Source: Escherichia phage SHIN8. Taken from it: a stretch of DNA of 58,460 bases. This document shows positions 1 to 58,460 of this stretch, one piece after another. The notes under the pieces are model-generated. The model did no database searches. It had not been told where the DNA came from and was given only the letters and a program-made list of their open reading frames with translations. The stretch lies in the sequence record PP627280.1; one strand, 5' to 3'. Within the stretch, counting starts at the first letter, position 1, and every line of letters starts with the position of its first letter. Position numbers and translations under genes: made by a program.

Positions 1-558
1 ATGAACGGGGCAAGTCAAGAGCAATATGATCGTGACTGGACGAATTACATCCAGTATGCAAATAGCTTGTCCGCTGAAGAGATGGCAATACGTGACAAAG
101 TTGTTGCTGAGTACATGTTCGACTACAATTGGACTAACGCTTGCATGAGATGCGGGTTCAATGCTATGTTTGCACAGGAGCTTGGCCAACGCTTTGCCAC
201 GGACTGTTATGTTCGATGGAAGCTCAAGGAGATTGAAAGATCCCGTGTTCAACGTACTTCTGAGCAAGCTAACATTGAAGCAGACCTTGAGCGTCAGCAT
301 ATCATTGAAGCATTAAAACGTGAAGCTCATTATACAGGACCGGGATCTTCTCAAGCTGCTAGAGTCGCCGCATTGGGCAAGCTTGCACAAATTTATGATT
401 TGGATGCTCCCAAGAAGGCTAAGATTGATGTTACTAACAGAGGCGGCGTAATGATAGTCCCTGCTGTAGCAAATATTGACGAATGGGAAAAAACTGCATC
501 CGAGTCTCAACAACGACTAGTTAAAGAGACTGAAGATGGAGCTAAACCGACAACCTGA
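1..558 (+). CDS. terminase small subunit (putative)
   Basis: 185-aa ORF directly upstream of and overlapping the large terminase; ATG at position 1 with an AAGGGGG Shine-Dalgarno at 58449-58455 if the sequence is circular. Confidence 0.45.
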   Translation: MNGASQEQYDRDWTNYIQYANSLSAEEMAIRDKVVAEYMFDYNWTNACMRCGFNAMFAQELGQRFATDCYVRWKLKEIERSRVQRTSEQANIEADLERQHIIEALKREAHYTGPGSSQAARVAALGKLAQIYDLDAPKKAKIDVTNRGGVMIVPAVANIDEWEKTASESQQRLVKETEDGAKPTT

Positions 559-2095
559 TAACATGCCGCGAGTCGTCTGGAAACCACATCCAGGTTCACA
601 GACACTCGCTCTATCCTGCCCCGCTGATATTATCCTATACCACGGAACTCGCGGTCCCGGAAAAACGGACTGCCAGCTTATGCGTTTCCGTAAGAATGTT
701 GGTGTAGGGTACGGTAAATTTTGGAAGGGTATTATATTCGACCGTGAATATAAAAACCTTGATGACCTTGTAACTAAATCCCAGCGTTGGTTTCCTGAAT
801 TTAAAGACGGGGCTAAATTCCTTAGCTCTAAGTCTGATTATAAATGGGTTTGGCCTACTGGTGAAGAGCTACTGTTCCGTGTTGCTTGTAAAGAAAAGGA
901 TTACTGGTCTTATCACGGTCACGAATACCCATTTATCGGATGGAACGAATTAACAAAATATCCGGACGGGCGTTTGTTTGAAGCTATGATGTCCTGTAAC
1001 CGTTCATCTTTCTTACCAGAAGATAACCCAATTATCAATCCAGATGGTACGGTCACATATTTACCGGATATCCCTCTTGAAGTGTTTGCTACCAGTAACC
1101 CGTTTGGCGCGGGGCATAACTGGGTTAAGAAACGCTTCATTGACGCTGCACCGATGGGTAAAATACTCAGGAAGACTACGAGAGTGTTTAACCCGAGGAC
1201 GCAGAAAGACGAAGATGTGGTTACGACGCAATGCCATATCTTTGGTTCGTACCGTGAAAACAAAAACCTAAGTCCAAAATATATTGCAGAACTTATGTCT
1301 ATCACAGACCCGAACAAGCGTGCTGCATGGTTGGGCGGGAGCTGGGATATTACATCCGGTGGTATGTTCGATGATCTGTGGCGTAGCACTGTTCACAAAG
1401 TACGACCATTCCCGATTCCAGCGAGTTGGAAGATTACACGTTCTTTCGACTGGGGTTCTTCAAAACCGTTCTCTGTCGGTTGGTGGGCTATTAGTGATGG
1501 TTCGGATGTTGTGCGTGAAGATGGCACTACATTCTCCACGGTCCGCGGTGACCTGTTTAGGATTAACGAATGGTATGGGACCAACGGTAAAACAAACGAA
1601 GGTCTACATTTGCTGGACTCAGAAATTGCAAGCGGTATACTGGAGCGGGAATTGGCCTGGGGTATACACGATCGTGTAGTTCCTGGTCCTGCGGATAACT
1701 CCATTTGGGATCTGGAGAACAATAACTCCACCGCTGCAACAATGGCGAAGAAAATTCGTCTTAACGGGAAGTTATACGACGGTATACATTGGAAGCGCAG
1801 TGATAAGTCTGCTGGGTCACGTAAACGGGGCTGGCAGAAAATGCGTGAGTTCCTTAAAGCTGCACTGCGGGAAGATGCGAACGGTAAACCTTTGCCCGGT
1901 CCGCGCGAGAATCCAGCAATGTACATTTTTGATAACTGCAACTATTTCTTTGAGCTGGTTCCAAGTCTACCTCGCGATGAAGTAGATCAGGACGACGTTG
2001 ATACGGAATGTGAAGACCATATGGGTGATGAAGTTCGTTATATGGTTCTGGATCAAGCTGTTTATACAGGTGTTGGCAAAACTATCGGTATTTAA
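536..2095 (+). CDS. terL: terminase large subunit
   Basis: 519 aa; N-terminal Walker A-like HGTRGPGKTD; size and position before portal. Confidence 0.8.
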   Translation: MELNRQPDNMPRVVWKPHPGSQTLALSCPADIILYHGTRGPGKTDCQLMRFRKNVGVGYGKFWKGIIFDREYKNLDDLVTKSQRWFPEFKDGAKFLSSKSDYKWVWPTGEELLFRVACKEKDYWSYHGHEYPFIGWNELTKYPDGRLFEAMMSCNRSSFLPEDNPIINPDGTVTYLPDIPLEVFATSNPFGAGHNWVKKRFIDAAPMGKILRKTTRVFNPRTQKDEDVVTTQCHIFGSYRENKNLSPKYIAELMSITDPNKRAAWLGGSWDITSGGMFDDLWRSTVHKVRPFPIPASWKITRSFDWGSSKPFSVGWWAISDGSDVVREDGTTFSTVRGDLFRINEWYGTNGKTNEGLHLLDSEIASGILERELAWGIHDRVVPGPADNSIWDLENNNSTAATMAKKIRLNGKLYDGIHWKRSDKSAGSRKRGWQKMREFLKAALREDANGKPLPGPRENPAMYIFDNCNYFFELVPSLPRDEVDQDDVDTECEDHMGDEVRYMVLDQAVYTGVGKTIGI

Positions 2096-2106
2096 CTGGA
2101 GGGTAT

Positions 2107-3603
2107 ATGGGTATTGATGCAACTCACCCGCTATATGACAAGTGGAAGGACGCATGGGTTAAGTGCAACGACTGCTATGAGGGTGAAGATAAAATTAAGG
2201 AAGAAGGTGTTAAATATCTACCACCTTTAGCTTCCATGATTATTGATGGGATGAATAATCCTAATGATTTGGGCTTTCAACGTTGGCTCGCTTATCGTCT
2301 GCGTGCTAACTTCCCTGACGATTATTCAAGTGCGGTTACAAACAATTTAGGTCTGCTACACCAGAAGCCTCCTACAATCCAGCTCCCACCTGAAATGGAA
2401 TACATGCGGGAGCTGTGTACTGCGGACGGTGAAGACATTATTGCTCTGCTACGTCGCATCAATGAAATGCAGTTAAAAAATGGACGTTTGGGCCTGCTGC
2501 TGGACTTGCCGAAAGGTGAGGATGTAAATAACAGACCTTATATTAGCGTTTATGATGCTTTATCCATTATCAACTGGGATGATGGTAAAGATGAATTGGG
2601 CAATATCAACTTGAACATGGTTGTTCTGGATGAAAGCGGTCCTGTACGTGTCAATCAGTTTGACTGGAAAGAAGAGAAGCGTTATCGCGTTCTACAATTA
2701 GGTCCAATGGACACAGATGAAGTAGCAGGTGGAGCGGTCTACTCCCAACATCTGTTTATTAACAATACCAATTATGATGAAGGGCAAATGATTGCTCCTT
2801 ATTATAAAGGTAATACGCTGGATGAAATTCCTTTCCAGTTTGTCAATACAACAGATATTACCCCAGCACCGGAAGCGCCGCCATTGTTGGGTCTTGCTAA
2901 CATTTGTCTAAGCATGTACCGAAGTGACGCGGATTACCGCCAATGCTTGCATATGCAGGGTCAGGATACTTTAGTTGTTGTTGGTGGTTCCATGGAAAAT
3001 GGAGATAAAGCCCCTCAGCGTATTGGTCCTGGTGCAGTCATTAACGTTTCTCAGGGAGGTGACGCTAAATATGTAGGTGTTAGCGGTGACGGTTTGTCCG
3101 AGCAACGTCTCGCACTGGCAGCGGATAAGCAGGAAGCCCAAATTAAAGCCGGGCAAATGGTAAACAATACCAAGAGTACGCAGGAATCAGGCGAAGCTAT
3201 GAAAACGCGTATTGCTGCGCGTACAGCTAGTTTGATTCGAATTGCGTATACTGGTGCGGCTGGTTTGGAGAACTTGCTGAAGGTTTGCGCTAAGTGGATG
3301 GGTGCTGATCCCGAGAAAGTTGTGGTCAAGCCTAATCTTGAATTTACCAAGAGCATGTTTAACGGTCAGGACTTTGTTCAAATTATTACTGCACGCAACC
3401 TTAAAGCTCCGATCAGCTTGCAGTCTATTCATGGCTGGCTCGTTGATCAAGGCTTAACCACACTAAGCTTTGAAGAAGAAATGGCAATTCTTGAAGAAGA
3501 GCTTAAGAAGTGGCCTCTGCCCGATGATGCTAAAGCTGATTTAAACGCAGAGCAGCAAGTAAGTAAAGATCCTAAGGAAGACAACGCTTCCGATAAAGAA
3601 TAG
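2107..3603 (+). CDS. portal protein
   Basis: 498 aa, immediately after terL and before scaffold/capsid; acidic C-terminus. Confidence 0.7.
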   Translation: MGIDATHPLYDKWKDAWVKCNDCYEGEDKIKEEGVKYLPPLASMIIDGMNNPNDLGFQRWLAYRLRANFPDDYSSAVTNNLGLLHQKPPTIQLPPEMEYMRELCTADGEDIIALLRRINEMQLKNGRLGLLLDLPKGEDVNNRPYISVYDALSIINWDDGKDELGNINLNMVVLDESGPVRVNQFDWKEEKRYRVLQLGPMDTDEVAGGAVYSQHLFINNTNYDEGQMIAPYYKGNTLDEIPFQFVNTTDITPAPEAPPLLGLANICLSMYRSDADYRQCLHMQGQDTLVVVGGSMENGDKAPQRIGPGAVINVSQGGDAKYVGVSGDGLSEQRLALAADKQEAQIKAGQMVNNTKSTQESGEAMKTRIAARTASLIRIAYTGAAGLENLLKVCAKWMGADPEKVVVKPNLEFTKSMFNGQDFVQIITARNLKAPISLQSIHGWLVDQGLTTLSFEEEMAILEEELKKWPLPDDAKADLNAEQQVSKDPKEDNASDKE

Positions 3604-3698
3604 TTGCAACTTCCAAGTTGATCGGTTTATATTAACGAACACGGGGCTGGGACGGCTCAGCTCCAAAAACGTCACACGGGTGACAACGGAGATAAGAA

Positions 3699-4571
3699 AT
3701 GAAAAAGAGTTCTGTAGCTATTAGTGTTGGTATGGCTTTAATTAATCCACGCGCTCGCGGTGAAGGTGACGTGGAACTGGAATACGAATATGCATCTGCG
3801 GAAGAAATCCCGGCAGAGTTTGCAACTCTTTACGCAGAGCAGGGCGGTAAATACGTTCTTGCAAAAGTTAAAGGTGTAGCCCCCGCTGATAGCGTTCGTC
3901 GTCTGGAAAGTGCATTAGCAAAAGAACGTAACGACCATCGTCAGGTGAAGCAACAGATTAGCGCACTTGGGCGTCCGGTTGAAGAAGTCCTTGCGGACCT
4001 TGATCGTATCCCTCAACTGGAAGCTGCCGCTAACGGTAAAGGTACTCCGGAAGACATCGAAAAGATGGTTAAAGCCCGTCTTGCTCCGCTTGAGCGTCAA
4101 TTGCAAACTGTAGCAGCTGAACGCGATTCCGTTAAGCAGGAAATTGAAGGCTACCGCACTCGCGAAACTAAAGCGAAGATTAAAGACGCAGTTATTGCTG
4201 CTGCATCCGGTGCTAAGCTGCGTCCGTCTGCTATCGAAGATGCGGTGACTTATGCACAGTTGCAAATGACCGTCGACGAGAACGGCAATGTGGTTACGAA
4301 AGATGGGGCGGGTGTAACTCCATACCTAACCCCGGCGGATTGGCTTAACGAGATCCTCCCGAAACGTCCTCACTGGGTTGAAGGATCTGCTGGTGGTGGT
4401 GCATCTGGTCCGGGCGCTGGCGGACATCACGGCGAAGACCCTTACAGTCACGACGGTTGGAACATCTCTAAACAGATGAATCTCTGGAAAACTAATCAAT
4501 CTTTAGCTAAACGCTTAGCTGAAAAGAATGGCGTAGACCCGCTGAAGCCTGTACGTCCTGCTAAGAAATAA
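3699..4571 (+). CDS. head scaffolding protein
   Basis: 290 aa, charged and coiled-coil-like, between portal and major capsid. Confidence 0.55.
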   Translation: MKKSSVAISVGMALINPRARGEGDVELEYEYASAEEIPAEFATLYAEQGGKYVLAKVKGVAPADSVRRLESALAKERNDHRQVKQQISALGRPVEEVLADLDRIPQLEAAANGKGTPEDIEKMVKARLAPLERQLQTVAAERDSVKQEIEGYRTRETKAKIKDAVIAAASGAKLRPSAIEDAVTYAQLQMTVDENGNVVTKDGAGVTPYLTPADWLNEILPKRPHWVEGSAGGGASGPGAGGHHGEDPYSHDGWNISKQMNLWKTNQSLAKRLAEKNGVDPLKPVRPAKK

Positions 4572-4585
4572 GTTGACATCCCGAC

Positions 4586-4618
4586 GTCCCTGATGTTAAG
4601 TTTCAACACATCAGGGAC
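4586..4618 (+). promoter_or_regulatory. perfect 11-bp hairpin between scaffold and capsid genes
   Basis: GTCCCTGATGT-11 nt-ACATCAGGGAC, no T-run; TTGACA hexamer at 4573-4578. Confidence 0.35.
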
Positions 4619-4693
4619 ACGGGTTCCTAAACAGCCTTCCACGGGGAAAGGCTACCAACAGTAAACAAATCAATCCTTTTCCTGGAGACAAGT

Positions 4694-5755
4694 ATGTCTA
4701 AATCTAAAATTATTCTACCATTTGGTCGTGGTGAAACTGACCTGACTCGTTTGAAGGATGTCATTGTCCCTGAGATCTTCACTGGTTATGTGCAGACGCA
4801 GACCGCTGAACTTTCTGCCCTGATCCAATCCGGTGCGGTTGTGATGGACGAGCGTTTATCAGCTAACCTTGCTGGTGCAGGTCTGACTTTTAACGAGCCG
4901 TTCTATAACGACCTGAAAGATGAAGACGAAGATATCGCGGTTGATAAAGGTAATCCGTCAAAACCGTCTAATATCACTACCGGATCTGAAGTTCAGGTTC
5001 GTATGAGTCGTTCAAAATCCTGGGGTTCTGCGGATCTGGTATCAGCTTTGATCGGTAACGACCCAATGACCGCTATCGGTAACCGCGTGTCTGCGTGGTG
5101 GGTTCGCCGTCTGCAAGCTGCATACATCGCAACCTGGAAAGGTGTATTTGCTAATGCGAAGAAATCTCATAACGACGATTTGACTTTCGACATTTCTGGC
5201 GAGTCCTTTACGAATAACCAGACCAACTTTACCGCGTCTAACTTCATCAACGCAACTGCAACGATGGGTGATGCTGCTCGCGGTCTGACCATGATTATGG
5301 TACACTCTACCGTTCGTAACCGTATGCGTCAGTTGAACCTGATCGACTTCATTCCAGATGCTCGCGGTGAAACTCAGTTTGAGTATTATCAGGGTCTGCG
5401 TATTATTGAAGACGACTCCATGCCGCACGATCCGTCTACTGGTATCTTTGAAAGCTGGCTGTTCGGCCCGGGCGCTACTGCAATGGGTGCTGGTTCACCG
5501 AAAGTTCCGACCGCCGTGGTTCGTGACGAAGCCGCTAACCAAGGCGCTGGTGAAGAAGTTCTTCACAACCGTGTTGAATGGATTCTGCATCCGGTTGGCC
5601 ATGCTTGGGCTGCTGCTCAAACTGCTAAAGGTGGTCCGTCTAACGCTGCTACCACTAACAACCTGGCCCATGTAGATTCCTGGCGTCGTGCGTTCCCTGA
5701 GCGCAAGCAGCTTAAAGTTGCACGCCTGATCACTCGTGAGTATCAGGGTTCCTAA
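4694..5755 (+). CDS. major capsid protein
   Basis: 353 aa after scaffold; followed by a strong intrinsic terminator. Confidence 0.7.
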   Translation: MSKSKIILPFGRGETDLTRLKDVIVPEIFTGYVQTQTAELSALIQSGAVVMDERLSANLAGAGLTFNEPFYNDLKDEDEDIAVDKGNPSKPSNITTGSEVQVRMSRSKSWGSADLVSALIGNDPMTAIGNRVSAWWVRRLQAAYIATWKGVFANAKKSHNDDLTFDISGESFTNNQTNFTASNFINATATMGDAARGLTMIMVHSTVRNRMRQLNLIDFIPDARGETQFEYYQGLRIIEDDSMPHDPSTGIFESWLFGPGATAMGAGSPKVPTAVVRDEAANQGAGEEVLHNRVEWILHPVGHAWAAAQTAKGGPSNAATTNNLAHVDSWRRAFPERKQLKVARLITREYQGS

Positions 5756-5776
5756 GGCTTCACTCAACGCCGCGCT

Positions 5777-5803
5777 GTAGTATTTTGGGGACATCTTATG
5801 TCC
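5777..5803 (+). terminator. intrinsic terminator after major capsid gene
   Basis: GGGGACAT-ctt-ATGTCCCC followed by TCTTTTTT. Confidence 0.6.
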
Positions 5804-5825
5804 CCTCTTTTTTAGGAGAACAACC

Positions 5826-6149
5826 ATGCGTTATCAACGTTATGAGCGACATGACTTGATGGAAAAATCGTTGCAGGTGGAGCCAATTTCGATTACTCTC
5901 GATCCTGCTAAGATTGACACCACAACTTCAGAAGTAAAAACGGTTACTGTTAAAATAAACTTTGTCCCAGGCGGAACTACAAACAAAGCGTATAGCGCGT
6001 CAGTTGACGGTTCCTCTGCTACAATTAAAGACAACGGGGACGGTACAATTACCGTGACCACAACCGCAAGCAGTGGTACTTCAAACTTGACAGTAACGTC
6101 CAAGGCAAAGGATAGTGTTACTGGTACATGTGTTATTAATGTGACCTAA
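5826..6149 (+). CDS. Ig-like (Big_2-type) domain protein, possible head decoration
   Basis: 107 aa, Thr/Ser-rich beta-strand pattern (TVTVKINFVPGG...TITVTTTASSGTSNLTVTSKAKDSVTGTCVINVT); AGGAGA RBS. Confidence 0.55.
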   Translation: MRYQRYERHDLMEKSLQVEPISITLDPAKIDTTTSEVKTVTVKINFVPGGTTNKAYSASVDGSSATIKDNGDGTITVTTTASSGTSNLTVTSKAKDSVTGTCVINVT

Positions 6150-6165
6150 AAATAAGGATTAAACA

Positions 6166-6819
6166 ATGAAGACATTAATTGAAGCATTGTTAGAACTTGA
6201 TCCGGATAACCCGAATCATTGGACTAGCGACGGTCTACCTAAAGTTGACGCTCTGCGTTTCGCTACCGCTAACCCGTCTTTAACTCGCGACGATATTACA
6301 ACTGCTGCTCCGCTGTTTACCCGCGATAACCGCGTGCTGGAAGAGCCCGAGTCAGTGGAACCTGTTAAATCTGCTGACCCAGTTTTACATGAAGCAGTTA
6401 AACAGGAGAAAGCTCATGAAGAACAAAAGAAAGTCGCGGTTGCAACGATGCAAATCGAAGTTAAGATTAGCGAAGCACTGCGTGCTATTCTGGAGCCGGA
6501 AAAAATCGGTGACACTTCCAGCTTAACCGATGAAGAACTGAAAGCGAAGCGCGAAAAGCTTAGCAATGTGGTTAAAGAGATTGCCCACACTAAGCACGCG
6601 TTGGAGCTCGCTATCTCAGACGTTCAAGCGGATCTGGATAAGATTATCGTTGAGCAGGAGCGTCGTCGTCCTAAGTCCGGTCTTACTGCAACTCAGATGT
6701 ATCTTGAAGCGCAGAAAAAACGTAAACCGGAAGACATGCTTTCTGACCATCGCTTCCAGAACCCTATTGACGATCCGGTCGCCCGTATGGTTGCACGTAA
6801 TATGATGCGTCGAGGTTAA
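6166..6819 (+). CDS. hypothetical structural protein
   Basis: 217 aa in head module. Confidence 0.4.
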   Translation: MKTLIEALLELDPDNPNHWTSDGLPKVDALRFATANPSLTRDDITTAAPLFTRDNRVLEEPESVEPVKSADPVLHEAVKQEKAHEEQKKVAVATMQIEVKISEALRAILEPEKIGDTSSLTDEELKAKREKLSNVVKEIAHTKHALELAISDVQADLDKIIVEQERRRPKSGLTATQMYLEAQKKRKPEDMLSDHRFQNPIDDPVARMVARNMMRRG

Positions 6820-6871
6820 CCATGGAAATGAGCCATAGACAATATGTGTTGTGGCTCCTCCGACGTAATAG

Positions 6872-6900
6872 AAAACGGCGTCAAGAAGACGCCGTTTCTG
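6872..6900 (+). terminator. putative terminator or RNA hairpin
   Basis: AAACGGCGTC-aagaa-GACGCCGTTT followed by CTGTT. Confidence 0.35.
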
Positions 6901-6957
6901 TTCCTGAAGAAGAGCTCCCGCCGCTTATCCCTACAACCATCGCAATGAGGAAGAAAG

Positions 6958-7464
6958 ATGGAGATTCCACTGATAGTTGAAGATGGTACTGGTGTACCGG
7001 ACGCCAACAGTTATGTCACCATTGAACAAGTCCGCATGTATGCAGCAATGCGAGGTATTGTACTTCCAAGTGAAGACGAAGATCTAAAGACAAAGATCTT
7101 TGACGCTATGGATTTTGTGGAAGGGTACAGCCAACGCTTTAAAGGTTATAAAATTAACCCACAGCAACCGCTAAATTGGCCACGCTACGGGGTGTTTGTG
7201 GACGGGTTCGAGCTACCCCAAAGCCCCTTACCAAAGGCGCTTATAAACGCTGTTTGCCAGCTTACAGCGGACTCAGCTACTGGCGGTCCTCTTAATGGGA
7301 AAACTACTGCATATGCAGTCAAAAGAACTAAAGTAGAAGGTCTTGAGATTGAATACGCAACTGGTAGCACAGCACAGTCAGGTCCAGCAAAAACATATGA
7401 TAAAGCTATGACGTTTTTATCACCTTTGCTGGGTTATCAAATGGGTAATAGACTGATACGGTGA
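6958..7464 (+). CDS. head-tail adaptor/connector (putative)
   Basis: 168 aa, position between head and tail genes; RBS AGGAAG. Confidence 0.45.
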   Translation: MEIPLIVEDGTGVPDANSYVTIEQVRMYAAMRGIVLPSEDEDLKTKIFDAMDFVEGYSQRFKGYKINPQQPLNWPRYGVFVDGFELPQSPLPKALINAVCQLTADSATGGPLNGKTTAYAVKRTKVEGLEIEYATGSTAQSGPAKTYDKAMTFLSPLLGYQMGNRLIR

Positions 7465-7467
7465 TTT

Positions 7468-7848
7468 ATGAGCTTTCCTTACGAGCAGCTAGTTGAAGCT
7501 GCAAAGCAAATGATCAACGATGCAGGTGTTAACTGTACCCTTGTTGTTATGGAGCAAGGGGAAGGTCAAGATGAATGGGACGATCCGAGCGTTGAAAAAC
7601 GATACCCATTCATTGGAGCTTTCCTTTCACCGAAGGAAAAGATGATTGGCGGCAGTCTTGTTTCTGCTGGTGAACTGAAAGTGTTGACTTACCCAATGAC
7701 ACCTCCATTGACTCGCGATAAAGCAATGACTGCACGCATTGAGCGTGTGTCGCCGGATGGGGAACTGGAAGTGTGGACAATAAATGAGTTTGTTGATACA
7801 CGACCAGCTAACGTTTCTGTTCTTTACACTTTTAAGGTGACGCGATAA
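7468..7848 (+). CDS. head-tail joining protein (putative)
   Basis: 126 aa, tightly packed in neck module. Confidence 0.4.
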   Translation: MSFPYEQLVEAAKQMINDAGVNCTLVVMEQGEGQDEWDDPSVEKRYPFIGAFLSPKEKMIGGSLVSAGELKVLTYPMTPPLTRDKAMTARIERVSPDGELEVWTINEFVDTRPANVSVLYTFKVTR

Positions 7849-8255
7849 TGGGATTCGGGGCGGATATTCGACGTGCAAGTCAGAAGGTACTTGTTCAGAC
7901 AAGCGAACAGGCCAAAAAAGTCGTTGTCAAGTTCACAGAGAACGTGATACAGGATACTCCTGTTAAGACCGGACGTACAAAAGGTGGTTGGCGGTCATCC
8001 ATTGGTGCGCCGTATGCAACGGAAACTATCCGCCTCGATCCTACTGGAGAGATGGCTAAAGCTGAAGCCCGAGTTGTTGCACGCCAACTACCTAATGATA
8101 AAGACTGGACTTTCTATTTTAGCAACCTGACACCATATGCTGGCAAACTGGAGTTCTTAGGTTGGTCGCAGCAAGCTCCGAACGGTATGGTTCGTATTAA
8201 CGTAGCGAAGCTTCCAATGTTGATACGTCAAGCTATAGCAGAAGGAAAACTATAA
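7848..8255 (+). CDS. HK97 gp10-like neck/tail completion protein
   Basis: 135 aa; IQDTPVKTGRTKGGW resembles gp10-family motif; ATGA overlap with upstream gene. Confidence 0.5.
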   Translation: MGFGADIRRASQKVLVQTSEQAKKVVVKFTENVIQDTPVKTGRTKGGWRSSIGAPYATETIRLDPTGEMAKAEARVVARQLPNDKDWTFYFSNLTPYAGKLEFLGWSQQAPNGMVRINVAKLPMLIRQAIAEGKL

Positions 8256-8704
8256 TGCTTGGATACGATTTCATTAATGATGCATTTAATAAGATGCTAC
8301 GCGAAGCAGTTGGACCGGATATTGGTATAGCGTGGAAGAATAAGAAGTTCACACCTAAAGCCAACCAGATGTGGTTAAAGGCAATCAATGCTCCCGCTTC
8401 CACTTACGCTGCAACGCTAGGTGATAACGGTCTGAATGAAATTCCAGGCTTCTACCAAATCACAGTATATAGCCCTTTAAACACTGGAACGTCTAAGCAG
8501 AATCAAATCTTGGATTCTATTCGGAAAAAGTTTAAACTGGGCTTGCGTATCCCGTGCCCGGATGACCACACGTTACGGATCGTCAGTTTAGACTTTTCGC
8601 AAGGTGGACAAACTTCGCTGAACGATTTTACCAAAGGCGGGGTTGAAGATAACTGGGACGTTAACTTTATCACAATCTATTGGTCGGCTCGTGAGCCGAG
8701 GTAA
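8255..8704 (+). CDS. tail completion/terminator protein (putative)
   Basis: 149 aa, precedes major tail protein. Confidence 0.4.
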   Translation: MLGYDFINDAFNKMLREAVGPDIGIAWKNKKFTPKANQMWLKAINAPASTYAATLGDNGLNEIPGFYQITVYSPLNTGTSKQNQILDSIRKKFKLGLRIPCPDDHTLRIVSLDFSQGGQTSLNDFTKGGVEDNWDVNFITIYWSAREPR

Positions 8705-8718
8705 GAGAGGATCTAAAT

Positions 8719-9642
8719 ATGGCTACAGGTTCACGTTATTCGTGTTACTACGTCAAAGAAGATGTAAGCAACACTACGCCAGCGAGTGCGAAGTTTACTC
8801 CGTTCCGTGTGACCAGCTCCGGTCTGGACATTAATATTGCAACGCTGGAATCTGAAGAACTGCGCGATGACGCTGAAACTGCGGACTTCCGCCTCGGTGC
8901 TCGCAGTGTTGAAGGTACAGTAACGGGCGAAATGTCCTTCGGCACCTTCGATGATCTTATTGCTGCTGCACTTCGTGGGGAGTGGCAAGACAACGTCCTT
9001 AAAGGCGGTATTATCCGTCAGTCATTTACTTTCGTAGACTATAACGCAGATCTACCGTCAGGTAAATATACAATTTATCGCGGTTGCGAAGTTAATAGCA
9101 TGACTTTCTCATTGTCTGCGGAAAACATGACCACAGTGGAATTCGGTATTGTTGGTCGCTCAATGGAAATTGCGGAATCGCTCCCATCTGGTGCAACTAT
9201 CAAAGAGCGTACAACTACTTCACCGATGGATGGTTTCTCCGGCCGCTTGCTGGAAAACGACGAAGAAATCAGCGTTATTACGGAAATCGGTCTTACCGTT
9301 GAAAACGATATTGCACCACGCTTTGTTGTTGGTTCTAAGTTCTCCATTGAACCGTCCGCTGGTCGTCGTGCGGTAACTGGTACAGCTAACGTGTACTTCC
9401 TGGATAACAAGCTGCGTATGAAGTATCTGGATGAAGTGGAAACTTCAATCAAGTTTGATCTGATTGACCCAAGCAATCCGGAACAAAAATACACTGTGGA
9501 AATGCCTCGCGTGAAGTTCACTGAAGCTCCACGTCCTATTGACGGCGAAGGGGATATCATGCTTAATATGGGCTACCGCGGATTGCTGGACCCAACAACC
9601 GCAAGTTCCATCAAAATTACCCGCGTTGTAGCGGGAGCCTAA
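8719..9642 (+). CDS. major tail protein
   Basis: 307 aa, directly upstream of chaperone and tape measure. Confidence 0.55.
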   Translation: MATGSRYSCYYVKEDVSNTTPASAKFTPFRVTSSGLDINIATLESEELRDDAETADFRLGARSVEGTVTGEMSFGTFDDLIAAALRGEWQDNVLKGGIIRQSFTFVDYNADLPSGKYTIYRGCEVNSMTFSLSAENMTTVEFGIVGRSMEIAESLPSGATIKERTTTSPMDGFSGRLLENDEEISVITEIGLTVENDIAPRFVVGSKFSIEPSAGRRAVTGTANVYFLDNKLRMKYLDEVETSIKFDLIDPSNPEQKYTVEMPRVKFTEAPRPIDGEGDIMLNMGYRGLLDPTTASSIKITRVVAGA

Positions 9643-9651
9643 GGATAAGAA

Positions 9652-10059
9652 ATGACCGACACCAAAAAAGCCAAAGTTGTAGTAGCTAAAAGCTTCCGTG
9701 ATTTTAAAACTGTGAGCCGGGCTAACGACCCGGCAAACACTAAGCCAATGAATGTGGTTATTCCTGGTGTAGGCGACACTGGCGAAAAACTCTACATTCG
9801 TAGCCGCTACTGCACAGAGTACCGTGATGCTGAACTGAAAGCACAGCGTCAACTGTTGGCTCTTATGCAGGGTAAAGACGGTGAAGTAACGGATGCTATG
9901 AAGGAAGATATCCTTACCCGTTCACTGTGTAACCTTGTAGCAGGTTGGACTTTTGACGAGCCACCGACTGTTGACAACGTGTTTGAGTTCTTAACGGAGA
10001 ACCCAACTGTCCGAGAAGATCTTAACGTATTTGCCGCTAAAGATAGTAATTTTTTCTAA
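9652..10059 (+). CDS. tail assembly chaperone (gpG-like)
   Basis: 135 aa, ends at slippery T_TTT_TTC immediately before stop; upstream of tape measure. Confidence 0.6.
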   Translation: MTDTKKAKVVVAKSFRDFKTVSRANDPANTKPMNVVIPGVGDTGEKLYIRSRYCTEYRDAELKAQRQLLALMQGKDGEVTDAMKEDILTRSLCNLVAGWTFDEPPTVDNVFEFLTENPTVREDLNVFAAKDSNFF

Positions 10060-10457
10060 AAGCGCGCAGACAGTTAATTGATAAGAAGATCCTCCAATGG
10101 GAACTAAATAGCAAAGTCCCCGGCGGGGGATCTTCTTTATTATCGCAACTGCAAAAGGTTGAGGAACAGTCTGGTAAGACGCCACCTAAGCTTAAAGAAT
10201 ATCGGGAAAAGGAAATACCGGTTTGCTTTGAATACCTGTCTACTTTATTTGATGACATTTACACTGGAGGGGATTTTAGTTATACAGAATTGCACAGCTA
10301 TCAGGTAACAATGGGCTTACATCTTCAACCGTACGAATGCGAAATACTGCGACAGCTATGGCTTGAAAAGCGCGTGTCTGAAGCTGAACAAAATGCTAAA
10401 CTCATGGAAAGTCAAATGCAAAATCAGAATAAAGGTAGAAGGAAAAGGAGAAGGTAA
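9652..10457 (+). CDS. tail assembly chaperone -1 frameshift fusion (gpGT-like)
   Basis: -1 frame is open for 133 codons from slippery heptamer 10050-10056 to TAA at 10455-10457, which overlaps the tape measure ATG. Confidence 0.5.
10050..10056 (+). other. putative -1 programmed frameshift slippery heptamer T_TTT_TTC
   Basis: canonical X_XXY_YYZ in the zero frame of the chaperone gene; nested inverted repeats 10083-10137 downstream. Confidence 0.5.
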
Positions 10458-13400
10458 TGGCCGAAACTGCTTCGCTAGTAATCAGGGTTGACGCGAAAGG
10501 GATTAGCACAGCGGACTCCATGCTGCGTAACCTTGCGCGTACAGGTGACACAGCGGAGCGTTCCGCTCAACGTGTCACATCCAGCTATAAAACATTGTCT
10601 AACACATCTAACGAACTTGCAACTGTCACAAGTCGTTTGGATGCTGCAATTGTAGGAATGATTAGCGTTGACACTATTAGCCGTGTTATTTCGCTGTCTG
10701 ACTCCTGGACCATCCTTACCAACAAACTTGAACTGGCTCGTACGGGTAATGAAACCGTTGCGGATGCGCAACAACGTGTATTTGATATTGCCCAGCGTTC
10801 GCGTACAAGCTTGGAAGCGACTGCAACTCTGTACTCCCGTCTCCAGCGTGCGATGAAGAATACTGGTATGACGGGTATGGAGCTTGGACGTATCACGGAA
10901 ACAATCAACAAAGCAATGATCGTTTCTGGTGCAACGTCCCATGAAGCAAGTGCTGCCCTTATTCAGTTTTCGCAAGCAATGGCGTCCGGTGTTCTGCGTG
11001 GGGACGAATTCCGATCCGTTGCAGAACAAGCGCCCCGCTTAACTCAAATCATGTCCGATGCATTAGGTGTTACCATTGGACAATTGCGCGAAATGGCCTA
11101 CAGCGGCAAGTTAACCGCCGATGTGGTTATCAAATCGTTGTCTGGTGCTGCGGATACAATTGATAAAGAATTTAGCCGCACTATGCCAACTTTCAACCAA
11201 CAATGGACGATTGCAACAAACAACCTGACTAAATTTATGGGTGAATCCCAAAAGACTCAAGGTGCGGTCGCTGCATTGGGTCAGACGTTTGTTGCATTAT
11301 CTGAAAACTTAGGAACGGTTGTAACGGTTGGTTCAGCTTTAGCCACAGTGATTACCGCCCGTATCATTACGGCAATGCTTGCTAAGACTAAAGCGTCTAT
11401 AGCTGCTGCAAAAGCATCACAAATGGAAGCTGCACAAACTGCGGCAACTACGGCGGTGATGCAAAGCTCTATTGGCGTTACCGCACAGAAAGCGGCTGCG
11501 GATCGTGCTGCTTCGCTTGCCGCGTTACAGGTTGCTCGCGGGTCATTAGCGGTTGCTAAGGGTACGGCAGCGGAAGCGGGCGCACGTCTTGCCCTTATTA
11601 ACGCTACCCGTGCGCATTCTGCGGCAATTATGGCGGACGTACAAGCGCGGCAAGCGCTCAATGCTGCTCTTAATGCAACTGTACCAGCCGCAAGCCGGGC
11701 GGCTACAGCAATGAGCGTGCTGCGCGGTGCTATGGGGTTAATTGGTGGTCCTGTTGGTGTAGCAATGCTGGCAGCGGGTGCAATTTACTCCTATAAAGCG
11801 TCGCTGGAAGCAGGTCGTGCGGAAAACAATCAGTTTGCGGATAGTGTTGACAGTGTACGCGATAAATTGATGCAAATGACGGAAGCTCAGCTGGCAGCTA
11901 ACGCGGTCAAAGCTAGAGCAATCCTTCCGGAACTTGAAGAGCAACTGAAGCGGGAGCAGAACGCTCTAAAATCTGCAACAGAAACACAGAAGTTCTATGA
12001 AGCACAATTAAAACGCCGTGCCGCGTCCGGTCGTGATACAGCTAGTGCTGAGAAGAACTTACAAATTGCAACGGATAACGTCAAGCTTGCTGCCGAGCGT
12101 GCTGAAGAAGCTCAACGCCGTTACAACAATGTGCTTGAAATGACAAGTCCCGCTATAGAGAAAATAATCCCTCTAGCGCGTCAGCTTGCTGCGGATATGA
12201 AGGCAGTTCTTAACATCAAATCCGGTCCGTTGATTGACGAAAAAGTATTGGACCGCTTTAAAGGTCAACTAGGGGACGTTAACCGTGAGATTGATGTTAA
12301 CACGGTTAAGGGTGCTGGTAATGCTCGCCAAGCTGCAATCCTTAGTGGACTGTATCAGACGCTGGGCAAGGATGCGGATACATACGGAAGTCTTATTCGC
12401 AAAGTAGCTATGGGCCAGGACGTTAGCTCAGAGGCAACAAGCGAATCCGCTAAAGAGCTTGTTAAATATGCTCAAGATTTAGCGCAAGCTCTTGGCAAAA
12501 ACTACGATCTTGAAGAAGCAGAGAGAAACCGGACTAAAGCTACAAAAGACGGTATTAAAGCAGAACAACAGAACGCCAAAGTTATTGACGATTTACGCAA
12601 CAAGCTTAACGAAGTAACCACAGGAGTTAAGGAAAACGCCAAAGCAAAAGCTCAAGCTGTGGCTTTAAACAAGCTCAATACGTCTGCAACTGCCGCGGAA
12701 AAAGCAGAAGTTGTTAGTCTTGCTGCTGCAATTTACGATGCAGAAGAAGCTCAAAAGAAACTGGACGAGCGTAAGAAGAATCGTAAGTTTGCTCAGGGTC
12801 TGTTAGATGAAGGTATGACAGACTATGAAAAAATCGCGTATGAGCAAAATACTAAGATTGCAGATCTTAATGCAAAACAACGGGCGGATGATCTAGCTTA
12901 CTATCAGCTTTACGAAGACGCTAAGACGCAAGTCCTGAAGAAAGCAAGCATGGAAAGGGAAAACCTGGATAAAGTTCTTATGAACCGAATGATATCCTTT
13001 TCTCAGGAATCCTTAGGCATTATAATGGATGGACTGTCACAGGCTGTAAGCCAGCAGAACTTCTTTTATAAAGCTATGTTTGCAGCACAGAAAGCAATGC
13101 AAATCCCGTCAATCCTTGCCAACACGGAAACCGCGGCTTCTGCGGCGCTTGCATGGGGTACACAGCAAGGCGGTGCCACGATGGGTGCAACAATGGCAGC
13201 TATAGTGAAAACTATGGGTTATGCGTCCGCTGCTACTGTGGGTGGCTTAGCGATTGCTGGTATGGCTCACGACGGTATTGATAACGTTCCGCGTGAAGGT
13301 ACATGGTTGCTGGATAAGGGTGAACGTGTACTTAATGCTCCGTCTAATGACAAGTTAAATCGCTTCCTGGATAGCCAAGCTTCACAACAAGGTGGCGTGA

Positions 13401-13573
13401 ATATGTCCGGTGGTGTTAGCATTGTTCAGTATATCACGGTGCAAGGAAATGGCGATGCAGCACTCACACAAGCCATGCAAAAAGCGGCCCGTGATGGTGC
13501 TGAGCAGGGATATAATAAAGTTCTTAATGACTTTGCATCCCGAGGAACAATTCGTAGAACTGCAATGGGGTAA
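10457..13573 (+). CDS. tape measure protein
   Basis: 1038 aa, Ala-rich, helical, follows chaperone pair. Confidence 0.85.
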   Translation: MAETASLVIRVDAKGISTADSMLRNLARTGDTAERSAQRVTSSYKTLSNTSNELATVTSRLDAAIVGMISVDTISRVISLSDSWTILTNKLELARTGNETVADAQQRVFDIAQRSRTSLEATATLYSRLQRAMKNTGMTGMELGRITETINKAMIVSGATSHEASAALIQFSQAMASGVLRGDEFRSVAEQAPRLTQIMSDALGVTIGQLREMAYSGKLTADVVIKSLSGAADTIDKEFSRTMPTFNQQWTIATNNLTKFMGESQKTQGAVAALGQTFVALSENLGTVVTVGSALATVITARIITAMLAKTKASIAAAKASQMEAAQTAATTAVMQSSIGVTAQKAAADRAASLAALQVARGSLAVAKGTAAEAGARLALINATRAHSAAIMADVQARQALNAALNATVPAASRAATAMSVLRGAMGLIGGPVGVAMLAAGAIYSYKASLEAGRAENNQFADSVDSVRDKLMQMTEAQLAANAVKARAILPELEEQLKREQNALKSATETQKFYEAQLKRRAASGRDTASAEKNLQIATDNVKLAAERAEEAQRRYNNVLEMTSPAIEKIIPLARQLAADMKAVLNIKSGPLIDEKVLDRFKGQLGDVNREIDVNTVKGAGNARQAAILSGLYQTLGKDADTYGSLIRKVAMGQDVSSEATSESAKELVKYAQDLAQALGKNYDLEEAERNRTKATKDGIKAEQQNAKVIDDLRNKLNEVTTGVKENAKAKAQAVALNKLNTSATAAEKAEVVSLAAAIYDAEEAQKKLDERKKNRKFAQGLLDEGMTDYEKIAYEQNTKIADLNAKQRADDLAYYQLYEDAKTQVLKKASMERENLDKVLMNRMISFSQESLGIIMDGLSQAVSQQNFFYKAMFAAQKAMQIPSILANTETAASAALAWGTQQGGATMGATMAAIVKTMGYASAATVGGLAIAGMAHDGIDNVPREGTWLLDKGERVLNAPSNDKLNRFLDSQASQQGGVNMSGGVSIVQYITVQGNGDAALTQAMQKAARDGAEQGYNKVLNDFASRGTIRRTAMG

Positions 13574-13576
13574 TAT

Positions 13577-14161
13577 ATGCTCACTTGGCCCGAAGAAATT
13601 AGACCGTCTGAGATGGAATGGTATCTAGTTTCAAACTCTGTAGAATTTACAAGCCCCTTCAATGGGGCTTCCCAAACTGTGTCCTATCCTGGATCACGAT
13701 GGGAAGCAACGTTGACATTTAGTAATTTAAATGACTGGCAATCCAGAAAGCTCGAATCGACATTAGCTAAGCTTGATGGTAAAGCTGGTCGAATCATGCT
13801 TCAAGATTTTGGTCGTTGGGGACGTGCACCAATTGGATCACCTGTGGTTAACGGTGCAAACAATACAGGGACAACTTTATCAACTAAAGGTTGGACGCCT
13901 AATAGAAAGGTTTTATGGGAAGGGGATTACATCGCAGTAAACGATGAATTAAAATTAATAACCGAGGATGCTTGGAGCGATTCTTCTGGTAACGTGATAT
14001 TAAATATCGCCCCGATGCTAAGGACTATTCCACCGAATGGGGCTAAAATCGAAACTCAAAAGCCACAAGGGGCTTTCCGGTTAGCGGAAAATACTAACGG
14101 GGTTAAGCGTCAGCCCGCTTTTAATAATTCATTCACTCTAAAATTCTCGGAGGCGTTCTAA
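13577..14161 (+). CDS. minor tail protein
   Basis: 194 aa directly after tape measure. Confidence 0.5.
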   Translation: MLTWPEEIRPSEMEWYLVSNSVEFTSPFNGASQTVSYPGSRWEATLTFSNLNDWQSRKLESTLAKLDGKAGRIMLQDFGRWGRAPIGSPVVNGANNTGTTLSTKGWTPNRKVLWEGDYIAVNDELKLITEDAWSDSSGNVILNIAPMLRTIPPNGAKIETQKPQGAFRLAENTNGVKRQPAFNNSFTLKFSEAF

Positions 14162-14745
14162 TGCTATTCAGTCCTTTCAGCGATACGCTTCTTGACGCAA
14201 TGGAGCAAACAAATGTTAGCCTGGTTCTTGCTGCGGAGATTGACTTTCCTTCTGGTGTAACGCGTGTGCATACTGGGACAGGGGTTGTTGTTATTAATGG
14301 TCAGACTTTCCTTGGCGTTGGTACTCTTGGGGACGTTGGGTCAGTGACTGAGGAAAACAGCACTAGCTCCAGCACAATGTCCATGGCGCTTAGCGGTCTG
14401 GACATGAGTCTTGTTGGGGAGACATTAAACGAAGAAGTTATCGGGCGTAATGTTGTTTGCTATATTGCAGTGATGAACGATCAAGGTAACGTCATTGCTG
14501 CTAATATTTTATTTGAAGGTTTTATTACAGACACCGCATTACAAGCAGGTCAACAGAATGCCTTGAGTTATGTTATTTCCAACGTGTTTGAGCGTTGGTC
14601 ACAAGGTTTACCGGATCGCTATACAGATGAAAGTCAACAGCGTTTATATCCAGGCGACCGTTTCTTTAGATACATTGCACAAATGGCTGAACGTTCAATC
14701 TTTTGGGGGAGTAAGAAAGATGCGCCAGGGTTCTCCTATGAGTAA
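14161..14745 (+). CDS. minor tail protein
   Basis: 194 aa, ATGA-type overlap with neighbours. Confidence 0.5.
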   Translation: MLFSPFSDTLLDAMEQTNVSLVLAAEIDFPSGVTRVHTGTGVVVINGQTFLGVGTLGDVGSVTEENSTSSSTMSMALSGLDMSLVGETLNEEVIGRNVVCYIAVMNDQGNVIAANILFEGFITDTALQAGQQNALSYVISNVFERWSQGLPDRYTDESQQRLYPGDRFFRYIAQMAERSIFWGSKKDAPGFSYE

Positions 14746-15154
14746 GTTGCCGGGCTGGCAGACACGTTTATTAACCACAGTAAAGGAGTTGTCATCGACT
14801 CCTTTTTCTTGGGGTGAAAATGATTGCTGCACCTTCGCGGCTAAATGTGTTGATGCGCAATACGGCACAAATATCTACGAACAAGTTGCTGGAAAATATA
14901 GTACCGAGCTTGGAAGTAAAAAGTTCACTATTGAAAGAGTTGGAACCGCTTACCTCCCATTGTTATTGGATACTTACCTCAGCGAACGCGTTGACAAGAA
15001 CTATGCGCAAAGAGGCGATGTGGTTACATTTGAGGGAGCATTGGGCTTAACTGCTGGCATATTATGGACTGGATATGTATGGGCTATGGGTCCGAACGGT
15101 GTGGAAACATTCCCGCTTAATAAGATCAAAATTACGGATATTTGGAGGGTCTAA
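14720..15154 (+). CDS. tail tip assembly protein (gpK-like, putative)
   Basis: ORF-track ORF 14570-15154 trimmed to internal ATG 14720 with GGAG RBS; conserved Cys in SWGENDCCTF. Confidence 0.35.
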   Translation: MRQGSPMSKLPGWQTRLLTTVKELSSTPFSWGENDCCTFAAKCVDAQYGTNIYEQVAGKYSTELGSKKFTIERVGTAYLPLLLDTYLSERVDKNYAQRGDVVTFEGALGLTAGILWTGYVWAMGPNGVETFPLNKIKITDIWRV

Positions 15155-18100
15155 TGCCACCAGCAATAATTGGAGCAGCGATAGCTTTAGGTGCGTCGGC
15201 TGCTGCTGCGGCTAGTATTATTTCGGCTACTACCGCTCTCGTTATCGGTATTGCTGCAACCGCGGCAGGTGCTCTTTTGACTAAGACACCAAATATGAAC
15301 TTTGATGCTTACAAGGGGCAGCAAGAGCGTAAACAGGTTCTGCGTGCGGCTACAGCGTCACGTTCTGTTGTATATGGCACGACCGTAGCGTCCGGACTAT
15401 TAGCATTTGCGGAGGAAGAAGCTGGAGATCAAGATGAAGGTGAATGGATGCATCTTGTTGTTGTTCTTGCTAGTCATAAATTGGAAGGTATTGAAACGAT
15501 TTGGTTGGGTGATGACGGAATTGATTGGTTTGGTGAAAACGCTACTTGGGAGTTTCATAACGACCGTCAGACTGTTGACCCATTCATGTTAAGACATTGT
15601 CCTTCCTGGAAGGAGGATATGATTGGCAAGGGTATTGCATGGCTACGTTTAAGCTTAAAGTTTGATGCTGAAAAATTCCCATCTGGTTTGCCAAACGTCA
15701 AGGTGTTGAAAAAGGGACGTAGAGTCTATGACCCACGTTCCGGTCAAACTGTCTTTAGTGATAACGCAGCTCTTGTAATACTCGATTATTTCCGCACGTA
15801 TTTAAAGCGCAAGGATGAAAACATTAACTGGGACCAATTCAAGGAAGCTGCTAACATCTGCGACGAGTTTGTAACTAATGCAGATAATACCACAGAAAGA
15901 CGCTACCGAATTAATGGTGAGTTTGAAGTGGACGAAGCACCTGCCAAGATTCTCGATGCTATGCTTGAAGCTTGTGGCGGGGAGCTAACCTATATTGGCG
16001 GCAAGCATGGTCTGTTAGTTGGTGCTTATTACGGCCCAGCTACCATGACTTTGGATGAAAGCTGCATTGCTGGGGATATTAAAATAATCCCTGAGACATC
16101 TTATAAAGAGCGTACCAATACCATTACAGGTACATTCGTCGACCCGAAGCAAACATACGCTGAAGCAGATTTTCCTCCAGTTGTGGTTAAGGAATGGGTG
16201 GAAAAAGATGGCGGTGAAATAACGCAAGACATGGATTTCCGCTTTGTTACAAGTGAATATCAAGCTCAACGTCTTGCTAATATTATTTTACGTCGTAAGC
16301 GTGTTGGTCGAACAATTGAAGTGCCGTGTAACATGAAGGGGTATAAATTCCGCCCCGGCATGTATGTCAACGTAACCATTTCAAATATCGGAATGAAAAA
16401 CGTTGAGATGCGCGTTACTAAATGGTCATTCGATCCTAAAGGTGGGATTAATCTTGTTCTTCGTCAAGACTTCCTGGAAATGTGGGACGACGCTATTGGT
16501 AAACCAATGGAGCGCCCGGATCTGGTAGACCTTCCGTCTGGTGCTATTGCTCAACCGCAAAACCTTCAGTATCAGGTATTGCAGATTAGCGATGTTGTGC
16601 AGGGTGTTTTAACGTGGAGCAATATTGGGCAGGTAGCATATAACCGCGTAGCCGTGCGACAGGGAGGTACAACGGTTTGGACCGCCCAAGTCCCTGGCCA
16701 AAATGTTCGCGTTACTGGGTTGCTGCGGGGCGCGTATACAGCGCATGTTCAAGCGGTAGCTTACAGCGGGGCAATATCGCCGGAAGCATATCTGGAATTC
16801 AATATTCAAGCACCACCTCCGCCAACTTCTGTTGAAGTGCAACAGGGTTACTTTGCTATAAGTTTGATCCCAAAATCTGCGGATATTGCAAACGTTAGCA
16901 CGCAGTATGATTTCTGGACTTCCGGTGAAACAAGATTGTCTTCCGTGTCTACAGACATTGTAGAACGCGAAGCAACTCGTAAAGGTATGGGTACAACTTG
17001 GACGTCAGAAGGGTTGAAGAATGACCACACTTATTACTGGTATGTCCGCACCATTAACGCTTTCGGATCATCTGCATTTGTAGAAGTAGCTGCATTGTGC
17101 TTTACAACAGCTACAGATTTGATGCCACAAATTGATTCTGAATTCAAGAAGACGGAGACTTACAAAGAGCTTACTACTGAAATCACAGGTGTTAAAGACG
17201 GTGTTACTCAGCTTAGCCAAACTGTAGTGGAAACTGAACAGCGTTTAAGTCAAAGCGTTAGCAATGTTCAACAAAGCGTTATCACTTTAGATGGTGTTGT
17301 TCAGGATCAGGGCGTTACCATTAATGAACAAGGACAGCTCATCGATGCACAGGGTAAGTTGATTGACACTCAAGGTAAGACTATTGAAACGGTTAGCGCG
17401 ACCGTGCAGGAGACAAGTAAAGCAGTTGTAGATTTGGAAGGTAATGTTAACGCTCAATGGGGTGCTAAAGTACAGGTAGATAGTAAAGGGCAAAAATACG
17501 TTGCTGGTATCCAGTTAGGTATGGAAGGGTCCGGTGGAGCTGTTCAGTCTTACTTCATGGTAAGCGCTAACAACTTTGCTATCTATAACCCGACAAATAG
17601 CGTAGCAGAACTAGCATTTGCTGTTAAGAACGGTCAAGTGTTCATGAAGGCTGCGTTTATTGAAAATGGTACTATTGACAGCGCTAAAATTTCAAATCAA
17701 ATTCAGTCAACAAACTACGCAAGCAATAGCGCGGGTTGGATGATTAACAAGAATGGTAGCGCTCAGTTTAACAACGTAACGATAAGAGGTACTGTATACG
17801 CTAGCAACGGATCTTTCACAGGCACAGTGAACGCAACAAGCGGTAAATTCAAGGGTACTGTGGAAGCTACCAGTTTTGTGGGTGATGTTGCGAATATGTG
17901 TGTCATTGCTGAGTCTGCAATACCAAACACACAAACTACAAGTTCAAGAACCTGGACAAAAACTTTCAAAGACTCATCCGGTTCAACATTATCTAAAGAC
18001 TTTGTGTTGCTATTAAGTTATAGTTTAACTGCATATACATCAAATCGGGCAAGTCGTATAATTGTGACTGCTAACATAGGGGAGACATCAATTACAAGGA

Positions 18101-18387
18101 GGATTGAGCGAGCTGCTAATGGTCCTGCCATGGATGTAACCATACCTTTAGCAGTGAAAGGAAGTCGTATAATTGTGACTGCTAACATAGGGGAGACATC
18201 AATTACAAGGAGGATTGAGCGAGCTGCTAATGGTCCTGCCATGGATGTAACCATACCTTTAGCAGTGAAAGGAAAGACAGCGTCGAGCGTAACAATAAGC
18301 GTTAAGGAGGAGTATACGAACGTCTATGGGAGCTACTTGCGCCCGTCTGTAATATTAATGACTCGCGGAACTGGTAGTTGGTCGTAA
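15142..18387 (+). CDS. central tail fibre / host specificity protein (lambda J-like)
   Basis: 1081 aa; hydrophobic N-terminus then J-like core; C-terminal region carries a tandem 37-aa duplication. Confidence 0.75.
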   Translation: MEGLMPPAIIGAAIALGASAAAAASIISATTALVIGIAATAAGALLTKTPNMNFDAYKGQQERKQVLRAATASRSVVYGTTVASGLLAFAEEEAGDQDEGEWMHLVVVLASHKLEGIETIWLGDDGIDWFGENATWEFHNDRQTVDPFMLRHCPSWKEDMIGKGIAWLRLSLKFDAEKFPSGLPNVKVLKKGRRVYDPRSGQTVFSDNAALVILDYFRTYLKRKDENINWDQFKEAANICDEFVTNADNTTERRYRINGEFEVDEAPAKILDAMLEACGGELTYIGGKHGLLVGAYYGPATMTLDESCIAGDIKIIPETSYKERTNTITGTFVDPKQTYAEADFPPVVVKEWVEKDGGEITQDMDFRFVTSEYQAQRLANIILRRKRVGRTIEVPCNMKGYKFRPGMYVNVTISNIGMKNVEMRVTKWSFDPKGGINLVLRQDFLEMWDDAIGKPMERPDLVDLPSGAIAQPQNLQYQVLQISDVVQGVLTWSNIGQVAYNRVAVRQGGTTVWTAQVPGQNVRVTGLLRGAYTAHVQAVAYSGAISPEAYLEFNIQAPPPPTSVEVQQGYFAISLIPKSADIANVSTQYDFWTSGETRLSSVSTDIVEREATRKGMGTTWTSEGLKNDHTYYWYVRTINAFGSSAFVEVAALCFTTATDLMPQIDSEFKKTETYKELTTEITGVKDGVTQLSQTVVETEQRLSQSVSNVQQSVITLDGVVQDQGVTINEQGQLIDAQGKLIDTQGKTIETVSATVQETSKAVVDLEGNVNAQWGAKVQVDSKGQKYVAGIQLGMEGSGGAVQSYFMVSANNFAIYNPTNSVAELAFAVKNGQVFMKAAFIENGTIDSAKISNQIQSTNYASNSAGWMINKNGSAQFNNVTIRGTVYASNGSFTGTVNATSGKFKGTVEATSFVGDVANMCVIAESAIPNTQTTSSRTWTKTFKDSSGSTLSKDFVLLLSYSLTAYTSNRASRIIVTANIGETSITRRIERAANGPAMDVTIPLAVKGSRIIVTANIGETSITRRIERAANGPAMDVTIPLAVKGKTASSVTISVKEEYTNVYGSYLRPSVILMTRGTGSWS
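18051..18272 (+). repeat. perfect tandem duplication, 2 x 111 bp, in-frame within tail fibre gene
   Basis: 18051-18161 and 18162-18272 identical base for base; encodes the same 37 aa twice. Confidence 0.9.
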
Positions 18388-18394
18388 TAAATAA

Positions 18395-18424
18395 TTAACC
18401 CCTCATTTGAGGGGTTAATTTTCA
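18395..18424. terminator. bidirectional intrinsic terminator
   Basis: TTAACCCCTCA-tt-TGAGGGGTTAA perfect stem followed by TTTT; sits between convergent fibre and lipoprotein genes. Confidence 0.55.
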
Positions 18425-18655
18425 ATAATCAATCACACAGTTTGAAGGTGAGCCAATTCGTCGGTATTCGTGATCAATTTCATGACACCATTGCCCAGTC
18501 ATTGGAAGCTTTTCGGTATCATAAATTAAAGAACCGTTACCATCGCGATCCAAAGGTTTTGGAACGACGCCGGAATTAGGTTTACCAGTATTTAAACCAT
18601 TACCACATGCAGTAAGGGACAAACATAATGCCAGCATAATTAGAGCGTGTTTCAT
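18422..18655 (-). CDS. small lipoprotein, candidate superinfection-exclusion protein (Llp/Cor-like by position)
   Basis: 77 aa; signal peptide with lipobox LTAC; convergent with tail fibre gene. Confidence 0.55.
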   Translation of the reverse strand: MKHALIMLALCLSLTACGNGLNTGKPNSGVVPKPLDRDGNGSLIYDTEKLPMTGQWCHEIDHEYRRIGSPSNCVIDY

Positions 18656-18737
18656 CGGGACTCCTTTGTGTTGTTGTCAAGGTTCAATTTTAATATACTT
18701 GTTGTGTTGAGTAAGTCAAATAAAAGTGGGAGATATT

Positions 18738-19346
18738 ATGGCAACTCGTTTACGTGGTACTTTAGTTGATGGTTTGAACAAGCCTATTATCAACGCTACA
18801 GTTGCGCTTTTAGCTAAAGGAAACAGTCTTACCGTATTATCCGGCAGCGAAGCTATCTTTAAAACAAGTGCAACCGGAACATATGACATCACCGTCCAAA
18901 CAGGTTATTACAAGGTTATTATCGGTCTGCAGGGCGTAGAGCCATATAAAGCTGGTGAAATTGCTATTTACGCGGATAGTAAAGAAGGTACGCTGAATAA
19001 CTATTTAACTTCCTGGGCACCAGAAGAGTTAACTCCGGAAGTTATTGCTCAGGTAAAAGATTTGGTTGCACAAGCAGAGACAGCTAAGAATGCTTCAGCT
19101 TCGTCTGCTACTAAATCCGAGCAAGAACGCGTTAAAGCAGAAGCTACTCGTGCTCTCCTGCGCGATCAGCACGCACAAGCGCAAGCTGTTCTGATCTGTG
19201 ACCTGAAGTCCCAGTTGCAGGAAGCTCGCTTTGCAAACTCTCAGTTGGCGCAGACGGCTGGCCTTACCTGTAAAATCAATCAGGTTGAGCAGTTAGTTAA
19301 CTTTAAGCTGCCAACTCCTCCAACTCCTCCGACTGGCTGCTGCTAA
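18738..19346 (+). CDS. protein with carboxypeptidase-regulatory-like beta-sandwich N-domain (possible fibre/structural)
   Basis: start moved to ATG 18738 with GGGAG RBS (track start 18726 is GTG); N-domain G-x-V-x-D...ATGTYDITVQTGYYKV; coiled-coil middle; C-terminal PTPPTPPTGCC. Confidence 0.4.
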   Translation: MATRLRGTLVDGLNKPIINATVALLAKGNSLTVLSGSEAIFKTSATGTYDITVQTGYYKVIIGLQGVEPYKAGEIAIYADSKEGTLNNYLTSWAPEELTPEVIAQVKDLVAQAETAKNASASSATKSEQERVKAEATRALLRDQHAQAQAVLICDLKSQLQEARFANSQLAQTAGLTCKINQVEQLVNFKLPTPPTPPTGCC

Positions 19347-19367
19347 TCGTTGAAGTGTGGTTAAACT

Positions 19368-19403
19368 AAAGCGCCTTTCGCTCCTCCGCTTGGGGCGCTT
19401 TTA
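19368..19403 (+). terminator. putative intrinsic terminator
   Basis: AAAGCGCC...GGCGCTTTT inverted repeat with T-run. Confidence 0.3.
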
Positions 19404-19417
19404 ACAGAGGTACTATC

Positions 19418-19786
19418 ATGAGCCACATTAAAATCGCAACGATGGGAATGCCACGGGTCAAATTGCCTAAGGTTGCTTTACCTCGCATTAGCGTAGGCGA
19501 GCACCACCATGAACATGAGAAAGAGGAATATAAACATGCTCACTCTTATGCTCGAGATCATGAACATATGGCAGCTATGTCAGATGTTCATGACCGGATG
19601 GAAGAACCTCCGCATACGTGGGCGGCGTACCACGACAAGCCCGGCGGTATGATGTCCATTGTTGAAATGGAATACCGCGAATTAATGGAGTGTAAGAAAG
19701 AAGGCGACCGCGCAGGGATCATGAAAGAGTTGACTGATCTTGCCGCAGCTTGTACTTGCGCTCTTCAAAAAATGAAAGATATGTAA
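19418..19786 (+). CDS. His-rich protein, possible MazG-like NTP pyrophosphohydrolase
   Basis: 122 aa; EMEYRELMEC...KELTDLAAA resembles all-alpha NTP-PPase EExxE/D helices; low certainty. Confidence 0.3.
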   Translation: MSHIKIATMGMPRVKLPKVALPRISVGEHHHEHEKEEYKHAHSYARDHEHMAAMSDVHDRMEEPPHTWAAYHDKPGGMMSIVEMEYRELMECKKEGDRAGIMKELTDLAAACTCALQKMKDM

Positions 19787-19801
19787 GAATAGGAAGCCGA
19801 C

Positions 19802-20332
19802 ATGCAAAACGTAAACGCAGGAATGGGCGTAACCCAGTTCAACGGGATGAAACCGAAAAACTCCATCAACATGGGCGGTGTTGATTGGACGTTACGTCGG
19901 GACGCTACCGATTCAACTACCATGTTCCCACACCAGAAGGTGAGCTGGCTTAATGCTGGCTGTGAACCTATGGGCGATGGAAGGGTTCATTACTGTTGGA
20001 TTATGGGAGTGATACCGCCTACGCCGGGCACTATCGAACGACCCGTGAATGTGATGTATGTCGGCTTCCACCAGTTCAAGATTACAATTGCTCCAAACTC
20101 CATTAGTCAATCAGATCTTGATCGTATGCATGTTTACGTCAGCGATGGTAAAGACTTCGCAGGGGATTTTATTAGTAAGTTTCTTGGTATGCAACCAGAG
20201 CAGCCTGTAGAAGCACGCGAGCATATTAGCCCGTGGCCGCCCATGATTGATCAGGAAGTGCTGCAACCAAAGACCGCTCAAACGGTCCCTCAGAAACCGG
20301 AGCAGAAGGTGAAACCAAATGACGAAGAATGA
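19802..20332 (+). CDS. hypothetical protein
   Basis: 176-aa ORF. Confidence 0.4.
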   Translation: MQNVNAGMGVTQFNGMKPKNSINMGGVDWTLRRDATDSTTMFPHQKVSWLNAGCEPMGDGRVHYCWIMGVIPPTPGTIERPVNVMYVGFHQFKITIAPNSISQSDLDRMHVYVSDGKDFAGDFISKFLGMQPEQPVEAREHISPWPPMIDQEVLQPKTAQTVPQKPEQKVKPNDEE

Positions 20333-20603
20333 AGGTATTGATAAAGTCGTTGAAGGGCTTTCTATTCGTGCTCATGTTATAGCAGACGAAGGTCATGATC
20401 AACTCACAATTATGAAATCTGCATTCAGCGATTTTAAGTCTCTTGGAAACTTAAGCGGGTTAATGACTGTGGTGTCGACCGGAAAATTAACCCAGCAGCA
20501 AATCAGTCTGGCTCAGCGTATTGCTGTTAAAGTTATTGCGGTACTTGGGATGATTGAAGCTGAAAAGCCTAGTTCCAAGCAGGATAACGAAAGCGACCTT
20601 TAA
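20319..20603 (+). CDS. hypothetical protein
   Basis: 94-aa ORF overlapping upstream gene. Confidence 0.4.
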   Translation: MTKNEGIDKVVEGLSIRAHVIADEGHDQLTIMKSAFSDFKSLGNLSGLMTVVSTGKLTQQQISLAQRIAVKVIAVLGMIEAEKPSSKQDNESDL

Positions 20604-20614
20604 GGAGGTCTACT

Positions 20615-20818
20615 ATGTGTGGTAATACTAACCGTTGCTGTCTAGGCAGTCCTGCAACACAAGCAGGTATACTTCAGGGGCAATTAGCTCAAGCAGCGTG
20701 TAATTGCAAAACTTTTCAACCAGTAGCGCCAACTCCTGTGTTTGTGAATGCTTTTGCACCGCCTGTTTTCAATACTTTTGGCGTATACCCATACGGTGCT
20801 TTCTTTCGTATATTCTAA
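20615..20818 (+). CDS. small Cys-containing hypothetical protein
   Basis: 67 aa, followed by bidirectional terminator. Confidence 0.35.
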   Translation: MCGNTNRCCLGSPATQAGILQGQLAQAACNCKTFQPVAPTPVFVNAFAPPVFNTFGVYPYGAFFRIF

Positions 20819-20825
20819 GAAGAGA

Positions 20826-20850
20826 AAAGGGGCAAACGCCCCTTTCTTTA
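20826..20850. terminator. bidirectional intrinsic terminator at convergence of plus and minus transcription
   Basis: AAAGGGGC-aaac-GCCCCTTT with T-runs on both strands. Confidence 0.55.
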
Positions 20851-21129
20851 ACGCTTATGAAAAGCTGACAGGATTGCAAGTGTTACAGCACCCAATCCAA
20901 CGACGGTAGCATAAGTGAGTTGGTGTTGAACTTTAACAAAGCCATAATAGGTGCTAGGGATGTCTACAATCCCAAACGCGATAGCAAAGCTGGTCACAAG
21001 TAGTGCTACAGCAAGGGCGCGTAATAACGCCCTGCTCATTGCTGTAAAACCCTTCTCATTACTATCTCCGGTCATTATAACAACAATGATTAGAAATAGC
21101 GAAACGACAACTAATAGATATTCCATCAT
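20848..21129 (-). CDS. membrane protein
   Basis: 93 aa, 2-3 hydrophobic helices. Confidence 0.45.
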   Translation of the reverse strand: MMEYLLVVVSLFLIIVVIMTGDSNEKGFTAMSRALLRALAVALLVTSFAIAFGIVDIPSTYYGFVKVQHQLTYATVVGLGAVTLAILSAFHKR

Positions 21130-21338
21130 TTGCGTCTCCTGTACATGTATTGATCATACGCAGTCGCAATAATAGTGACTGGCCAGCAAGCGAGTATACA
21201 TAGAAGACTTACAATCTTCTCCCAACGTTTCTTATGGGCTAGCGCATAATCATAGTTATTCCAACAAAAGAAATAAGTCATTGCTGTAATAACTGCACCA
21301 ATTACAAAATACATAACCACATATTCAGTCATTAACAA
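21126..21338 (-). CDS. membrane protein
   Basis: 70 aa, two hydrophobic helices. Confidence 0.45.
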   Translation of the reverse strand: MLMTEYVVMYFVIGAVITAMTYFFCWNNYDYALAHKKRWEKIVSLLCILACWPVTIIATAYDQYMYRRRK

Positions 21339-21522
21339 ACTCCCATGTTAAATGATTACGATATACACCATTGTCTACATACCGTCCGGGACGTGCATCA
21401 AAGCTAGGTACAGTAAATGCTAACGTTCCCGCAGTGTAAAGTTGCACCTTTTGTCCGTCCCACGGTCCGCCGATCAATTTAAAAGTCTGTCGATAACCTT
21501 TTGCAGCTCTAGCCATGCTCAC
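21325..21522 (-). CDS. hypothetical protein
   Basis: 65-aa ORF. Confidence 0.35.
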   Translation of the reverse strand: MSMARAAKGYRQTFKLIGGPWDGQKVQLYTAGTLAFTVPSFDARPGRYVDNGVYRNHLTWEFVND

Positions 21523-21558
21523 TCCTTAAATACCCGCGCGAACGCGGGTATTATTTTA

Positions 21559-21765
21559 TTACGCTTCCGGTGTTTCCGGTGATGGTTCATCAGGAACAAC
21601 AATAACGTCGGCTAAAACTTTTAACGCTTCTTGCTGCTCCGCGGTCATATTATTCCAGTAATAGACGTGAATGTAAATTACTGGTTTGTCACCATGTTGC
21701 CACGGTTCGCGACTTACTACATCCACACCTAAATCGCTTGCTACGCTTTTTTCTTTACCAGCCAT
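21559..21765 (-). CDS. hypothetical protein
   Basis: 68-aa ORF. Confidence 0.35.
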   Translation of the reverse strand: MAGKEKSVASDLGVDVVSREPWQHGDKPVIYIHVYYWNNMTAEQQEALKVLADVIVVPDEPSPETPEA

Positions 21766-21797
21766 GCTAATATACCCCTTTAAGGTTTTACACGCGG

Positions 21798-22091
21798 CTA
21801 GCCCCCAAAAGTACCCCTATGATCAAGGGTTCTAATGCGCTGCTCCAGCCAACGTGCGTTCTTTTCAAAATGTTTATTGGTACGCGCTGCTTTGCACGCA
21901 TCAATAATACCTAACTCACATCCAAGCTGCGTTTGTCCCATCACGTAAGAATGGGTTAACATGCTGGATACAAGCTCTTCACATTGTAACTTAATAGGAT
22001 GGTCTTGGCATAGTTTCTTTGCTGCATCTTTTAAATCCACAGCTTGGACACCAGGCGCTATCAGCAAAGTTACGAGTAATAAACGTTTCAT
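21798..22091 (-). CDS. secreted/periplasmic protein
   Basis: 97 aa, cleavable signal peptide MKRLLLVTLLIAPGVQA, four Cys. Confidence 0.45.
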   Translation of the reverse strand: MKRLLLVTLLIAPGVQAVDLKDAAKKLCQDHPIKLQCEELVSSMLTHSYVMGQTQLGCELGIIDACKAARTNKHFEKNARWLEQRIRTLDHRGTFGG

Positions 22092-22375
22092 TATGCTTTC
22101 CCTTTACGACATAAGGCTTGAAGTTCCAGAAGCGCATTAATGTCTTCCTGTGGAGTTACACCAACGTGAATTGGATATTTATCGCGGCATTCGTTACCGA
22201 CCTCAACAGTGTGGTTAATGTAGCCGTAAACACATCCACCAATAACAGTGAAGATAAGCGCAACAATCATTGTAAGGTACTTACCTTGTTTGCGTTCTTC
22301 ATTTTGTTTATTAAGCTGACGGTTAAGTTCTACCGCGTCGATTTTACCTTTATTGTAATCGTCTACTAAGCTCAT
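22091..22375 (-). CDS. single-pass membrane protein
   Basis: track ORF begins at TTG 22432; internal ATG 22375 has GAGGAG RBS and lies after a terminator hairpin. Confidence 0.4.
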   Translation of the reverse strand: MSLVDDYNKGKIDAVELNRQLNKQNEERKQGKYLTMIVALIFTVIGGCVYGYINHTVEVGNECRDKYPIHVGVTPQEDINALLELQALCRKGKA

Positions 22376-22404
22376 TTTGTATCTCCTCTTGTTGTATGCA
22401 TATA

Positions 22405-22430
22405 TTAAAACAGACCCGCGAAGGGTCTGC
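22405..22430 (-). terminator. putative intrinsic terminator downstream of DNA polymerase
   Basis: CAGACCC-gcgaa-GGGTCTG followed by T-run on minus strand. Confidence 0.45.
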
Positions 22431-22439
22431 AAGTAGAAT

Positions 22440-24425
22440 TTAGGCGTATCCCATGTCTTCGAGATACTTCTCTGCTTTAGCTATATAAGCATCATAATCT
22501 ATGTCGTCCGGTATTTTATCCGGTAGCGTCATAATCGGGACACCTCCCGCGCTACCAGCTACACGGTTGCCCGAGTTAGCATAGATTATTTCAGGTGTTT
22601 CTTCATTAGTGCTTAAGTACCAGCGTACAACCTTACCCAAAAATTCGCCATTCCATACCGCGCCGCCTTTTACCGCACGTAGGATAATGAATTTTCTAAT
22701 ATCGTTGCAATTGCGTATAGTACGAGAAACAGGCGTACCGTGGGCCAAACATTCACATACAGATTCCATAATGATCTCACCAGTACAGTTCTTTTGAAGA
22801 CCTGTCTTTGCGAACCACCCTTTACGTTTAATTTCAACATTTCCTTCCTCGTCAGGTTCTTTTACTGCAACATAGTTATTGACGTTAGCGCTGTACAGCT
22901 TGTCATAGTAGTTGGACTCCATTTCAAAGCCTGTCACGGATTCCCACCACTTGATCATATTATCAACGAAGTCCTGCATATGGTCCGGATACTTAACCAC
23001 AATACCATCCGTGTTCGCTGAAATTACTTTAACACCGTTCAGCTCAAACGCTTCAATAAGCATCAACAGTGAAAGCTGTCCAGTTAATGTAACTTGTATC
23101 AATAATTGGGGCGCGTACAGTACGGACCACATAGACCCCAACTTACCGAACGATCCGTTGATGACGATCTTCAGCGTGTTGGCTGTGTTTTTGTCTCCGC
23201 TGTGCTTAGCTGCAATACGGCGGTCTACAATACTTTTATAAACACGAAGGAACGCTGGTCCCAACTGTTCTGGATATAAGCCCTGATTAAGAATGATTGA
23301 AGGATAATAAGACGTTACGTCAATGTCCCGCTTTTTGATACCAGGCTCTTTACCGTGGCCAGCACACTCTTCGGAGCTATGTAAACCACCAATACCCATA
23401 CGGTAGACACCGTCTGCAATCTTGATCTCAAGACCTGTTAATGCTGGAGGTAAGCTGACACCACCGTTATCGCTAACAATAAAGCGACAGTCCCGAACAA
23501 TATCCAGAACACTATTCATCAAAGGTGTTTGAAAACGAATAAAGTCCGGTATGTTGTATGCATACTTTGTTCCAGGATAAACTTGCGGACGCTGTGGGCG
23601 CACGCCCGTTAACGCTTGGATTTCGTGCTTAATCACGTCTTCTGCAATCTGTGCATCGGAGCGTGAACGTAGATCCACACCGTATTCTTGCGACATAATT
23701 TCACGCAAGTGAATAGGCTCTTGCAATGCAATAAAACATTCTTCTGTTTGTACAAGGTCGTTAATACAGTACCAGCGTACAATTAACATCTGGTCCTGCG
23801 TTAACATGGTATTGGGTTTGAACGGTAAATCCTGCATACGTCGAGTATGTACACGTCCGCCGTATTGTTTCAAACCGCCGGACCCAGGCAGCACTTCCAT
23901 GATATCAATGTGGTTAACGTTCTGCATACGCTTGAGACGGTAACTTTTCAATACATCCGAAGGACGCCAGTCTTCAACGATTATCTTATCGGTCGCGTCT
24001 TTAAGCTGCGCATTAGAACAGCCGTTAAGCGCAAGCGTAGCAATGGGCATATCGTACCCGTTACCGTTAAAGCTCACGATAAGGAAGTTTGTCATCACCC
24101 AGTTAAGTAATAAGCAATTCAAACTACAACCGTGATACATCTCGAAGTAGACAACTTTCTTAGTTCGCACTCCGCGAAATGCAATTAAGAAATAATTTGG
24201 ATAACATTCTATATCATATACAAGCGGTTCGCGGTTAATCCATGCTTGAATAAGTTCGTCCTGTGTGTACAGGTTGTATTGGAAGTTCCGCGCTTCCTCA
24301 AGATTAGGCAAATAATCCGGGCGCTCCCAAGTGCGCTCCGGCGGTAAACGTTTAACCTTTTCTTTCTTTGCTTTTGGCTCAGGCGGTAAGTCCTGCCAAA
24401 AGAAACCTATAGCATCGGTTCGCAT
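22440..24425 (-). CDS. DNA polymerase, family B-like with 3'-5' exonuclease
   Basis: 661 aa; exo motif YDIECYPNYF; DVTSYYPSI (motif A-like), KIVINGSFGKLG, ANTDGIVV. Confidence 0.75.
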   Translation of the reverse strand: MRTDAIGFFWQDLPPEPKAKKEKVKRLPPERTWERPDYLPNLEEARNFQYNLYTQDELIQAWINREPLVYDIECYPNYFLIAFRGVRTKKVVYFEMYHGCSLNCLLLNWVMTNFLIVSFNGNGYDMPIATLALNGCSNAQLKDATDKIIVEDWRPSDVLKSYRLKRMQNVNHIDIMEVLPGSGGLKQYGGRVHTRRMQDLPFKPNTMLTQDQMLIVRWYCINDLVQTEECFIALQEPIHLREIMSQEYGVDLRSRSDAQIAEDVIKHEIQALTGVRPQRPQVYPGTKYAYNIPDFIRFQTPLMNSVLDIVRDCRFIVSDNGGVSLPPALTGLEIKIADGVYRMGIGGLHSSEECAGHGKEPGIKKRDIDVTSYYPSIILNQGLYPEQLGPAFLRVYKSIVDRRIAAKHSGDKNTANTLKIVINGSFGKLGSMWSVLYAPQLLIQVTLTGQLSLLMLIEAFELNGVKVISANTDGIVVKYPDHMQDFVDNMIKWWESVTGFEMESNYYDKLYSANVNNYVAVKEPDEEGNVEIKRKGWFAKTGLQKNCTGEIIMESVCECLAHGTPVSRTIRNCNDIRKFIILRAVKGGAVWNGEFLGKVVRWYLSTNEETPEIIYANSGNRVAGSAGGVPIMTLPDKIPDDIDYDAYIAKAEKYLEDMGYA

Positions 24426-24996
24426 TTAATCCGCTCCATTGCTTCTTTAATTGCTAGAATCATATGGTCATAACGACTAACACCACTACCGTCGCAAGTA
24501 TGTGCGCCAAGTACGTGAAATTTAGCAAAACGCTCAGGTCCGTTTACACGTCCAATATGAACATGCTTATTATTTTCCAATCCCCATAAAACAATATCCG
24601 CAGCATGTTCAGAATCTTTAAACTCCGTAGTTCCGCCAATAAAGATACAATCCGCTTCATTTGGAATACTATCACAACCATCCTGGGCTACAAATGCTTT
24701 CTTCCAACCGTCTGCTAGATGGTTGTATTGCCCCACATTTCAAGAGTAGTTTTATGATCCCCAACTTTATCCGGAACGCAGACAAATAAGCATTGGTCTT
24801 TAACATGATATTCTCGTTTAAGAAGAGAAATAAACTCTTTCTCACGAAACCCGCTGTATGCGCCGTTATCAATTGCAAATACAGGTTCACCGCGAGTATA
24901 TCTGGTCAATGGTGTTAATAATTGCCCAACAACGCCTTCCGGCCATTGGGTCTTACGGAAAGCTATACGGTCACGATGCCCGTCAATCAAAAATTT
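24407..24996 (-). pseudogene. hypothetical gene split by single-base frameshift at a C4/G4 run
   Basis: track ORFs 24715-25053 and 24407-24736 are contiguous; adding one G at 24731-24734 gives one ~196-aa ORF (..TTLEMWGQYNHLADGWKK..). Confidence 0.4.
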
Positions 24997-24998
24997 CA

Positions 24999-25952
24999 TT
25001 AGACACGTTCTCCAATTAACACACCGCGAAGATTTTCCCCAAAGAATGCGCAAGGTTGCGGATATAAACTAAAGTCCGCAGTCTTAACCACATTTTCGAG
25101 TAATAACAGGATGTCGATATTGTAAACTCCCGTTATTGATCTGTCCTGCAATACGAAGCTTGCACCTTCTGCATCATCGTAATGAGTACGCGCTAGACCG
25201 TTTTCAATATATACGCGAGGACGATCTTCCGCAAAAGGTTTAATTTTATGCAAGCCCTCAAAAAGACCTGGATCAACAGGATGTGCATTACATTGAACAT
25301 TTAAAATACGACGTATATCAGGCCACTCCGCATCAATAAGCTGTGTTCGCAACCAGCGACCTTCCGGATAATGAAACGTCACATTGTTCTTGCTAACCTG
25401 AATATGTGTCGGGTTAGCTTTAATGCGCAGTATTTCTTTAATAGCAACAGACGGTATTATGCAGTCAATAGGGAATTGATTACCAAACCAATATTCCGCA
25501 ATGGTGACGTTATTTGTAGCAAACAGGCTACCGTTATTAATCAGAATACCGCAAGCCCACGGGCGGGACGCATCCGAGCCTACAAACGGAGCAACAGACT
25601 TCACACCGTGTACGAAGCGAGCACCGTCTATTTCGTATAAATCGCCTTCAGGGAATACGTGAGGTGTTTCCTTGTCAATACAGCGTATAGCAACACGAAA
25701 CGGTCCGGACTTGATATTAAGTTTACCGTTAGCCATCATTGTTAACTGTACGGTTTCGTCACAGTTTGAAATAGCTTTAATCATAAGCCCAGCTTCGGGT
25801 TTGCAATCAATATCCAGCTCAATAGGGCTACCCAGTGCAATAACACCGTTAAAGCCCTGTACCTGTCCATCACGGATAAGAAAGCTGGTAAGCCCTTCTA
25901 CCAGTTCCTTTCGAGCGACGGAGCCTTGAACAAATTTAAGAGCGTCTAACAT
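24999..25952 (-). CDS. sliding clamp (DnaN/beta-clamp-like)
   Basis: 317 aa; DAEWPDIRRILN resembles the DnaN DGRFPDYRRVLP segment. Confidence 0.5.
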   Translation of the reverse strand: MLDALKFVQGSVARKELVEGLTSFLIRDGQVQGFNGVIALGSPIELDIDCKPEAGLMIKAISNCDETVQLTMMANGKLNIKSGPFRVAIRCIDKETPHVFPEGDLYEIDGARFVHGVKSVAPFVGSDASRPWACGILINNGSLFATNNVTIAEYWFGNQFPIDCIIPSVAIKEILRIKANPTHIQVSKNNVTFHYPEGRWLRTQLIDAEWPDIRRILNVQCNAHPVDPGLFEGLHKIKPFAEDRPRVYIENGLARTHYDDAEGASFVLQDRSITGVYNIDILLLLENVVKTADFSLYPQPCAFFGENLRGVLIGERV

Positions 25953-26179
25953 TAGCGATCCTCGATTGCTCTAATTGTGGTTAAATCTAATTCGCAGGTT
26001 GGAGGGTATCCATAAAGTCCCATTTGTTTTCCTTGTGCATTAAACCATGTACCTGACGGATCCTGCCATTGCTTAGGTGTCTTGTGGAGAAATACTACTC
26101 TGTTTTCACCGTAATAATTAATTCTTACGCCTGTGTGAGTATATTTACGTTTACCTTTTGGTCTTCTTAAGTTAGCCAT
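25952..26179 (-). CDS. hypothetical protein
   Basis: 75 aa, basic. Confidence 0.35.
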   Translation of the reverse strand: MANLRRPKGKRKYTHTGVRINYYGENRVVFLHKTPKQWQDPSGTWFNAQGKQMGLYGYPPTCELDLTTIRAIEDR

Positions 26180-27099
26180 CAGAACAACTCCATTACACGA
26201 TCACGGAATGTGCCGTCATGGGTGGCGTTAATGTTTGCAGCAATTACACCATACGCCCATAAGTTGAAGGCAGCACGTGATTCATAGATTGTTGATAAAC
26301 GTTCGTAAGTGAAACCGTTTTGCTCAAGGTATTTAAGGACAGCGTCTTGTTCAATTTCAGTTAATGTTGAAACATGCTTACCAAAATGATGACGGTCCGG
26401 TGACTTATCTGAAACGCGCATTAGTCCCCACGGAGGGGTAACCACACTTCCAAACGCTGCCGCTTGTATCCAGGAGGATGAGTCGCAGCTATACCACGGG
26501 TAACGTTCCATAATGGTTGTGGACGTAATACCAAACGCATGAAGTTTAATCTTAGCACGTCCGCTACCGTCGCAAATGTATTTGTCCCACATGCGGTCAA
26601 GCCAAGTCTTAAGCGTGTCCGTGGAACGCCCTACCATGCCACCGATAGTGATATATTCGTAGTTCTTCATGTAGTATTCAAGATAGCGGAAGTCCTCCCC
26701 AAAGTGAAAGCAAGGTAACGGTTTAGCACCGCGTGCTTCCATTTCAAGTTGGTTACGGTAGGTTTGCAACGGATCACCGATACCATCGAGCACCGACGCC
26801 ATTACTGCGCCATCTTCTACGCGAAGGATGTCTTTGTTGCGCTTGATGTATTCGCAGTATTCAACAATATCAATGTGAGCACCTAACGAGTGCGCGGAGA
26901 ATGCACCGGAGTCGAGAAACACTTTAGCCCCGTCCGCACGCATTTGATCAACATACTTCTGACGCCCAACGTAGTGGTAGGATTCCAAAATATTTGGAAG
27001 GCTATTAACAATGTCTTTTTCCCGATCGTTTAACTTTTCATATCGTTGTTGACCAGCTTTATAGCCGTTGGTATATACCGCAGCGACAAACAGATGCAT
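26179..27099 (-). CDS. dpdA: DNA-guanine transglycosylase (TGT-like, DpdA-type)
   Basis: 306 aa; VFLDSGAFSAH TGT-type motif; adjacent to preQ0 synthesis genes. Confidence 0.7.
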   Translation of the reverse strand: MHLFVAAVYTNGYKAGQQRYEKLNDREKDIVNSLPNILESYHYVGRQKYVDQMRADGAKVFLDSGAFSAHSLGAHIDIVEYCEYIKRNKDILRVEDGAVMASVLDGIGDPLQTYRNQLEMEARGAKPLPCFHFGEDFRYLEYYMKNYEYITIGGMVGRSTDTLKTWLDRMWDKYICDGSGRAKIKLHAFGITSTTIMERYPWYSCDSSSWIQAAAFGSVVTPPWGLMRVSDKSPDRHHFGKHVSTLTEIEQDAVLKYLEQNGFTYERLSTIYESRAAFNLWAYGVIAANINATHDGTFRDRVMELF

Positions 27100-27656
27100 T
27101 ATTCCACCTCAAATTTATTACGCTTAGATCTGTTTTCTTCAATAGATAAGTATTGTAGGTTACTAAGGACGTGAAGTCCACTGACTCTTTTACCGCAAAG
27201 AGGTATAATATGATCAACCTCCATCCCATCCGGGCAGTTAGCGTAGAACAATTCAATTTGTTCTTTTTCAGACCACGCAGGGATTCTTAAAGACCTTTTC
27301 TTATGCACTTCAAGGGAATGTAACCTTGATCTAGCTTTACCGTAATCTGTCTTAGCCCAGCGTTTCAGCCTTTCTTTATTTTGTTCTTTACCTTTCTCAG
27401 TAGAATTATAAGCAGCTTTTGAACGTTGAAGGGCTTCTTTTCCTTTCTGTGACTTATGGTATCTCTTAATAGCATTCCTTGCAGCTTCTGTTTTATTGTA
27501 AATACGCATTCTTTTCTTTCGTGCTTCTCTGTCACAAGTAATACAATAGCCATCTACAGTCTTTCTTTCAGAAACATGACCTTTCGCACAAGGCTTACCA
27601 GTAAAATAATATTTCAAACCTCTTTCTTTTGCTTCAGCTCTTGTGATAATTTCCAT
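27099..27656 (-). CDS. HNH homing endonuclease
   Basis: 185 aa; C-terminal DHIIPL...N...N HNH motif; Cys pairs; AT-rich codon usage. Confidence 0.65.
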   Translation of the reverse strand: MEIITRAEAKERGLKYYFTGKPCAKGHVSERKTVDGYCITCDREARKKRMRIYNKTEAARNAIKRYHKSQKGKEALQRSKAAYNSTEKGKEQNKERLKRWAKTDYGKARSRLHSLEVHKKRSLRIPAWSEKEQIELFYANCPDGMEVDHIIPLCGKRVSGLHVLSNLQYLSIEENRSKRNKFEVE

Positions 27657-27670
27657 TGTCTTATACCAAC

Positions 27671-27708
27671 TAAAAAGCCCATACCAGTATTATGACCGAT
27701 ATGGGCTT
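27671..27708 (-). terminator. putative intrinsic terminator between folE and HNH/dpdA
   Basis: AAGCCCATA/TATGGGCTT 9-bp stem followed by TTTTT on minus strand. Confidence 0.4.
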
Positions 27709-27726
27709 GATCTGTAAAGCTATCTA

Positions 27727-28368
27727 TTATTTACAAGCTTCAAGGAACTCCCGGCGCCATTCTTTACCAATATCGCTACCATGCTCCAGTTCTGTAGCGC
27801 CCCGGAATGCTTTAGTAATAGTAGAGCTGCCGCATACCTGCTTAACACCGCGTGACTCCATGCACATATGCTTGGCGTCAACATAAACACATACAGCTTT
27901 CGGGTTTAAATGCTCCTGAATAGCGTCTGCAATCTGGTTAGTAAGACGTTCCTGAACTTGCAGTCGACGACTAAAAGCATCCACAACGCGAGACAGCTTA
28001 CTAAGCCCAACAATCTTCCCATTGGGGACATAACCCACGACAGCATGACCGATGATAGGAGCCATGTGATGCTCACAATGACTATACACAGGGATATCAC
28101 GGACAATGACCATTTCATTGGTGTTTTCCGCCCCGTCTTCAAAGGTCTTAAATAACCCAGCAATATCTACATCGTAACCGCTAAACCACGTTGCATAAGC
28201 TTTCGCTACACGCTCCGGAGTTTCCTCCAGTCCTGGGCGCAGAACCGCGCTAACTTCAATTTGGGATAGTAAAGTACGCACAGCGTTAGCAATACGGAAT
28301 TGAACACCTTCACTATTAATACTATATTTAGACATGGTTTGCAGTTTCCTTGTTGTTAATGTGGTCAT
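27727..28368 (-). CDS. folE: GTP cyclohydrolase I
   Basis: 213 aa; SHCEHHMAPIIGHAVVGYVP active-site region. Confidence 0.85.
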   Translation of the reverse strand: MTTLTTRKLQTMSKYSINSEGVQFRIANAVRTLLSQIEVSAVLRPGLEETPERVAKAYATWFSGYDVDIAGLFKTFEDGAENTNEMVIVRDIPVYSHCEHHMAPIIGHAVVGYVPNGKIVGLSKLSRVVDAFSRRLQVQERLTNQIADAIQEHLNPKAVCVYVDAKHMCMESRGVKQVCGSSTITKAFRGATELEHGSDIGKEWRREFLEACK

Positions 28369-28369
28369 A

Positions 28370-28906
28370 TCACAGGCTATAGTTTACGTGGCATTTCGAA
28401 GTTTCTTCGATGGTGCATTCTACAAGTTGAACACCATGTTCGTCAAGCAGTAGCGGACCAATTACTTCAACCATATATGCAGCTAGATTTTCCGCAGTTG
28501 GGTTGAACGGCAAAGATACAAGTGAATCGTTAAAAGCTTTAAGATCTTCATCCCCTTCACCGAAAGTAGGCCAACCGCGTTCAGATTGAGTATCCGTTTC
28601 AATACAACATTGCAGTCCGTTGATCAACATATCCTTTTCCCAATGTAGAAACTTATGATCCCAGTTATCTTCTAGCCACTGGCAGAGCGTAGTTTTAACC
28701 ACACTAAAGTCGATCACGCGCCCAACGCTGTCCAGACCGTCCTCAATCAGCTTTCCTCGTGTCACTACTTTTCCGCATCCATGTTTCGGTGCAACTTTAA
28801 AATGAAACTTATAGTTGTGACCGTGGAGGTGGCGACATTTGCTTTCATGTCCTACAACACGGTGACCAGCGCAAATTTCATGTGAACGGATTACTGTATA
28901 GCTCAT
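28370..28906 (-). CDS. queD: 6-carboxy-5,6,7,8-tetrahydropterin synthase
   Basis: 178 aa; ICAGHRVVGHESKCRHLHGHNY Cys/His zinc motif. Confidence 0.75.
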   Translation of the reverse strand: MSYTVIRSHEICAGHRVVGHESKCRHLHGHNYKFHFKVAPKHGCGKVVTRGKLIEDGLDSVGRVIDFSVVKTTLCQWLEDNWDHKFLHWEKDMLINGLQCCIETDTQSERGWPTFGEGDEDLKAFNDSLVSLPFNPTAENLAAYMVEVIGPLLLDEHGVQLVECTIEETSKCHVNYSL

Positions 28907-29178
28907 TTTAATACCTCTTCTACTCTATTCATAAATTCCAAATGACGACGCATAGTTTCTTCTTTTGTGGAAGAATTACAATGCGACCAACCATTATCTA
29001 AGAAATATGCCCAATAATATTCACCATACTTCTTCCGCATAGCGGGAATGGGACATTTCCTTCTTTCAAGCTTAGGGTTCTGTGATCTTATATAAGCTTG
29101 TTTTTCTTTAAGACTTAATGCTTCAAACCAGTCAGCTTGCTCGTGGTACTTTAAATGTTTTGGAGGTACAGGGATCAT
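28903..29178 (-). CDS. hypothetical protein embedded in deazaguanine cluster
   Basis: 91-aa ORF. Confidence 0.4.
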   Translation of the reverse strand: MIPVPPKHLKYHEQADWFEALSLKEKQAYIRSQNPKLERRKCPIPAMRKKYGEYYWAYFLDNGWSHCNSSTKEETMRRHLEFMNRVEEVLK

Positions 29179-29753
29179 TTAATCACCTCTTTAGATTGTT
29201 CAATTTCTAACGCACGCTGTGCGGACGCAATAATGTCTTTCAAATCTTCTAACAGATTTTTATGACCGCGTTCGCCCGGCTGCAACGCTTTTTTGATTAA
29301 ATGCTGCAAAGCTGGGTTAGTTGTCTTCCAAGCTTCCAAGACATCATACACATCCACGATACACTTTACAACATTTCCGTTTTGATCTTTACCACGAATA
29401 ACTTTCTGATATTTATTCATGGGAATTTTAGATGGTTTGTATTTCGTAAAAACTGCACCATTAAATGTATTACTTATGCTTGTTTCAGAAGCTTGATGGT
29501 ACAATCCGGAGCGAGTGTTTTCGCTAGCTTGTTTGACGTAATCATCCGCAACAATATAACGCCAAGATATAACTGAATCCTTTTCTAACGGTATTACATT
29601 ATCGCAGGATTTTTTATACCAATCCCATCCTTGCTTATGGTTCTTCTTAATAGATCCATTAGCTAATTGAACTTCAAATTGCTCATTCTGAAGAAAAATA
29701 GGCATTCCTTTTCCATCATGTTTGTGCCAAATTTTATTCAAATTATCTTTCAT
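29175..29753 (-). CDS. hypothetical protein embedded in deazaguanine cluster
   Basis: track ORF trimmed to ATG 29753; Lys/Asn-rich, AT-rich. Confidence 0.4.
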   Translation of the reverse strand: MKDNLNKIWHKHDGKGMPIFLQNEQFEVQLANGSIKKNHKQGWDWYKKSCDNVIPLEKDSVISWRYIVADDYVKQASENTRSGLYHQASETSISNTFNGAVFTKYKPSKIPMNKYQKVIRGKDQNGNVVKCIVDVYDVLEAWKTTNPALQHLIKKALQPGERGHKNLLEDLKDIIASAQRALEIEQSKEVIK

Positions 29754-29755
29754 TT

Positions 29756-30235
29756 TTACGCTCTCGCTGTACGTGAATGAACTTCGTAAACAACCCAAAG
29801 AATAGCGGACGCTGTGAACTTACTTAAGCTCATTGCTACCATAGATCCCGGATTAACAATACCTATAATACTTAAGAACACAATGGAGTCAATCGGTACA
29901 GCTACCAAAGAGCTGATAAATACACGTTGATGAAAAGGCTTCTTGGTGACCGTGTATACCACATAATCAGCAAACTCACTAAGCGCAAAAGACGCAACGG
30001 ATGCAACTACAACCGCAGGATCTCCAAACACCCAGCTAAGGATGCAGCCAACGATCATTGCAGGGATAACACCTTTACCCGCGTTACGCTGTGCGTAATC
30101 ACGCAGGACAAAGATAATGCTTACAAAGAAAGCCATCATGGGGACTACGCCAAGTGGCGTATTAAGCATCGGAAGGTAGGAAAAGCCCAGGTTTACGAAT
30201 GTAATTGCAGCCAGATAAGCAACGATAAATTTCAT
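29756..30235 (-). CDS. polytopic membrane protein, possible 7-deazaguanine precursor transporter (YhhQ-like)
   Basis: 159 aa, 4-5 hydrophobic helices, located between queD and queC. Confidence 0.4.
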   Translation of the reverse strand: MKFIVAYLAAITFVNLGFSYLPMLNTPLGVVPMMAFFVSIIFVLRDYAQRNAGKGVIPAMIVGCILSWVFGDPAVVVASVASFALSEFADYVVYTVTKKPFHQRVFISSLVAVPIDSIVFLSIIGIVNPGSMVAMSLSKFTASAILWVVYEVHSRTARA

Positions 30236-30355
30236 ACTTTTGTTCTCCAGTTTTAACAGCGCTATTCGCTGGTTGTTGGGTTTAAAAGATTTAGTACTAT
30301 AGTTGGGTTACCGCACCCTAAACAATGCGCTAGCGGTGCGGTTTTCTCGGTAAGA

Positions 30356-31063
30356 TCAAGCTTTGCTAATAAATTCGCTGTACCCTTTAGCACGCAATTT
30401 GCACGCAGGGCATTCTCCGCAACCGTATCCCCAATCATGCAGAGTACGACGGACGCCGTTATAGCAAGTATGTGACCGCTCAATCACTGTGGTTAAGAAA
30501 CCAACCTTATCCGCCAGCTCAAACGTTTCTGCTTTATTTAAACGCATAAGCGGAGTAACAAAATGGATATCTGTTTCATATCCAACGTTTAACGTAGCTT
30601 CAAGCAGATCTACAAACTGCTGGCGGCAATCCGGATAACCGCTATAGTCCGTTTCACAAACGCCTGTAACCACATATCGAGCTCCAACCTTCTGCGCGTA
30701 GGCGTGCGCGGTAGTCAGGAAAAGAGCATTACGGTTTGGCACAAAGCTTGCCGGAAGGTTGTTGTGCTGTTCGTGATGTTCGTTAACATCACCTTCATTC
30801 CCGATTAAAGCACTATTGCCAATCTGTTTCAAAGCAGGTAATTCAAAGACAACAAACGGGACATTGTGCTCTTTACAAATTTGATTTGCACAAGCCAGCT
30901 CAATGTTATGACGTTGACCGTATGCAAAACCAATAGCATACACCTTATCATAGTTATTAAGGGCAAGACCCAAACAGGTGACGCTGTCCTGGCCGCCAGA
31001 CAGGACGACAACGGCGGAGTTATGATTTTTTACAGGGAATACCAGTTTATCTAATTTATTCAT
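30356..31063 (-). CDS. queC: 7-cyano-7-deazaguanine synthase
   Basis: 235 aa; PP-loop VVLSGGQDSVTC; C-terminal Cys cluster CYNG...CGECPAC. Confidence 0.85.
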   Translation of the reverse strand: MNKLDKLVFPVKNHNSAVVVLSGGQDSVTCLGLALNNYDKVYAIGFAYGQRHNIELACANQICKEHNVPFVVFELPALKQIGNSALIGNEGDVNEHHEQHNNLPASFVPNRNALFLTTAHAYAQKVGARYVVTGVCETDYSGYPDCRQQFVDLLEATLNVGYETDIHFVTPLMRLNKAETFELADKVGFLTTVIERSHTCYNGVRRTLHDWGYGCGECPACKLRAKGYSEFISKA

Positions 31064-31064
31064 T

Positions 31065-31253
31065 TTAGAAACCTTTAAGGTTAATATTAAGGTTAACGAC
31101 TACTTGTTCAACTACATCTTCAGAGGTTACCTGACGCTTGTGAATCTCAAGCTCCGAGTATATTTTCTTGGATGCAGCACGGCAAATAGCGTCATTTAAC
31201 TCGTCCTGTAAACGTTGAATCTTTTGCATAAGAATTACAGTCTCTTCATTCAT
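31065..31253 (-). CDS. hypothetical protein
   Basis: 62-aa ORF. Confidence 0.3.
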   Translation of the reverse strand: MNEETVILMQKIQRLQDELNDAICRAASKKIYSELEIHKRQVTSEDVVEQVVVNLNINLKGF

Positions 31254-31458
31254 CTACTTCACCTTTAATATCACAAGGGTTGATTGTTACGTTAGACATT
31301 ACAATTGGATGATTGCGCGCTCCAATTGTACTAACGTGATTAATATCTAATTCTACATGCACGCCCTGCATAGTAGCATGAGCAATTGAAGAATTAAGTT
31401 TTTCTACCAGCTCAGTGATCATTTCCTGATGCTGTTTCGCTTCTTCTAAAGTGATCAT
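31246..31458 (-). CDS. hypothetical protein
   Basis: 70-aa ORF. Confidence 0.3.
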   Translation of the reverse strand: MITLEEAKQHQEMITELVEKLNSSIAHATMQGVHVELDINHVSTIGARNHPIVMSNVTINPCDIKGEVDE

Positions 31459-32165
31459 TATTCCACCCCAATATATTTGTGAACCTGAAGCTGCAACGTG
31501 TAACCGTGTTTCATACAGCTTTGGACAACGGCTTGGATATTACTGTGGTTAAGGTCTTCATCCTGCTCGTCCATTGGCTGTAAATATATCTTACCCTTGA
31601 AACCCTTCGGAGGTCTAGCGATAAATGGCGTAGCTTGATGATCTAATGCCTGAAGCGGCAAACCATCTTCCACGTTTACACAGCACGCTTTAAGTACATA
31701 TTTAAATGCATTAGCGCGGCGCAGCACAGAAGGATGAATCTTTGAGGTCTTGGGACTACATACAATTACAGGTGACTGGGAAAAGTTCTTAGGTAAAGGC
31801 ATAGACCCATTAGTTTCAATTTGCACCAAATACCCGCGCGATAACAGTTGTTCAATAAACGGGTTAATTTGCTGACGGAACGGTTCACCCCCAGTGATAA
31901 CCACAAGTGAGGTGCTATTGCCGGATTCCAGCTTACGGCTTTCGATTAAACGCATAATATCGACAATGTGATAAAGACTACGACCAACAGTATAATCTGT
32001 ATCACAGCCAGGGCATTGCAGATTACACCCAGCAAGACGCACAAATACAGCAGGTTGGCCGCAGAATGGACCTTCACCCTGAATGGTAGAGAATACCGAA
32101 TGCACGTCTAAATACATATCGTTTTCTTTAGAACGGGACTCGGGAGCTTGTTGATTAATATTCAT
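31458..32165 (-). CDS. queE: 7-carboxy-7-deazaguanine synthase (radical SAM)
   Basis: 235 aa; CNLQCPGC (Cx3Cx2C) radical-SAM motif. Confidence 0.8.
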   Translation of the reverse strand: MNINQQAPESRSKENDMYLDVHSVFSTIQGEGPFCGQPAVFVRLAGCNLQCPGCDTDYTVGRSLYHIVDIMRLIESRKLESGNSTSLVVITGGEPFRQQINPFIEQLLSRGYLVQIETNGSMPLPKNFSQSPVIVCSPKTSKIHPSVLRRANAFKYVLKACCVNVEDGLPLQALDHQATPFIARPPKGFKGKIYLQPMDEQDEDLNHSNIQAVVQSCMKHGYTLQLQVHKYIGVE

Positions 32166-32180
32166 CTTAAATCCTCTAGT

Positions 32181-32209
32181 GAAAAAGAAAGCGCCTCATT
32201 GGGCGCTTT
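32181..32209 (-). terminator. putative intrinsic terminator
   Basis: AAAGCGCC/GGCGCTTT stem followed by CTTTTTC on minus strand. Confidence 0.45.
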
Positions 32210-32234
32210 CATTATAACGTGATATGTTTTGATA

Positions 32235-33047
32235 TTACAAGCCGTTCAGGGCTTCCGGTACTGGCATAGGCACACGGCCAGTTACACCATTAAACTTCTT
32301 CCAACGTGCATACTGAGTTTTAACGGTATCTTCGTTCAGACCGTGGCGACCAGCCAGATTCAGAACATAAGAGATCGGAGCAGGCTGACCCAGCGTAGCG
32401 CTAATCTGATCCATCAGAGCCCAGGCACGACCGCAGGAAGTCTCAGGTTGTGGACGACGAACACCATTCTGTTCAGGCATACGGTTCGCTTCTTTCGCTT
32501 TTTCACGTTCAGCTTTTTCGCGGGCTTTTTCAGCAGCCTTTTCAGCCTGTTTAGCAGCGCGGATCTTGTCTTTGAAGCCTTTGATAAACGAATCCAGTTC
32601 GTCAACCATGCTCTGAGCAGCACTTACTGCACCGGACAGATCTTCATCTTTGGATTTTTTAACAACTGCTTTCAGCTCTTTCAGTTTATTCTTAAAAAGC
32701 TTCAGCTGTTCAGAACCCTGAAATTCAGCTACCGTAATCTCTTCAATAGTGCCTTTATCGGCAACATCGGATAAAACAGACCTCACGGTTTCAACTCCGC
32801 GGGAAAGAGCGGTAAATTTATTTTCCGCTACAGCACGAATTTCAGCTTGTTTCTTTTCAGCGGCAGCTTTTTTCTCTGCTTCTTTTTTCTCTTTTGCTAC
32901 GCGTGCAGCTTCAGCAGCAGCGGCTTTTTTAGCCTCTGCGTCGTTAGCAGTAGCTTCTTTCTTTGCAGGCTTAGCAGATTTTGCAGCGGCAGCAGCGGCT
33001 GCGGCAGCAGCGGCTTTCTTATCTTCAATATTACTCATTTTCTTCAC
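32235..33047 (-). CDS. Ala/Lys-rich low-complexity protein, possible histone H1-like DNA-binding protein
   Basis: 270 aa; N-terminal AAAAAAAAAAKSAKPAKK and AKKA repeats; structured C-terminal domain. Confidence 0.4.
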   Translation of the reverse strand: MKKMSNIEDKKAAAAAAAAAAAKSAKPAKKEATANDAEAKKAAAAEAARVAKEKKEAEKKAAAEKKQAEIRAVAENKFTALSRGVETVRSVLSDVADKGTIEEITVAEFQGSEQLKLFKNKLKELKAVVKKSKDEDLSGAVSAAQSMVDELDSFIKGFKDKIRAAKQAEKAAEKAREKAEREKAKEANRMPEQNGVRRPQPETSCGRAWALMDQISATLGQPAPISYVLNLAGRHGLNEDTVKTQYARWKKFNGVTGRVPMPVPEALNGL

Positions 33048-33165
33048 TCCGAATTATTATGGGTTCGTTTGTTACCAACGGGGTTAAATGTACCAAAGGA
33101 TTTTGTGACACGCAACCCCTTACATAAACATTTTTAAAAATATTTTTGATCAGGGTTAGAACTTA

Positions 33166-33660
33166 TTAGCTCTTCGCACCTCTGCCCGGTGTCCATGCTG
33201 CTTGCAATGCGGGTTGCTCACAAATGACCCTGGCACCGGAAATAATACCACCCTCCCGTTCAGCATCGTATTTGACACGGGCAGGTTTCCAAAGTCCTTC
33301 ATCCATTGACGGTACGTATTGCCCAAGTTGAGGCGAGCAAAAGCCCTGGATATCATATTCCACACAGAATTCGGCTTGTGCGCTAATTTGGGCGTGATCC
33401 AGGATTGTTTCTGGAAGTTGCGTAAAGTAATCAGACAAAATGCGCTCAACGATTTCCCGTTCATATGGTGCAGCTCCTAAATTTTCTGTCAGGTTAATAT
33501 AAAGCATTTGAAGATCTACATCTTCAAGATCTTTTAAATCGTTTACTGGTGTTACCAGTGTTGACTCCGGACAACAGATAATTCCAAGTTGGTGTAGTGT
33601 CAACCAATTGGGATGTTTTGCCAAGAGTTCAAATTTATCTGTATCAATTAGGACGTACAT
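33166..33660 (-). CDS. hypothetical protein
   Basis: 164-aa acidic ORF; AGGGGA RBS. Confidence 0.4.
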   Translation of the reverse strand: MYVLIDTDKFELLAKHPNWLTLHQLGIICCPESTLVTPVNDLKDLEDVDLQMLYINLTENLGAAPYEREIVERILSDYFTQLPETILDHAQISAQAEFCVEYDIQGFCSPQLGQYVPSMDEGLWKPARVKYDAEREGGIISGARVICEQPALQAAWTPGRGAKS

Positions 33661-33681
33661 TGCAATCCCCTATAAATAAGT

Positions 33682-33704
33682 AATGCCCCAATAGTAGGGG
33701 CATT
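33682..33704 (-). terminator. weak putative terminator or RNA hairpin
   Basis: AATGCCCC-aatagta-GGGGCATT. Confidence 0.3.
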
Positions 33705-33719
33705 AGATGTTGAAGTCAA

Positions 33720-35702
33720 TTAGAACGGGACGTAATCCGGATCATCTACTTGTACAGGGTTAACCACATTGTTCACCGTTATGCCTTGCGTATTCTGCGA
33801 AACAATATCGTCCCAGCTTACATCATCGTTATAGCTCGGACCTTCTGTTGTTCCATCCTGCCCGTATACTTTAACCTGAATAGCTTCGTCGTCCTGTGGA
33901 GCTTCAAACTTACCGAAACAAGTACCATCATAATCATAGTTCAATATCTCAGGCCATTTCTTATTGGTATGAACTTTGATGTATTTTGGTGTTTTAAGCA
34001 TTGCAGCAACATCAAGAGCTTCTTCAATAGTTTGTGGTAAAGGTAAATGTGTCCTTTTCTTCCACCATGCAACAGCTTTACGACCTGCCCAGTCCCCATG
34101 AAGCAGAGCTACCCATTCACTGAATATTTTACTACCGCAATAATAAGTCACCTTCATTGTTGGAGGTTTAGAGCTGTCATTGCGTTTAGTATGCTTTGCA
34201 TAAGTAACATGCGTAACTTTGAAGTCTTCAACTACTGGAATATCCTGCTTGATCAGGGCTTCCGTACTTGCAGCTTTCTTGAGTTTGGTCTGGAACTTAA
34301 ACTCATGACCGCAAAAGCCTTCTTTAACGTAATCCGTCCCGCGTAGCCTAAATCCTTTCAGATATAATTGTTGAACTTGTTCCTGTGTGACGCTGTCCAT
34401 TGGGATTGGTGCGAAGCCACCGCAATAGCGAGCGGATGCATGATTATACGACCCACATACATCGCATTCTTTAACCGGAGCAGTACCAGCACCTTTTTCG
34501 CCAGGGCGCTTGGGTTTAACAGGGTCGTTAATAGGGCCCAAACGGCGCGTATTGCCGCTGAAATCCAGTACAAGGCAGTTCTGCTTGGGGCTTGCCGCAA
34601 TAGCTTGTAAGCGCCCCTCCTGCGTGGAAAGATCAAAGCCCTCCGCGTACACCGGACGCGTACCGCGACCCAGCATCTGGACCCATAGCACCGCCGACGC
34701 AGTTGGGCGGAGCATGATAATTAAGTCCAGCATTGGATGATCAAAACCTGTGGTTAAGACGTTATTGTTAGTTAATGCACGAAATTCACCGCGCTTGAAC
34801 TTTTCAATAATCTCGTCACGTTCTTTTGCATCAAGCTTAGAGTGAATACATCCACAGCTAATACCCATATCGTTCAGCATATCGCAGGCGTCTTTAGCGT
34901 GTTCAATACCAGAACAAAATATAAGCCAGCTTTGACGGTCTTCACCACATTCAATCGCTTCCTCAAGTGCGCGGAGTGTTGCGTCATCGCGGTTTACCGC
35001 ACTTTGCAGCTCACTCTGGATAAACTCACCGCCGCGTTTACCTACCCCGTTGATGTCCAGCTCCATCTTAGTACGCTTTGGCACAACCGGAAGAAGATAA
35101 CCTTGCTCCAGGAACCAGTTAAAGGCTTCCGGAGTAGTTGCATCGAACGTTACCTTATCAAATAACGCATCATCGTCTTCGTTTTCCTTGACAATTGAAC
35201 CATACCCCAGTCGATAAGGTGTAGCAGTAAGGCCGATGATTTTTAAGTAAGGGTTAACTTCACGCAACGCTGCAAAGAACTTCTTATACATTGTTGCATC
35301 ACGCGGACTAATAAGATGCGCTTCATCCACAAAAATAAGATCAACTTTGCCGAACTTTTTCGGATGCTTAGCAACGGACGCAATCCCTGCAAAGGTAATA
35401 AGATTGTAGACTTCTTTACGCTTCAAACCCGCGCTGTAAATACCTGCTGGCGCTTCGGGCCAGACTTTCATTAATTTATCATAGTTTTGTGCAATTAACT
35501 CTTTGACGTGAGTTAACATCATTACGCGCTGGTTTGGATACCATTTGTAAAGCAGATCGAGGAACCCCGCGATAACGAGCGATTTTCCTGTCCCTGTTGG
35601 TAACAGGATCAAAGGGTTCCCCGCGTTACCCTTTTCAGCATCAAAATAGCGGAATACGCTATAAACTGCTTCCTGTTGATAATCGCGGAGCCTCATAATC
35701 AA
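33720..35702 (-). CDS. DEAD/DEAH-box superfamily 2 helicase
   Basis: 660 aa; Walker A LPTGTGKS; FVDEAHLIS; zinc-ribbon CDVCGS...YCGG. Confidence 0.7.
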   Translation of the reverse strand: MIMRLRDYQQEAVYSVFRYFDAEKGNAGNPLILLPTGTGKSLVIAGFLDLLYKWYPNQRVMMLTHVKELIAQNYDKLMKVWPEAPAGIYSAGLKRKEVYNLITFAGIASVAKHPKKFGKVDLIFVDEAHLISPRDATMYKKFFAALREVNPYLKIIGLTATPYRLGYGSIVKENEDDDALFDKVTFDATTPEAFNWFLEQGYLLPVVPKRTKMELDINGVGKRGGEFIQSELQSAVNRDDATLRALEEAIECGEDRQSWLIFCSGIEHAKDACDMLNDMGISCGCIHSKLDAKERDEIIEKFKRGEFRALTNNNVLTTGFDHPMLDLIIMLRPTASAVLWVQMLGRGTRPVYAEGFDLSTQEGRLQAIAASPKQNCLVLDFSGNTRRLGPINDPVKPKRPGEKGAGTAPVKECDVCGSYNHASARYCGGFAPIPMDSVTQEQVQQLYLKGFRLRGTDYVKEGFCGHEFKFQTKLKKAASTEALIKQDIPVVEDFKVTHVTYAKHTKRNDSSKPPTMKVTYYCGSKIFSEWVALLHGDWAGRKAVAWWKKRTHLPLPQTIEEALDVAAMLKTPKYIKVHTNKKWPEILNYDYDGTCFGKFEAPQDDEAIQVKVYGQDGTTEGPSYNDDVSWDDIVSQNTQGITVNNVVNPVQVDDPDYVPF

Positions 35703-36607
35703 TCTTTCCCGTAATAATTAGCTACTTGATAGTTTTGACAACCAACTTTCTGTCCTTGCGTATCCACTGCGACGGAATGGAAATTGCAATACCATGTTCC
35801 ATCTTCTTTAGGTTCAAGGAATTGGCATGTGCGGCAGTTTACTTCCGGCATAGTTTTACGCCAGCATAGTGAGGAGTGATCGCACCATTTACATTCGAAG
35901 AAAGTGGAATCTTTAAATGCGCGGTCCGGAATATCTGTAGCAATAGCAATCTGCACACCACGATCAATATACATGTCCGCGGTAACAGGATCAAACGGAA
36001 TAATTTCTGCGTAAACTTCATCGTCATTCTTGTTTACAGCAAGATATAACGCTGCGCCAAGACCTAGTTTTCGCATGTACACGTTCATCTGTACATAGTG
36101 TTCAGGTTTAGCTTCTTTGACACCTTTAGCTTTCAGCTTTTTAAAAGACTTATCGTTATGTGTCTTCATTTCGGTGAGCACAGGCATCCCAGGCTGCACG
36201 TCCGGACAACCTATAACCACACCATCGCAGGAACCGCCAAAGTGTCCGCCAGCTTCGCTGATACGGAACTGGTGTCCGTTTTCGTCCTGCTGGTAGACCT
36301 GCATACCTGCCGCAAGCAGCATAGCAATGAAACGGGCTTCTTCCAGATGTCCGCGGTTAAACAGTCGAAGCTGGCGTCCGTCAAACTCTTTGCGTGTGGC
36401 CCAGCGATATCCATAGAAAAGCTTGCGTGCGCATTGCTGCCCAATAAGGGAAGCGCCTAAGTGACTGCGGTTACCGCTTTCAGGGCGATAAGCGTCTTCA
36501 ATTGTGGGAATGACTACGCCAAGATACTTACGGTAAGTCCCACCCTGATCTTTTTGCACACCGTCATTGATCGCTTGAAGTGTTTTTTCTGCAATATAAA
36601 TAGCCAT
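35699..36607 (-). CDS. PD-(D/E)XK nuclease, Cas4/RecB-like with C-terminal Cys cluster
   Basis: 302 aa; D...EMK and QMNVY motifs; CKWCDHSSLC...CRTC. Confidence 0.55.
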   Translation of the reverse strand: MAIYIAEKTLQAINDGVQKDQGGTYRKYLGVVIPTIEDAYRPESGNRSHLGASLIGQQCARKLFYGYRWATRKEFDGRQLRLFNRGHLEEARFIAMLLAAGMQVYQQDENGHQFRISEAGGHFGGSCDGVVIGCPDVQPGMPVLTEMKTHNDKSFKKLKAKGVKEAKPEHYVQMNVYMRKLGLGAALYLAVNKNDDEVYAEIIPFDPVTADMYIDRGVQIAIATDIPDRAFKDSTFFECKWCDHSSLCWRKTMPEVNCRTCQFLEPKEDGTWYCNFHSVAVDTQGQKVGCQNYQVANYYGKD

Positions 36608-36672
36608 TGGAATACCTTAGAAAAATAAGCCGTCTTTCGACGGCTTATGGACACTACAGAGGGAGGGTTATC

Positions 36673-37560
36673 TTACTGCTGCCACGGCGGGACTGCTGCT
36701 TGTGCCGGATGCGGTTCAGCTTGCTGCTGCGGCTGAGCTTGCTGCTGAGGTGCTGCTGCTTGGCCAGGCTGTGCTACCTGCTGCGCCCACGGCTGCTGAG
36801 CTGCTTCCGGTGCTACTGGCTGTTGTACCGGAGCTTGCTGCACTGGCTGCTGTGGTGCTGCGTTTTGAGCAGGATTATCCCACGGCTGCGGTGCGGCATT
36901 CTGCCACGGTTGTGCTGCTGCGCCCTGCTGTGGTGCTGGTTGCTGCTGCACAGGCTGCTGAACTGGCTGCTGTTGCTGCACCGGAGCTTGCTGCTGTACA
37001 GGCGCTTGCTGTTGCTGAGCAAACGGGTTAGCTGCTGGTTGCTGTGGTGCTGCGCCCGGGAAAGCTGGCTGCTGTGCTGGCGCACCTGCACCGAACGGGT
37101 TAGCTACTGCCGCTTGAGCACCCATTGCTGGAGCACCTGCTTCTTTTTCCGCATACTTAACCGGATCGTTAATGTTAGCATAACCGTTAGGCTCGTTGCT
37201 GTCTTCATAACCTTCCTGAGAACGAACTTTCAGACGCAGGTTCAGCGGAATGTTATGCAGTTGAGCAGGAGTATCCCAGCGAATTACGCCAACCGCATGG
37301 GAAAGCGCGCCCAGTTGTTCGTATGCGATACGCACAGTATCTTCGTTGTCGTTGATAACGTTGTAACGAGCAAAGATTTTACGACCTTTGGCAAAACCAT
37401 CAATGATGCTAAACGTTACCTGGATCGCCATACCGCCATTTTTGGTCGGTTTAAATTCAGATGCTTCAATTACTGCTTTATACCAACCTTTCGGCAATGC
37501 GCCGTAAGAAGGTGCTTGATAGCTGCTCGCGTCAAAGTGGAAATTAGTTGGCATAGTCAT
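36673..37560 (-). CDS. ssDNA-binding-like protein with Gln/Pro/Ala-rich C-terminal tail
   Basis: 295 aa; globular N-domain ~140 aa then low-complexity QQQAPVQQ repeats; next to Sak4-like ATPase. Confidence 0.4.
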   Translation of the reverse strand: MTMPTNFHFDASSYQAPSYGALPKGWYKAVIEASEFKPTKNGGMAIQVTFSIIDGFAKGRKIFARYNVINDNEDTVRIAYEQLGALSHAVGVIRWDTPAQLHNIPLNLRLKVRSQEGYEDSNEPNGYANINDPVKYAEKEAGAPAMGAQAAVANPFGAGAPAQQPAFPGAAPQQPAANPFAQQQQAPVQQQAPVQQQQPVQQPVQQQPAPQQGAAAQPWQNAAPQPWDNPAQNAAPQQPVQQAPVQQPVAPEAAQQPWAQQVAQPGQAAAPQQQAQPQQQAEPHPAQAAVPPWQQ

Positions 37561-38288
37561 TAGTTAATACCTTTCATTTTGTTGATAACAGAACCTAAGT
37601 GTGGGACTTCAACCGCATCTAAACGTCCCGAACGATCCTTAGCGATTGTATTAAAGTCCGGTTGAGTTTGCAAGTAACGATACGAGTTACCTTGCTGATC
37701 CTTATTTACATTCAGACGAAATACTTCGTCGAAGAAGTAAGGGAGCATTTGCCCCAATTTGGATCCAGGCATAGATGGAGCATACGCGGTAACACCGGAG
37801 ACTTCATCTTTGTCTTTGCCCATTTTAGCAGACATATAAACATGTTTGCCAGGAATATCGCGAAATTTACGGATCAGATCTTGCATCTTTTCAAGCAAAG
37901 TACCATAAGCTTGACGAGGATCTTTCGTTCCCTTTTTCGCGTTGTTTAAACATTGTTCAGCAATTTCGCTCAAGCTGTCAAGCGCAATAGAATCGAAATA
38001 CTGCTGGTTAGCTGGAGTTACGCACCACTGATAAGCCGCTTCAACGTCTTCCAGACATTTCACTTCAATTACCGGAATATCGTAAACGATGGGCAAACCC
38101 ATGTTACCATAAACACGGTTAAGGTTTTCCGCTGCAATAGACAACAGACCGGATTCTGCGCTGATTAAAATTGGTTTAGGTAGTGTGGCTACAAGGCTGG
38201 TTTTACCCATACCTGCTTCACCGTAAACCAGAATTTTAACACCTGTGTCCTGCACAACTTGTGAAGACATTTTAATTTCAATGGCCAT
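37560..38288 (-). CDS. RecA-like ATPase (Sak4-type recombination protein, putative)
   Basis: 242 aa; N-terminal Walker A GEAGMGKTS. Confidence 0.55.
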   Translation of the reverse strand: MAIEIKMSSQVVQDTGVKILVYGEAGMGKTSLVATLPKPILISAESGLLSIAAENLNRVYGNMGLPIVYDIPVIEVKCLEDVEAAYQWCVTPANQQYFDSIALDSLSEIAEQCLNNAKKGTKDPRQAYGTLLEKMQDLIRKFRDIPGKHVYMSAKMGKDKDEVSGVTAYAPSMPGSKLGQMLPYFFDEVFRLNVNKDQQGNSYRYLQTQPDFNTIAKDRSGRLDAVEVPHLGSVINKMKGIN

Positions 38289-38353
38289 TTAACGCCTCTC
38301 TTTTAAGTTCGCGCTCATTGTAACGTAATATACTTTGAACCCTCAATTACTTT

Positions 38354-39280
38354 TTAATCTAAAGCCTGATCACTTTCATCGCGGAAATGCATAAAGTTTG
38401 CAAAACGCGGTTTATCTTTCACGCCATGAGGGAAGTGTTTATATGAAATAGTCCGACCTTTAATTTTGTCAGGGTTATTCCAATAATAAATCTTATCCTC
38501 TTGCGTTAGTTTACCAGGACTAACGTTGATTGTATTGCCCGTCTTAACGTCTTTACAAACCAACGTCCCGATCATACCGTTAGGAACTTTATTTTCCTGA
38601 TGCGAAGATCGTGTAGTCCTGCCCAGCTCGTTAACAGTAGCTTCATTAAGGTTAGTTTCACCCTCAATAATATCAAGGACAATAGCATCTTCCTGAATAA
38701 AGCGTTTAATACGAAGATATCCACCTTCACGAACTGTGCCGCGCCCATGTTTATAAGGCTTGTCAGGATCACGGATAATAATACCTTCATAACCCATATC
38801 AAGCCAGATGTTTTCCCAGTAGAGCAGCTCTTGTAAAGACTTAACCACACGCATCTCTACCACTTTCAGGTCGAACAATTCACCCTTCGCGTGCTGTGTG
38901 GTTATAAAGTCTTTCATCATGTTGTAGCGAGCTTCATACCCAAGCTCTGCTACACTTTCCGCGCACAGATCAAAGATGTGCCATATTAGCAACGGTTCAC
39001 CTTCAATTGTATTTACCGCACTGGTTGTTTTACGACACAGGTCAGGATCTGTTTCCAACCCTGCTGCAAGTTCACCGTCATAGCCCATGTACTGGGGACC
39101 GCTGAAAATTGCGCTTGTATGGCGGTTTTTAAACAGCTTTAAGCTTCGCCCTACTATCTGCCCGTCCGGATTTAAACCGCGTACACCGTCGATTTTAGGC
39201 AGTATACAGCACGGAAACTTAATCTTTTCTTCAACCGCGTCAGTCGCTAAATGTGGTTTAAATGCCATTGTTAACCTCAT
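38354..39280 (-). CDS. ATP-dependent DNA ligase
   Basis: 308 aa; motif I LPKIDGVRG. Confidence 0.7.
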   Translation of the reverse strand: MRLTMAFKPHLATDAVEEKIKFPCCILPKIDGVRGLNPDGQIVGRSLKLFKNRHTSAIFSGPQYMGYDGELAAGLETDPDLCRKTTSAVNTIEGEPLLIWHIFDLCAESVAELGYEARYNMMKDFITTQHAKGELFDLKVVEMRVVKSLQELLYWENIWLDMGYEGIIIRDPDKPYKHGRGTVREGGYLRIKRFIQEDAIVLDIIEGETNLNEATVNELGRTTRSSHQENKVPNGMIGTLVCKDVKTGNTINVSPGKLTQEDKIYYWNNPDKIKGRTISYKHFPHGVKDKPRFANFMHFRDESDQALD

Positions 39281-39899
39281 TCATAATAATCATGTTGATG
39301 AGAACTGCCACGTATACCGCAACGTTCTAAAAGTATTGCAGCTTTTTGAGCTTTCTCTTTCATACGGGTATTACGGCGTAAATGTCCGCTACCCTTTTTA
39401 GGTCTATTTTCCTTTTTCTTTGCTTCGGAAATAAGCTCTTTGCATTCCTGCAAACGGATCTTGCTTCTTTCCAATCGCATAGCAGAACGCGCACGTTCAT
39501 CGCAAAATCTTTGGGCTTTACTACGTTGGTCTTGCGTACTTGTATGACCTTTAACGTGGCGGAACTCAATAGTTAGATTATATTTACGCAATTGATCGTT
39601 CAACCATTTGAAAGCTACACCTTCCTGTTCACTTTTCCAGCTTGCTTCTTTATACACTTTAATAGCTGTTGAACAATCTGTTTGCACAATTAAATGATCG
39701 CCTGGATGGATTAATTTAGCCTTCAATCCCTCCCAAATAACATTACAGATTGCCATTGTTTCAGCTGCATTATTATCAGGAGCTCCACGTAACGGCCCAC
39801 CGTTAGCGTTATTTCCACGGTTGCACACTACCCAGCCACCGTATCCCGCGGCTTTGTATTTGGACAAAAACTTGCATCAGATATAATTGTTACTCTCAT
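39277..39899 (-). pseudogene. ribonuclease H, interrupted by frameshift at an A5/T5 run
   Basis: N-terminal MRVTIISDASF is in another frame from the track ORF (TTG start at 39867); one extra T at 39866-39870 gives continuous ..SDASFLSKYKAAGYGGW..TDC.. Confidence 0.5.
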
Positions 39900-39911
39900 T
39901 ATTTATCCTTA

Positions 39912-39935
39912 ATAAAAAGGGGTCTGTTGACCCCC
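39912..39935 (-). terminator. intrinsic terminator upstream of RNase H
   Basis: GGGGTC-aaca-GACCCC followed by TTTTT on minus strand. Confidence 0.5.
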
Positions 39936-39940
39936 TATAG

Positions 39941-40171
39941 TTATGCAGGAATGGATTCTTCCGGTACTTCCGGAATAACAATCTCAATTTCTTCCTCATT
40001 CTGGAAGGTTAGTCGAAACCCGTCTCCTGGACGCCCGAAAGCAAAGGTAAGGGCTATCGTATTATCCTGCTCGTAATGACAGATGCTTTCTACTTTCATT
40101 TCGTTACCGTAAAAGTCACGGTAAATCATTCCAGGTAGCGCATCGGTCGCTTTGATCTTTCTTACAGCCAT
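39941..40171 (-). CDS. hypothetical protein
   Basis: track ORF trimmed to internal ATG (MAVRKIKATD..). Confidence 0.35.
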   Translation of the reverse strand: MAVRKIKATDALPGMIYRDFYGNEMKVESICHYEQDNTIALTFAFGRPGDGFRLTFQNEEEIEIVIPEVPEESIPA

Positions 40172-40181
40172 TATTCCCCGT

Positions 40182-40973
40182 TTACAGTTTGTCTTTGAAC
40201 TCTTCGATATATTGCTCGATCGGATACTGCTTACGCTTGAAACGATCAAACAAGATTTTAGCAGATTCTACGTCTTCGTCGCTCTCTTTACTTGCGCCCG
40301 GTGCCATAAAATCACGCCATGTAAAACCGTTCAGATTATGCATCTTAGCGATGTGCTTGTTGTAACGGCTTTCCCAGTCCACACGCGGACCTTCCATCGT
40401 GCGTAAACCGCGCCCAAGCACCTGTACATATAGATCTTTCTGACGTTGTACAGCTTCGCCATTATAAGGTCCGGTTTTAAACTCAACAATACTACCGTTA
40501 AGATCTACACCATCTGCAAAGTTGTGTAGCATAGTTTCAATGACGTCATTCAATGTTGGAACCGCCACTTTACCCTGAGCAATACCTGCTAAATAACCGA
40601 CGTTTTCTTCACCGTACAACTCGATCAGTTCTTTCTTGGTTGCTTCTGCTTCTTTGTTTGCGGACAAAGCCAACATCTGTTGTTCGAACATGTGCTCCTG
40701 TTCCAGGAAGTGAGCATAGCGCTCTTCGTCTACTTTGCACACAATCCATTTATATTCAACATCCTTGCTGAAGTCCGGATACTGATCTACTTCTACTACT
40801 TCCGTAGCAAAGAACTTGCCGTTATGTTGAATAACAACTGTATCGCCCGGCTGCAATTCGTCACTTTCCAGAGCACGGTAGGTATAAAGACGCCCACTCG
40901 CTTCAAACTTAACTTTGACAGTTACAACGCCTTTTAACAGAGCATGATAAGCTTTCTGAAATTCTTTACGCAT
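40182..40973 (-). CDS. hypothetical protein
   Basis: 263-aa ORF. Confidence 0.4.
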   Translation of the reverse strand: MRKEFQKAYHALLKGVVTVKVKFEASGRLYTYRALESDELQPGDTVVIQHNGKFFATEVVEVDQYPDFSKDVEYKWIVCKVDEERYAHFLEQEHMFEQQMLALSANKEAEATKKELIELYGEENVGYLAGIAQGKVAVPTLNDVIETMLHNFADGVDLNGSIVEFKTGPYNGEAVQRQKDLYVQVLGRGLRTMEGPRVDWESRYNKHIAKMHNLNGFTWRDFMAPGASKESDEDVESAKILFDRFKRKQYPIEQYIEEFKDKL

Positions 40974-41015
40974 TTTTAGTTTCCTCTTGGGCGGATTGAC
41001 CGCCCGTTAATGTGG

Positions 41016-41426
41016 TTAAGCTTTATTTGGAACGATTTCCAGTGACGCGGAACCAACTTTCGATTCAACGCACTGGTTAAAGACTGCGGCTTGCTCCGCT
41101 GTAAGTTTACGCCAAGCCGCAACTTTCAACACAGGTTTATTTTCTACAAGCTGATCAACGTTAACACCAACTTTAATCAGATCGCCCAGGATTCCGTTAA
41201 GACTTGGAAGATCAATCTTACGATCAATCTTGTGAGTCATTTTCATAACCCCGCCAGTAATTTCAACTTTATTAGTCCCCTCAGACGGCGCTGGGAAATA
41301 GGACTTAATAATCTTTTCGCGTAGTGCTCGCTCGCGAGCTTGAAGCTTTTGTAATTCTGCTTTGGTTTTATACCACTCAATAACATCTGCTTCGGTTGCT
41401 TGTACTGCTTTATCTGCGTCGAACAT
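41016..41426 (-). CDS. hypothetical protein
   Basis: track ORF begins at TTG; internal ATG 41426 has GAGGA RBS. Confidence 0.4.
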   Translation of the reverse strand: MFDADKAVQATEADVIEWYKTKAELQKLQARERALREKIIKSYFPAPSEGTNKVEITGGVMKMTHKIDRKIDLPSLNGILGDLIKVGVNVDQLVENKPVLKVAAWRKLTAEQAAVFNQCVESKVGSASLEIVPNKA

Positions 41427-41489
41427 TTTTCTATCCTCTGTTGTGTTTCGATGTATGTATAATAGCGCATCCATGTGACAGGGCAAGAC

Positions 41490-41660
41490 TCAATCTGTAT
41501 CAATTAATCTTTTTAAACGGATTAGTAATCTAGCAACCTTCCTCCATTCAGCATCCTCCATTAATGGTGAAGGCTTATACGCTTCAGGTATCGGACAAGG
41601 TATATAGGGTTCCATGTCAGATATTACTTGCTTTGATAACTTTTTCTTCCGTTTACCCAT
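41490..41660 (-). CDS. small basic protein (56 aa), not in ORF track
   Basis: ATG ORF MGKRKKKLSKQ... below track threshold; weak RBS. Confidence 0.25.
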   Translation of the reverse strand: MGKRKKKLSKQVISDMEPYIPCPIPEAYKPSPLMEDAEWRKVARLLIRLKRLIDTD

Positions 41661-41667
41661 AAATAAC

Positions 41668-42423
41668 CTATTTCAAATAGCGGGAAGTCATAATTGGATG
41701 CAAAGACACTTCTTCCTCAGATGTAACCACATTGCGCTTCCCTGAGCAAGGCACTTCTAATTCAATTTCAGCTGCCCCACAGACACGGCATTGATGTAAT
41801 GCAATTTCACCATTTCTATCCTTGATGCACTCAGGGGCGTCCGGATCGCTATTAATATATAATTCATGACCGTTTATAAAAGGTCGCATATCCCGTTTAC
41901 GATAAGCTACACCCGTTGACCCGAAACCATTAGCACCGCGCTCAGTAGTCTTGAGCTCGTCTACTTCTACCAATTGCACGCTGGGCAGCTTAATAAGCAT
42001 AGCTTGCGCAATGCGATCACCATGATTGACAGTAAAACTACCATCGTTATCGATGGTCATCTTAACCTTAAGTTCTCCAGTGTAGTCGCTATCAATGACG
42101 CCCACGCAGTTTGCCAGACGCACGTCATTTTTGAATCCGTGCCCGCTACGGGAATAGACCATAAGCGCGTAACCTTCAGGAATATCAAACGCTAACCCTG
42201 TGCGGAATATGTGCTCGTAAGAGAAAATGATTTGTTCACAACCGTCTTCACTTTTGAGATCCGCGTGCAGGTCAAAGCAAGCTGCCCCGGCAGTGGCAAA
42301 CGCTGGTAGAATTGCCGTGTCAGTTAAACGTTTCACACCGACCGGAATTGTGCTTAATGATGCAGCAAATTTTTCAACATCAATTGCAAAAGAATTTTTT
42401 GTGATATTTAATACATCAGTCAT
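41668..42423 (-). CDS. dut: dUTP diphosphatase with C-terminal zinc-ribbon extension
   Basis: 251 aa; GVIDSDYTGE, SRSG, RIAQ, GFGSTG motifs; C-terminal CRVCG...PCSG. Confidence 0.7.
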   Translation of the reverse strand: MTDVLNITKNSFAIDVEKFAASLSTIPVGVKRLTDTAILPAFATAGAACFDLHADLKSEDGCEQIIFSYEHIFRTGLAFDIPEGYALMVYSRSGHGFKNDVRLANCVGVIDSDYTGELKVKMTIDNDGSFTVNHGDRIAQAMLIKLPSVQLVEVDELKTTERGANGFGSTGVAYRKRDMRPFINGHELYINSDPDAPECIKDRNGEIALHQCRVCGAAEIELEVPCSGKRNVVTSEEEVSLHPIMTSRYLK

Positions 42424-42455
42424 AATTTCACCTTATTGAATTGAACCGCGATCAA

Positions 42456-42977
42456 TTAACCATTGTTGGAAAATTCACCGTGCAAAATTGCACGCATTTC
42501 CTTCAGCCATTGTGTCGCTTTATTTTTACCTTCATCATTAAATGGGAAATACCTATAATAGTTTTTACCATTCAGCCGAATCTGCGCTAACCAACTATTG
42601 CTGCTTTTAGATTTGTTATGTGTAAGACCTTTAACCCCGCTTGAATTGTTACTATATTTAAATCTATTATGTGCGTTCTGACTAGAATCGCAAGCCCTCA
42701 AATTGTATTGAGCATTATTCAGTTTATTGCAGTCATCATGATCAATTTCTTCAGGTTCTTCATCATAGAGCATTTTCCAGATTATACGGTGGACAAAATA
42801 TGAAATGCCATCAATCTTTGTTCTAAGATGACCAGTTGTATGAACCCATCCAACGCAAGATCCCTTTGGAGCTCTGTTGCTTCTATGAATCTTCCATGTT
42901 AATGCACCCGTCGACGGATCATAGTCAAACAGCTCCAGAAGCTGCTCTTGTGTAAGGTGTATAGGCTTCGCTTTCAT
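42456..42977 (-). CDS. HNH homing endonuclease with AP2-like DNA-binding domain
   Basis: 173 aa; HRIIW...DHDDCNKLNN HNH_3-type motif; AT-rich. Confidence 0.65.
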   Translation of the reverse strand: MKAKPIHLTQEQLLELFDYDPSTGALTWKIHRSNRAPKGSCVGWVHTTGHLRTKIDGISYFVHRIIWKMLYDEEPEEIDHDDCNKLNNAQYNLRACDSSQNAHNRFKYSNNSSGVKGLTHNKSKSSNSWLAQIRLNGKNYYRYFPFNDEGKNKATQWLKEMRAILHGEFSNNG

Positions 42978-43444
42978 GATATGAGTGAACCCCTCTCAAT
43001 CAAGTAGCATTTCGCGTGCGCTTTAAAAATAATGCGGTAGTCATCAAGACTAATTTCCGCGCGGATGGAATCTTTAACTTCATACCACTGCCATTCACCA
43101 TTACTGAAGACAACCGGATTAAGCGGTAGAACAACCTTCCATCCTTTACGTTCTATTTTATACATCAGAACTGGATATCTGCCAAGCTCTTTAGCAGATT
43201 GAACAGTCTGCTTCCACCATGTGTTTACTTGTGGCGTAGCATGGTTTTTTACTTCAACCGCATGGTGGCATGTATTGCTAATGTCGCAACCCCCGACCGC
43301 ACTTTGATTCTGGTTACGCTGAGCAATAGGTTTTTCCGGTAACTGCATCCCCAGCTCTGCGTAAATTTCGGCATAAATTGCATTAAAGAAGTCACATACT
43401 TCCCGCTCACCGCGTTGACCTTTAGCGCGAATATTTACTGCCAT
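42974..43444 (-). CDS. PD-(D/E)XK-type nuclease (possible Holliday junction resolvase)
   Basis: 156 aa; GQRGEREV...D...EVK arrangement. Confidence 0.4.
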   Translation of the reverse strand: MAVNIRAKGQRGEREVCDFFNAIYAEIYAELGMQLPEKPIAQRNQNQSAVGGCDISNTCHHAVEVKNHATPQVNTWWKQTVQSAKELGRYPVLMYKIERKGWKVVLPLNPVVFSNGEWQWYEVKDSIRAEISLDDYRIIFKAHAKCYLIERGSLIS

Positions 43445-43445
43445 T

Positions 43446-43748
43446 TCAAATCCCCTTTAAAGACTCACCAATAATCCGTTTAATTTTACATAGTCTGCGA
43501 ACTTGAGTAAAGAACGCTCCGTTTTTCCATGGTACGCCAAAATCTCCGGTTGTGATTGGTTGCATAAAACCTGGAAGAACAATGCTAGCGCTAGCTGTAA
43601 CTCCATCCGGTTTATTGTCAATAGTGATAATATAGTCTTCGTCCATTTTACTCATAATGCAACCAGACTCGACATCCGTCCCCATATAACGCACTTGCAC
43701 AGACCATCCTGATTGCGACAGGTGCTGTTTAAATTCTTCATATGTCAT
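43446..43748 (-). CDS. hypothetical protein
   Basis: 100-aa ORF. Confidence 0.4.
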   Translation of the reverse strand: MTYEEFKQHLSQSGWSVQVRYMGTDVESGCIMSKMDEDYIITIDNKPDGVTASASIVLPGFMQPITTGDFGVPWKNGAFFTQVRRLCKIKRIIGESLKGI

Positions 43749-43787
43749 ATAATCTCCAAAAGTTGAATATAAAACACTTCATAAAGA

Positions 43788-43816
43788 ATTTTATATTGAA
43801 GTTCTGTTGATCTCAA
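43788..43816 (-). promoter_or_regulatory. candidate sigma70-type promoter (TTGAGA-17-TAAAAT)
   Basis: hexamers read on minus strand, just downstream of a terminator and ~40 nt upstream of the 43748 start. Confidence 0.3.
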
Positions 43817-43820
43817 GGAA

Positions 43821-43852
43821 CAAAAAAGCCCAGGCATAAGGATTCCTGGGCT
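43821..43852 (-). terminator. intrinsic terminator
   Basis: AGCCCAGG-10 nt loop-CCTGGGCT followed by TTTTTTG on minus strand. Confidence 0.55.
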
Positions 43853-43958
43853 CTCTTGATTGTCGGATAGCTTACTTTGACTGCCGTCTTCGTCTATCCT
43901 GGCCTACTTGTACAGCCTCGCCAAAGGCTGGTGACGGTTTGGTACATCTGGCGCCGTC

Positions 43959-44095
43959 GCGTTAAACATCGTTCACATCGTTCAGTAAGTTGCGGGTTTA
44001 CCCTGTCCGCTCCAGGAAGCCCAGCGAAAGTAGTTGCTGTAAGGAGGTACAGCTACCGCTTTCAAGGGCTTGAGTTAAGCATCGTTCACTAAGTT
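43959..44095. repeat. direct repeats of CATCGTTCA(C/G)(TAAGTT) in a ~300-bp non-coding region
   Basis: copies at 43967-43976, 43977-43991 and 44080-44095. Confidence 0.7.
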
Positions 44096-44164
44096 AATGT
44101 TGTTAAATTGTTAAACCTCGTTAACTGTGGTTATCTTAAAGGATGCAGTCTTGAATGGCAAGCT

Positions 44165-44482
44165 TCAATTTTGCGCGGTCCCCTTTGCCGCTTTTGGTGC
44201 TAAAGTACCATCATTTAACATCAACTCAAAACCTGTTACTTGATCGGTTGGAACAATAGGGTAATTCATGATAGCCATGTGGATACAACACCCTCCATCA
44301 CATTCGTCGATGTATTCACTACCCCAATAGTATAAATGACCATCTCTTCGAATATCCATTGCTGTAGGGAAATCTACAAGAATTCTTTTGATTTCTTTTC
44401 GTCCTTCTTTATGCAGATTAGTTTCAATACGGATAAGCTCCGCATAAATTGCTTCACAGATAGTATTTACAATTCCCATCAT
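44165..44482 (-). CDS. hypothetical protein
   Basis: 105-aa ORF with CDGGCC cluster. Confidence 0.4.
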   Translation of the reverse strand: MMGIVNTICEAIYAELIRIETNLHKEGRKEIKRILVDFPTAMDIRRDGHLYYWGSEYIDECDGGCCIHMAIMNYPIVPTDQVTGFELMLNDGTLAPKAAKGTAQN

Positions 44483-44689
44483 TTACCCCCTTAAGTTTTG
44501 AATCATTCTATCACAGGCAGCTTTTACAGAAGAGTTCTGCCAGTCTTCTTCAATTTGTGAAGGTTCTTCAGGCGAATAAGCAGCACTAATCAAGCACTGA
44601 TTATAACCTTCAATATAAGCTTGCTTTGCGGTATCGACTATTGCTCGTAAAGCGATATTGAATAATTGTTGATCCATTTTACACCTCAC
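44483..44689 (-). CDS. hypothetical protein
   Basis: 68 aa; GTG start overlapping stop of upstream micro-ORF. Confidence 0.4.
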   Translation of the reverse strand: MRCKMDQQLFNIALRAIVDTAKQAYIEGYNQCLISAAYSPEEPSQIEEDWQNSSVKAACDRMIQNLRG

Positions 44690-44760
44690 AGAATGTACAT
44701 AAACCAGAAATAACCAGCTACGAAAATAGCACCCGCAAATAATTTTAAAAGCTCGAACAT
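44686..44760 (-). CDS. 24-aa hydrophobic micro-protein (MFELLKLFAGAIFVAGYFWFMYIL)
   Basis: ATG with strong GGAGGG RBS; stop overlaps next start (GTGA); candidate promoter upstream. Confidence 0.35.
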   Translation of the reverse strand: MFELLKLFAGAIFVAGYFWFMYIL

Positions 44761-44787
44761 TGTTCCCTCCGTTAACTTTATGCTGTA

Positions 44788-44815
44788 AGTATAGCAGGAC
44801 TTACGATGTATGCAA
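44788..44815 (-). promoter_or_regulatory. candidate sigma70-type promoter (TTGCAT-16-TATACT)
   Basis: hexamers on minus strand ~30 nt upstream of the micro-ORF. Confidence 0.3.
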
Positions 44816-44918
44816 CAACTTTAGACTTGAAATACATCTATAAAATAGCACGATTTGCCTTTACCTCTGATCCGTCTAGCTGTACTATTAACACATAAAC
44901 AGAGCGGAGGATTACAAA

Positions 44919-45143
44919 ATGGTCATGCTGAATAAAGTATATAGCACAATGGGCGCGGATTATAAAGTTGTACGTCACCCGCGTACTGGTAAATTTGAAG
45001 CGTATATCCGTCCAATGGGTGAAAGTTGGATGTATTACGGTACTTATGATGACGCTGAGCAAGCTTATAAAGAAGCGGAAAGTGCGGCGGAAGCATCCGA
45101 AATTATGGCAAGGTACGACGTCGATGATTACTACCTTAACTAA
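44919..45143 (+). CDS. hypothetical acidic protein, lone plus-strand gene inside minus-strand block
   Basis: 74 aa; GGAGGA RBS; followed by terminator. Confidence 0.45.
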   Translation: MVMLNKVYSTMGADYKVVRHPRTGKFEAYIRPMGESWMYYGTYDDAEQAYKEAESAAEASEIMARYDVDDYYLN

Positions 45144-45147
45144 CAAT

Positions 45148-45172
45148 AAAGGGCCATTTGGCCCTTTATTTA
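45148..45172. terminator. bidirectional intrinsic terminator
   Basis: AAAGGGCC-attt-GGCCCTTT with T-rich flanks. Confidence 0.5.
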
Positions 45173-47512
45173 TTCCTCTTCTCCTAAGTTTGCCATAATA
45201 CCTTCAACATCTTGCGTAATGCGCCAAGCGGCCCCAGTAAATCCCAGTTTGATAGTTTCCTCCCGTGTTACCGGAACAAGAGCACCCATAGCAACCATCT
45301 CTTTGATCGTAGACTCAATTGCTGCGGACAATCCGTGGTGATAGTTTTTAAACGCGGACTTACTTGCAAGACGAGTAGTAATATCACCCCGCGTGATAAT
45401 ACCTTCTTTACGCAGATCTACACGTTTAACTTTCACCCAATCTTTAGTTAGATAATTGACACAAACTTGGCACATAGTACGGATACGAGCTTCGTCATTA
45501 GTACCGATACCCCCACTATGCCATTCCTTCATAATGATATCCTGTCCATGACGCACAAAGTCTAAGGCCCATTGTACATGATAGGTCTGCACAACCGGAT
45601 TGATCCAGTTTTCTCCCACAGCTAACAGGGCGGATAGACGTAATACCTTCAGGTGCGCACGGTTCCACGGCTGACGGATCGCTTCGTCTTTGGTTGCGTT
45701 AATATTACGGTCACATTCATCGTTAAACTGATCACATAATGCTTCCGCTTCTGGACTAAACTGCACTTCAATACTTTGATGCTTTGCCATTGCGACTAAG
45801 GTGTGGTTAACAAGATGGCACACCATATCCCGCAAATGCTGATCCATTGTAGTCTGCTGGTTCTTGTTTAAAGGTGGTCGATCCCCTTCATAGCGGACAA
45901 CATGGAAACGGGATAAGAATCCATCCTCCATCATTTCACGGGTTAAAGCTTCAAAAAACGTGTCCGGTGTCGTTTCGCCCATGATGCTATAGGCCACACC
46001 TTGTTGAGCTTCCGTATTATTAGCCTTATCAGAATAAGACATACCACCAACAATAGACATCTGACCGGACTTTTGATAAACATCGGTAAGGTCATTCTTG
46101 AAGCTTTGCATCGGTGAACCTGCTGGCGCCGTTGCCATTGCTTTGATAATCTTACCAAACTCACCGTTCAAGTTGATAAAAGATTGTTTGTCTGCAAAAG
46201 ATTTACGCAGTGCGGAGCCGGAAGCGCATCGGTCAAAAGATACAAAGCTATGAATCTGCGGAAACGGTTCCTGAAGCTGGCTAACTATATTAGATAGGCC
46301 GCTGTTCAACGTTTCTTTACCAACACCTGAACGAGCAATAAGGACGAAATATCCATTAAGACCAGATTGCGGAATCTGCCAAACCTTCCCGCATACGCCA
46401 GCCATAAATCCTAGTGCTGTCACAATAGAAATTTCTTTCACTGGTCGGACAGATGCTTTGTAGATGTACTTCGCAAGCTCCCCAGCAAGTCCCGGCGGCC
46501 AGTCAATGGCGGTTGCATCAATAGATGTACTTTCTGCAACTACTGTCTGCCCCTGTGTTGTTTCAACAGTTACGGGCATTTCCGCTACCTGCTGCATTGC
46601 ACTGTGTGCCGCTTGCATACGGGCAGCATAATCCCGCGCCAGCGCCGCTACGTTTTCCTGGGCAATGCGCTCACGCTCCATGCGACCGCGACACATACGC
46701 AAGCAACGGTCAATATGAACATTGTTCTTATTAGCCTTCTCACGTTTGCCCAGTGCACTGTAACGGAACAGACGACGACATTGCTCATTACTTTCCGTGT
46801 AAAATGCATACATAGAAATAAGGGCAAGATCTGCTTCAGACTGGGAAGGGAAACCCATTTCAACCCATTCACCATTGAATAACCGCGCATACTTATCGCC
46901 GTTATCTGCTTCAAGTGCGCGCTGATGAATAGTTGCATCATCTTCTACCGGATCTTTTTCTACCAGTTCAATTTCATATGTCTTGCGCTGAAGATCAATT
47001 TCATTCACAAGCATAGTAAGGTAATGATCACGTTCTGCGACTGGTTTGTTGTAGACGGGATTACCCGTGCAGATAATAAAACGCTCCTGACTATAAACCT
47101 CGACACCATCACGTCGACGACCTTTACCGATGTTACCTCTTAACCACAGGTGGACACCCAAGCCTGAGCGACTCACTTCGGTGTAAGTGTCGAACGCAGT
47201 CATGATCTGTTCGAAGCGGCGCAACTGCTCCGGCGTCGTGTGCTTCTTGGGATCAGGTTCATTGGTTGCGTTCTTCACATCCAGGTCGATGCAGGTGAAC
47301 GGGTCTTGTGCAGTAAGCACAAAGCCAATATAAGGTTTATTGAAATGAGCGGCGCAACCTTTAGCAGCTTCAAACGTCATAAGCATATCCGGATCGGTAA
47401 CGTCCGCCGCCATCAAACGTCCAATATCGCTATCCCATACCAACGGCTTTTTATCCGCATCGGCGACCGCCCATTGTGGGAAAGCTTTAATTTCAGCGGG
47501 AAACAGTTCCAT
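45170..47512 (-). CDS. DNA primase/helicase (primase-polymerase-like N-domain plus P-loop NTPase)
   Basis: 780 aa; Walker A ARSGVGKETL in C-terminal half; acidic catalytic-like CIDLDV...GLGVHLWL N-domain. Confidence 0.65.
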   Translation of the reverse strand: MELFPAEIKAFPQWAVADADKKPLVWDSDIGRLMAADVTDPDMLMTFEAAKGCAAHFNKPYIGFVLTAQDPFTCIDLDVKNATNEPDPKKHTTPEQLRRFEQIMTAFDTYTEVSRSGLGVHLWLRGNIGKGRRRDGVEVYSQERFIICTGNPVYNKPVAERDHYLTMLVNEIDLQRKTYEIELVEKDPVEDDATIHQRALEADNGDKYARLFNGEWVEMGFPSQSEADLALISMYAFYTESNEQCRRLFRYSALGKREKANKNNVHIDRCLRMCRGRMERERIAQENVAALARDYAARMQAAHSAMQQVAEMPVTVETTQGQTVVAESTSIDATAIDWPPGLAGELAKYIYKASVRPVKEISIVTALGFMAGVCGKVWQIPQSGLNGYFVLIARSGVGKETLNSGLSNIVSQLQEPFPQIHSFVSFDRCASGSALRKSFADKQSFINLNGEFGKIIKAMATAPAGSPMQSFKNDLTDVYQKSGQMSIVGGMSYSDKANNTEAQQGVAYSIMGETTPDTFFEALTREMMEDGFLSRFHVVRYEGDRPPLNKNQQTTMDQHLRDMVCHLVNHTLVAMAKHQSIEVQFSPEAEALCDQFNDECDRNINATKDEAIRQPWNRAHLKVLRLSALLAVGENWINPVVQTYHVQWALDFVRHGQDIIMKEWHSGGIGTNDEARIRTMCQVCVNYLTKDWVKVKRVDLRKEGIITRGDITTRLASKSAFKNYHHGLSAAIESTIKEMVAMGALVPVTREETIKLGFTGAAWRITQDVEGIMANLGEEE

Positions 47513-47523
47513 GATTTATCCTT

Positions 47524-47739
47524 TTACTGAGAACTAACCATTGCACAACCGATGGCAGCAAATAAGTGCTTCTTAGTCTCGTTGATCACTTTCTCTGCAT
47601 CCAGATAGCTCTCATAATGTCCAAGGTAAATAATAGTCCCTGCAACCATGATATAAGCTGTGCGGTAATGCATGTAATGCCCAATGAACCATCCCTGCTC
47701 CCGAAGCTTATTTTGTCCAACTTCACTAAGTACCATCAT
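47524..47739 (-). CDS. hypothetical protein
   Basis: 71-aa ORF. Confidence 0.35.
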   Translation of the reverse strand: MMVLSEVGQNKLREQGWFIGHYMHYRTAYIMVAGTIIYLGHYESYLDAEKVINETKKHLFAAIGCAMVSSQ

Positions 47740-47939
47740 GACCTCCGACGCTTATCGCCTTGCATCTTTTCCAGGGCGGGCACTGCTAAGGAACGTTTGT
47801 AGATGTACTGGTTAGCGATTCTGATAGCGCCCGGGATGCTGTCACGTATGCGCGACATCTTAAACTTAGATATGCCATAACGGTCTTCAATTTCCGCCGC
47901 CGTTATGTAGTTCAAATCAAATTCCGATTCGTGATCCAT
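47736..47939 (-). CDS. helix-turn-helix DNA-binding protein (putative regulator)
   Basis: track ORF trimmed to ATG 47939 with GGAGGG RBS; YITAAEIEDRYGISKFKMSRIRDS HTH-like. Confidence 0.4.
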   Translation of the reverse strand: MDHESEFDLNYITAAEIEDRYGISKFKMSRIRDSIPGAIRIANQYIYKRSLAVPALEKMQGDKRRRS

Positions 47940-48004
47940 AATACCCTCCGTTACAACCGTCCACACAATACACAGTAAAGTCCTACTTTGCAACTATTTT
48001 TGCA

Positions 48005-48733
48005 TTATTGCGGAGTTGTGATAATATGGTTACCAACTTCTAACATAACGTCCTGCGGCTCTCTTCCCTGTCTTAAGCTAATGAGCCAATTATCAATATT
48101 AGGAAGAATATTTTTAGCCTGCTCAGAATCCCTGTATAGTGCAAGGTCTACCCATTGAGCCCCAAGCTTGACACGGATAGCGGTAGCGGTTTCGTAATGG
48201 TGCAGGGAACACGTAGGCCAGCGACCGCGATTATCCCAATCCTGGATATCGCCACTCCGGCGCATTCTGTACCAGCGATGGGTTAGTTTATCCATTTCCT
48301 TATCCGTCAGAGCATCCCCTTTAAGCAAAGCTTGGCGCTGTATCCAGGCCTTAAGCTCGGCGTTTTCCTTGCGCCCGGTTTTACCCTTATCTACTTTTAC
48401 CTTAAGTGCTTCCTCATAGGGATCGTTACCCTTGCCCATGTGGTAATTGAATTTGCCCGTATAGCTGCGAAGCTCTTTGGCGTCCAGCTCATGCCCCAGC
48501 TTATCGCTAACCCATGCAAGGAAAGCCGCACGCTCTGCATCCAGTTTACCCGCTTTTTGTCTTACCGCTTTTTTAACTGGTTGCTCCACATCTTCGTTGA
48601 AGTAATCCTCCACCATAGCAAGCGCCTGAGCCTTAGTGGGCACGCCCCGTAACCGCGAGCACGCTTGCACGACCCAGGCAGCAAAGCACAAATCCTTAAC
48701 CACAGTTTTAGATGTAATAGTTTCTTCGCTCAT
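48005..48733 (-). CDS. hypothetical protein (first gene of a leftward operon)
   Basis: 242 aa; GGAGGA RBS; candidate promoter immediately upstream. Confidence 0.45.
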   Translation of the reverse strand: MSEETITSKTVVKDLCFAAWVVQACSRLRGVPTKAQALAMVEDYFNEDVEQPVKKAVRQKAGKLDAERAAFLAWVSDKLGHELDAKELRSYTGKFNYHMGKGNDPYEEALKVKVDKGKTGRKENAELKAWIQRQALLKGDALTDKEMDKLTHRWYRMRRSGDIQDWDNRGRWPTCSLHHYETATAIRVKLGAQWVDLALYRDSEQAKNILPNIDNWLISLRQGREPQDVMLEVGNHIITTPQ

Positions 48734-49401
48734 AAATCCTCCTAGTGAACTGGTAATGCTACTATAAAACAGCTATTAGCTATTTGCAAGAATTGTTTTA
48801 ATATAGTGCTTAGTGGCGTACATAGTGGGCAAAGCGTGTATAGTACGCCGTTACTGGCTTTGTAAAAGTTTGCCACTATAAACCACTATCCCACTATTCA
48901 CTAATTTTTTATTTTTACACAGAGCAAAGTTTATAAGTTTACGGTTTCCCCCTTATTACCCCGTTTTCAAACAAAGAATTAGTAGTAGTAGTGAAAACGT
49001 GTAAATGCCACTATCACTACTATACTATTAATTATCTGAAAAAAGTTGGGAGTATACCCCTATAAACTTATAAACTTTCAGTCAACTAACTAAAATAAAA
49101 CTAATTAAACTAATATTAATAATAACTATAAATATATATAAAATAAGGATTTATTATTATTGTATATAGTACCTATTGGTATTATGTGATGAGTTTATAG
49201 TCACTAAATAAACTCTATAAATTTTAATAAACCTGAACGGATGCAAATCAAAAACGAGAAGTCAAGTGCTTTTGAGGGAAATTTATTGAACTATTGTGAT
49301 CGGAAGGTATATCAAGCTATAATGCGCTTAATCGCGGGATATTGGAGGAGGACTTTATTGCGCGGTTAACCGGACCAGTAGGAGGGCTGGCCCGGAGTAG
49401 T
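48734..49401. repeat. AT-rich 668-bp non-coding region with repeated CTATAAA/CCACTAT motifs
   Basis: CTATAAA at ~48763, 48877, 49050, 49127, 49216 and inverted at 49194; CCACTAT x3 at 48872-48897; (TAG)4 at 48981-48992. Confidence 0.6.
48761..48789 (-). promoter_or_regulatory. candidate sigma70-type promoter (TTGCAA-17-TATAGT)
   Basis: hexamers on minus strand, -10 about 28 nt upstream of the 48733 ATG. Confidence 0.35.
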
Positions 49402-49734
49402 TTAGAGCTGTACAGGTATGAAGTGGGCTAATGTGTCGTCTGACATGATACCCGACAATTTTTCGCTTACCCATTCGGACCAAATGCTATCCGGTTCCTG
49501 GCGGTGTACAAACCAGATTTCGGAAGTGCCTTCTTTGCGCATCGGCTTCACTTCTACAAGGAACTTGTCCTGCATGAGGCGGGTGAAGCAGACGCTGGTC
49601 ATTGGAACCGGCTTTTCGTGTTTATTGTAATAAGGAGTCAGTAATTTATTTCCGAAGTTAGCAACTTCATAAACTGTTCCTTTGCGAAGACCTCTGATGT
49701 CTGTGTAAGAGCGGATAAATGTTTTCATGTTCAC
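49402..49734 (-). CDS. hypothetical protein
   Basis: 110-aa ORF. Confidence 0.4.
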   Translation of the reverse strand: MNMKTFIRSYTDIRGLRKGTVYEVANFGNKLLTPYYNKHEKPVPMTSVCFTRLMQDKFLVEVKPMRKEGTSEIWFVHRQEPDSIWSEWVSEKLSGIMSDDTLAHFIPVQL

Positions 49735-49778
49735 TCCTAGGGCTCCCGCAGAAGCCCGTTGGTAGATGTGGTTATAGA

Positions 49779-50393
49779 TTATGCGTCCAGTCCGTTGTAT
49801 TTGCGCCAGGCGTAGAACTGAATGGCGACTGTTGTCCCGTTGTAAGAAGGCATTGCAGCTTTCATTTCTTTCAGCTCCGGCGTGCGACCCAGTTCAGCTA
49901 AAAGTTTGTCGCCCATTGCCCACACTTCGGCGGTTTTTCCTTTCAGAGGCTTGCGAGCGCCATTTTTGAAATCACAGCGAGCAGCTTTTGCATCCTGTTT
50001 TGGCGCGGCAGCTTTTGGCTCTTCAATTTTGATTTCAGAAACCTGCGTGGCAGCTTTTGCGTGTTTCATATCTTTCTCTTCCTCCTGCTCCAGAGCTTCG
50101 AGGCAGCTTTTGACGATTTCCGGATTTACCATCGGGCGCAGTACCGAGACGCTGGCAGCTGGCGCGGCGGTCGGTGCCGGGACTTTCTGCTCCGGCAGCT
50201 GCGCTTTTTTATGGTCGCGCAGCACCTGAAGCACTTCCTTCTCGACGATGTAAAAACCGATCTCGTCCTGATGGATAAGCTGTTCGTGTGCGTCGCGTGC
50301 AACCTGGCCCCAGCGGGTCTTAAGGGCGCGGCGTGCATTCGTTTTCATGGTGTAACGCATTTTGTCCTGTTCGCGGTGAGTTACTTTAGACAT
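49779..50393 (-). CDS. hypothetical protein
   Basis: 204-aa ORF, Ala/Lys-rich middle. Confidence 0.4.
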   Translation of the reverse strand: MSKVTHREQDKMRYTMKTNARRALKTRWGQVARDAHEQLIHQDEIGFYIVEKEVLQVLRDHKKAQLPEQKVPAPTAAPAASVSVLRPMVNPEIVKSCLEALEQEEEKDMKHAKAATQVSEIKIEEPKAAAPKQDAKAARCDFKNGARKPLKGKTAEVWAMGDKLLAELGRTPELKEMKAAMPSYNGTTVAIQFYAWRKYNGLDA

Positions 50394-50483
50394 GGTATAG
50401 CTCCTTCTGTTAGATTGTTTAGTTGTCTTGCTAAGTTGACTTATTATTGCCCAGTCGGATCAACTAGGCAAGATATAAATCAC

Positions 50484-50708
50484 TTATTTAACCATTAAGG
50501 CCCATCTTTTATAGCCGTTCAGCTCCAGTCTATGACCGTGATCGTTGCAATAACGTTGGATATTATTAAAGTCGTTATCATTCATATCGCTAACATCAAT
50601 ATTAAAATAGTTGCGCTTTGCAGCTGTAACGTATTGGGACAATTGTATTGAGTACAGATGTTCAATGTTGTCGATAATAGCTTGCTGAACTTTAGTGATA
50701 GTAGCCAT
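50484..50708 (-). CDS. hypothetical protein
   Basis: 74-aa ORF. Confidence 0.4.
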   Translation of the reverse strand: MATITKVQQAIIDNIEHLYSIQLSQYVTAAKRNYFNIDVSDMNDNDFNNIQRYCNDHGHRLELNGYKRWALMVK

Positions 50709-51046
50709 GATGCAACCCTTTTTATGTGGTTAAGCAGTATTTCTTTGTTGAAGTAATAATAGCCTTGCATCGTGATATTGAATAGGCCAAAAGTGCTATT
50801 TTAGATCACTATTACATCTACAGCTTTGCAGTAACGCTACGCTAAAAATGCAAAGTCTTACGTTTGCAAAGAAAGTGGATTTTATGTACATCACTCTTAG
50901 TACGTATAACGTCTATTATGTTAAATAGCTAAGTTATTGATTTATGGTAAATCTTGTATCAATTCGGACGTTATAGGAGTCTAACGTATTGATTTATAAG
51001 GGTGTAAAATTTTGCTGTTTGTAGCGCATAAAAAGGAACAAACCGG

Positions 51047-51063
51047 GATGTCATAAAATGACA
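51047..51063. promoter_or_regulatory. candidate operator palindrome ATGTCAT-aaa-ATGACAT in divergent control region
   Basis: perfect 7-bp inverted repeat next to TATAAA-like elements between divergent gene blocks. Confidence 0.3.
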
Positions 51064-51168
51064 TGTGTTTTGTCAGTATAAATGCCACGTTTGGCCTAGA
51101 CATGGATCAAGTCATGTTGTACTATATAGTCAAAGGAAAGATAAAGCTGAAAGGCGGAGGAAAATAAA

Positions 51169-51318
51169 ATGAGAAAGTTTAAAGTCATGTACTACGGTAA
51201 CTACATTGGAGACGTTAAAGCTCCGAACCGTGCTGAGGCAGAAGGTTTCGTCCGCGCAGAGATGCAACTTGGAATCGCTGATTTTGCAGCCATTATCGAA
51301 CTAGTAGAGGTATTTTAA
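51169..51318 (+). CDS. small hypothetical protein (49 aa), not in ORF track
   Basis: ATG with GGAGGA RBS, first gene of the rightward block. Confidence 0.35.
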   Translation: MRKFKVMYYGNYIGDVKAPNRAEAEGFVRAEMQLGIADFAAIIELVEVF

Positions 51319-51319
51319 T

Positions 51320-51460
51320 ATGCCACGCAAATACACGCTTACACGCGCACAGCACGCGTTATTAATTGCAGCAATGCGCGCAGAATATGCAGTTCATGGC
51401 TGGCATAGTGCCATGATGCGCGGTAAAAGCATATATGCGGACATACTCTCGCAAGGATAA
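51320..51460 (+). CDS. small hypothetical protein (46 aa), not in ORF track
   Basis: ATG 2 nt after upstream stop. Confidence 0.3.
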   Translation: MPRKYTLTRAQHALLIAAMRAEYAVHGWHSAMMRGKSIYADILSQG

Positions 51461-52025
51461 CGCACACAGCAGCACCACAGCGAGCTAATGTACATAGGTA
51501 ATGGTAATGCATTACCAACACACAACGAGCACGCTGTACCCCACAAAGCGGCGCTAATTTCAACACTCACAGGCTGTACGTTAACTCGTACGGCCTGCTC
51601 TGCTATATGCACGCCACATACGCAGCCAGCTCACAGTGAACATTAATATAATCACGAATGAAATGGATTCGTTTGGAAGAATAACAATTCTTGCAGTCAC
51701 AGACCGGTCCAATGAGCCGGCTCATAGACCCCACCTAGGATCATCAGGGTACTAATAATCACCCGAGGGCGCCTTATCCATCCTGATAGTAAGTCCACGC
51801 CTAAATCTCACCTGTCACATCCCTGTCCACCTACATCCATGACCCCACCTACCTTCTTTTTGAATATATTGCGCTCATCCTTTCTAAATATATGGATTTT
51901 GGTAGTAAATTCTGAGTCGTCAACGTATAATTCGTCTTGTAGCTGCTCCATAGCTATCATCTTTAAGCGGATGCAACCAATTTCTATCAGTTCACACCTG
52001 TTTTTAGAGCATCGAGGAGGTATTT

Positions 52026-52277
52026 ATGTGCGACTCCAGTGCAAGCGCTGCACCCAGCACCTCCAGCAATGTGGTTACAGAGGTAAATGCAATGCGATTA
52101 GGCCCATATCGCGGCTATTATGGTCGTGCAGCATGGAATGACGCTACTCAACGTTTTGAAGGCTGGATTATCTGTCCGGAACGTGTTAAATTTCACTCCG
52201 TAAAAGAGAAAAATATCGTTCTTAATTTTCAAAAATGTGTCACTAAATATGTAGAGGAGCAGGAAGAATGCGTGTAG
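52026..52277 (+). CDS. hypothetical protein
   Basis: 83 aa; AGGAGG RBS. Confidence 0.4.
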   Translation: MCDSSASAAPSTSSNVVTEVNAMRLGPYRGYYGRAAWNDATQRFEGWIICPERVKFHSVKEKNIVLNFQKCVTKYVEEQEECV

Positions 52278-52510
52278 AAGACGAGCAAAAGACAGTTGAC
52301 TACTTCGGAATGCAAATTGTTGTTCCGGAATGGGTTAAATGGCTTGCTGTCGATGGTGACGGCAAATTATTCGGTTATGAATGTGAGCCCGACATTTTAG
52401 TTAATGTAGATTGGGATAAATGGTACAGTGAAGAAGGTAAATGCCGCTGCATTACAGAAGTCATCCTTGAAGAAGAACATTGGTCACAAACCTTAGTGGA
52501 GCTTTTTTAA
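52268..52510 (+). CDS. hypothetical protein (paralogue of 52852-53148)
   Basis: 80 aa; shares VPEW..AVDGDGK..Y.CEP motif with 52852 ORF. Confidence 0.4.
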   Translation: MRVEDEQKTVDYFGMQIVVPEWVKWLAVDGDGKLFGYECEPDILVNVDWDKWYSEEGKCRCITEVILEEEHWSQTLVELF

Positions 52511-52800
52511 TGCACGTAGAAGATATTGTTGAAGGCAAAGAGTATCGTTTACTGACCGATATTGGCGGTGTCGGATATACTCCGGATGATGCGGCTTGTT
52601 TTAACGTCCTTCCGCAAGGTGCTATCGTGACAGTTAACAAGGTTGTTACCGATTTATACAGCGTTCATGACGGCAGATGGCCACATGCAGTTATTGTCAC
52701 CTTCGGTAAAGATGGTTATGTGGACCTTGATGGCGAAGACGATACTTACGAAGTTGCGTATACAGGTCTGGTAAGTCCCAATTTCCTGGAAGAAGTATAA
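52510..52800 (+). CDS. hypothetical protein
   Basis: track ORF trimmed to ATG overlapping upstream stop (TAATG). Confidence 0.4.
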   Translation: MHVEDIVEGKEYRLLTDIGGVGYTPDDAACFNVLPQGAIVTVNKVVTDLYSVHDGRWPHAVIVTFGKDGYVDLDGEDDTYEVAYTGLVSPNFLEEV

Positions 52801-52851
52801 TTATCAATCTATAATGGGCTCTACGGAGCCCTTAATTATCTGGAGGTTGTT

Positions 52852-53148
52852 ATGCTGTATTTAGGGATGGACGAAACTGGACACGCGATTCCTTCCGTTA
52901 ACAAGGAGACGCAAGTATTTACCGACTATTACGGGTCTGCTGTCCCTGTTGAGCCCTGGGCTAACTTTATCGCTGTAGATGCAGACGGTAAAGTTCATTG
53001 TTATGACGCCAAACCTTCTTGCTATGAATCTGGTAAGCAATGGATGCTTGGCGTATACGGATTACATGTGCGCTACTGCGGTGAAGTTGACATTGAAGGT
53101 GTGGACTGGCGCGATACGTTGAAGGAGATTAAAGATGTCCGCGGCTGA
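52852..53148 (+). CDS. hypothetical protein (paralogue of 52268-52510)
   Basis: 98 aa; VPVEPWANFIAVDADGKVHCYDAKP. Confidence 0.4.
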   Translation: MLYLGMDETGHAIPSVNKETQVFTDYYGSAVPVEPWANFIAVDADGKVHCYDAKPSCYESGKQWMLGVYGLHVRYCGEVDIEGVDWRDTLKEIKDVRG

Positions 53149-53221
53149 AGTTACGACATTTATAATAGCTTTTGCTGTTGCTTTATTCCTTATAGCTAAG
53201 TTAGATTTAATGATGGGATAG
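53135..53221 (+). CDS. 28-aa hydrophobic micro-protein, not in ORF track
   Basis: ATG with GGAG RBS; MSAAEVTTFIIAFAVALFLIAKLDLMMG. Confidence 0.3.
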   Translation: MSAAEVTTFIIAFAVALFLIAKLDLMMG

Positions 53222-53224
53222 TTT

Positions 53225-53449
53225 ATGCGCTTACTCATGGTGTTAGGCGTTATACTTGCCGCTTTCGTTGTATTTGCAATTGTAGACTCTAAAGAAATGG
53301 AGCGGCAAAACTGCCAACGTACTGGTAACAGCCGTGAGGATATCATTTGGCAATATATTTACGATGCAAAAGGTAATGTTATGTCAATGTATCCTCAGGT
53401 TATTACTGAGTATGAATATAAATGCAATGACCGTAACAGGTGGAGATAA
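53225..53449 (+). CDS. small membrane-anchored protein
   Basis: 74 aa, N-terminal hydrophobic helix. Confidence 0.4.
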   Translation: MRLLMVLGVILAAFVVFAIVDSKEMERQNCQRTGNSREDIIWQYIYDAKGNVMSMYPQVITEYEYKCNDRNRWR

Positions 53450-53451
53450 TA

Positions 53452-53643
53452 ATGGATAGACTATCCGATGAGCGCGTTGCTAAGCTTGCAGAATATGACT
53501 GTGCAAGCAATGAGGAGGTTATGTTTTTAGCACAAGAGGTGAAGGAACTTCGAGCTGTAGCAAAGGACTTCCTGCGTCGTAATAAATATGGTCCTTTGTT
53601 CTATCGTGATTTGTATAACCGTTTTAAGGAGATTGTGAAATGA
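53452..53643 (+). CDS. hypothetical protein
   Basis: track ORF trimmed to ATG with GGAG RBS. Confidence 0.35.
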   Translation: MDRLSDERVAKLAEYDCASNEEVMFLAQEVKELRAVAKDFLRRNKYGPLFYRDLYNRFKEIVK

Positions 53644-53909
53644 TTACCGCTCAAGAAGCTCGTGAATTAAGCGATAAGCTGGATATTAGCGAAGATATTG
53701 AATTTATCAGTAACAGCATTCGCGTAGCTGCTACAAAGGGATACAATAAAGTATCACTGGTAACAAAATACGGCGCTGTTGGCAATCCTGACACTCAAGA
53801 CCCGACAACTATGAAGATTGCTAAATGGTTAGCTGATTCTGGTTTTACGGTGTTATATTATCCTTCAATGGACCAACGTGATAACGAGCGTACTGAGGTA
53901 GCATGGTGA
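53640..53909 (+). CDS. hypothetical protein
   Basis: 89-aa ORF. Confidence 0.4.
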   Translation: MITAQEARELSDKLDISEDIEFISNSIRVAATKGYNKVSLVTKYGAVGNPDTQDPTTMKIAKWLADSGFTVLYYPSMDQRDNERTEVAW

Positions 53910-53977
53910 TTGAAGAAAATATCAAATATTGGAAAGGCTTTATTGACGAAATGTTGAAACCATTGGAGAAGAAATAA
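53903..53977 (+). CDS. 24-aa micro-ORF translationally coupled on both sides
   Basis: ATGGTGA overlap with upstream stop and TAATG overlap with downstream start. Confidence 0.25.
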   Translation: MVIEENIKYWKGFIDEMLKPLEKK

Positions 53978-54369
53978 TGCTATTAGTCGTCACCGGAGGT
54001 CGAGATTTTAAGCATGTGGAGTATATTTACGCTCAATTGGATAAGCTGCATATGCAAAGAAGGATAACCACACTTCGCCACGGTGACGCTGACGGTGTTG
54101 ACCGGATTTGCGCACATTGGGCAGAGCGCAACGGTATTAAGACAGAAGCGTTCCCTGCCCCGTGGGACAATCTTTCCTTACCAAATACAAAGATACGGTA
54201 TAACGCCAAGGGTGCTTATAATGCACAAGCTGGCGCTTACCGCAATCAATTGATGCTGGATACTGATCCTAAACCAGATCACGCTATTGTATTTCCTGGC
54301 GGAGCTGGTACTATGGATATGTACAGACGGATTAAAGCATCCGGTATTCCTTACACTTTAGCGGAGTAA
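53977..54369 (+). CDS. Rossmann-fold nucleotide-binding protein (SLOG/DprA-like, putative)
   Basis: 130 aa; LVVTGGRDF, HGDADGVD, IVFPGGAGT glycine-rich motifs. Confidence 0.4.
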   Translation: MLLVVTGGRDFKHVEYIYAQLDKLHMQRRITTLRHGDADGVDRICAHWAERNGIKTEAFPAPWDNLSLPNTKIRYNAKGAYNAQAGAYRNQLMLDTDPKPDHAIVFPGGAGTMDMYRRIKASGIPYTLAE

Positions 54370-54372
54370 ATA

Positions 54373-54843
54373 ATGGCTGACGTTAAAACTATTGTTGATG
54401 TAATGGATGAGTCCAAAGACTGCCAACTGAAGAAGTCGTTTGAAGTAAAACAGGTTACAGAGACTCAGTTAGTCTGTAATTTTGCGCGTTATTGTGGACT
54501 GGGGCGCGGGAAAGACTGGAACGGGCTTATTGTTATGCCCACATCACAGATCCTCGTTTACGTCCGCAATATTGTAGAAGATCTTTTGCGTCTTCAAATA
54601 GATATTGGTGACGTAGAAATTAACATGACCGCGAGCTCTACCATTGTGGTTAAATGGCAGTCGGGCGAGACACTGCGTTTGGAAGCGTGCCATTGTGCTA
54701 AGAGCCTACACCACCTGCGCGGTTGTCATTACCAGTTCGTTGGGTTTGTACATCCGCAAGGGTTAAGCGAGCGTACGGCGCTGGTAGCGCGTTTGCTGCT
54801 GCGTCCTTATAATAACGAGCTGGAAGTTATATACGAGGCATAA
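54373..54843 (+). CDS. hypothetical protein with Cys/His cluster
   Basis: 156 aa; CHCAKSLHHLRGCH. Confidence 0.4.
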   Translation: MADVKTIVDVMDESKDCQLKKSFEVKQVTETQLVCNFARYCGLGRGKDWNGLIVMPTSQILVYVRNIVEDLLRLQIDIGDVEINMTASSTIVVKWQSGETLRLEACHCAKSLHHLRGCHYQFVGFVHPQGLSERTALVARLLLRPYNNELEVIYEA

Positions 54844-54844
54844 A

Positions 54845-55051
54845 ATGGAAACTCCATTAGCTAAACAAATGATAGAGCGTGCGGATCGGGACGGTTTACC
54901 GGAAGACCATGCTATGCGTCGAACCGCCCAAGTGTTTGACGAGATTAGCGTTAAATATGCTATGGGTAAGAGCACCCCTAAAGCCTTATTAGGTGCTTGG
55001 GCTCGCGCTCGACGCTGCTGGTGTAACTATACCGGAGAACAGCTTATATGA
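54845..55051 (+). CDS. hypothetical protein
   Basis: 68-aa ORF. Confidence 0.35.
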   Translation: METPLAKQMIERADRDGLPEDHAMRRTAQVFDEISVKYAMGKSTPKALLGAWARARRCWCNYTGEQLI

Positions 55052-55470
55052 TCAAACACGTTAAACAGCCAACGTTGAATACATGCGTTTCCGCGTGTTT
55101 GGCAATGATCCTTAATAAACCTGTTGAGACGGTTATTAAGGAATTTCACAGTCGTTATTATAACAACTGGGAAATCACTATCAGCGAATATTTGACTAAA
55201 AACGGCGTCCAGCATCATTGTTCAGAAGGTGGTGGGCGTGAAACTTTGCATATGGGAGGTTTGTTCCTGTGCACGGTGCCAAGTCTTAATATTCCTGGCG
55301 CATTGCACCAGATTGTGATTGATATGACGGATCACAAGTTTATTGTGCATGATCCAATTAAAGGATGGGAAGGTAAAAAGTTCTATGTTGGTCCGGATCA
55401 AGATCCTGAAGAGCCTGGAGCTTTTATCATTCATACTTGGGTCAAAGACGTTGAAATCCTGCTTTATTAA
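55048..55470 (+). CDS. papain-fold cysteine peptidase (C39-like domain, putative)
   Basis: 140 aa; QPTLNTCVSACLAMIL N-terminal Cys motif and HQIVIDMTDHKFIVHDP His motif. Confidence 0.45.
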   Translation: MIKHVKQPTLNTCVSACLAMILNKPVETVIKEFHSRYYNNWEITISEYLTKNGVQHHCSEGGGRETLHMGGLFLCTVPSLNIPGALHQIVIDMTDHKFIVHDPIKGWEGKKFYVGPDQDPEEPGAFIIHTWVKDVEILLY

Positions 55471-55500
55471 TTTTCTTGCTATCACATAACCCTTCATTGT

Positions 55501-55534
55501 ATTGTGTACCCATCGAATAAGAGGGGTACACAAT
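55501..55534 (+). promoter_or_regulatory. perfect 11-bp hairpin occluding RBS/start codon of downstream membrane-protein gene
   Basis: ATTGTGTACCC-12 nt-GGGTACACAAT; 3' arm includes the first two bases of the ATG at 55533. Confidence 0.4.
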
Positions 55535-55718
55535 GACCAAACTATACGCCGGATTGTTTTTATTTGCGACGTTGATGTTCGCTGGGCTTTATACCTATAC
55601 AGTAGTCGAACAACCTTCCACGGTTATCCGAATCTTTGCAAGTACAGGGCTTTGCATCTGTCTTATTCTATTTGTTTTATGCATTGTTATTATCCAAGAC
55701 CAAAGGAAAGTTAAATGA
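55533..55718 (+). CDS. small two-helix membrane protein
   Basis: 61 aa, two hydrophobic segments. Confidence 0.45.
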   Translation: MTKLYAGLFLFATLMFAGLYTYTVVEQPSTVIRIFASTGLCICLILFVLCIVIIQDQRKVK

Positions 55719-56179
55719 CCACAATTGCGTTTGATGGAAAAGTATTAGCTGCGGACCGTGGAGTTATGCGCGGGGAAGCTGTGACTGCTTATAAGAAAGT
55801 TCATAGCGTGAATGGACATCGTGGACGGTTTTTACTGGGCTTGTGCGGTTTGACGGCATTTACCGATCAGGTGTTGCGTTATTTTAATAGCGCGGAACCT
55901 GTTAAGTTCCCTGATATTAAACTTTACAGTAAAGATGATGATTACGGGCAAACTTGCGGTCTTGCTGTCACTCCGGAAGGTACTTGCCATTTTATTTATA
56001 ATGATGGTACTTTGAGTGAGCCCATGCTGGATGGATGGGGATCTGAGGGTAGCGGTTGTGTGTTTGCTGCTGGTGCATTAGCTGCTGGTGCAAGTGCGAG
56101 CGAAGCTATTGAGCTGGCAATTAAACACACCACATGTGCATTCCTGGGAGTTGATACAATATCGTTTGAGGGTTTTTAA
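55715..56179 (+). CDS. HslV-like Ntn-hydrolase (proteasome beta-subunit-like peptidase, putative)
   Basis: 154 aa; N-terminal MTTIAF (Thr after Met), KKV, GLCGLTAFTDQVLRYF and GSEGSG segments parallel HslV. Confidence 0.5.
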   Translation: MTTIAFDGKVLAADRGVMRGEAVTAYKKVHSVNGHRGRFLLGLCGLTAFTDQVLRYFNSAEPVKFPDIKLYSKDDDYGQTCGLAVTPEGTCHFIYNDGTLSEPMLDGWGSEGSGCVFAAGALAAGASASEAIELAIKHTTCAFLGVDTISFEGF

Positions 56180-56180
56180 A

Positions 56181-56672
56181 ATGGAATGGTCTTCCATATT
56201 CACTTATTTGGATGGAAAGCTGTTCTGGAAAACTTCTAGAGGCGGTAGAGTTATACCAGGAGCACTTGCTGGTCATGCTACAAAGAGGGGTTACGTCAAA
56301 ATACGATGCGGTTGTAGTTTCTATCTAAGGCATCGCATAGTATGGGAAATGCATAATGGGTCCATTCCCGAAAATATGCAAATAGATCATATTAATCACG
56401 TTCCTGGAGATGATAGGATAGAGAATCTTAGATTAGTTACAAGTACATTAAATAATAGGAACGTAACCAGATCTAAGCTTAATAAGTCTGGTGTTACTGG
56501 TGTTTGCTATCACAAAAGAAATAAAAGATGGATAGCTTATATTAATACACAGGTCGGTCAAGTAAGACTTGGCTCTTTTATTAATTTTGAAGATGCTGTC
56601 AATGCTCGTAAAAATGCTGAGATTGTATATGAATACCACGAGAATCATGGAACTGAACGTAAGAGTTTTTGA
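56181..56672 (+). CDS. HNH homing endonuclease with AP2-like domain
   Basis: track ORF trimmed to ATG 56181; HRIVW...IDHINHVPGDDRIENLR HNH_3-type motif. Confidence 0.65.
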   Translation: MEWSSIFTYLDGKLFWKTSRGGRVIPGALAGHATKRGYVKIRCGCSFYLRHRIVWEMHNGSIPENMQIDHINHVPGDDRIENLRLVTSTLNNRNVTRSKLNKSGVTGVCYHKRNKRWIAYINTQVGQVRLGSFINFEDAVNARKNAEIVYEYHENHGTERKSF

Positions 56673-56916
56673 TGTTTTACCTTCACAATTAAACTGGAGG
56701 ATAAAAGATTTTTATAACTATGTCCAAGTGAACGATGATATTTTCTTCACTGATTGTGAGGAGGTAGCTATTGCGATTATTGATAGTCTGCAAACTAATG
56801 GCCTTGTTATCTTTTGGGATGGGGTTAACGATTACTCAGTATATTCAGAAAAGTATCTTGGCGAAGGGAACTCATTATTCGCTAAGTCCTGCGTTCTGGC
56901 ATTCCTTAATAGATAA
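56647..56916 (+). CDS. hypothetical protein
   Basis: internal ATG of track ORF 56569-56916; start uncertain. Confidence 0.3.
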   Translation: MELNVRVFDVLPSQLNWRIKDFYNYVQVNDDIFFTDCEEVAIAIIDSLQTNGLVIFWDGVNDYSVYSEKYLGEGNSLFAKSCVLAFLNR

Positions 56917-57001
56917 TCCGTCATATCCAATTCAGCTTGCTCCTCTTGATCAAAGCCTGTTAATATTATCAAGCCTAAATCAAGCGGAGGAGGCTTTATC
57001 T

Positions 57002-57439
57002 ATGGCACTTCAACCTCGTGGTATTCGTAATAACAATCCAGGCAATATTCGCTGGGGTGATAATTGGCAGGGCTTAGTTCCTGCTGATAAGCGAACCGAT
57101 AAATCTTTTGCTCAATTCACGCAACCGATTTACGGCATTCGTGCGCTAGCGAAAATCCTGACAAACTACACCAAACGTGAAGGCTTGCCCAATGTGGGTA
57201 AGAAAAACATCGACACTGTACGTGAAATTATCGCTCGCTGGGCACCGCCTAACGAAAACGATACGGAAGCGTATATTCGCTCTGTTGCCAAAGCAATTGG
57301 TGTTCAACCTAACGATCCAATTAATGTCTTCGACAAGGCAATTATGTCAGGATTGGTGAAAGCAATCATTCGTCATGAAAATGGCATGATGCCCTATACC
57401 GATGACGTAATTAACCGCGCTATTGCAATGGTACTTTAA
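57002..57439 (+). CDS. endolysin (putative peptidoglycan hydrolase)
   Basis: track ORF trimmed to ATG 57002 with GGAGGAGG RBS; conserved GIRNNNPGNIRW segment; directly upstream of holin and spanins. Confidence 0.5.
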   Translation: MALQPRGIRNNNPGNIRWGDNWQGLVPADKRTDKSFAQFTQPIYGIRALAKILTNYTKREGLPNVGKKNIDTVREIIARWAPPNENDTEAYIRSVAKAIGVQPNDPINVFDKAIMSGLVKAIIRHENGMMPYTDDVINRAIAMVL

Positions 57440-57443
57440 CTGA

Positions 57444-57466
57444 CGGGGCGTTAGCCCCTTTTATTT
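57444..57466 (+). terminator. putative intrinsic terminator between endolysin and holin
   Basis: GGGGC-gtta-GCCCC followed by TTTTATTT. Confidence 0.4.
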
Positions 57467-57475
57467 GGAGGGAAC

Positions 57476-57820
57476 ATGTTCAATTCACCCAACGAACATT
57501 GGGCAGTTCTAGCGGGGTTTGCGTTTATCTCCCTCATTGGGGGAGCTCTCGGTTATGTCATGCGTACAATAGACGCTGGTAAGAAAGTACGGGCAAGTAT
57601 TGCGTTTCTTGAAGGCTTATCCGCCGCTTTCTTTGGCGTTATAATGTATGCGATCTACAGGGAGTTTAACATCAGCCTTTGGTTCGCTTTTGGCCTTGCT
57701 GGCCTATTTGCTTGGGCAGGTTCACGTGCTACGCTAAAAGCCCTAACGTCGCTTATAGCTTCACGGACAGGGATCAAACTCGATTCAGGGGACTGCAAAC
57801 ATGAAAACGATTCTAAATAA
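57476..57820 (+). CDS. holin
   Basis: 114 aa, three hydrophobic helices, charged C-terminus; GGAGGG RBS. Confidence 0.55.
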   Translation: MFNSPNEHWAVLAGFAFISLIGGALGYVMRTIDAGKKVRASIAFLEGLSAAFFGVIMYAIYREFNISLWFAFGLAGLFAWAGSRATLKALTSLIASRTGIKLDSGDCKHENDSK

Positions 57821-58277
57821 CTTCTTCGGTTTTATAAAAACTAAACCGCGTCTGTTTATCGAGTATTTGATGATCGGCGCGGTTGTGTTTTTATGCGGGG
57901 TGGCTGCATACTTGTGGTCACAGAACGAGCTCAGCAAAACTAATTTAAATCATGCTGAGCAAAGACTAACCGTTGTAGAACGGGACAATGCAAAGCTGGG
58001 CGAAGCTGTTGTATTTCTTGCATCCCAACGGGAGAAGGATACTGAATCCTATCGAAAATTGGCTTCAGCAATTGAAAGTGAGCAACATAACCACAGGTTG
58101 CTTCAGGACAAATTAAAAGCACTGGAGAAAAGCAATGCCGACGTCAAAGCTTATCTTAATGAGCGTGTTCCTGATGATTTGCGCAGGCTGCTCGACGGAG
58201 ATACAACCTCCACCACCGCCGCAGATAGTGAAGATAAAACTTCCGGCCCATCTGTTGGTAGAATGTCGGGAAGTTGA
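57801..58277 (+). CDS. i-spanin (Rz-like)
   Basis: 158 aa; N-terminal transmembrane helix then coiled-coil periplasmic domain. Confidence 0.55.
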   Translation: MKTILNNFFGFIKTKPRLFIEYLMIGAVVFLCGVAAYLWSQNELSKTNLNHAEQRLTVVERDNAKLGEAVVFLASQREKDTESYRKLASAIESEQHNHRLLQDKLKALEKSNADVKAYLNERVPDDLRRLLDGDTTSTTAADSEDKTSGPSVGRMSGS

Positions 58278-58440
58278 TAAATATCCTTTGGTTTATACAA
58301 GGGATATTATCCAACGTTTGCAGGATACAGAAACAGCTCTGACTGAATGTAAACTGAGGGTTAAGGAAATCATACGCTATGAAGCTGAAAATGTTTCGCT
58401 TGATTTTGTAGGATCAAGCAATTATATTCAGCCTAAATAG
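58135..58440 (+). CDS. o-spanin (Rz1-like lipoprotein) overlapping i-spanin in +1 frame
   Basis: 101 aa; signal peptide with Cys at LMICAGC, PPPPP run; starts inside Rz. Confidence 0.55.
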   Translation: MPTSKLILMSVFLMICAGCSTEIQPPPPPQIVKIKLPAHLLVECREVDKYPLVYTRDIIQRLQDTETALTECKLRVKEIIRYEAENVSLDFVGSSNYIQPK

Positions 58441-58460
58441 CAATAAGAAAGGGGGCTTCC

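Follow-up and report, generated by a model that had tools for sequence, protein, structure and literature searches.

What does a compact block of six same-strand genes, lying just ahead of the lysis cassette in the Seuratvirus rightward pre-lysis operon, do for the phage? The block occupies positions 53977-56179 of the window, which is the whole 58,460-nt stretch of Escherichia phage SHIN8 DNA that was analysed (PP627280.1). An earlier note, made from the sequence alone, had described six co-oriented genes here, and all six open reading frames are present exactly as it placed them (Table 1). The tight packing upstream of the lysis cassette, which it also described, is borne out by the ORF map and the lysis gene matches: neighbouring genes overlap or are separated by at most 3 nt, with one 62-nt intergenic gap as the sole exception, and the block is followed downstream by an HNH gene, an endolysin, a LydA-type holin and a LysC-type spanin. 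The six ORFs are real genes under strong purifying selection, with dN/dS values against phage PLYYY01 of 0.007 (ORF1), 0.080 (ORF2), 0.073 (ORF3), 0.078 (ORF4), 0.046 (ORF5) and 0.018 (ORF6); for comparison, the endolysin gives 0.082, and ORF1 and ORF6 are held more tightly than this. NCBIfam and PADLOC searches returned no match for the block proteins, and no known defence or anti-defence family was matched.

Table 1. Features of the six-gene block; positions are those of the window.
Feature	Coordinates	Strand	Product or content	PHROGs match
ORF1	53977..54369	+	130 aa, predicted YspA-type SLOG protein	
ORF2	54373..54843	+	156 aa, truncated terminase-ATPase paralog	
ORF3	54845..55051	+	68 aa, soluble protein	phrog_27185, E 1e-16
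ORF4	55048..55470	+	140 aa, predicted standalone papain-fold C39-like cysteine peptidase (C39L)	
Leader	55471..55532	+	62 nt, intergenic, hairpin at 55500-55535	
ORF5	55533..55718	+	61 aa, two transmembrane (TM) segments	phrog_22841, E 5e-45
ORF6	55715..56179	+	154 aa, predicted PPH-type N-terminal-Thr hydrolase	phrog_1040, E 5.4e-32

ORF1 is a standalone SLOG protein of the YspA type, Rossmann-like in fold and predicted to bind nucleotides. It matches Pfam PF10686 (YAcAr) with 65.2 bits against a cutoff of 28.2 and phrog_289 in PHROGs with an E value of 2.7e-23, and its VxGGR, GxAxGxD and FPGGxGT motifs are invariant in five diverse homologs (residues G7, G8, R9, G36, G40, D42 and F106-P-G-G-x-G-T112). 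Pfam membership and the glycine-rich motifs make it like the YspA family, whereas it is unlike known SLOG systems in being a single domain of 130 aa with no fused effector. A single-sequence PDB search with ORF1 gave nothing meaningful, and the sole PDB match of the SLOG profile, to P1 DarA at the FPGGxGT motif, was not significant (E 0.44). The same superfamily takes in the SLOG domain by which Thoeris ThsA senses its ligand, as well as the LOG nucleotide hydrolases; the LOG motif, PGGxGTxxE, corresponds to PGGAGTMDM in ORF1, without the Glu. Public annotations differ, reading 'GTP-binding domain', 'DprA-like' or 'phosphoribosyl transferase'.

ORF4 is predicted to be a cysteine peptidase of papain fold (clan CA), and the structures nearest to it are those of C39 double-glycine peptidase domains. 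The papain-like fold with a Gln/Cys/His/Asp catalytic arrangement is present, and the predicted catalytic residues are invariant across diverse homologs. Profile searches gave no significant C39 match, and ORF4 is accordingly kept out of the C39 family: Pfam PF03412 (Peptidase C39) is matched with 13.8 bits against a cutoff of 22 and over residues 3-24 only, the best Pfam C39 E value among 14 C39L members is 0.005, two C39L profiles (A2 and A6) matched no C39 chain in the PDB, and a single-sequence PDB search with ORF4 gave nothing meaningful. The C39 domains of PCAT1, ComA and LahT are N-terminal parts of bacteriocin/peptide ABC exporters, whereas ORF4 stands alone; no transporter was found near C39L here or in 14 other phage loci, and inspection by eye of ORF3, ORF5 and neighbouring ORFs brought up no convincing double-glycine leader. 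C39 peptidases cut after small residues, as do the Josephin/UfSP deconjugating enzymes, which are related to them in structure, and C39-like folds also include the non-protease amidases and transferases (BtrH, phytochelatin synthase). PHROGs assigns no function to the C39L family, phrog_4049, whose members include proteins of Ackermannviridae and of podophages infecting Vibrio cholerae; the present results allow the family to be annotated as a putative cysteine peptidase whose catalytic tetrad is defined.

ORF6 most probably belongs to PPH, the phage proteasome homolog that Fuchs et al. reported in 2021, and would then be a member of a known family, not a new find. The family profile matches HslV (E 3.2e-8), BPH (E 3.8e-7) and proteasome beta subunits, phrog_1040 is the 'peptidase HslV family', and Pfam Proteasome is matched by 11 of the 18 family members (best E 4e-7); ORF6 itself scores 15.4 bits against PF00227, below the 22.4 cutoff, and its single-sequence PDB search gave nothing meaningful. 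M1, T2, D14, G45 and G112 are invariant in 18 diverse homologs, K28 aligns with HslV K33 and is found in essentially all members, and the G42/G45 motif is present. Since ORF6 begins Met-Thr without a propeptide, Thr1 would be exposed by removal of the Met alone (cf. PMC8665760). The 2021 paper presents PPH as the first proteasome-family protein that is truly viral; its subunit is about 140 aa long and is without helix H2 and the C-terminal S12/H5 elements (PMC8665760). ORF6 resembles it in its Met-Thr start, its equivalents of Thr1, Asp17, Lys33 and Gly47 and its tailed-phage origin; ORF6 is a compact protein of 154 aa, and its alignment to HslV is gapped at what is, by alignment alone, the presumed H2 segment (ELAKEWRTD...). 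The passages of PMC8665760 that were searched make no mention of a pairing of PPH with a C39-like peptidase and a SLOG protein, and our literature search found no functional study of PPH. The earlier note had called ORF1 Rossmann/SLOG-like, ORF4 papain-fold and C39-like, and ORF6 an HslV-like Ntn hydrolase, and all three fold calls survive the profile and structure tests.

Comparative genomics points to C39L and PPH, both predicted active hydrolases, as the conserved evolutionary core of the block. Their genes are adjacent in seven related lineages, namely Seuratvirus, STP-SP5, yong3, Nonagvirus HdK1, Enterobacter EC151, Providencia PSTCR7 and Pantoea Vid5, always just upstream of the endolysin, holin, terS and terL genes, with protein identities across the lineages of 27-40%. 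SLOG joins the pair in three of these lineages, in three different gene orders, including overlapping SLOG-C39L-PPH genes in PSTCR7 and overlapping C39L-SLOG-PPH genes in Vid5, so that it stands on either side of C39L with 4-nt overlaps. That clustering is kept despite this shuffling argues for a functional linkage of the three and lends real support to the suggestion that SLOG and the two peptidases belong together; at the same time, SLOG is not beside the pair in four of the seven lineages. The six-gene module proposed in the note shrinks, since C39L and PPH are constant whereas SLOG is absent from four lineages and ORF2, ORF3 and ORF5 are lineage-specific.

The grouping of C39L with PPH, often together with SLOG, suggests a single viral proteolysis unit, and a functional SLOG-peptidase unit is plausible. 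We propose, with a probability of roughly 0.4, that the three core proteins form a small proteolysis unit whose purpose is most likely host manipulation or counter-defence, not virion assembly. The three would work together in the infected cytoplasm: the C39-like enzyme would make a site-specific cut after small residues, in the manner of C39 and Josephin/UfSP enzymes; PPH would form an HslV-like ring in which the product is degraded or processed, possibly with host HslU; and SLOG would bind a ligand derived from a nucleotide, by which the activity is tuned or targeted. This proposal is supported by the predicted folds and invariant active sites, by purifying selection and by the persistent C39L-PPH adjacency. 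It is also supported by the homologs of C39L and SLOG outside the clade, which lie in early regions with methyltransferases, Mom, ParB, a pentapeptide-repeat protein and Gam, surroundings typical of accessory or anti-restriction genes. The proposal is weakened by the absence of SLOG beside the pair in four lineages and by solitary loci in IMG/VR; also set against a unit are the structural-module location of some PPH homologs, which lie after capsid or tail genes, and the non-proteases among C39-like folds. Also counting against the proposal, Seuratviruses are still sensitive to KpAvs2 and to type III restriction-modification (PMC11564622, PMC8594841). Through the pairing with a papain-fold peptidase and a recurring SLOG protein, the orphan PPH family becomes a testable three-gene hypothesis, and Seuratvirus and Nonagvirus isolates of the BASEL collection, which grow on E. 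coli K-12, are publicly available hosts of the pair.

The alternative that survives best, though we consider it doubtful, is that there is no functional unit at all: the six genes would be independent accessory 'morons' with unrelated jobs, neighbours by shared inheritance. Each family is widespread on its own, with SLOG in 787, C39L in 196 and PPH in 59 phage records. In IMG/VR, no partner lies within 4 kb at 77 of 80 PPH loci and 19 of 28 C39L loci, and these mostly solitary loci mean that neither enzyme needs the other in general. SLOG, ORF2, ORF3 and ORF5 come and go between lineages, and homing endonucleases are inserted at differing points within the block, which therefore tolerates interruption. 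All pair-carrying phages are, moreover, related siphophages of the 7-deazaguanine, PolB-type group (cf. PMC6266253), so that the adjacency could be inherited synteny. Against independence, however, C39L and PPH stay neighbours even where protein identity has fallen to 27-40% and the genes between and around them have been replaced, and the 4-nt overlaps of SLOG on either side of C39L are hard to obtain from passive synteny. If nothing of the proposed unit holds up, the region is a well-annotated accessory block only.

Two further explanations are both unlikely. First, the peptidase pair may serve the end of infection by processing or degrading a lysis or virion protein, for example in holin/antiholin timing at the membrane or in the maturation of a structural protein. 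A lysis-related role would fit the constant position next to the lysis genes, and the implied coupling between PPH and a membrane mini-protein, equally well: in all seven lineages the block directly abuts the endolysin, holin and spanin genes and then terS and terL, and the terminator scan found no site between the block and the endolysin in either the window or phage Seurat (in the window the first is at 57445, after the endolysin). The PPH homologs placed after capsid or tail genes and the derivation of ORF2 from a terminase point the same way, as does the lack of a prohead protease among the large head-region ORFs scanned; but phages with a separate scaffold often need no such protease, and here the head region carries both a scaffold and a major capsid protein. 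Outside the clade C39L sits among replication and recombination genes, and the TM mini-protein is absent from yong3, Nonagvirus, EC151, PSTCR7 and Vid5, both of which speak against an end-of-infection role. Also against it, the virion proteomics of Vid5, as given in the text of the paper, lists 11 virion proteins and no protease or peptidase is mentioned (PMC6266253). A prohead-protease function of PPH or C39L themselves is judged unlikely, considering the scaffold protein and the location of both genes outside the head module.

Second, and with as little likelihood, the enzymes may act on small molecules or nucleic-acid-linked substrates, with SLOG being LOG-like and C39L an amidase or transferase, tied to DNA metabolism or 7-deazaguanine modification. 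The phages in which the pair is adjacent all come from the deazaguanine-modifying group, the genes of the closest SLOG homologs overlap those of DNA methyltransferases, and outside the clade C39L is found between topoisomerase II subunits and near ligase, RusA, RNase H, Gam, helicase and methyltransferase genes; SLOG also keeps the LOG-like PGGxGT part of the motif. The missing Glu of the LOG motif counts against this, as does the full proteasome catalytic set of PPH, which argues for a peptide substrate. Furthermore, the Vibrio Queuovirinae phage AL-2 has C39L without PPH, and both C39L and SLOG are common among phages without known guanine modification, for instance Ackermannviridae and mycobacteriophages.

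ORF2 has a different history. It is a truncated, catalytically dead paralog of the ATPase N-terminal subdomain of the phage's own large terminase, TerL, a link provided solely by structure and by comparing ORF2 directly with this TerL. The fold of the TerL ATPase domain and homology to it are present, and ORF2 corresponds to the stretch of the domain that starts directly behind the P-loop and ends a little beyond Walker B. The alignment begins at T29, which corresponds to TerL T44, the last residue of GTRGPGKT, with no P-loop upstream; the Lys of the ORF2 'GRGK' is not kept across the family; and the Walker B stretch FIGWNE of TerL is aligned to FVGFVH. The 'Cys/His-cluster protein' of the earlier note is half right: the cluster exists, C41, C106, C108, H114 and H127 being invariant in the family, but the identity as a terminase-ATPase paralog was missed, and its view that none of the six has an obvious role in virion morphogenesis is inaccurate by ancestry for ORF2. 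The gene is confined to the Seuratvirus lineage; an exhaustive representative search with ORF2 returned its own two clusters only, and its profile had no match in the PDB. A relationship to the PSTCR7 gene upstream of C39L was rejected; that gene is a SLOG.

The nearest parallel to ORF2 is vs.8 of T4, which resembles a terminase ATPase, is small and activates EcAvs2 (bioRxiv 10.64898/2026.04.30.721860). Both are small and homologous to the large-terminase ATPase domain of their own phage, whereas vs.8 keeps Walker A and B and ORF2 has lost both. A role as an Avs2 decoy or trigger is weakened by this loss, as Avs2 and Avs3 recognise the Walker site together with its bound ATP; in addition, KpAvs2 still defends against Seuratviruses through TerL, and when every protein of the Seuratvirus Bas22 was screened against KpAvs2 with AlphaFold-Multimer, TerL alone was flagged (PMC11564622). 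The Walker-less paralog offers a second lead, into coexistence with terminase-sensing immunity (Avs1-3, Upx) or into packaging regulation. For Upx, binding is predicted to involve unfolded ATPase beta-strands and not to depend on the active site. At the far, quite improbable end of our readings, the three core proteins would make up a nucleotide-responsive 'deconjugase plus mini-proteasome' encoded by the phage. A host defence protein, or a ubiquitin-like conjugate such as those that Bil or type II CBASS place on phage proteins, would be cut by the C39/Josephin-like enzyme and the product then destroyed by PPH, while a nucleotide signal arising from the defence would be sensed or soaked up by SLOG. 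Separately, ORF2 would be a Walker-less terminase mimic that shields TerL from terminase-sensing immunity such as Upx, or diverts it.

The remaining genes belong to the variable part of the block. ORF3 is absent in phage Seurat and in yong3. ORF5, which the earlier note had described as a two-helix membrane protein with a hairpin-occluded start, indeed has hydrophobic segments at residues 7-25 and 36-54 by hydropathy, and its stop codon overlaps the PPH start (ATGA), which implies translational coupling of the two genes. The hairpin in the leader is also confirmed: it covers the Shine-Dalgarno sequence and AUG of ORF5, with a folding energy of -20.1 kcal/mol (z = -3.4), and none of 200 shuffled sequences folds as well. 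In the proposed proteolysis unit, this hairpin, behind which the PPH start would also lie through the coupling, would keep PPH expression low. A function as an intrinsic terminator was rejected, as no U-tract follows the hairpin and the terminator scan did not flag it, and so was a repeated promoter or operator, the leader and hairpin sequence being unique in the genome; Rfam gave no match over 53400-57600. The 62-nt leader is ultraconserved: it is 96.8% identical to that of STP-SP5, where ORF5 is conserved, while the flanking genes are 59-74% identical. In yong3, where a non-TM ORF takes the place of ORF5, both arms of the hairpin stem are kept and the loop differs.

Comparison across phages identifies two genes of the block as its constant core: ORF4, a C39-like papain-fold peptidase (C39L), and ORF6, a phage proteasome homolog (PPH); the SLOG protein, ORF1, is a frequent third member. 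We screened 21 fetched loci, plus 108 from IMG/VR, with HMMs. Seven lineages carry C39L followed by PPH, either adjacent or one to two small genes apart, at 27-40% protein identity: Seuratvirus, STP-SP5, yong3, Nonagvirus HdK1, Enterobacter phage EC151, Providencia phage PSTCR7 and Pantoea phage Vid5. In each of them the pair stands just before the endolysin/holin genes and terS/terL. SLOG accompanies C39L and PPH in three lineages, and each has its own gene order: SLOG - TerL-like - ORF3 - C39L - TM protein - PPH in Seuratvirus, SLOG - C39L - PPH with overlapping genes in PSTCR7, and C39L - SLOG - PPH with 4-nt overlaps in Vid5. The module proposed in the earlier note is supported for SLOG, C39L and PPH, and not for ORF2, ORF3 and ORF5, which are lineage-specific.

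We favour a functional unit over passive synteny, at a probability of about 0.4, because the clustering survives shuffled gene order and the reading frames overlap. The argument is weakened by common ancestry, as all C39L-PPH carriers, PSTCR7 and Vid5 included, belong to one broad PolB-type siphophage group with 7-deazaguanine DNA modification (PMC6266253). Pure synteny, which would draw on the same ancestry but has to accommodate the retained clustering and the overlaps, is in our view somewhat less likely than a functional unit. For the C39L/PPH unit, the natural reading would be proteolysis or deconjugation inside the infected cell, since both enzymes keep complete catalytic sets. A role in lysis or another late stage is improbable; in its favour speak the constant location next to the lysis genes and, in Seuratviruses, the coupling of PPH to a membrane mini-protein. 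A small-molecule or DNA-metabolism role is likewise quite unlikely.

Elsewhere the two families mostly occur alone: a partner within 4 kb is lacking at 77 of 80 PPH loci and at 19 of 28 C39L loci. Solitary PPH genes follow capsid or tail genes or sit in a nin-like early region, and solitary C39L genes neighbour replication, recombination or DNA-modification genes (ligase, RusA, RNase H, Gam, helicase, methyltransferases, Mom). The purpose of the unit may tilt toward host manipulation or counter-defence, as the earlier note had proposed, because C39L and SLOG elsewhere sit in accessory, anti-restriction-like neighbourhoods. PADLOC and NCBIfam models gave no match for any block protein. All components fall within known superfamilies, and the apparent novelty lies in the conserved association, the predicted peptidase assignment of phrog_4049, a Walker-less TerL paralog and an ultraconserved translational leader. 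The hypotheses on the block are testable in available phages. Among the solitary genes, C39L of Shigella phage Ag3 (Ackermannviridae; locus L008:2989-3435) lies between the topoisomerase II large and medium subunit genes and overlaps both, and in MiCath, K251 g3 and AL-2 a C39-like gene is close to a DNA ligase gene.

All six ORFs were found exactly where they had been placed, and the dN/dS values against phage PLYYY01 (dS 0.16-0.53) establish them as real genes, with tighter constraint on ORF1 and ORF6 than on the endolysin.

Features of the window, with dN/dS against phage PLYYY01
Feature	Position	dN/dS
terS	1-558	
terL	536-2095	
Small ORF, phrog_1972 match (E 6e-22)	52268-52510	
Small ORF, phrog_1972 match (E 9e-28)	52852-53148	
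24-codon ORF	53903-53977	
ORF1 (SLOG)	53977-54369	0.007
ORF2 (TerL-like)	54373-54843	0.080
ORF3	54845-55051	0.073
ORF4 (C39L)	55048-55470	0.078
ORF4-ORF5 leader, including hairpin end	55471-55535	
Leader hairpin	55500-55535	
ORF5 (membrane protein)	55533-55718	0.046
ORF6 (PPH)	55715-56179	0.018
HNH_3 homing endonuclease gene	56181-56672	
Endolysin (comparison)		0.082
Terminator-like hairpin	57440-57465	

By sequence, ORF4 is not a member of C39, because the Pfam C39 score is below cutoff (13.8 bits against 22, residues 3-24 only) and neither the 14-member nor the 17-member family profile found a C39 chain in PDB. The call of a papain-fold, C39-like peptidase was nevertheless right: the AlphaFold2 model is confident (pLDDT 93.3, pTM 0.89), and Q7, C13, H87 and D102, the papain-type oxyanion Gln and Cys/His/Asp set, are invariant in 17 homologs with identity down to 25%, which argues for a predicted active enzyme. 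Its family, phrog_4049, has no function listed and is represented in 196 phage records, among them Ackermannviridae, Pseudomonas phages, Vibrio cholerae podophages and Erwinia phages. ORF6 is the HslV-like Ntn hydrolase it was taken for, although the family has already been described, as PPH. It matches phrog_1040 'peptidase HslV family' (E 5e-32), and its 18-homolog profile matches HslV (E 3e-8), BPH (E 4e-7) and also proteasome beta subunits. All 18 members start with Met-Thr, D14 and G45 are invariant across the family, and K28 is aligned with HslV Lys33; unlike HslV, ORF6 is gapped, in the alignment, where we place the H2 helix. Our literature search found no functional work on PPH after its original description.

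The Rossmann/SLOG-like assignment of ORF1 is borne out by Pfam PF10686 (YspA, a cpYpsA-related SLOG family; 65.2 bits, cutoff 28.2), and the glycine-rich motifs VxGGR, GxAxGxD and FPGGxGT are invariant in five of five homologs of 38-50% identity. Relatives occur in 787 phage records by tblastn, under putative labels such as 'GTP-binding domain' and 'DprA-like', and the closest non-Seurat ones overlap DNA methyltransferase genes. The sole PDB match of the SLOG profile is phage P1 DarA, at the common FPGGxGT motif (E 0.44, not significant); DarA is 'defense against restriction protein A', and this anti-restriction role makes the match a possible lead. The PSTCR7 SLOG protein gp57 (L006:2989-3504) carries a 60-residue N-terminal extension whose CxxC...CxxC spacing resembles a zinc ribbon and which is absent in the Seuratvirus and Vid5 proteins.

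ORF2 had been described as a Cys/His-cluster protein. The cluster exists (C41, C106, C108, H114 and H127 are invariant), but the protein is a truncated, dead paralog of the phage's own large-terminase ATPase. Its profile aligns with TerL residues 44-137 (hhalign E 1.2e-5), a region matched by nine of nine family members (BLASTP, E 3.7e-8 to 3e-3). The alignment opens only at the final residue of TerL Walker A (G37TRGPGKT44), so ORF2 has no P-loop, and Walker B FIGWNE in TerL reads FVGFVH in ORF2. Only Seurat-like phages carry the family, which forms 2 clusters among 1.84 billion representatives. The nearest precedent is the terminase-ATPase-like T4 vs.8, which activates EcAvs2 (bioRxiv 10.64898/2026.04.30.721860) and, unlike Walker-less ORF2, keeps its Walker motifs. 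An anti-Avs2 decoy is unlikely, because KpAvs2 still senses Seuratvirus TerL, and TerL alone was flagged when all proteins were screened with AlphaFold-Multimer (PMC11564622). It is possible that ORF2 is a packaging regulator, or a mimic aimed at terminase sensors other than Avs2.

Two stretches of ORF5 are hydrophobic, and the gene's stop codon overlaps the start of ORF6 (ATGA). As the earlier note had it, this membrane protein has an occluded start: both Shine-Dalgarno and AUG are paired in a 12-14-bp stem (-20.1 kcal/mol, z = -3.4) in the 62-nt gap 5' of ORF5. The hairpin would throttle translation of ORF5 and, via coupling, of PPH. It was rejected as an intrinsic terminator, because it has no U-tract. 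The leader is 96.8% identical in Salmonella phage STP-SP5, whereas the flanking genes reach just 59-74%; Hafnia phage yong3 keeps both stem arms with a different loop, upstream of a 61-aa ORF that differs from ORF5 and is not a membrane protein. Within the genome the element occurs once, and no Rfam family matches it. Between C39L and PPH, HdK1 (L007:3924-4277) and yong3 (L017:3402-3776) replace the membrane mini-protein by a protein of ~120 aa; the two proteins have in common a helix-turn-helix-like segment at the C terminus, with a weak match to Pfam HTH_7 (E 0.09).

The source phage, a siphophage of E. coli, belongs to Seuratvirus (Queuovirinae). Its 53400-57500 region is 97.5% identical to SLUR76 and SLUR26 and 93-98% to slur01, Seurat, CAjan and several BASEL isolates, in whose records most block genes are labelled 'hypothetical protein'. 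By GC skew and ORF map, a rightward operon starts at ~51.5 kb and runs through ~25 small genes, the block, an HNH gene, endolysin, LydA-type holin and spanins, on to the window start with terS, terL, portal, scaffold and capsid. Between endolysin and holin lies a terminator-like hairpin (GGGGCGTTAGCCCC then a T-run), at a position where phage Seurat has an annotated terminator; therefore, block and endolysin may form one transcription unit, apart from holin, spanins and terminase. The HNH_3 gene starts 2 nt past the PPH stop codon and is present in SLUR76 and SLUR26 and absent from Seurat, CAjan and others. Related HNH genes occupy other points of the block, between ORF3 and C39L in STP-SP5 (L021:2847-3350) and elsewhere in HdK1 (L007:2237-2716), and thus the block appears to be a homing-endonuclease hot spot. 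Upstream, an extra 24-codon ORF (MVIEENIKYWKGFIDEMLKPLEKK) bridges an 89-aa gene and ORF1, its ATG overlapping the stop of the former and its TAA the ATG of the latter (TAATG); STP-SP5 has a 31-aa gene annotated there. The two phrog_1972 matches upstream of the block suggest a duplicated small gene.

Follow-up and report, generated by a model that had tools for sequence, protein, structure and literature searches.

A conserved hairpin buries the ribosome-binding site of a small open reading frame upstream of an HslV-like gene in Seuratvirus phages

Introduction

Near the lysis genes of an Escherichia coli phage, a perfect inverted repeat lies directly over the start of a 61-codon open reading frame (ORF). 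The question that this locus raises is whether the repeat acts as an RNA hairpin that controls translation of the ORF, whether it serves as a DNA site or as an element of mRNA processing, or whether it has a selected function at all.

The stretch of DNA analysed here, which is 58.5 kb long and is referred to throughout as the window, is an almost complete genome of a CAjan/Seurat-like Seuratvirus (Queuovirinae). Seuratviruses are siphophages of E. coli whose DNA carries a 7-deazaguanine modification. Structural genes occupy the plus strand from 1 to 20.8 kb, replication and modification genes the minus strand from 20.8 to 51.6 kb, and a second plus-strand block, from 51.8 to 58.4 kb, holds many small genes followed by those for the endolysin, holin and spanins. 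The hairpin lies in this last block, at a locus that is 97-99% identical to those of SLUR76, CAjan, Seurat, slur01 and several BASEL phages. A literature search returned no paper on Seuratvirus transcription, and the lysis-suppression genes described for CSP1 were set aside, as they belong to the tail-fibre region and not to the hairpin locus.

Results

Gene context of the hairpin

The features of the locus, with the evidence for each in parentheses, are as follows.

55048 to 55470, plus strand: upstream gene of 140 amino acids, phrog_4049, possibly a C39-like cysteine peptidase (ORF list, PHROG match)
55471 to 55499, plus strand: 5' flank, unstructured and pyrimidine-rich (alignments; unpaired in the MFE structure)
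55500 to 55511, plus strand: 5' arm, consisting of the wobble base U55500 and ATTGTGTACCC (repeat finder, fold, alignments)
55512 to 55523, plus strand: 12-nt loop, ATCGAATAAGAG, carrying the 5' part of the Shine-Dalgarno (SD) sequence (fold, alignments)
55519 to 55524, plus strand: SD sequence AAGAGG, with the core GAGG at 55521-55524, 8 nt before the AUG (sequence)
55524 to 55535, plus strand: 3' arm, GGGTACACAAT plus G55535, comprising the SD-AUG spacer and the start codon (sequence, fold)
55533 to 55718, plus strand: small ORF of 61 codons, two-helix membrane protein, phrog_22841 (ORF list, PHROG)
55715 to 56179, plus strand: HslV-family peptidase-like gene (PHROG match, E 5e-32)

The preliminary description had placed the small ORF between two peptidase genes. 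This holds for the downstream gene, for which the match to the HslV family is strong, and is doubtful for the upstream one, whose only peptidase signal is a sub-threshold match to Pfam Peptidase_C39 (E 0.05, 13.8 bits against a cut-off of 22) that spans residues 3-24 of the 140-residue protein, at its N-terminal Cys motif. The stop codon of the upstream gene is located 30 nt 5' of the base of the stem. At its other end, the small ORF is joined to the HslV-like gene by the sequence ATGA, in which the stop codon of the former overlaps the ATG of the latter, an overlap that is kept in the phages STP-SP5 and yong3; the HslV-like gene also has an SD-like sequence of its own, AAGGA, inside the small ORF. 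The genes upstream of the hairpin are co-directional with it, and the terminator scan predicted no strong terminator-like site between 52831 and 57445. A search of 5.8 billion proteins for the 61-residue product of the small ORF returned only two near-identical clusters.

Two endonuclease genes were seen in the vicinity of the HslV-like gene, one in a relative and one in the window. In SeppeHuegi (L234 666-1136), the ATGA junction is the exact insertion point of a homing-endonuclease gene, which has captured the ATG that starts the HslV-like gene; the frame of the latter (TTIAFDG...) is left without an in-frame start, an internal Met being annotated instead. The N-terminal Thr is the expected catalytic residue of HslV-type proteases, and loss of the ATG would remove it; judged from its sequence, the HslV-like peptidase may be dispensable or inactive in this phage. 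The other, an HNH endonuclease gene of the window (56088-56672; Pfam HNH_3, E 2e-19), is present in only some relatives (SLUR76, SLUR26, SA126VB and slur01); counted from its first start codon, it overlaps the HslV-like gene at the 3' end of the latter.

The Shine-Dalgarno sequence and the start codon are enclosed in a stable stem

The repeat finder listed a perfect 11-bp inverted repeat, with ATTGTGTACCC at 55501-55511 and GGGTACACAAT at 55524-55534, as had been described, and the ATG at 55533-55535 enters the 3' arm with its first two bases. In RNA, the helix is extended by a wobble pair between U55500 and G55535 and by two inner pairs, U55513-A55522 and C55514-G55521. The resulting helix of 12+2 bp leaves the GAGG core largely paired and the AUG paired at all three of its bases, so that the earlier placement of the SD sequence in or next to the loop, and of the first bases of the ATG in the 3' arm, is borne out and extended to the entire start codon. 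The position of the SD sequence agrees with the GenBank record of Seurat, in which a ribosome_binding_site is annotated at the equivalent of 55519-55524.

The hairpin has an MFE of -20.1 kcal/mol in a 66-nt context (z = -4.3; none of 200 shuffled sequences folded equally well) and of -19.3 kcal/mol in isolation. The 11 Watson-Crick pairs of the stem form with a probability of 0.89-1.0 in folds of 100, 350 and 700 nt, and the mean pair probability of the stem is 0.96 at 42 °C and still 0.92 at 60 °C. No other sequence nearby was found that could pair with either arm. A run of T residues following the hairpin is absent on both strands, as the preliminary description had noted; on the plus strand, the sequence directly 3' of the stem is GACCAAACTATACG, and the terminator scan made no call at the hairpin. 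The 5' flank contains a weak sigma-70-like -35 sequence, TTGCTA, at 55476-55481.

Several familiar types of RNA element were considered and rejected. RNA thermometers of the ROSE and fourU types sequester the SD sequence in an imperfect helix that is weak enough to open between 30 and 42 °C. Neither such a thermometer nor a two-state switch fits a stem that is perfect, is mostly formed at 60 °C and lacks an alternative partner. The usual substrates of RNase III comprise approximately two helical turns, as in the R sites of T7, and the stem, with 12 pairs plus two inner ones, falls below that length. Searching the region 54500-58460 with the covariance models of Rfam 15 gave no match at E values up to 1.

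The stem is invariant among relatives and the loop is not

The locus is carried by approximately 48 genomes (36 GenBank phages, three IMG/VR contigs and nine metagenomic contigs), and among them the 22 bases of the stem show not a single substitution. All differences within the hairpin are confined to the loop, which is 11 or 12 nt long and also differs in sequence between genomes. The loop of the Salmonella phage STP-SP5 has one substitution, that of VogelGryff has one substitution and a 1-nt deletion, and that of the Hafnia phage yong3 has several substitutions and a 1-nt deletion other than the one in VogelGryff, indicating that two deletions occurred independently. In STP-SP5, the stem is unchanged between flanking genes that are approximately 75-85% identical to those of the window (in 30-nt windows). 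The 5' flank (55471-55499) is also nearly invariant in the E. coli and Salmonella relatives, and in yong3 only CTTCAnTGT (55491-55499) is retained of it. These alignments clearly point to purifying selection on the stem relative to the loop.

The stem shows no covariation because it never varies, and for the same reason selection for pairing is inseparable from selection for sequence. Other hairpins in the same genomes have acquired wobble changes at the same divergence, so that this stem is more conserved than pairing requires; something sequence-specific might, thus, read the hairpin. Most of the carriers share more than 90% identity overall, so that the genomes are not independent. Intermediate orthologs were sought in IMG/VR and in metagenomes with the HslV-like gene as anchor, and the relatives recovered were either at least 98% or less than 40% identical, with nothing between; the distant HslV loci contained neither the small ORF nor the hairpin.

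In yong3, the hairpin covers an unrelated ORF

The most informative relative is yong3, in which the DNA on either side of the hairpin cannot be aligned with the window and the stem is nevertheless unchanged. The gene immediately upstream (L002 1707-2081) encodes an inserted protein of 124 residues with a C-terminal helix-turn-helix (HTH), located between the C39-like gene and the hairpin, and its stop codon lies only 5 nt before the stem; no homolog of this protein is encoded in the window. The ORF downstream (L002 2124-2309) again has 61 codons and is unrelated to that of the window (DNA alignment z approximately 1). Its maximum hydropathy over 19 residues is 0.7, as compared with 3.0 for the membrane protein of the window, and its product is thus a non-membrane protein. 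The cassette swap has preserved the length of the ORF and both of its junctions, namely CTTCAnTGT and the hairpin at the 5' end, and AAGGA...AATGA, which comprises the SD sequence of the HslV-like gene and the stop codon that overlaps its start, at the 3' end.

The AUG of yong3 is shifted 2 nt downstream, and the stem has gained T-A, G-U, U-G and A-U pairs, with the result that a stem of 15 bp (-19.6 kcal/mol) still covers the start codon. The probability that four consecutive extra pairs arise by chance is approximately 0.02. Two of the four are G-U pairs, which form only in RNA, and this is the sole RNA-specific evidence for pairing. The retention of the hairpin over an unrelated ORF indicates that it belongs to a position in the operon and not to the membrane protein, and the tie to a membrane-protein gene that had been proposed for the window does not hold. 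What is maintained is the burial of the initiation region.

Such repeats are seldom expected by chance, and the start is among the most costly to open

In 200 first-order Markov simulations, the expected number of perfect inverted repeats (11 bp or longer, loops of 3-20 nt) was 0.21 per genome, and four were observed. The core GTACCC-N-GGGTAC occurs once, against an expectation of 0.04, and the palindrome of the hairpin is unique in the genome. For the close relative KurtStettler, the energy needed to open the region from -15 to +3 was determined at its 94 curated gene starts, which have a median of 5.6 and a standard deviation of 3.6 kcal/mol. At 16.8 kcal/mol, the start of the small ORF ranks third of the 94 annotated starts, approximately 11 kcal/mol above the genome median.

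A repeated operator family was also sought and rejected, as the 92 viral contigs containing GTGTACCC-N6-18-GGGTACAC carry unrelated hairpins, with the exception of three identical Seuratvirus contigs. One unrelated viral contig (L062 2735-4565 and L064; IMGVR_UViG_3300030106_005739) has at least six hairpins of the form GTGTACCCC-loop-GGGGTACAC followed by GTAA, in copies approximately 300-670 nt apart; this is an intergenic stem-loop family of a different phage that has only an 8-mer in common with the hairpin studied here.

The endolysin leader and other hairpins of the genome

The highest opening cost of the 94 genes of KurtStettler, 23.8 kcal/mol, is that of the endolysin gene. In the window, the endolysin leader (56934-56995; endolysin ATG at 57002) pairs AGCUUGCUCCUCUUGAU with AUCAAGCGGAGGAGGCU and thereby buries the SD sequence GGAGGAGG, with a free energy of -23.6 kcal/mol. 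The 5' arm used in the window is a different one from that of the relatives, and the window's leader also differs from the leader found in relatives lacking the HNH gene at 56088-56672. Relatives without the leader variant of the window form a stem of 26 pairs at -34 kcal/mol (z -5 to -6), in which both the SD sequence and the AUG are covered; the leaders examined were L003 2212-2278, L001 2696-2762 and, in yong3, L002 3055-3124. The stem reaches -34 kcal/mol in ECP2304 and STP-SP5 and -22 kcal/mol in yong3, where five one-sided changes have occurred and all pairs are kept by wobble. No promoter could be recognised inside the endolysin leader. By analogy, it looks like a siphovirus counterpart of the leader of T4 gene e.

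Motifs that the hairpin might share with other leaders were examined and rejected. Both ACCCTTCAnTG and CTTCATTGTATTGTG, which were considered as a shared motif or late promoter, recur no more often than by chance, and a likeness of 14-15 of 21 positions to the endolysin leader of the relatives is equalled by about a dozen random sites in the genome.

Further structured or non-coding regions were seen elsewhere in the genome. The leader between the scaffold-like and major-capsid genes contains a perfect 11-bp hairpin (4586-4596 paired with 4608-4618) with an 11-nt loop and no T-run, which overlaps a conserved sigma-70-like promoter sequence (TTGACA at 4573-4578, TG at 4594-4595 and TAAGTT at 4597-4602) and is followed by a second invariant hairpin at 4633-4653. 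The first of these stems has two wobble-preserving changes in STP-SP5 and is largely lost in yong3, in which the promoter-like boxes are kept; the record of SA126VB calls this hairpin a rho-independent terminator. On the minus strand, a terminator-like hairpin with a T-run (27675-27708) contains the annotated start of a small gene, bas22_0039 in KurtStettler, which has the second-highest opening cost (19.4 kcal/mol). Either this start is mis-annotated or it is another occluded start. Finally, the segment from 48877 to 49401 is a 525-bp AT-rich non-coding region in which several short sequences are directly repeated (tagtgatagtgg..., tttataagtttatag...) and the minus strand has strong sigma-70-like boxes, and its sequence makes it a candidate for an early-promoter cluster or a replication origin.

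Discussion

A cis-acting attenuator of translation

The hairpin is a real and well-conserved structure that buries a ribosome-binding site (RBS), and it is of a kind already familiar among phage control elements. Our preferred interpretation, to which we give modest confidence, is that it functions as a cis-acting RNA attenuator that occludes the initiation region of the small ORF and throttles its translation. This model starts from the structure of the hairpin, its stability, its register with the SD sequence and the AUG, its conservation and its retention over a different ORF. From these we infer that translation is lowered and that the lowering may be the function under selection. The hairpin would form in a polycistronic plus-strand mRNA that covers the small genes upstream and continues in the direction of the lysis genes. 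The SD sequence, spacer and AUG, being paired in a 12+2-bp helix of approximately -20 kcal/mol, would keep 30S initiation off the small ORF, the translation of which would then fall far below the level usual for genes of this phage. From the excess opening cost of approximately 11 kcal/mol, and with thermodynamic initiation models in general use, we estimate that the reduction could be about two orders of magnitude. Because the small ORF ends in the ATGA overlap, the HslV-like gene is probably also throttled in part through this junction, despite having its own SD sequence.

The presence nearby of a second RBS-burying hairpin, that of the endolysin leader, supports the attenuator model. Against it stands the conserved flank CTTCAnTGT, which has no obvious pairing role in the window. 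We found no mechanism that would relieve the block, and the strength of the block leaves the expression of the ORF puzzling.

Comparison with known control elements

Inhibitory leader hairpins have been described for the T4 genes e (lysozyme), soc, 49 and I-TevI and for mobE of Aeh1 (PMC3014915). In the T4 scheme, long early transcripts carry the inhibitory helix, and transcripts from a late promoter, which lack the 5' arm, are translated (PMC3014915). The element described here resembles those of e, soc, 49 and I-TevI in that a stable local helix covers the SD sequence and AUG of a gene that lies downstream of co-directional earlier genes, in or near a lysis/late region, in the conservation of the structure among related phages, and in the occurrence of a second instance, on the endolysin gene of the same phage. 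It differs in that Seuratvirus is a siphovirus that uses the host RNA polymerase, that the 5' arm has no late promoter of the type TATAAATA and only a weak sigma-70-like match, and that the ORF under the hairpin is an exchangeable cassette of 61 codons, coupled to the HslV-like gene. By analogy, we class the element as a hairpin of the T4 e/soc/49/I-TevI type, and regard its membership in the regulated T4 scheme, which a late promoter in the 5' arm defines, as no more than possible.

The operator of the MS2 and Q-beta replicase genes is a hairpin bound by the coat protein; in MS2, its loop and a bulged A are the conserved determinants, and its stem may covary. The Seuratvirus hairpin likewise contains the initiation region of a gene; unlike the operator of MS2, it has a variable loop and an invariant stem. 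As a perfect, G+C-containing stem-loop shortly after a stop codon, it also resembles rho-independent terminators and stabiliser hairpins, from which it differs in having no U-tract, in not being called by the terminator scan and in being held in register with the downstream SD sequence and AUG and not with the upstream stop codon. The record of SA126VB annotates terminators (WebGeSTer/TransTermHP) and has only CDS features over the hairpin locus. The initial view of the hairpin as a translational control element and not a terminator is, thus, the better fit to the burial of the RBS, the conservation and the renewed burial in yong3, tempered by a stem that shows no covariation.

Alternative explanations

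One could envision a temporal gate of the T4 gene e type, in which the hairpin blocks only long read-through transcripts and a later promoter with its -10 sequence in the 5' arm (TTGCTA-N18-TATTGT, 55476-55505; predicted start at approximately 55512, in the loop) gives rise to transcripts that lack this arm and are translated. A 5' arm serving both as promoter and as pairing partner would explain the invariance of the two arms, and the scheme is documented in T4 (PMC3014915). It would also suit the co-directional upstream genes and the lack of a strong predicted terminator-like site among them; furthermore, the E. coli and Salmonella relatives show no change in either the -35-like or the -10-like hexamer, their variable positions lying upstream of -35 or in the spacer, and the capsid-leader hairpin (4586-4618) likewise overlaps a conserved promoter-like sequence, TTGACA-N18-TAAGTT. 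We think that this explanation is unlikely, as the promoter matches at only 8 of 12 positions, has a spacer of 18 nt and was missed by the promoter scan, which itself finds no more sites than in shuffled sequence. The -35 sequence is not kept in yong3, which has TAGCCT instead, the distribution of variable positions falls short of significance (P approximately 0.16 by our own estimate), and there is neither a motif common to other leaders nor a late promoter of the T4 type. The weak promoter-like sequence also bears on the proposal that ATTGTGTACCC-N12-GGGTACACAAT is a DNA operator, bound in double-stranded form by a dimeric phage or host regulator of the transcription of the HslV-like and lysis genes. 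Like the operators of dimeric repressors, the element consists of two invariant 11-bp inverted half-sites around a spacer of variable sequence; its stem varies less than do structural hairpins at other places in these genomes, the palindrome overlaps the promoter-like sequence, and in yong3 an HTH protein gene lies immediately upstream. Rigid dimers are usually intolerant of changes in spacer length. The spacer here is mostly 12 nt and is 11 nt in VogelGryff and yong3 through different deletions, the palindrome is a single site in the genome and absent from other phage contexts, the HTH protein of yong3 has no homolog encoded in the window that could be its cognate regulator, the extra pairs of yong3 include what would be G-T mismatches in DNA, and no convincing promoter is present to be controlled. 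An operator is, in our judgment, still less likely than the temporal gate.

A third proposal is that the hairpin serves mRNA processing or stability, as a barrier that shields the upstream message from 3' exonucleases, a protective 5' hairpin after cleavage by RNase E in the AU-rich flank or a site for RNase III, with the burial of the RBS being incidental. A perfect intercistronic hairpin without a T-run, 30 nt past a stop codon and preceded by a single-stranded AU/pyrimidine-rich flank, is what such an element might look like, and the hairpin of the capsid leader, which has the same geometry and likewise no T-run, adds to the resemblance. A pure stability element, however, would need neither the exact register with the SD sequence and AUG nor its restoration in yong3 after the AUG had moved; in addition, the helix is short for RNase III, and the upstream stop codon of yong3 lies only 5 nt before the stem. 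We rate this proposal no higher than the operator. It might, finally, be argued that the hairpin has no selected function and is a chance palindrome or a recombination joint kept by recent shared ancestry, given that most of the carriers are closely related overall and that cassette swaps and homing-endonuclease insertions surround it. The low number of such repeats expected per genome, with far fewer expected over an RBS, and the persistence of the stem between diverged flanks in STP-SP5 and unalignable ones in yong3, while the loop changed, make this very improbable.

Implications for Seuratvirus biology

Beyond the attenuator itself, we tentatively propose, as a speculation that we consider rather doubtful, that Seuratviruses run a temporal translation gate resembling that of T4 gene e at two lysis-proximal points, one being the module made up of the small ORF with its HslV-like neighbour and the other the endolysin gene, with release by a mechanism new to the group. 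Release might occur through an internal start site in the 5' arm, through RNase cleavage of the stems or through a sequence-specific phage factor. Either such a factor or an overlapping promoter would account for the invariance of the 22 stem bases and of CTTCAnTGT even where both flanking genes have been replaced.

For engineering of these phages or expression from the locus, the hairpin would matter as a compact, portable and very tight clamp on an RBS. If the proposed control is correct, the E. coli phages of this often-isolated group, among them CAjan, Seurat and several BASEL phages, would limit or time their HslV-like protease module by translation and not by transcription. The hairpin and the endolysin leader, which is much the stronger of the two, together suggest that these siphoviruses have an independent counterpart of the classical guard of T4 against premature lysis.

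What the first reader, a model, noticed from the sequence alone, without database searches (positions are those of the whole stretch)
55715..56179. Phage-encoded HslV-like proteasome-type peptidase
The 154-aa product starts MTTIAF, with Thr directly after the initiator Met as in Ntn hydrolases. Over its length it parallels bacterial HslV segments (KKV; G-x-x-G-x-T-A-x-x-x-x-L; GSxGSG near the C-terminus). A self-compartmentalising protease subunit without an obvious HslU partner in a phage genome is unusual.
Basis: inference. Interest (0 to 1): 0.7.

Follow-up and report, generated by a model that had tools for sequence, protein, structure and literature searches.

The report
Phage mini-proteasome subunit (PPH family)
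This phage gene really does encode a small proteasome/HslV-type threonine peptidase with an intact active site, but it belongs to a family (PPH) that was already described in 2021 as widespread in phages and is already annotated in reference genomes, and what it does is still unknown.

Summary
The ORF at 55715..56179 (+, 154 aa, MTTIAF…) is real and under strong purifying selection (dN/dS ≤0.03). The window is a Seuratvirus (Queuovirinae) E. coli siphophage. Identical proteins in phages CAjan and Seurat are already annotated "peptidase HslV family".

It is not an HslV orthologue. NCBIfam's HslV models give no hit, helix H2 is missing along with the HslU-tail pocket residues, and neither the phage nor 51 PPH lineages carry an associated ATPase.

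Function is unknown. The most likely reading is an HslU-independent Thr peptidase, made in the operon that ends at the lysis cassette.

In passing: an unannotated C39-type cysteine peptidase two genes upstream stays linked to PPH across this phage group.

The parts
55715..56179 (+). CDS of the PPH-family proteasome-like threonine peptidase (154 aa)
55718..55720 (+). Codon of Thr2, the predicted N-terminal nucleophile (Thr1 after removal of Met1 by host methionine aminopeptidase)
   Evidence: Aligns to HslV Thr1. T in 74/74 viral homologues (this position was part of the search pattern). T in 141 and S in 10 of 151 independently selected sequences. Met removal is inferred from the known specificity of MetAP for a small second residue.
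55754..55756 (+). Codon of Asp14 (equivalent to proteasome/HslV Asp17)
   Evidence: hhalign register. D in 74/74 and 150/151.
55796..55798 (+). Codon of Lys28 (equivalent to Lys33)
   Evidence: hhalign register. K in 74/74 and 150/151.
55838..55849 (+). G42-L-C-G45: the oxyanion-hole position (equivalent to proteasome Gly47 / HslV Gly45) and the start of helix H1
   Evidence: register. Position 42 is G or A only in the viral set and G 106 / A 40 of 151. G45 is 151/151.
55889..55951 (+). Residues 59-79: an ordered loop (pLDDT 95-98) that replaces helix H2 of HslV/proteasome beta
   Evidence: DSSP of the model shows H1 at 47-58 and then no helix until strand 80-85. There is a large gap opposite HslV residues ~62-90 in hhalign. 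Lack of H2 is the published hallmark of PPH/RPC.
56048..56056 (+). G112-S113-G114 loop (equivalent to proteasome Gly128-Ser129-Gly130)
   Evidence: alignments. G112 and G114 are 151/151 and S113 is 130/151.
55533..55718 (+). Upstream 61-aa ORF with two hydrophobic segments, whose stop overlaps the PPH start (ATGA). Same operon, probably translationally coupled. Not conserved with PPH outside Seuratvirus.
   Evidence: phrog_22841, unknown function. No neighbour family is shared broadly.
55048..55470 (+). Co-conserved C39-type (papain-fold) cysteine peptidase, 140 aa, two genes upstream. Linked to PPH throughout this phage group.

Best explanation
[quoted passage not shown] This is a minimal proteasome-beta/HslV-type Ntn threonine peptidase carried by many tailed phages.

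Shown here:
- It has the proteasome-like fold.
- It begins Met-Thr with no propeptide.
- It keeps the Thr1/Asp17/Lys33 triad, the oxyanion-hole position and the G-S-G loop under strict conservation.
- It lacks helix H2, the basic pore cluster, and the residues that form the HslU C-tail pocket of HslV.
- Neither this phage nor other PPH lineages carry a linked AAA+ ATPase.

Inferred:
- Host methionine aminopeptidase removes Met1 and exposes Thr2 as the nucleophile.
- The subunit self-assembles. The very conserved small-residue faces of helices H3/H4 (A118, A121, G125, A128, A131, A135) are candidates for the ring-ring contact, as in HslV and proteasome beta.
- It cleaves peptides or unfolded/specific proteins in the infected cell without HslU.
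- It is co-expressed with the rightward operon that runs into the lysis cassette.

The physiological substrate is unknown.
For: Homology and fold:
- Profile hits to solved HslV (E 2.5e-9), BPH and proteasome beta5.
- AF2 model pLDDT 95.6, pTM 0.90.
- Foldseek probability 1.00 to HslV and beta5.
- hhalign versus E. coli HslV, probability 92%.

Active site:
- T2, D14, K28 and G112 are invariant in 74/74 unique viral homologues.
- In 150 independently selected cluster representatives plus the window protein: T141/S10; D14 and K28 150/151; G45, G112 and G114 151/151.
- dN/dS <=0.03.

PPH features:
- Length is 154 aa, with a family median of 148.
- H2 is absent and the chain ends right after the last strand.
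- All homologues start MT or MS.
- These match the published description.

No ATPase partner:
- The CAjan genome annotation has no unfoldase.
- The window neighbours have none.
- No neighbour family is present in more than 10 of 51 PPH lineages.
- Fuchs et al. likewise found no co-occurring AAA+.

Not HslU-adapted:
- NCBIfam HslV equivalogs give no hit.
- The HslV pocket residues F54, F57, A79/K80 and Q114, and the R86/R89/K90 cluster, are either substituted (F54->D51, F57->L54 in the register) or lie in the deleted H2 region.
Against: - No biochemical activity has been shown for any PPH.
- The closest ATPase-less relative, BPH, was inert on standard peptides and casein, so generic peptidase activity cannot be assumed.
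- Oligomeric state could not be tested here, because no multimer modelling was available. Fuchs et al. note that some new homologues may not form rings.
- Loss of H2 could expose a surface used to bind an unknown partner.
- Expression timing is inferred from gene order only. The promoter and terminator scans were not above chance.
- Direct clustering with the published PPH reference set could not be done.
Confidence: 0.62

Rival explanations
1. It is a functional HslV substitute that docks onto the host's HslU (ClpY) ATPase. It would either build a hybrid ATP-dependent protease with phage-chosen specificity or titrate HslU away from host HslV.
For: The best sequence and structure matches are HslV. 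The host E. coli encodes hslVU. According to Fuchs et al., PPH is found mainly in Proteobacteria, and from my own knowledge (not tested here) HslU is common in that phylum. The phage has no ATPase of its own.
Against: Curated HslV models give no hit, against 304 bits for the control. H2 is missing. The HslU-tail pocket residues F54, F57, A79/K80 and Q114 and the R86/R89/K90 cluster are not retained. BPH, the related HslV descendant, did not pull down HslU.
Confidence: 0.12
2. It is a non-canonical head-maturation protease (scaffold or capsid processing) for phages that lack a classical prohead protease.
For: The head module here is portal, then scaffold, then major capsid protein, with no detectable protease domain (CAjan annotation). 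In many other lineages the PPH gene lies next to or inside the packaging/head module. Examples are TerL-portal-PPH-MuF in L017, TerS-TerL-PPH in L042, TerL...PPH-893 aa...capsid in a prophage, and after scaffold/MCP in L090.
Against: In this phage group the gene is separated from the head genes by the whole lysis cassette. Its position relative to head genes varies, as expected for an accessory gene at a module border. It has no extension for targeting into procapsids. Scaffold-only heads without proteolysis are common (established knowledge of P22/SPP1-type assembly). In one context it sits between tail genes and the integrase.
Confidence: 0.07
3. It is a monomeric or small-oligomer, sequence-specific processing enzyme or ligase, as connectase is within the same superfamily, rather than a chambered protease.
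For: Loss of a flanking helix recalls connectase, which lacks H1/H2. BPH is inert on generic substrates. In this phage group it is tightly linked to a second, typically sequence-specific peptidase (C39 type).
Confidence: 0.12
4. It is a catalytically dead decoy or scaffold, for example a poison subunit for host HslV.
For: The single sequence falls below the Pfam threshold. No activity is known for the family.
Against: The full catalytic set is invariant across thousands of divergent clusters. That is not expected for a pseudoenzyme.
Confidence: 0.03

Closest known systems
[quoted passage not shown]
   Same: A compact subunit of ~140-150 aa. It has no propeptide, no helix H2 and no C-terminal S12/H5. 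It has the Thr1/Asp17/Lys33 triad and the Gly47 position. It is found in tailed phages and prophages of Proteobacteria, has no linked AAA+ ATPase, and is of unknown function.
   Different: Nothing tested differs. At 154 aa it is at the long end of the family. Direct clustering with the authors' sequence set could not be run.
HslV (ClpQ), protease subunit of HslVU
   Different: About 20 residues shorter. It lacks H2, the R86/R89/K90 pore cluster and the HslU-tail pocket residues. It gives no hit to curated HslV models and has no adjacent hslU.
BPH (Betaproteobacteria proteasome homolog)
   Different: BPH is ~185-200 aa, keeps H1-H4, and has a long acidic pore loop. It is chromosomal and forms heptameric double rings.
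20S proteasome beta subunits
   Different: Beta subunits carry propeptides and H2/H5, and they assemble with alpha rings. None of these applies here.
Connectase
   Same: A proteasome-superfamily member that has lost flanking helices and works without an ATPase.

Membership tests
PPH (Fuchs et al. 2021) | Compact subunit of ~140 residues without insertions | tested here: met
   154 aa. The viral homologues are 137-171 aa. The 150 best cluster representatives have a median of 148 aa.
PPH (Fuchs et al. 2021) | Second flanking helix (H2) absent | tested here: met
   The AF2 model shows H1 at 47-58, then an ordered loop at 59-79, and no H2. There is a gap opposite HslV H2 in hhalign. The criterion is stated.
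PPH (Fuchs et al. 2021) | No propeptide; nucleophile directly after Met1 | tested here: met
   The protein starts MTT. 133 of 150 representatives start MT and 10 start MS.
PPH (Fuchs et al. 2021) | Catalytic triad Thr1/Asp17/Lys33 and the Gly47 position | tested here: met
   T2, D14, K28 and G42 in the register. Conservation.
PPH (Fuchs et al. 2021) | No C-terminal S12/H5 elements or extra domain (distinguishes it from RPC) | tested here: met
   The model ends with strand 146-149 plus 5 residues.
PPH (Fuchs et al. 2021) | Encoded by Caudovirales phages or prophages | tested here: met
   The window is a Seuratvirus. Homologues occur in 59 phage records and 140 viral contigs. A prophage copy was also found.
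PPH (Fuchs et al. 2021) | Clusters with the authors' PPH reference sequences (CLANS map / KEGG OC.1434257) | not testable with these tools
   The reference set (Mendeley t48yhff7hs/3) is not available here, and the held supplement has no sequence list.
HslV (NCBIfam TIGR03692 / PRK05456; MEROPS T1B) | Scores above the curated cut-off of the HslV equivalog models | tested here: not met
   No HslV model is reported at E<=1. The E. coli HslV control scores 303.8 and 288.2 bits.
HslV (NCBIfam TIGR03692 / PRK05456; MEROPS T1B) | N-terminal Thr nucleophile with Lys33, Asp17, Gly45 and the G-S-G loop | tested here: met
HslV (NCBIfam TIGR03692 / PRK05456; MEROPS T1B) | H1+H2 helices carrying the HslU C-tail pocket (F54, F57, A79/K80, Q114) and the R86/R89/K90 pore cluster | tested here: not met
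   H2 is absent. F54->D51 and F57->L54, and the 79-90 region is deleted.
HslV (NCBIfam TIGR03692 / PRK05456; MEROPS T1B) | Cognate hslU encoded alongside | tested here: not met
   No AAA+ unfoldase appears in the reference relative's genome, in the window neighbours, or recurrently near PPH.
HslV (NCBIfam TIGR03692 / PRK05456; MEROPS T1B) | Dodecamer of two hexameric rings | not testable with these tools
   Only monomer prediction was available.
Pfam PF00227 Proteasome | Score at or above the gathering threshold (22.4 bits) | tested here: not met
   15.4 bits, E 0.015, over residues 7-58 only. Superfamily homology is nevertheless established by profile and fold.
BPH | ~185-200 aa subunit with H1-H4 and an elongated acidic pore loop after H2 | tested here: not met
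   154 aa with no H2. BPH features are described.

The most novel reading that the evidence does not exclude
In Queuovirinae-like phages the PPH mini-proteasome subunit and the co-conserved, previously unannotated C39/deubiquitinase-like cysteine peptidase form a dedicated two-protease module. They sit in one operon and overlap by 4 nt in Providencia phage PSTCR7. The module would act on specific host or phage proteins late in infection, for example by removing and destroying a host defence factor or conjugate. Alternatively, PPH would act as a new, Ntn-type head-maturation protease in phages that lack a classical prohead protease. Neither reading is excluded by the data, and neither has direct support.
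Probability: 0.08. Interest if true: 0.75.

Novelty: already known. Interest (0 to 1): 0.3.

Why it matters
PPH is an abundant phage-borne proteasome relative. The profile found about 7,900 clusters at 50% identity (E<=1e-10), and the active site is strictly conserved, yet no substrate, partner or phenotype is known. This window adds no new kind of object.

It does place a PPH in phages that grow on E. coli K-12. Several BASEL-collection Seuratvirus phages encode the same protein at 98.7-100% identity. That makes the open question genetically tractable through a T2A or deletion mutant, host protease and unfoldase knock-outs, and N-terminomics.

The conserved linkage to a second, unannotated C39-type peptidase gives a concrete hypothesis to test.

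Tried and rejected
- The single-sequence search against PDB sequences found nothing meaningful. Pfam was below threshold. Only the family profile and the structure gave significance.
- NCBIfam gave no HslV or proteasome hit.
- PADLOC defence models gave no hit for PPH or three neighbours.
- A search for a conserved partner was negative. I called ORFs in 84 loci covering 51 PPH lineages and clustered the neighbours by BLAST. No family occurred in more than 10 lineages, and the recurrent ones are terminase, portal, scaffold, MuF and endolysin, which are module neighbours rather than partners.
- The promoter and terminator scan was not above shuffled expectation (17 found versus 19.7 expected; 10 versus 6.4), so it was not used to define the transcription unit.
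- Literature searches found no functional work on phage PPH/HslV-like proteins beyond Fuchs et al. 2021. One query was badly chosen and wasted.
- The CAjan characterisation paper, which has virion proteomics, is not held. Two related phage papers contain nothing on this gene.
- Considered and rejected: a role in the 7-deazaguanine DNA-modification pathway. Ntn amidotransferases use Cys1, not a Thr1/Lys33/Asp17 set, and the gene is more than 20 kb from the que/dpdA cluster.
- Multimer modelling was not possible with the tools allowed.

Full report
**Observation.** The ORF exists exactly as described. It runs 55715..56179 on the + strand, starts at an ATG, encodes 154 aa beginning MTTIAFDGKVLAADRG, and ends at TAA. 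An AGGA Shine-Dalgarno lies 7 nt upstream. The start codon overlaps the stop of a 61-aa upstream ORF (ATGA), so the two are in one operon (sequence). The gene is real and constrained. Against three close relatives it shows 10-21 synonymous but only 0-1 nonsynonymous differences, giving dN/dS ≤0.03.

**What the window is.** The 54-58 kb region is 96-98% identical to Escherichia phages SLUR76, slur01, CAjan, Seurat and several BASEL-collection phages. These belong to genus Seuratvirus, subfamily Queuovirinae. The same protein at 100% identity is CAjan gp86. RefSeq annotates it "peptidase HslV family", the original submitters called it "putative protease", and other records use "protease", "ATP-dependent protease" or "proteasome subunit alpha type-2".

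**Homology.** The single sequence is weak. Pfam Proteasome scores 15.4 bits, below the 22.4-bit cut-off, and phmmer finds nothing significant in the PDB. PHROG 1040 "peptidase HslV family" matches at E 5e-32.

A 22-sequence family profile hits solved HslV structures at E 2.5e-9 to 5e-6, BPH at 4e-6, and proteasome β subunits at about 1e-6 to 1e-3. Profile-profile comparison with authentic E. coli HslV, fetched, gives 92% probability and E 5e-7.

**Active site.** In the hhalign register, residues map as follows:

| Phage residue | HslV / proteasome equivalent |
|---|---|
| T2 | Thr1 |
| D14 | Asp17 |
| K28 | Lys33 |
| G42 | HslV Gly45 / proteasome Gly47 |
| G112-S113-G114 | G-S-G loop |

Across 74 unique homologues from viral contigs and phage records, T2, D14, K28 and G112 are invariant. 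The N-terminal motif was the search pattern there, but D14, K28 and G112 were not.

An exhaustive profile search of 1.84 billion cluster representatives found 11,461 hits at E≤1e-3 and 7,900 at E≤1e-10. I aligned the window protein with the 150 best, which were not selected by any motif. In those 151 sequences the nucleophile is Thr in 141 and Ser in 10. Asp14 and Lys28 are each 150/151. G45, G112 and G114 are 151/151. The median length of the 150 representatives is 148 aa.

This is the signature of an active enzyme, not a decayed one. Exposure of Thr by host methionine aminopeptidase is inferred from that enzyme's known specificity.

**Why it is not HslV.**
- NCBIfam's curated HslV equivalog models report nothing for the phage protein, while E. 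coli HslV scores 304 and 288 bits in the same call.
- The model has helix H1 (47-58) followed by a well-ordered loop (59-79) instead of helix H2. hhalign places a large gap opposite HslV residues of about 62-90.
- That region carries Ala79/Lys80 of the HslU C-tail pocket and the Arg86/Arg89/Lys90 pore cluster. The pocket residues Phe54 and Phe57 correspond to Asp51 and Leu54 here (residue lists; register).
- No AAA+ unfoldase is annotated in the reference relative's genome or found among the window's neighbours.

[quoted passage not shown] PPH has about 140 residues and occurs in Caudovirales and in prophage regions of their hosts. It belongs to group I, radiating from BPH next to HslV. It lacks H2, has no propeptide and no S12/H5 elements, and has an intact triad. 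The authors found no co-occurring AAA+ and no informative gene context, and the function is unknown.

Every feature I could test is met; see the membership table. The one feature I could not test is direct clustering with their reference set, which is not available here. I found no later paper that characterises PPH.

**Distribution and context.** tblastn finds the protein in 59 phage records:

| Group | Identity to the window protein |
|---|---|
| Seuratvirus relatives | ≥96% |
| Salmonella STP-SP5 | 70% |
| Hafnia yong3 | 63% |
| Nonagvirus (JenP1/JenK1/SE1) | 30-36% |
| Providencia Craquatrovirus | 35-39% |
| Ralstonia QkW1 | 38% |

Klebsiella phage relatives also carry it.

In the Seurat-, Nonag-, Craquatro- and Klebsiella-phage genomes the gene is at or near the end of a rightward block of small genes, immediately upstream of the lysis cassette and terminase.

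Across 84 loci representing 51 PPH lineages at 60% identity, no neighbouring protein family occurs in more than 10 lineages. The recurrent families are terminase large and small subunits, portal, scaffold, MuF-like and endolysin. Additional contexts show PPH in four different positions:
- just before TerS/TerL/portal;
- between terminase and an 893-aa protein in a prophage of a 4.3-Mb genome;
- after scaffold and capsid genes;
- between tail genes and an integrase.

PPH genes therefore tend to sit in or beside late modules and point the same way, but they have no fixed partner. This agrees with the published conclusion.

**Mechanism.**

*Shown:* the fold, the intact catalytic set, the lack of a propeptide, the lack of H2 and of the HslU-pocket residues, and the lack of an encoded ATPase.

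*Inferred:* I judge an HslU-independent, self-assembling Thr peptidase made from the operon that ends in the lysis genes to be the most likely reading. The most conserved non-catalytic segment is the H3/H4 pair, with small residues at A118, A121, G125, A128, A131 and A135. These are the helices that make ring-ring contacts in proteasome β. This argues for retained oligomerisation, but I could not model multimers. The family assignment deserves ≥0.9 confidence and the mechanism about 0.45.

*Caveats:* BPH, the nearest ATPase-less relative, was inert on standard substrates. Fuchs et al. warn that some new homologues may not form rings.

*Rivals:*
- Hijacking of host HslU.
- A non-canonical head-maturation protease. 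The head module here is portal, scaffold and capsid with no detectable protease, but PPH is separated from it by the lysis cassette.
- A connectase-like specific processing enzyme.
- An inert decoy.

This second peptidase accompanies PPH in Seuratvirus, Nonagvirus, the Klebsiella relatives and Providencia phage PSTCR7, where the two genes overlap by 4 nt. It is absent from the other PPH lineages. Its homologues in unrelated phages sit in early or DNA-modification regions with no PPH within 7 kb. The linkage is therefore lineage-specific. It may be simple inherited synteny or a functional pair.

**Verdict.** The object is an already described and already annotated family member of unknown function. 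Interest is modest (0.3). Its value lies in offering a K-12-tractable model for an abundant, uncharacterised phage protease family.

Noticed in passing
[not shown]
   Followed up: yes
window 56181..56672 (+): An HNH homing endonuclease (PF13392, E 1.5e-19, plus a weak AP2-like segment) starts one base after the PPH stop codon. It is present in SLUR76, SLUR26 and SA126VB. At this site it is absent from CAjan, and Seurat and many other relatives lack part of this region (75-80% coverage). This fits a mobile insertion.
   Followed up: partly
window 55504..55531, just upstream of the 61-aa ORF 55533..55718: A perfect 8-bp inverted repeat, GTGTACCC-N12-GGGTACAC. Its loop and right arm cover the AAGAGGGG ribosome-binding region of the small membrane-like ORF that is translationally coupled to PPH. 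It could form an RNA hairpin that masks the RBS. It is not followed by a T-run, so it is not a typical terminator (sequence).
   Followed up: no
window 53977..54369 (+): A 130-aa SLOG-family protein (PF10686 YspA/cpYpsA-related, E 4.9e-18). Different phage records annotate it inconsistently as 'GTP-binding domain' or 'phosphoribosyl transferase'.
   Followed up: no
window 2107..5755 (+): The head module is portal (2107..3603), a 290-aa scaffold (3699..4571) and the major capsid protein (4694..5755). No recognisable prohead protease domain is found by Pfam or PHROGs.
   Followed up: partly
P0044-P0187 (one search set): Ten of the 150 best PPH cluster representatives have Ser instead of Thr as the N-terminal nucleophile, as described for some BPH and for CodW. 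Thirteen are longer than 180 aa, with C-terminal extensions that may correspond to the published RPC group.
   Followed up: no
L018..L087 viral loci; L088, L089, L090: PPH genes are often within a few genes of terminase, portal or scaffold genes and point the same way. Examples are L017 (TerL-portal-PPH-MuF) and L042 (TerS-TerL-PPH). The exact position varies between lineages.
   Followed up: partly
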